DNA of 13,980 nt from Promethearchaeota archaeon (lineage in GTDB: Archaea; Asgardarchaeota; Lokiarchaeia; Sigyniarchaeales; SOKP01): contig JBHLLU010000081.1 in NCBI GenBank assembly GCA_048938895.1, positions 1 to 13,980 on the forward strand. Reading direction: 5' to 3'. Shown here piece by piece: positions 1 to 13,980 of this stretch. Every line of letters begins with the position of its first letter. The first letter of the stretch is position 1. Made by a program: the position numbers and the translations under genes. Below the pieces are notes generated by a model. That model saw only the letters and a list, made by a program, of their open reading frames with translations, made no database searches and was not told the DNA's origin.

Positions 1-60
1 TTTTTAAGCCTTCTGGTATATATTATTTTTTTGTTAATTATTGGTTTTTGACTTTTTTGT

Positions 61-75
61 GATAAAGTTTTATAT
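61..75 (+). promoter_or_regulatory. Candidate archaeal promoter (BRE-like GATAAA plus TATA box TTTATAT)
   Basis: GATAAA (61-66) fits the BRE consensus RNWAAW and is followed by TTTATAT (69-75), about 130 nt upstream of ATG 202. The AT-rich background makes a chance match plausible. Confidence 0.35.
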
Positions 76-92
76 GTAATAGCGTAATCTTG

Positions 93-110
93 TTGCATAA
101 CGTTATCCAA
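93..110. promoter_or_regulatory. 18-bp near-perfect palindrome, candidate operator
   Basis: TTG-C-ATAACGTTAT-C-CAA: a perfect 10-bp core (97-106) plus TTG/CAA arms, with one mismatched pair (96/107). It lies 18-35 nt downstream of the candidate TATA box. Confidence 0.35.
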
Positions 111-201
111 TATTGAAGTGATATATTATAAGTATTTTCTATGTCTTTTTGTTTTGGGGAAAATTCTTGTAAGAGATTAACTAAATTAAAAATGAATTAA
201 A

Positions 202-2439
202 ATGAAGAAATCAATTATTAGCAAATTTATTCTGATAATATTAATAATATCCTTATTTTTACCTCAATTTAAGCCTCGTTTTCATCAAACCAAGAATAAT
301 TTAATTGGTTTAAATAGAGTGTCCACTCCATATCAATGGAATGAAACTATAATTAATGAGGGTATGGATCAGGGAAATTCCGTTGTTCTTGATAATAATG
401 AAGATATTTTAGTAACGGGGAGTGTTTACAACTCATCCAAACTTACTTCTGATTTATTTATTATAAAATATGGTAATAATGGTACTTTTAAATGGAATTA
501 CACATGGGGAGGTAACTCTGAGGATTCAGGAGTTTCTATTACAGTAGATTCCTCAAATGATATATATGTTGCTGGTTATAGTTCTAGTTTTACAAATAGA
601 AGTTATGATATTTGTTTATTAAAATTAGATTCTTCGGGAACTCTTCTTTGGAATACATCATGGGGAGGAGATGATGTGGATAAGGGCTATGGTGTCGAAG
701 TGGATGATCTTGGCAATGTATTTGTTGGTGGTTCAACCAAAATTAGTAATGGTTACGATGATGTTGTTTTATTGAAGTTTGATGCTTCTACAGGAAACTT
801 ACTTAAAAACACAACATGGGGTGATTATTACGATGAACGCGCTCAAGATATTGCCATTGATTCTTTTGGAAATGTATACTTAACAGGATATACTGATAGT
901 TTTGGTGCAGTAGTAAGAAAATTATTCCTAATCAAGTATAACACTACTGGAGATTTGGTGTATAATACGACCTTTGGAGATGATAGGTGGCATGAAGGGC
1001 GTTCTTTGGTCCTTGATTCAATTGAAAATATATATGTTGCAGGGTTTATCCAGAATTATGGAAAAGGTGGAGATTATATTTTACTTAAGTTTAATAGCAC
1101 TACAGGATCTATGGATTGGAATACGATCTGGGGCGGAGATGAGCATGATTATGGATATGGGTGTGCATTCGATTCAAAAGATAATATTTTAATTGTAGGG
1201 TCCACAGAAAGTTATGAAGGAAGTTATAGGAAGGTGTGTTTAGCTAAGTTTAATATTACTGGTCATTTTCAATGGTATAAAACCTTTAGCAATGAGATTG
1301 ATGATGTCGGATATGACATCGTCATTAATTCAGCAGATAGTGTATATATTACAGGAAAGACTAAATTATCGTTAAATGATTATGATATACTTATCATAAA
1401 AGATCATCCTATTCCATGGAAGTTTAAGGTTTCAACTGATGCTACCTCTCCGGATATCGATGGAACCTTTAATATTACATGGAGTATATCATTGGATGCA
1501 AAAAATTATTCATTATATCAATCTAATGTTTCTATTAGTGAAATAAATGGGAATGTAATAGAAATTGTTAAAGGGAATACAAACCGAACCGTTTTATTAG
1601 AAGATCTCGAGGAAGGAACTTACTATTATAAGGTTATTGCATTTAATGAAATTGGAAATAAAAGTTCAAATCAAATTAGAATTATAGTAAAGTATCCACC
1701 GAGTGATTTTATTCTAACTGAAGTAATACCTGCAATTAATACAGATGGGAAAGTCAATCTATTTTGGTCCTCATCATTACGAGCAGATAATTATTCAATA
1801 TATGTTAATGACAACTTTATAGATAATTTTAACAATAAGGGAACAAAAGTGATTGAAGGTTTGGCTAATCACTCATATTCTATACCCGGTACATTATCAG
1901 ATGGTAATTATTATTATGTAATCATCGCTTATAATAAAGCTGGTCTAAAAATGTCGAATTGTGTTAACGTAACTATTCAAAAAACTCCAAAATTCTTTGA
2001 ATTAACAAAGGAATTGGATAATAATGATTTTGACGAAGATGGTAAGTTCGTCTTATCATGGACAAGATCAAATTACTCACAATATTATCTCATCTACAGA
2101 TCCGTGAATTATATAACAGTTATAAATAAATCAGTCAGTTTAATTGGGAATTATACTCCTGATTTTGATTGGCCAGAATATCGCTATCCTATTTCAATCC
2201 GAAAAAATGGTACTTATTATTTTCTAGTGAAAGCGTTCAATAAATATGGGAATTATAGTTCAGAATGCATTCAAGTTGAGTTAAGATTACCTAAAGTCTC
2301 TCGACCGTCAGGGATTCCAATTGTCGTGATAATCATATTGAGTACCACTATCCCTATCGTGGGAGTAATAGGTGGGATATTTCTATATAAAAAAATGCGA
2401 ACTAGAGGAAAGGAGGACGTGGTAAATGGAACAGGATAA
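202..2439 (+). CDS. Membrane-anchored surface protein: SBBP-type 7-bladed beta-propeller, 3 FN3/Ig-like domains, C-terminal TM helix
   Basis: Basic then hydrophobic N-terminus (MKKSIISKFILIILIISLFL). Seven ~50-aa repeats of the form WNxTWGG..D.G..I.VDS.GNIYV.G...D..LLK(F/Y) at ~331-1404. Three ~95-aa repeats P..F.L.....DG.FNL.W..S..A.NYS.Y...G.YYY.V.AFN..G starting near 1408, 1693 and 1981. Hydrophobic IPIVVIIILSTTIPIVGVIGGIFLY followed by KKMRTR. Many N-x-S/T sequons. Confidence 0.92.
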   Translation: MKKSIISKFILIILIISLFLPQFKPRFHQTKNNLIGLNRVSTPYQWNETIINEGMDQGNSVVLDNNEDILVTGSVYNSSKLTSDLFIIKYGNNGTFKWNYTWGGNSEDSGVSITVDSSNDIYVAGYSSSFTNRSYDICLLKLDSSGTLLWNTSWGGDDVDKGYGVEVDDLGNVFVGGSTKISNGYDDVVLLKFDASTGNLLKNTTWGDYYDERAQDIAIDSFGNVYLTGYTDSFGAVVRKLFLIKYNTTGDLVYNTTFGDDRWHEGRSLVLDSIENIYVAGFIQNYGKGGDYILLKFNSTTGSMDWNTIWGGDEHDYGYGCAFDSKDNILIVGSTESYEGSYRKVCLAKFNITGHFQWYKTFSNEIDDVGYDIVINSADSVYITGKTKLSLNDYDILIIKDHPIPWKFKVSTDATSPDIDGTFNITWSISLDAKNYSLYQSNVSISEINGNVIEIVKGNTNRTVLLEDLEEGTYYYKVIAFNEIGNKSSNQIRIIVKYPPSDFILTEVIPAINTDGKVNLFWSSSLRADNYSIYVNDNFIDNFNNKGTKVIEGLANHSYSIPGTLSDGNYYYVIIAYNKAGLKMSNCVNVTIQKTPKFFELTKELDNNDFDEDGKFVLSWTRSNYSQYYLIYRSVNYITVINKSVSLIGNYTPDFDWPEYRYPISIRKNGTYYFLVKAFNKYGNYSSECIQVELRLPKVSRPSGIPIVVIIILSTTIPIVGVIGGIFLYKKMRTRGKEDVVNGTG
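331..1404 (+). repeat. Seven in-frame beta-propeller blade repeats (SBBP-like) in gene 1
   Basis: Seven blades can be counted in the translation, e.g. WNYTWGGNSEDSGVSITVDSSNDIYVAG, WNTSWGGDDVDKGYGVEVDDLGNVFVGG and WNTIWGGDEHDYGYGCAFDSKDNILIVG. Confidence 0.85.
2411..2416 (+). promoter_or_regulatory. Shine-Dalgarno sequence of gene 2, embedded in the 3' end of gene 1
   Basis: AGGAGG at 2411-2416 with a 9-nt spacer to ATG 2426. Confidence 0.75.
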
Positions 2440-5400
2440 ATTATTTAAAAGTGAAAAGAATAGATATATTTTAGCAATTTTTTCGTTATATCTTATTTTA
2501 TCTGCATTTTTAATTGGTTGCAAAGACGTTTGGGGGCAACCTCAGATTAATAATTTTACCGCTTCTCGTAATCCTGTTGATGTAGGGGAAGATATTCAAT
2601 TTGAGTGGGAAATAACCGGCTATCAACAAGTTTTGATCAATTTTGGGGATGGCACTCCTTTAGATGTCACGGGAGAAACTAATATTATCCATTCTTACTC
2701 CTTAGAGGGAAGATATGATGTAATTATTACTGCTATAGATAGTTCGGGAGATTCTACTAACCGAATTATAAACATGGTTGTGGAAAATAATGCCCCTTCG
2801 TTTAGTTTTGCATTCGATGTTGAAAATAATATTGCTTATGAAGATGAGTCTGTGAATATCTCAGTAGTTGATATGATTGAATCTGATTTTGATAAAGTGC
2901 CTGGTGTACTTACTTATATTTATGATTTTGCAGAGGGAACTGAAAGTCAGGTTTTAACCAATCAAAGTTCAGTAATTCACGCTTGGAGTAATGCAGGCAC
3001 ATATCCTGTAACTATAAGTGTAGTAGATGACCAAGGAGCACTAAGTCAACAAACTAAGGATATTAAGATCATAAATCAAGCACCTTCAGCCGAGATAAGT
3101 ATAGCCGTCGATGAAGATTACGGAGAGGCTACAAATAAATATATTGCCACTTATAATTGGCAAAATGCGATAATTGATTCGATCCCGAATGGATGGACCA
3201 TTTATAGCTTAGAGGGTTTAAATCCTCCATTAACCTCCGTCAGTATTGTTGAGAGTGGTGATGAGGCTCATGACAAGGTTCTTAGGCTAAATGATAACTC
3301 TCATCAAAAGGGAATCTCAATAGGAAATACCTTTGAAGGTCAGGATTATGGAACCGTTGAATTTTGGGTAAGAAGTAGCGATATATCTTCTAAAACGTGG
3401 GCGCTCTCATTGTGGGATGATACAGATATGGCATTACAAGTCTTAGTAGATGATATGAATTGGCAATATACCACAAATACGAATTATTACTCAATATATT
3501 CCTCGTTTAATGCGGAAGCTGATCTCTGGTATCATGTGAGAATTGATTTTTGTATAGACAATTCGAGTGGAAATTATTACAACCTTACCTCTCAGCAATT
3601 TAGGATAACAGTAAATGATTTGGAATCTTCTATATTTACTATTGATAATGTTGATATAACTAAGATAAATACTCTTAAATTAGAAACGAGCATACGAGAC
3701 ACAGGTACAAGCTGGATAGACGCAATTGGTTATTCATGGGATCCTTATTACCAAGTTGGAGATAACAGAAATCCTGTAATTACATATTCAGATAAAGTAG
3801 TCTTTTTAATGAATGCGATAAATATCGTTGAATCTGAGAGTGATATGGATTCATTAAGATATTTCTGGCAGTTTGGAGATGGTACTTGTTCATTTGGAAA
3901 ATATGTACAACATCAATACGGAGCTCCAGGATTTTATAAGATTGTGTTAATGGTTAAAGATGATAATGGAGAAATTGACATTGCGCAGGATTACTTATCT
4001 GTAAATAACATGAATCCTACTATTGATATAAACTCAATAGAGGATCCAATTACAGTTTATGAAGGGCAAACTATTGGATTCAATGCTGATGTAATAGATG
4101 ATGCAAGTGATATGGCTAGTCTTGAATATTTCTGGAATTTTGAATTTGACGATCCAATTTTTGATCCCAATAATTTAGATGAGTTTGAATATGGGGGCTG
4201 GAAAAAATCTCATATTTACAGTGACGATTATACCGGGGACATTTATACCGTTGTAAGAGATCCTGATAATTATACAAGCTATAGCTCAGTGGGAGTTAAT
4301 GTATTAAATGTAGATCCTACCCTAAGCATATGGGATGCAAGTATTGTTGCTGATTGTTCGGTCCTGATCTCAAGATCGAGCGAAGAGATAGATGCTGATT
4401 TCACCATAGCCCTTTTAGGAAATAATGAGCCAATTTTATATAAGAACTTTAGTTTTACTGAGTCTAATAATAATTTTATCTATTTTACTAAAGAATTAGT
4501 ATCACTTTCTCTCTCAAAATATTGGCAACTTGTTATAAAATCCTCTATAGATATTCCAGAATATAGCTGGTTTAAGTACGATCTGATTTTACTCATGCAA
4601 AATGGAGAAACACTAATTCTCTCATCAGATAAACTCTACGGAGGTTCTGATGGCTATTGGGAAGTAGTTCTTAATCCATATTTCTATGACAGTACCAATC
4701 ACAATTTTAGGTATCCAGTTACTTTTCACACCCATGTATGGGATCCTTCTACAGACGATATTACTTTATCTCTATCTTATGACGCACATTTCTTACTAAA
4801 TCTAAATAGTTCCACTAGTTTACCAGGAGGATATTCTTCCACGAAATATTATACTTTTAATGACGTAGATTATAGGATTATTGTATATGAGCAAGCTGGA
4901 TCTAATTATGCAAACATATCTATAAACCAATTAGTAGCCATGGAGCTATATGATGAAAATAATTTCCCCGTTGCTTTAAATTTGAATTTTACAATAGATC
5001 CGCTGTTAAATCTTACCAGTTTTTTTAACATAATTGAGACTGATTTTCCTCTCTCAAATATAGCTCTAAAAGATTGTTTGGAGGCAGAACATTGCTTATC
5101 TGCAAATATTTTTGATGACGATGGAGGAAGTGATGCTTTAACAATTAAGTTCAACACAATGAGTTCTATAGCTATAGAAAATCTTTGTCCTAAATTAATC
5201 CCAAACATACCTATTTTATCATCAGAGACCAGAAATATAACTATTTATGCCCAGGTATGGGATTATGATGAGAATCTTGAACTCATGAATGCGTTTTTGC
5301 TATGTCCAATCGATTATTCTAACACTACGATCATTGATGAATTAGTGTGTGATTATATCAATACCTCCAACAAACTCCCTATCGATACTCATAGGTTTAT

Positions 5401-8400
5401 AGAATCGAATAACGGAACCTTCTATATTGTTGATTCTACGAATCCCGGTGTGTTGTTAAAATCGATAAACGAGGGTAATACATGGAACTCTATTCTCACA
5501 TTAGGAGGAGGATATGAAATTGCGGCTATGTGGTATGATAGAAATATGGAGGTTATTTATCTTGCCTGTTCAAATGATATAAAAGTTCAGATTATAAAAC
5601 ACAGACTTTATGATGATTATTCCACCTATAGTAGTGAGAGATATGGAGGAAATTTAGAAGCCTTGGATCTTGCCTTAATTGATACTATGTTATATGTGGG
5701 ATATGGAAATAGTAGTGGGAATGATGCTTACATGGTATTTGGAGCGTTAGATACTAATACTATGTCATGGATGGGAACATATTCATTGTATATGGGAACT
5801 TTTAACGATAGACAATATAAAATAAGTTCTTTTGTAACCAATAATACTCAAATTTACTATCTATGGCAATGGGTAAACGAAAATGTTGAACTTTGGTTTT
5901 ACAATGTTTCAGATCATACATTTACAAATTTAAATTCAGATTCAAGGATAGAGTCATTATTGACTAATACAGATTTATTAGAACGACCATATAGAGGATT
6001 AACTCATGATGGAGCTGAAATTATTAGCGTTCTGTTGAAGAATACAGAGTACACAGAAAAAGGACACTATCCAGCCACTATGAGTTTTAAGAATGATGAT
6101 GTACCCAATGAACCAGATTGTTTCGAAGAAATTGGTACTGCAGGTGGTACTGTGAATGTTATCTCTGAACTGGACGGTCATAAAAAAGTATTAAAAATAT
6201 TCGATAATAGTCTTGATTTAAAAAATGCCTATGTTATTAAAGAACTTTCTTCAACTCCTAATAACGGAACAGTAGAGTATTGGATGTGGTCTGATAACAC
6301 TTGGAAAATTAATGTTTTTCGGTTAGATAATGGTAATGATGCTAGTACGCTAGTCCGAATGAGAACCCTCTTTAATGTTTTACAGTATTATAATGGGACT
6401 AGTTGGAAGAATATACGATGGATACAGAATAATACGTGGTATCACTTTAGAGTGGATTTTGAGTGTAGTACTGATGGATATCAAGGATTATCACAATATA
6501 GCTGGTGTTTGTATGTAAATGGAATAAAATATGGTCCATTTCCATTTGAAACCATTCAACCTCAAGCATATCAAATTGCATGGTATACAAGTGCTCTATT
6601 ATTAATGGGATTTTACTCTTATTGTATTGATGCAATCGGATTTTCCTGGGATCCGGATTATATTACTGGAGATAATATAAATCCGACCGATCCTGGTCAT
6701 TTTCCAGCAACTTATAGCTTTAGGTATGACGATCCTCCCAATGAACCAGATACTTTTGAAGTAGTCGGAACTGCAGGTGGTACTGTAAATGTTAGAAGTA
6801 TGATCGATGGCCATAAAGATGTTGTAGAACTATATGACAACCATACTGGTCTTCAAAATGCCCGTGTTATTAAAGAACTTGATATATTCCCAGATCATGG
6901 GACACTAGAATACTGGATGAGATCTGATGATGCTTCTAAACTTTGTGGTTTTCGACTAGATAATGGGGCTGTCGCTAATTCATTGGTTAGATTGAGGACT
7001 CTATTCAACGTATTACAATATAATAATGGCACTAATTGGAAAAATGTTGCTTTCATCCAAAATAATACATGGTATCATCTTAGAATAGATTTTGAATGCA
7101 CGAGTGGAGGGTATAGAGGATTATCACAATATACATGGCGTCTTTTTATAAATAGTATCAATTATGGAGTTTTTCCATTTGAAAATAATGAAGCTCAAGC
7201 AAGCCAAACTGTATGGAATACAGATAATTCTCTTTTAGGATTTGCATATTATTACTATTATATTGACGCAATAGGTTTTTCCTGGGATCCAGATTACATG
7301 GTTGGAGATAATATTAATCCCACAGAACCGGGTCATTATCCTGCAACTTATAGTTTTGAAAACGATTTTCTTCCAAACGAGCCTGACTCTTTTGAGGAAA
7401 TCGGGACTGTGGGGGGTACTGTTAATGTTATTAATGTACTTGATGGACACAAAAAAATTCTACAACTTTTTGACAACAATAGTCTTTTAGCTAAAGCCTA
7501 TGTTATCAAAGAACTTTCATCAACTCCTACAAACGGAACGATAGAATATTGGATGAGATCTACTGACGTCTTCAAAGTATGTGGTTTTCGGTTAGATAAT
7601 GGTTCTGAGGGAGGGAGTTTGGTCAAAATAAGAACATTATTCAATGTATTGCAATATGAAGATGGAGAGGGTTGGCATAATATACGATTCATGGAAAAAA
7701 ACAGATGGTATCATTTCAGGATTGAGTTTGAATGTACTGATGGAGATTATAAAGGATTATCTCAGTATTCTTGGCGTTTGTTTGTTGATGGGATAAAATA
7801 TGGGGATTTTGATTTTACTAACAATGTGACTCAAGGGAGCCGAATTGAATGGCATACTGGTTCTCTTATAGGATCTGGTTATTATTTCTATTATATTGAT
7901 GCTATAGGATTTTCGTGGGATCCAGAGTATGAAATTGGGGATAATTTATTTATGGAAAGTAAGTATTATTATTGTACTTATAGTGTAAGTTCAAATACTC
8001 TCATTAGATACCGCCAAAATGAACAACTTGCTTTAATGTTAAATCGCAATACAGCTCCCGGAAATTCTGAAAAAGCATTTAGCATTGGTGATAAAATTTA
8101 TCAAACAGGTGCAGGTGGGATGATAACTTTAAGTTCTACACCACTTTTTAACTCTAGTAAAATAAGAGCAATATCGGATAATTATCTTTTTACTGATGAT
8201 GGGAAGGTTTATAAACTATTTTCTCCCTATTTTACGGGAGATTGCTCAGTAGAGTTTTTTGATGGATTGGGAAGTGGTATATATGAAGGGGAATTATCTA
8301 ATAATCTTGAATTTTCAACAAGACATTTTACTATTTATGAGGGAATCCTCAATTTTGTGGGGGAAGAATTTTATTTAATCACTATGAAGGCAGATGATGG

Positions 8401-11400
8401 TTTTAAGGTGACTAAATCAGGTGGGCTGCTTTCTTTTGATTTAACGATGCCATTTGCCACAATAAGAGATTTTCCAAATGAGACCGTTGAAAGTGAGGAA
8501 ATACAATTAATGGCTGATATTTCTGTTTTTGGACAGGAGGATCCTGATCCCCAAGTTTATAATCTAAAATGGATCTTTGGTGATGGAAGTTATTCATATA
8601 TCCAAAATCCAAGGCATGCATGGACTAGTGCTGGAACTTATAATGTTACGCTATTATTGGTTGATTGTTATGGAAATAAATTTATAACAAATAAAACTAT
8701 TGAAATTAAAGAACAAGCACCAGAAATCAATGGTCCTTTTTATTTTCAAGGAGTTGAGGAACAGGGAATTATACTAGACATCGGAATTTATGATAGTATA
8801 ATTGATGAGCAATATCTAAGTTATTCTTGGTATAATGACATCGGAACTGAGATTTTAGATTTTAAAAACAATAGTAAGCCTATTTTAGTGTTAAATGACG
8901 GTGAATATAATTATACACTCAAAGTTGAGGATAAAGGGGGAAATATTGCCACAGCAAACATTACTGTTTATGTTGAAGATGTTCCACCAATTTTATTTGT
9001 GACAAATTATGGCTACTATGGTACTTTTGGTGGAATGATGAAACTAAATGCGTATGTACTAGATAATGCTAATGACATCGATAATATGGAATTTGAATGG
9101 ATTCTCAATCATGGAACCAATAGTTCAATCTATAATACTTTAAATACGGGAATTTGTAATACTCTAACGTTTGAGAATTATATGAAGCCTACTGTTTGTT
9201 TAGGGCAGATTAAAGTTAATGACTCTTTATCTGGAAAAAGCAGTGTTGCAAGTTTTACCATAACTAACTTAATCGATTCTAATAGAAATAATATTCCTGA
9301 TGATTATGAATGGATGATTGAAGAATGCGGCTGGGTATTCAATATTTCTATTACTTATCAAGATGATGATCTCGATAATTTAATTAATTTCTATGAGACA
9401 AATGTATCTTATACCAATCCTTATGATCCAGATACGGATAATGATGGTCTGTATGATGGGTATGATATTTATGGCTTTGGAGAAAGACCTTTTAAGACTG
9501 ACCCAAATAATCCTGATACGGACGGAGATTTATTAGATGATTCAACCGAAGTTTTTGGATGGAGTATTAATTCTGAACTTCTAGGGGATATTACAGTAAC
9601 TTCAGATCCACTGAAAAATGATACTGACGGAGAAGGCTTATTAGATAATATTGAATTTGAGAAAGGTACCGACCCGCGGAATCGCGATACAGATAATGAA
9701 GGATTAAATGATTTTTTGGATCCATATCCTCTTAAGAGAGACAAGGATGAAGATGGCTTAAATGATTTTTTTGAATTTTTGCTGGGAACTGAATTAAATG
9801 TCGCAGATACCGATGGAGATAGTTTATCAGATGGTCAGGAGGTTCTTGGTTGGGGTTTTAGAACAAATCCACTAAGTAGAGATTCTGATCACGATTTTCT
9901 TTTAGACGCTGAGGAAGTAAACTCCTATCAATTTAAATTAGAGGAAAGAACTGACTTAAGCACTCCGGTGTATTTATGGTTCAATAAATTTATGGGAAAG
10001 GCATTGAGTGCCCAACTTGCCATCTGCATAGTGTTTGGTGAGGTAAGTACTGAAGGGGAGGGCTATGGCATAGCTGATGTTCCAGATGTAGAAGTTACTG
10101 TTACGAAAATGAGTGCAAACCTTGAATTATATAAAGGCTGTACCAACGGATCAAGATACTTCTCGGAAGTAATTGATATTCGGGAAAAGATTGAAGAGAA
10201 GTCTTTAAATTATTGGGGTGGATATAAAGTCAGTATTAATGATACCACTGCTGGTTGTTTACTTGAACAATTCGAAATAGGTGTAACTGGGTATCTAAAT
10301 CCAAACAATCCTGATTTTGACAGAGACAAAATAATGGATGGTGTAGAGAAGGATTTACTAGTTAATGGCACATCACAAATTGATTTCAATGAGGTTTATT
10401 TAAACAATAACTTTACGACTCATTATAGTTCAGAGGATTTAGCTTTAATGCATTATTCTGCAACAAATTCCTTTGAAAACGACACCATTGGAGCTGATCC
10501 TGGGTGGTTTGAATATGTTAATGAAAATGGAGGTTCAGTTCAAGTTATAAAGGAGTTAGGAGGTCACTCAGAAGTTTTAGAACTGCATGATGAGAGCACT
10601 GGTTATAACCAGAATGCCTACGTTCTTAAAACCATTTCACGTAATTCAGGAACTATAGAATATTGGATGAGGTTTAATGCAACGACAAAACTATGTGGAT
10701 TTAGGTTAGATAACGGTGATATATCTAATGAACTTATAACAATTAGGGCATTTAACAATTTCTTTCAACTTTTTGATGGTACTAGCTTTCAAAATATTAT
10801 ACCGATACAGAATAACACATGGTATCACATTAGAGTTGATTTCGAGTGTACTTCGGGACAGTATAGAGGATTATCTCAATATACTATGCGTCTCCTCATA
10901 AATGGCATTACAATTGGAGTGTTCCCATTTGTCAATAATGAAGCTCAAGCAAGCCGAATTGAATGGTATACAGATAGATACTCTTCTGTCCCAGAACATT
11001 ATTATTTCATCGATGCCATAGGACTCTCTTGGGATTCTAATTATAAGGTTGGAGACAATTTTATAGGTGAAAATGGTTCATATTTCTTGGAGCCTGGTAA
11101 TTTCCCTGGGACATATTCATTTGAACAAATTCCAATTGGAGGTCAGCCTTCAGCATGGGTAATCAATGAAACTGGTGGTAATCTTCAAGTCATAGAAGAA
11201 TTGGATGGACATAAATCAATAGTGGAGATGAACCAGACAACTAGTGTTTCTGCAGTAAGTATGACTCGAGGATTAATTATACCACACCAGAGTGGCACAA
11301 TTGAATGGTGGTGGAGAACCACTAATGCATCACATATAACCGAATTTGGAATAGGAAATACCTCTGTAAATTTCCTTAGACTTAGGATCAATAACAATAA

Positions 11401-13980
11401 GTATGAATTTAATAATGGAGCCTGGAATGAACTTGGTTTAAATGTTTCTGACAATACATGGTACCATATATCAATTGCTTTTGAATGCACTTCAGGTAGT
11501 TATAGAGGATTAGAGCAGTACTCTTGGTTAATATATATTAATGAGATTTACTATGGAAATTTTACATTCGAACATCAAGGATTTGAGATTGATGAGGTGT
11601 GGTTTAAAACAGGACCATTATTTAACTATATGAGTTATATTGATGCTATAAGTTTCTCATGGGATAGAAAATATGTAGTTGGAGAGAATTTGCAAGATAT
11701 TACAGAAGGATTTGATGAATTCACAATTGAGATTCCAGATATTGGAATAATTTATGATGCGGAATTAAGATTAAAGATTGAATCTGAAGGTATTCCAACT
11801 GGTTCAGGTACGATCATAATTGAACTTGCTAAAGAGGATATCAATACAAAAATCAAGGATGTTTTCTTAATTGCTAACATTGAACATTTTACCAATACAG
11901 AGATTTTTTCATTCAAAAGAACTTTTGATCTTTCTCTCTACATCGATTATGGGATGATAAATAGGTACTTCGGAAAATACCGTTTAAATGTAAAAGTATT
12001 CAGCACACAATACTCAGATATTTTTAATATTACAGAATTTATCCTCAGTACTGATACTTTTGTTCAAGCAGGATCAAGTGATACAGAAGCATGGATTACA
12101 GATCCGGGGAAGAGAGATACGGATGGGGATGGTTTGACTGATTATTGGGAGATATATGGAAGGAAAGAGGCGGGCTATGAACCTACCAATCCTTTAAGCG
12201 AAGATACAGACGGAGATGGTACTACAGATTTCTATGATCGAGATCCTCTCCGTGATCTTATTCTTGAAATAACTCCTATATATGGCTTTCATAATGGAGT
12301 AAATGATTTATATACTAACCATCCCGTTTTGGAAATAACTATCTCTTTTAGTTCTGGCGGACAGGTTTATTCTTTTTATTCTGTAAAAAAGCGTGCTCAT
12401 GAGAATCCAAAAACTGTAGGATGGTGGATATTCTCTAGAACACTATATCGAACAGCTTATTTCGACGGAACTCATGGTTCCTATGAATGTCATTATTATG
12501 CAAATATAGAAGATCACTGGTTTTCTAGTCCGATAAAAATTAATCTTGCACTCTGGGAAATGGATATTGGATTTCTTCTAACCTGGGATGATCTTCTTCT
12601 GTCAGCTACTAGGAATTATGATGTTGGGCTTCCTGGGAATACACAAATATTTGAAATAGGATTTGGTCATCGTATGGCAGTCCAATTCAAAACTATTGCT
12701 CTCAATAAAACAAATACTATAGCCATATATGATGAAGCAACAGTCTTTAATGACCATTATCAAACAAAAGAACGGTTTAACATAATTCAACTATATGTAA
12801 AAGATGGTTTCTGGCCTCTTTTATGGACTCCGTTTGTTAGAGGCGCTAACACCATTGTAATACCTACATCACTCTTTAAAGAAACATTATTAAACAAGTA
12901 TGTTCAGGATGAAAGAATAGAAGAAACACCATTATATCATGAAAGTAACGAAGATTATTACCAATTCATTTCTGTGGATAGAGAGGGGACAACTAAAGAA
13001 GCGTGTGGTGATCTTGATTTTATATTTGTAAGATTTGAAGTAACTGCAGCGGAAGCTGTCGAGATTCTACATTTATTACTTACGTGTATCATAAATGAAA
13101 CTACTAATGAAACTGCTCTCAAATATAAGTTCGCTTCAACAAAACGAAATGGATTCTCTCCTGTAATGATGAATCTCCCCTTAGATGCATTGAGCTTCAT
13201 TCCTTGGAAATTCGAATTCCAAAATTCTCAACAAGGAGACCAACCTAGAGATTTCTGGCAATCTCTTGCTGATGCAGTTGTTGCAGTTGGTGAATTTATC
13301 GTAGGTGTATTTGTTGCAATTGGAGAATTCTTTCTTGCTATTTGGGATGGCATTGTTAGTCTTGTTTTTGGGACAATATTGCTAGCAATATTGGAGTTTC
13401 TTGCTTATATACTATGGTGTTTGATACGAGCTGCGCTTCTAATACTAATTTGGATTGCTTTCGGCATTACTGTACTTTTTCTAACTTTAGGAATTGCTAC
13501 GATAGCAGTAGCACTAATTCCAATATCACTTATTTTTGGGGCATCAATGTATTATACTATTAATAGTGTGGGGATTGATTTTCCTGGATTTTCATTTGCT
13601 ACTGGTTATGATACGGGAATTGATAATTATGAAGCATTTGATATACCTGTGCCTTATATAAATGGGTGGTTTGCTCTGGGTGGTAATCGAATTATTGATG
13701 TTACTATTAAATTTTGGCCACCAGAATTCGAATTTAATTCAACAGGGTCTTCTTATAAAGATGAGGAAGCTTCTGAGGGCTTAAACGCTCCCATAGATTT
13801 TGATTCTTTAAAAACTTCAGCTGCCTTAGATTGGGATGTATTTAAATCTGCGGTTCCAATGCTTTCTAAAGGTTATAGCGCCTCCCGTAATTGGTGGACA
13901 ATTGCTGTTCCTTTTGGTATTGCTGCAATTACACTTCCTTCAGAGGTACCAACTCTTGCTGTAGCAAAATACGCAACATT
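2426..13980 (+). CDS. Giant (at least 3851 aa, runs off the 3' edge) secreted multidomain surface protein: PKD/Ig, 6x LamG-like, beta-propeller, TSP3-like, C2-like, long hydrophobic segment
   Basis: Manual translation of frame +2 begins MEQDKLFKSEKNRYILAIFSLYLILSAFLIGCKDVWGQPQINNF and has no stop through ...PTLAVAKYAT at 13978. There is an SD upstream and a signal-peptide-like N-terminus. PKD motifs include INFGDG, WQFGDG, WIFGDG and HAW..AGTY.VT. Internal repeats are coherent throughout. The exact function is unknown. Confidence 0.95.
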   Translation, partial: MEQDKLFKSEKNRYILAIFSLYLILSAFLIGCKDVWGQPQINNFTASRNPVDVGEDIQFEWEITGYQQVLINFGDGTPLDVTGETNIIHSYSLEGRYDVIITAIDSSGDSTNRIINMVVENNAPSFSFAFDVENNIAYEDESVNISVVDMIESDFDKVPGVLTYIYDFAEGTESQVLTNQSSVIHAWSNAGTYPVTISVVDDQGALSQQTKDIKIINQAPSAEISIAVDEDYGEATNKYIATYNWQNAIIDSIPNGWTIYSLEGLNPPLTSVSIVESGDEAHDKVLRLNDNSHQKGISIGNTFEGQDYGTVEFWVRSSDISSKTWALSLWDDTDMALQVLVDDMNWQYTTNTNYYSIYSSFNAEADLWYHVRIDFCIDNSSGNYYNLTSQQFRITVNDLESSIFTIDNVDITKINTLKLETSIRDTGTSWIDAIGYSWDPYYQVGDNRNPVITYSDKVVFLMNAINIVESESDMDSLRYFWQFGDGTCSFGKYVQHQYGAPGFYKIVLMVKDDNGEIDIAQDYLSVNNMNPTIDINSIEDPITVYEGQTIGFNADVIDDASDMASLEYFWNFEFDDPIFDPNNLDEFEYGGWKKSHIYSDDYTGDIYTVVRDPDNYTSYSSVGVNVLNVDPTLSIWDASIVADCSVLISRSSEEIDADFTIALLGNNEPILYKNFSFTESNNNFIYFTKELVSLSLSKYWQLVIKSSIDIPEYSWFKYDLILLMQNGETLILSSDKLYGGSDGYWEVVLNPYFYDSTNHNFRYPVTFHTHVWDPSTDDITLSLSYDAHFLLNLNSSTSLPGGYSSTKYYTFNDVDYRIIVYEQAGSNYANISINQLVAMELYDENNFPVALNLNFTIDPLLNLTSFFNIIETDFPLSNIALKDCLEAEHCLSANIFDDDGGSDALTIKFNTMSSIAIENLCPKLIPNIPILSSETRNITIYAQVWDYDENLELMNAFLLCPIDYSNTTIIDELVCDYINTSNKLPIDTHRFIESNNGTFYIVDSTNPGVLLKSINEGNTWNSILTLGGGYEIAAMWYDRNMEVIYLACSNDIKVQIIKHRLYDDYSTYSSERYGGNLEALDLALIDTMLYVGYGNSSGNDAYMVFGALDTNTMSWMGTYSLYMGTFNDRQYKISSFVTNNTQIYYLWQWVNENVELWFYNVSDHTFTNLNSDSRIESLLTNTDLLERPYRGLTHDGAEIISVLLKNTEYTEKGHYPATMSFKNDDVPNEPDCFEEIGTAGGTVNVISELDGHKKVLKIFDNSLDLKNAYVIKELSSTPNNGTVEYWMWSDNTWKINVFRLDNGNDASTLVRMRTLFNVLQYYNGTSWKNIRWIQNNTWYHFRVDFECSTDGYQGLSQYSWCLYVNGIKYGPFPFETIQPQAYQIAWYTSALLLMGFYSYCIDAIGFSWDPDYITGDNINPTDPGHFPATYSFRYDDPPNEPDTFEVVGTAGGTVNVRSMIDGHKDVVELYDNHTGLQNARVIKELDIFPDHGTLEYWMRSDDASKLCGFRLDNGAVANSLVRLRTLFNVLQYNNGTNWKNVAFIQNNTWYHLRIDFECTSGGYRGLSQYTWRLFINSINYGVFPFENNEAQASQTVWNTDNSLLGFAYYYYYIDAIGFSWDPDYMVGDNINPTEPGHYPATYSFENDFLPNEPDSFEEIGTVGGTVNVINVLDGHKKILQLFDNNSLLAKAYVIKELSSTPTNGTIEYWMRSTDVFKVCGFRLDNGSEGGSLVKIRTLFNVLQYEDGEGWHNIRFMEKNRWYHFRIEFECTDGDYKGLSQYSWRLFVDGIKYGDFDFTNNVTQGSRIEWHTGSLIGSGYYFYYIDAIGFSWDPEYEIGDNLFMESKYYYCTYSVSSNTLIRYRQNEQLALMLNRNTAPGNSEKAFSIGDKIYQTGAGGMITLSSTPLFNSSKIRAISDNYLFTDDGKVYKLFSPYFTGDCSVEFFDGLGSGIYEGELSNNLEFSTRHFTIYEGILNFVGEEFYLITMKADDGFKVTKSGGLLSFDLTMPFATIRDFPNETVESEEIQLMADISVFGQEDPDPQVYNLKWIFGDGSYSYIQNPRHAWTSAGTYNVTLLLVDCYGNKFITNKTIEIKEQAPEINGPFYFQGVEEQGIILDIGIYDSIIDEQYLSYSWYNDIGTEILDFKNNSKPILVLNDGEYNYTLKVEDKGGNIATANITVYVEDVPPILFVTNYGYYGTFGGMMKLNAYVLDNANDIDNMEFEWILNHGTNSSIYNTLNTGICNTLTFENYMKPTVCLGQIKVNDSLSGKSSVASFTITNLIDSNRNNIPDDYEWMIEECGWVFNISITYQDDDLDNLINFYETNVSYTNPYDPDTDNDGLYDGYDIYGFGERPFKTDPNNPDTDGDLLDDSTEVFGWSINSELLGDITVTSDPLKNDTDGEGLLDNIEFEKGTDPRNRDTDNEGLNDFLDPYPLKRDKDEDGLNDFFEFLLGTELNVADTDGDSLSDGQEVLGWGFRTNPLSRDSDHDFLLDAEEVNSYQFKLEERTDLSTPVYLWFNKFMGKALSAQLAICIVFGEVSTEGEGYGIADVPDVEVTVTKMSANLELYKGCTNGSRYFSEVIDIREKIEEKSLNYWGGYKVSINDTTAGCLLEQFEIGVTGYLNPNNPDFDRDKIMDGVEKDLLVNGTSQIDFNEVYLNNNFTTHYSSEDLALMHYSATNSFENDTIGADPGWFEYVNENGGSVQVIKELGGHSEVLELHDESTGYNQNAYVLKTISRNSGTIEYWMRFNATTKLCGFRLDNGDISNELITIRAFNNFFQLFDGTSFQNIIPIQNNTWYHIRVDFECTSGQYRGLSQYTMRLLINGITIGVFPFVNNEAQASRIEWYTDRYSSVPEHYYFIDAIGLSWDSNYKVGDNFIGENGSYFLEPGNFPGTYSFEQIPIGGQPSAWVINETGGNLQVIEELDGHKSIVEMNQTTSVSAVSMTRGLIIPHQSGTIEWWWRTTNASHITEFGIGNTSVNFLRLRINNNKYEFNNGAWNELGLNVSDNTWYHISIAFECTSGSYRGLEQYSWLIYINEIYYGNFTFEHQGFEIDEVWFKTGPLFNYMSYIDAISFSWDRKYVVGENLQDITEGFDEFTIEIPDIGIIYDAELRLKIESEGIPTGSGTIIIELAKEDINTKIKDVFLIANIEHFTNTEIFSFKRTFDLSLYIDYGMINRYFGKYRLNVKVFSTQYSDIFNITEFILSTDTFVQAGSSDTEAWITDPGKRDTDGDGLTDYWEIYGRKEAGYEPTNPLSEDTDGDGTTDFYDRDPLRDLILEITPIYGFHNGVNDLYTNHPVLEITISFSSGGQVYSFYSVKKRAHENPKTVGWWIFSRTLYRTAYFDGTHGSYECHYYANIEDHWFSSPIKINLALWEMDIGFLLTWDDLLLSATRNYDVGLPGNTQIFEIGFGHRMAVQFKTIALNKTNTIAIYDEATVFNDHYQTKERFNIIQLYVKDGFWPLLWTPFVRGANTIVIPTSLFKETLLNKYVQDERIEETPLYHESNEDYYQFISVDREGTTKEACGDLDFIFVRFEVTAAEAVEILHLLLTCIINETTNETALKYKFASTKRNGFSPVMMNLPLDALSFIPWKFEFQNSQQGDQPRDFWQSLADAVVAVGEFIVGVFVAIGEFFLAIWDGIVSLVFGTILLAILEFLAYILWCLIRAALLILIWIAFGITVLFLTLGIATIAVALIPISLIFGASMYYTINSVGIDFPGFSFATGYDTGIDNYEAFDIPVPYINGWFALGGNRIIDVTIKFWPPEFEFNSTGSSYKDEEASEGLNAPIDFDSLKTSAALDWDVFKSAVPMLSKGYSASRNWWTIAVPFGIAAITLPSEVPTLAVAKYAT
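2537..4306 (+). repeat. N-terminal cluster of four PKD/Ig-like domains in gene 2 (the third is interrupted by a LamG-like insert)
   Basis: Motifs INFGDG..HSY...GRYDVIITAID, YDFAEG..HAWSNAGTYPVTISVVDDQG, YFWQFGDG..HQY..PGFYKIVLMVKDDNG and YFWNF..SHIYSDD..VVRD, joined by N-x-x-P linkers (NNAP, NQAP, NMNP, NVDP). Confidence 0.8.
3134..3775 (+). repeat. LamG/ConA-like repeat copy 1 (most diverged)
   Basis: YIATYNW...HDKVLRLNDN...GTVEFWVRS...WYHVRIDF...IDAIGYSWDPYYQVGDN. Confidence 0.75.
5372..8225 (+). other. Probable beta-propeller with an Asp-box/BNR motif, interrupted by three LamG-like repeats
   Basis: SINEGNTW (5462-5485) fits the Asp-box S-x-D/N-x-G-x-T-W. Blade-like strands include MWYDRNMEVIYLA, DLALIDTMLYVG, FVTNNTQIYYLW and RGLTHDGAEIISVL, and they resume after 7950 (KYYYCTYSVSSNTL, IRAISDNYLFTDDGKVYKL). 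Confidence 0.55.
6062..7948 (+). repeat. Three tandem LamG/ConA-like repeats (copies 2-4; starts at 6062, 6695, 7331; periods 633 and 636 nt)
   Basis: Each copy reads GH(Y/F)PAT.SF...PNEPD.FE..GT.GGTVNV...DGHK.....DN...GT.EYWM.S...FRLDNG...RTLFNVLQY...N.WYH.R..FEC...Y.GLSQY.W...IDAIGFSWDP.Y..GDN. The similarity is also visible at the DNA level. Confidence 0.92.
8441..9271 (+). repeat. Second cluster of three PKD/Ig-like domains
   Basis: KWIFGDGSYSYIQNPRHAWTSAGTYNVTLLLVD; EQAP...LSYSW...GEYNYTLKVEDKGGN; DVPP...MEFEWIL...IKVND. Confidence 0.75.
9275..9916 (+). repeat. Nine TSP3-like (DxDxDG..D..E) calcium-binding motifs
   Basis: DSNRNNIPDDYE, DDDLDNLINFYE, DTDNDGLYDG, DTDGDLLDDSTE, DTDGEGLLDNIE, DTDNEGLND, DKDEDGLNDFFE, DTDGDSLSDGQE and DSDHDFLLDAEE, mostly preceded by T(D/N)P. 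Confidence 0.85.
10448..11692 (+). repeat. Two further LamG/ConA-like repeats (copy 5 ~10448-11062, copy 6 ~11096-11692)
   Basis: HYSATNSFEND...GTIEYWMR...NNTWYHIRVDFECTSG...IDAIGLSWDSNYKVGDN and GNFPGTYSFE...GTIEWWWR...NTWYHISIAFECTSG...IDAISFSWDRKYVVGEN. Confidence 0.88.
12098..12250 (+). repeat. Two distal TSP3-like motifs (one more at 10313-10348)
   Basis: TDPGKRDTDGDGLTDYWE and TNPLSEDTDGDGTTDFYDRDPL, plus NPNNPDFDRDKIMDGVE near 10298. Confidence 0.8.
13253..13540 (+). other. ~96-aa highly hydrophobic, probably helical membrane-interacting segment of gene 2
   Basis: FWQSLADAVVAVGEFIVGVFVAIGEFFLAIWDGIVSLVFGTILLAILEFLAYILWCLIRAALLILIWIAFGITVLFLTLGIATIAVALIPISLIFG contains only six charged residues (D, E, E, D, E, R). 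Confidence 0.85.

Follow-up and report, generated by a model that had tools for sequence, protein, structure and literature searches.

What does the long, almost entirely apolar stretch near the end of a giant surface-protein gene of an Asgard archaeon do in the membrane? The window analysed here, 13,980 nt in length and the whole of its contig, carries this stretch in an open reading frame that runs off the 3' end, and the first-pass annotation had read it as a triggered membrane-penetrating, pore-forming or fusion element. The genes of the window are as follows:

202..2439, + strand: upstream gene, SBBP beta-propeller and Ig/fn3-like surface protein
2426..13978, + strand: giant ORF, 3851 aa, with no stop codon up to the contig end (ORF calling and domain search)
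2465..2521, + strand: N-terminal signal or anchor h-region of the giant ORF, aa 14–32, with LIGC at its end (hydropathy)

The upstream gene overlaps the start of the giant ORF by 14 nt, and its product has an ordinary single C-terminal anchor with a basic tail. The giant protein has PKD, LamG-like and TSP3-like ectodomains and, at the other end, a C-terminal membrane module, outside which the N-terminal h-region is its sole hydrophobic stretch. About 190 residues are missing from the 3'-open frame, judging from homologs of 4041 aa; homologs span 2.3–6.2 thousand aa. Enrichment of N-X-S/T sequons over expectation is 1.53-fold in the ectodomain and 1.62-fold in the pre-membrane domain. The C-terminal part is laid out in the following order:

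12209..12709, + strand: C2-like beta-sandwich, ~aa 3262–3428, opening the conserved pre-membrane trunk (fold match of the model of homolog P0045)
12710..13222, + strand: second domain before the membrane, mixed beta/alpha (high-confidence prediction), with a conserved ...NLP..L.F.PW at its end
13223..13246, + strand: juxtamembrane motif N-S-x-Q-G-x-x-P, aa 3600–3607 (homolog alignment)
13253..13363, + strand: helix H1, aa 3610–3646, amphipathic family-wide, carrying both VA[VI]GEF hexamers and D3616, E3623, E3634 and D3641
13364..13375, + strand: possible turn or kink, aa 3647–3650 (break at the equivalent place in one model, absent in the other)
13376..13426, + strand: helix H2a, aa 3651–3667, amphipathic, end of the conserved trunk
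13427..13429, + strand: R3668, a basic position in 96% of 117 homologs; in relatives, switch point from homogenised trunk to divergent tails
13430..13537, + strand: helix H2b, aa 3669–3704, 36 residues, family-wide almost never polar, one helix with H2a in both models
13544..13735, + strand: six-stranded beta domain, ~aa 3707–3770, with D-I-P-V-P and KFWPP, packing on the end of H2b in the model
13736..13888, + strand: variable linker, acidic, Ser- and Asn-rich (low-confidence prediction)
13892..13978, + strand: next apolar helix (WWTIAVPFGIAAITLP, aa 3823–3838, beginning WW) and the start of the following helix, up to the contig end (hydropathy, alignment)

Residues 3610–3712 (103 residues) are nearly all apolar (18 I, 17 L, 14 A, 10 F, 10 V, 3 E, 2 D and 1 R). 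The first-pass annotation had correctly placed its hexamers VAVGEF (start nt 13280, aa 3619) and VAIGEF (nt 13313, aa 3630), at an offset of 33 nt (11 aa), the five acids D3616 (13271), E3623 (13292), E3634 (13325), D3641 (13346) and E3657 (13394), the single Arg R3668 (13427) and the 49 residues without charge from A3669 to I3717 (13430–13576); the beta-rich part that follows and the apolar stretch close to the contig end are present as well. The Kyte-Doolittle mean (19-residue window) exceeded the cut-off of 1.6 at centres 3621–3640 and 3643–3703, and elsewhere in the protein only at centres 21–27, in the N-terminal h-region. The match between the hexamers is no better than chance: when the segment was shuffled 2000 times at constant composition, 176 shuffles gave a match of at least 5/6 at offsets 3–30. 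The charge pattern does exceed chance: because of the 11-residue spacing, D3616, E3623, E3634 and D3641 share one helix face, between 220 and 240 degrees when plotted at 100 degrees per residue. Hydrophobic moments are 0.15–0.41 up to residue 3668 and 0.02–0.10 beyond 3670.

An alignment of 117 homologs shows the pattern again: periodically spaced polar sites, the basic residue and then the 36 apolar residues. Its per-column profile has polar positions at intervals of 3–4 residues from 3612 to 3664 and a polar fraction of 0.00–0.12 at 3669–3704, save one position (0.27 at 3682); the lengths are mostly 57 (H1 and H2a) + 1 + 36 (H2b) residues. In the window's protein, H1 and H2a are more apolar than is usual for the family. 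H2b carries no charge in 62 of 123 homologs and one in 43. In the juxtamembrane motif, 97% of aligned homologs retain G3604 and 99% P3607. F3648, within the possible turn, is an extra codon, present in only 3 of ~114 aligned rows, and related metagenome contigs that do not have it show 3-nt deletions at 13363 and 13367.

Two homologs were modelled with AlphaFold2. P0045, 64% identical to the window's ORF over the last 552 residues, gave helices of 37 and 52 residues, six strands and then seven helices (mean pLDDT 74); P0085 gave a single helix of 93 residues (block-mean pLDDT 83–97) followed by the same beta domain. The models disagree on the turn between H1 and H2, and in both H2a, R3668 and H2b are predicted to be one continuous long helix. 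The stretch is therefore modelled as one or two very long helices rather than three to four ordinary ones; the view that this is no series of 20-residue membrane helices separated by polar loops and flanked by basic residues is borne out, and the conventional anchor of three or four membrane helices that the annotation had set against its own reading does not appear. The C2-like domain was placed on the window by alignment offset from residues 233–396 of the P0045 model, which resemble the C2 domain of cPLA2 (Z 12.4; 123 residues at rmsd 2.9). For the beta domain, frataxin-like helix-on-sheet matches (Z 6.3–6.6) were obtained over model residues 72–172.

By eye, the alignment shows H2b starting with a basic residue and ending in acids, and later helices with conserved Lys/Arg flanks on the side of a charged helical region. 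The most likely topology, which we consider about equally likely to be right or wrong, has H1 running from outside to inside, R3668 at the cytoplasmic face, H2b leading back and the beta domain outside. Sequons in the beta-domain/linker region are not enriched (1.01 of expectation), which weakly opposes an outside position of that region; as a 36-residue apolar helix, H2b is too long for a single perpendicular crossing, and the 37 + 52 residue hairpin has no simple fit to a bilayer. In 7% of 123 homologs H1–H2a has no 19-residue window above 1.6, and certain homologs carry as many as 17 charges in this region, so that H1 may not be membrane-spanning throughout the family.

The module is conserved and hitherto undescribed and unnamed, ~440 residues if complete, with no match in Pfam, NCBIfam or PDB, and it forms the C-terminus of giant surface proteins with PKD, LamG and TSP3 domains in Lokiarchaeia-type Asgard archaea; the apolar stretch makes up its first ~100 residues. 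It was detected in 178 cluster representatives (E ≤ 0.001) and in 32 of 400 genomes of the Asgard phylum, of which 28 fall in the window's family (134 genomes) and all belong to one class; some of the 43 giant homologs carry the names Promethearchaeota, Lokiarchaeota, Hodarchaeota or Odinarchaeota. Fifteen aligned members display the full tail. After the beta domain, homologs have a disordered linker and three apolar helices, two of them membrane helices beyond the point where the window stops, then the charged helical region and one more membrane helix at the very end.

In all five within-locus paralog pairs, identity was 81–90% in the pre-membrane domain and 60–93% in H1–H2a, and past the Arg fell to 25–36% in H2b, 20–30% in the beta domain and 14–24% in the rest. 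In one locus compared as DNA, identity was 79–97% in most windows between ~660 nt upstream and the Arg codon (two pairs dip to 56–58% in one of them), 61–66% in the window over the Arg codon and 35–56% in later ones. The window's protein shares 51–52% with other tail types before the step, 25–31% in H2b and 13–23% in the beta domain; no step occurs at the Arg among orthologs of its own tail type (H2b 86–94% identical). Judged by these alignments, tandem copies in relatives are nearly identical as far as R3668 and carry unrelated C-terminal membrane tails from there on. A related strain departs from the window's sequence at nt 13738, in the linker. The polymorphic features come from relatives and not from the window's genome, where a second copy of the module gene was not found; the contig ends inside the tail.

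Among the relatives' short copies with the pre-membrane region, all 12 have no hydrophobic segment in the first 60 residues and hence no signal peptide. Of the 39 module genes whose 3' end is complete, 16 are followed by a small membrane-protein gene (≤700 nt downstream, same strand, ≤260 aa, at least two membrane-like segments), against a background of 25 among 930 large genes in the genome of the window itself; such a gene is absent at 23 of 39 copies and downstream of the closest complete ortholog. Tail similarity tracks downstream-gene similarity (6/10 related-tail pairs vs 5/368 unrelated pairs), which may be plain shared ancestry of the loci. Because this context of polymorphic tails, small downstream membrane genes and signal-less copies resembles a membrane-acting toxin/immunity system, such a role, or one in recognition, may still apply, although not in the form first proposed. 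For the triggered element itself, likened to colicin and the diphtheria toxin T domain, we found no direct support: the stretch sits in a conserved multi-pass module of fixed lengths, a surrounding soluble helical bundle able to hide it is absent, and domain searches gave no match to Pfam toxin families. In fold comparisons the best Z was 6.9 among 48,161 chains and Foldseek gave 0 matches at E ≤ 0.001, with no pore former matched. The structural half of the first-pass interpretation holds and its functional half does not have such backing. A free-standing insertion element was rejected, as the stretch opens the conserved module.

Owing to the switch at R3668, the signal-less extra copies and the small downstream membrane genes in relatives, we read the stretch as a permanent anchor that is also the site at which a polymorphic membrane-cassette system recombines, and judge the chances for and against this to be balanced. 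The module would be inserted co-translationally and would permanently tether the ~3600-residue glycoprotein-like ectodomain to the cell's own membrane, the acids probably serving not as pH triggers but as a polar packing face of the long helices, against each other or later helices. In related genomes R3668 would join a shared trunk to interchangeable membrane tails, for whose polymorphism conflict, recognition or mere turnover are candidate purposes.

The window, a complete contig of 13,980 nt, contains two genes, both on the + strand, and the second of them is open at the 3' end of the contig.

Genes of the window (coordinates, strand, description)
202-2439, + strand, gene 1: SBBP beta-propeller and Ig/fn3-like repeats, with a single ordinary C-terminal anchor and basic tail
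2426 to past the contig end, + strand, giant ORF: 3851 residues so far

Gene 1 and the start of the giant ORF overlap by 14 nt, an arrangement that suggests one operon encoding two surface proteins. The giant protein carries PKD domains, LamG-like repeats and TSP3-like calcium-binding repeats and has one N-terminal hydrophobic signal or anchor. The LamG-like repeats are about 210 residues long (window ~5980-7950 and ~10450-11700; aa 1186-1841 and 2676-3091) and have relatives, 26-37% identical, on four further contigs of the genome (C83, C10, C146 and C46). The only polycystin-type match, TIGR00864 (E 1.2e-4, 18.7 bits against a cut-off of 1861), lies inside a PKD domain. The N-terminal hydrophobic region (window 2465-2524) ends in a lipobox-like L-I-G-C. 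Since some homologs have such a Cys (LISC, FINC) and others lack it, lipid anchoring of the giant protein at this point appears doubtful.

The assembly comprises 4.65 Mb in 174 contigs with 31% G+C, and the C-terminal membrane module of the giant protein is present in it as a single copy. A tblastn search with the last 552 residues matched only the window itself, and when the genome was searched with the C-terminal 230 residues of each of two full-length homologs, only the end of the window was found, matches on other contigs having E values of at least 0.13. Judged from the close homologs P0003 and P0004 (4041 aa), about 190 residues are wanting at the C-terminus. Assembled metagenome contigs from four sequencing runs span the apolar stretch analyzed below and include strain variants, among them loss of the F3648 codon; none of the contigs from these runs reaches usefully beyond the 3' end of the window. 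Independently assembled contigs from public runs stop 5-20 nt from the window's end at position 13980. A branch of the assembly graph inside the tail (strain variation or a repeat) is suggested.

The stretch flagged by the first-pass annotation corresponds to aa 3610-3712 and opens the membrane module. It consists of H1 (aa 3610-3646), H2a (aa 3651-3667), a conserved arginine (R3668) and H2b (aa 3669-3704), and reaches the start of a beta domain (~aa 3707-3770). We refer to the conserved part up to R3668 as the trunk and to everything C-terminal of it as the tail. The coordinates reported in that annotation were all correct when re-checked against the sequence. The 103 residues include 3 Glu, 2 Asp and 1 Arg and are otherwise mostly Ile, Leu, Ala, Phe and Val. 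The annotation had also noticed two VA[VI]GEF hexamers 11 residues apart. The spacing is indeed exact, but the repeat is at the level of chance, since 176 of 2000 random reorderings of the segment gave an equal or better match. Self-identity within the stretch was lower at offset 11 (8/49) than at offset 7 (12/53). It is the geometry that stands out: the acidic residues D3616, E3623, E3634 and D3641 follow each other at spacings of 7, 11 and 7 and share the 220-240 degree sector of a helical wheel. As far as R3668 the hydrophobic moment amounts to 0.15-0.41, and over the next 36 residues it drops to 0.02-0.10.

We collected homologs of the module with an exhaustive profile-free search, using the last 552 residues of the giant ORF as the query and a threshold of E≤0.001, and obtained 178 cluster representatives. 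Among 400 genomes of the phylum, 32 carried the module, every one of them in a single class; in the window's own family 28 of 134 genomes did. The giant homologs are 2.3-6.2 thousand residues long, and the few that are named come from Promethearchaeota, Lokiarchaeota, Hodarchaeota and Odinarchaeota bins. The anatomy of the region was read per column from 117 aligned homologs. A juxtamembrane motif, N-S-x-Q-G-x-x-P, contains Gly in 97% and Pro in 99% of them. The regions before and after the conserved basic residue are mostly 57 and 36 residues long. In the 57-residue part polar positions occur every 3-4 residues (3612, 3616, 3619, 3623, 3627, 3634 and 3638, then 3641, 3645, 3650, 3654, 3657, 3661 and 3664), position 3668 is basic in 96% (Arg 68%, Lys 27%), and from the following 36 residues polar residues are nearly absent in every member. 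The number of charges in the 57-residue part ranges from 0 to 17 per homolog, and the family median hydrophobicity of 2.42 is far over the membrane threshold. At positions 3616, 3623, 3634 and 3641 the acidic fraction was only 0.19-0.38, with Gln, Lys and Met common. Because the polar positions are periodic and the acidic fraction is this low, the alignment indicates that the acids of the giant protein are a local version of a polar helix face and not conserved acids.

Two irregularities were seen in this part of the alignment. P0059, a short tandem copy in a related locus (L013:17440-19524), has Gly at the junction position that is otherwise 96% basic. The giant protein itself has an extra Phe codon, F3648 (window 13367-13369), at the possible turn between H1 and H2; close homologs are without it, just 3 rows out of about 114 in the alignment have a residue there, and 3-nt deletions at 13363 and 13367 occur in contigs of two related metagenome runs. 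The tolerance of this codon fits a turn or kink between H1 and H2. C-terminal of the flagged stretch the alignments showed a conserved beta-rich piece and then a variable linker, after which the window's subfamily continues with three further apolar helices and then a charged helical region, a last membrane helix forming the C-terminus. An ordinary single-helix anchor of about 20 residues with C-terminal Lys/Arg fits gene 1 and was rejected for the giant protein, where about 100 apolar residues lead into a beta domain and further helices.

Structure models of two homologs were obtained with AlphaFold2 and family alignments. P0045 (1028 aa, with a complete tail) is 64% identical to the window protein over the last 552 residues, with 62% in H1-H2a and 56% in H2b; P0085 begins at the flagged stretch. 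In the P0045 model (mean pLDDT 74) the pre-membrane region was confident, the flagged stretch formed helices of 37 and 52 residues, and these were followed by six strands (block-mean pLDDT 84-94), a low-confidence linker and seven helices. The P0085 model contained one 93-residue helix (block-mean pLDDT 83-97) with the same beta domain next. Helices of such lengths bear out the view of the first-pass annotation that these are not ordinary membrane helices. Both models agree in predicting H2a, the Arg and H2b as a single long helix. They disagree at the site of F3648, where the break between H1 and H2 is present in P0045 and absent from P0085. Weak frataxin-like matches (Z 6.3-6.6) covering model residues 72-172 indicate that the beta sheet is modelled as packing against the apolar helix over its final ~28 residues, which would account for part of the excess length of this helix.

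Similarity searches with the module gave little for its membrane part. No match was found to Pfam, NCBIfam, PADLOC or PDB sequences; the last 552 residues had none to PDB chains by sequence at E≤1. No colicin pore or diphtheria T family was detected with the whole giant protein against Pfam at E≤0.01 or with its last 552 residues at E≤5. For the membrane part Foldseek returned 0 matches at E≤0.001, and in a fold search among 48,161 chains the best Z was 6.9 and none reached 8, absence from the match list being compatible with a shared fold. The protein atlas gave no match above 0.78, a level without meaning. A clear result was obtained for the region ahead of the membrane, where a C2-like beta-sandwich (window 12209-12709) precedes the membrane segment by about 180 residues. 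Nearly all of its top 50 entries were C2 domains, including those of cPLA2, perforin, dysferlin and synaptotagmin type, with Z 10.0-12.4 and rmsd 2.3-4.2 over 106-137 aligned residues (residues ~231-397 of the homolog model); the Pfam C2 family had no match in the whole protein or its last 552 residues. Matches to anthrax protective antigen and perforin had low TM-scores, and that to perforin falls in its C2 domain.

Topology was judged by eye from the alignments with the positive-inside rule. In the 117-homolog alignment H2b has a basic residue at its N-terminal end and acids at its C-terminal end, and the later helices are flanked by conserved Lys/Arg on the side of the charged helical region. 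This placement of Lys/Arg favours an arrangement, to which we give about even odds, in which H1 would cross inward, R3668 would lie at the cytoplasmic face, H2b would cross outward and the beta domain would be outside. Three observations argue against it. Sequons are enriched 1.53-fold in the ectodomain and 1.62-fold in the pre-membrane domain, and their flat level in the beta/linker region (1.01-fold) speaks weakly against that region being outside; H1 is too polar for a crossing in a minority of members; and helices of 37 and 52 residues fit no bilayer simply.

The loci of relatives frequently had a tandem arrangement, in which one to three short copies, 430-1014 residues long, lie behind the giant gene (L013, L016, L019, L020, L021, L022 and L023). 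The short copies start at the C2-like or pre-membrane domain. A hydrophobic segment in the first 60 residues was found in 0 of the 12 complete short copies that include the pre-membrane region. We compared the copies in five within-locus paralog pairs, all of them from relatives, the window having one copy only.

Amino acid identity by region in the within-locus paralog pairs
Pre-membrane domain: 81-90% identity, 5/5 pairs
H1-H2a: 60-93% identity, 5/5 pairs
H2b: 25-36% identity, 5/5 pairs
Beta domain: 20-30% identity, 5/5 pairs
Rest of tail: 14-24% identity, 5/5 pairs

A similar step was observed with the DNA of L013. In 90-nt windows from ~660 nt upstream to the Arg codon the copies were mostly 79-97% identical, the exceptions being two pairs at 56-58% in one window before the codon; the window over the Arg codon gave 61-66%, and those beyond it 35-56%. 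The window protein compared with other tail types was 51-52% identical before the Arg, 25-31% in H2b and 13-23% in the beta domain. Compared with orthologs of its own tail type it showed no step, H2b and the beta domain being 86-94% identical. Since the step is found against other tail types and is missing within the same type, the family consists, by these alignments, of discrete tail types on a common trunk, joined at the Arg. The variable tails are multi-pass membrane domains of 210-800 residues, and they have a common plan of apolar helices and a G-x-G...K motif.

We then considered the genes downstream of the module, counting those on the same strand and within 700 nt whose product is no longer than 260 residues and contains 2 or more membrane-like segments. 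Such a gene followed 16 of the 39 module genes with a complete 3' end and was not present after the other 23. By the same rule it followed 25 of 930 large genes of the window's own genome, which makes the excess about 15-fold. The downstream proteins include a two-helix kind of ~190-230 residues that has a soluble end, and a four-helix kind of ~145-157 residues. Behind one type of long tail, 6 of 8 cases instead had a gene for a protein of 421-520 residues; these proteins belong to a single family, and most have a hydrophobic segment at both ends. Related tails were accompanied by related downstream genes in 6 of 10 pairs, compared with 5 of 368 pairs with unrelated tails; the pairs are not independent, and this covariation could come from shared ancestry of the loci. 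The small downstream proteins had no significant Pfam family and one weak bPH_3 match (E 0.036), and no known immunity family was matched in Pfam or NCBIfam; our impression is that some may be YdbS-like PH-domain proteins. A complex prediction for a 436-aa module-only protein and its downstream 212-aa membrane protein gave no verdict (score 0.00). The closest complete ortholog locus, L025, has no small membrane-protein gene downstream. Two genes adjoining the giant ortholog in this locus (L025:328-747 and 1243-2088) encode products that end in Roadblock/LC7-like sequence, as judged by eye. In several genomes the module genes also have neighbours encoding proteins with an N-terminal ...G.G.(K/E)(E/D)(D/N)P.I(I/L)... 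motif, some with beta-helix-like repeats (L015:8363-9340, L019:9259-10233, L013:16687-17151, L019:969-2701 and L015:12246-12926); these gave weak DUF3737 and Beta_helix matches.

We propose that the flagged stretch would be a permanent anchor element that doubles as a junction, its first 58 residues ending the trunk and its last 36 starting an interchangeable tail. The organisation seen in the relatives has, by analogy, four features in common with polymorphic toxins, namely a trunk, a junction, a variable end and orphan cassettes, and shares a fifth, the small downstream genes, in part. Polymorphic toxins with C-terminal displacement and orphan cassettes are described in the covered parts of Zhang et al. 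2012 (PMC3482391) and Jackson et al. 2009 (PMC2935791). As far as those parts go, the CDI/Rhs systems, such as CdiA-CT/CdiI of E. coli EC93 and Rhs tips with their orphans, likewise have giant, repeat-rich, secreted proteins, a trunk conserved to a fixed junction followed by unrelated C-termini, and downstream shortened copies that keep a piece of the trunk without a secretion signal, and the small gene after many of our copies often encodes two or four helices like CdiI of EC93 or Imm17. The differences are that the variable part of CDI/Rhs proteins is a soluble enzyme or a two-helix peptide and here a multi-pass tail, that the junction here lies within a membrane helix, that the host is archaeal (Lokiarchaeia), and that a releasing peptidase, a toxin/immunity family and a delivery route are not evident.

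The module also resembles the VARTIG module of Thermococcales. According to the text covered in Makarova et al. 2021 (PMC8416519), VARTIG consists of a large surface protein with Ig-type domains and a C-terminal part that is hypervariable via recombination, accompanied by variable downstream genes; its organisation was likened there to polymorphic toxins, its function was given as unknown, and a search for counterparts in other archaea reported none, Asgard genomes being unmentioned in that text. Compared by description, the two have in common a large archaeal surface protein with a variable C-terminal end and variable downstream genes. They differ in lineage and protein family, and the variable part of VARTIG is an extracellular Ig domain (arCOG07710-type), whereas here it is a membrane-embedded tail.

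It is possible, and we put it forward tentatively, that the Lokiarchaeia-type giant surface proteins form a polymorphic identity or conflict system embedded in the membrane, in which tails swapped at the Arg codon and each provided with a matched small partner decide the compatibility of cells. The multi-pass tails would be unrelated to one another and stored as signal-less spare cassettes, with the Arg codon inside a membrane helix, and the system would act where cells touch or fuse membranes, in kin recognition or as a membrane toxin with immunity. Toxin/immunity and membrane-level recognition are the bolder readings. IdsD and IdsE of Proteus mirabilis are two membrane proteins of adjacent genes whose variable specificity regions lie in their membrane-spanning parts, IdsD being delivered by a type VI system. 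The likeness to our case is in the variable region within membrane-spanning parts and in membrane proteins encoded side by side. There is no homology, however, IdsD and IdsE are without a giant ectodomain, and the candidate pairing described here is known from genes.

It is unlikely that the module is a plain multi-pass anchor whose tails evolve fast under weak constraint, gene conversion homogenising the 5' part and the neighbours being unrelated genes or assembly helpers. Such an anchor would be in keeping with the strong conservation of the window's tail type among its orthologs, with the finding of no toxin or signalling domain in Pfam, NCBIfam or PADLOC, and with the 23/39 copies that have no small membrane gene downstream. 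However, it leads one to expect gradual decay, and the step falls within ~45 nt of one codon in every pair. The 57/36 lengths and the 96% basic residue indicate strong constraint, the surplus of downstream small membrane genes is ~15-fold, and the organism already has an ordinary single anchor for its surface proteins, that of gene 1. Polycystin-1 and adhesion receptors combine PKD and LamG ectodomains with a juxtamembrane domain and a multi-pass tail. Their overall plan, with a huge PKD/LamG ectodomain, a conserved membrane-adjacent domain and several membrane helices, is like that of the giant protein, but fold searches showed no similarity to polycystin-1 in the membrane part.

Quite unlikely is a polymorphic membrane toxin, the tail of which, borne on a giant filament, would depolarise membranes or form pores while the downstream protein protected the producer and the signal-less copies were silent spares. 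The sharp identity step at a conserved junction in 5/5 paralog pairs, the arrays of shortened copies without a signal and the genes for 2- or 4-helix membrane proteins after 16/39 copies against a background of 25/930 are all in its favour, and a two-helix pore-forming domain (Tox-WTIP) and two-helix immunity proteins (Imm-CdiI, Imm17) are known from the covered part of Zhang et al. 2012 (PMC3482391). However, a tail with at least five apolar helices would be unable to cross an export channel and would lodge in the producer's membrane, so that there is no apparent route into a target cell. Searches of Pfam, NCBIfam and PADLOC found no releasing peptidase, no known toxin family in the tails and no known immunity family; the 23/39 copies without a downstream small membrane gene include the closest ortholog of the window protein; and the tails' common plan and G-x-G...K motif are unlike unrelated toxin domains. 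Because the tail would have to lodge in the producer's membrane and no toxin, immunity or releasing-peptidase family was found, we did not file the module as a polymorphic toxin system.

An extracellular hendecad-type coiled-coil stalk, tetrabrachion-like, formed by the 57 residues above the membrane and leaving only H2b within it, is very unlikely. The acid spacings of 7, 11 and 7, the single 93-residue helix of one model and the charge-rich region of some homologs would agree with a stalk, and tetrabrachion (1fe6) aligned over 52 residues with rmsd 1.5 and Z 5.8, as any long helix would. On the other hand, the 57-residue part of the giant protein has only 6/57 residues that are charged or Gln, which together with the median hydrophobicity of 2.42 is the reverse of a water-exposed coiled coil; a stalk would place the beta domain inside the cell and the 96% basic residue on the outer face of the membrane; and the hexamer repeat is at chance level. 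A tetrabrachion-type stalk with a sustained 11-residue repeat was rejected, as there are two hexamer copies only and the surface is mostly apolar.

In pore-forming colicins and diphtheria T an apolar hairpin of ~40 residues is buried in a soluble ten-helix bundle, and the colicins have small integral-membrane immunity proteins encoded alongside. The flagged stretch has in common with them an apolar helical pair with nearby acids, but here there are about 100 apolar residues and four further apolar helices, and no amphipathic shielding bundle. The element proposed in the first-pass annotation, kept out of the membrane until a signal such as acid triggers its entry into another membrane as a penetrating, pore-forming or fusion segment, is highly improbable: it would explain long apolar helices that carry a stripe of protonatable acids and exceed one bilayer crossing, and a giant adhesin-like surface protein could reach other cells, but direct support for it was not found, neither models nor sequence offer a shield for ~100 apolar residues and four more apolar helices, the acids are not kept as acids (0.19-0.38 at the four positions), which counts against it, the region has 0-2 charges in some members and up to 17 in others, and there is no sequence likeness to colicin, diphtheria T or fusion proteins, none of which was listed by the fold searches.

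In the literature on Asgard PKD giants, archaeal polymorphic toxins and Lokiarchaeal hypervariable surface proteins we found no description of the module. Giant Asgard proteins are catalogued in Extended Data Fig. 7 of one of the sources covered in part (PMC8813620), and in the covered part of another, putative PKD-domain surface-layer proteins of Promethearchaeum were undetected by proteomics (PMC11284389).

Asgard archaea are studied for cell contact, entanglement and possible merging with partners, yet very little is known about the surface proteins that cultured strains carry. What is new here is a lineage-restricted module that anchors some of the largest Asgard surface proteins, with a conserved Arg as a landmark at the level of the residue, and the indication that related genomes use this Arg as a recombination switch between membrane tails that can replace one another. 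If the small downstream proteins and the tails are not cognate, the module is still an unnamed family that deserves a Pfam entry, and it cautions that long loop-less apolar stretches may be normal parts of anchors. If the two do form cognate pairs, they would make up the first polymorphic system with a multi-pass membrane domain as its variable part and a candidate recognition or conflict system in Lokiarchaeia-type Asgard archaea. Should the tails indeed decide cell compatibility, they would add a new level of interaction between cells in the archaea most closely related to eukaryotes.
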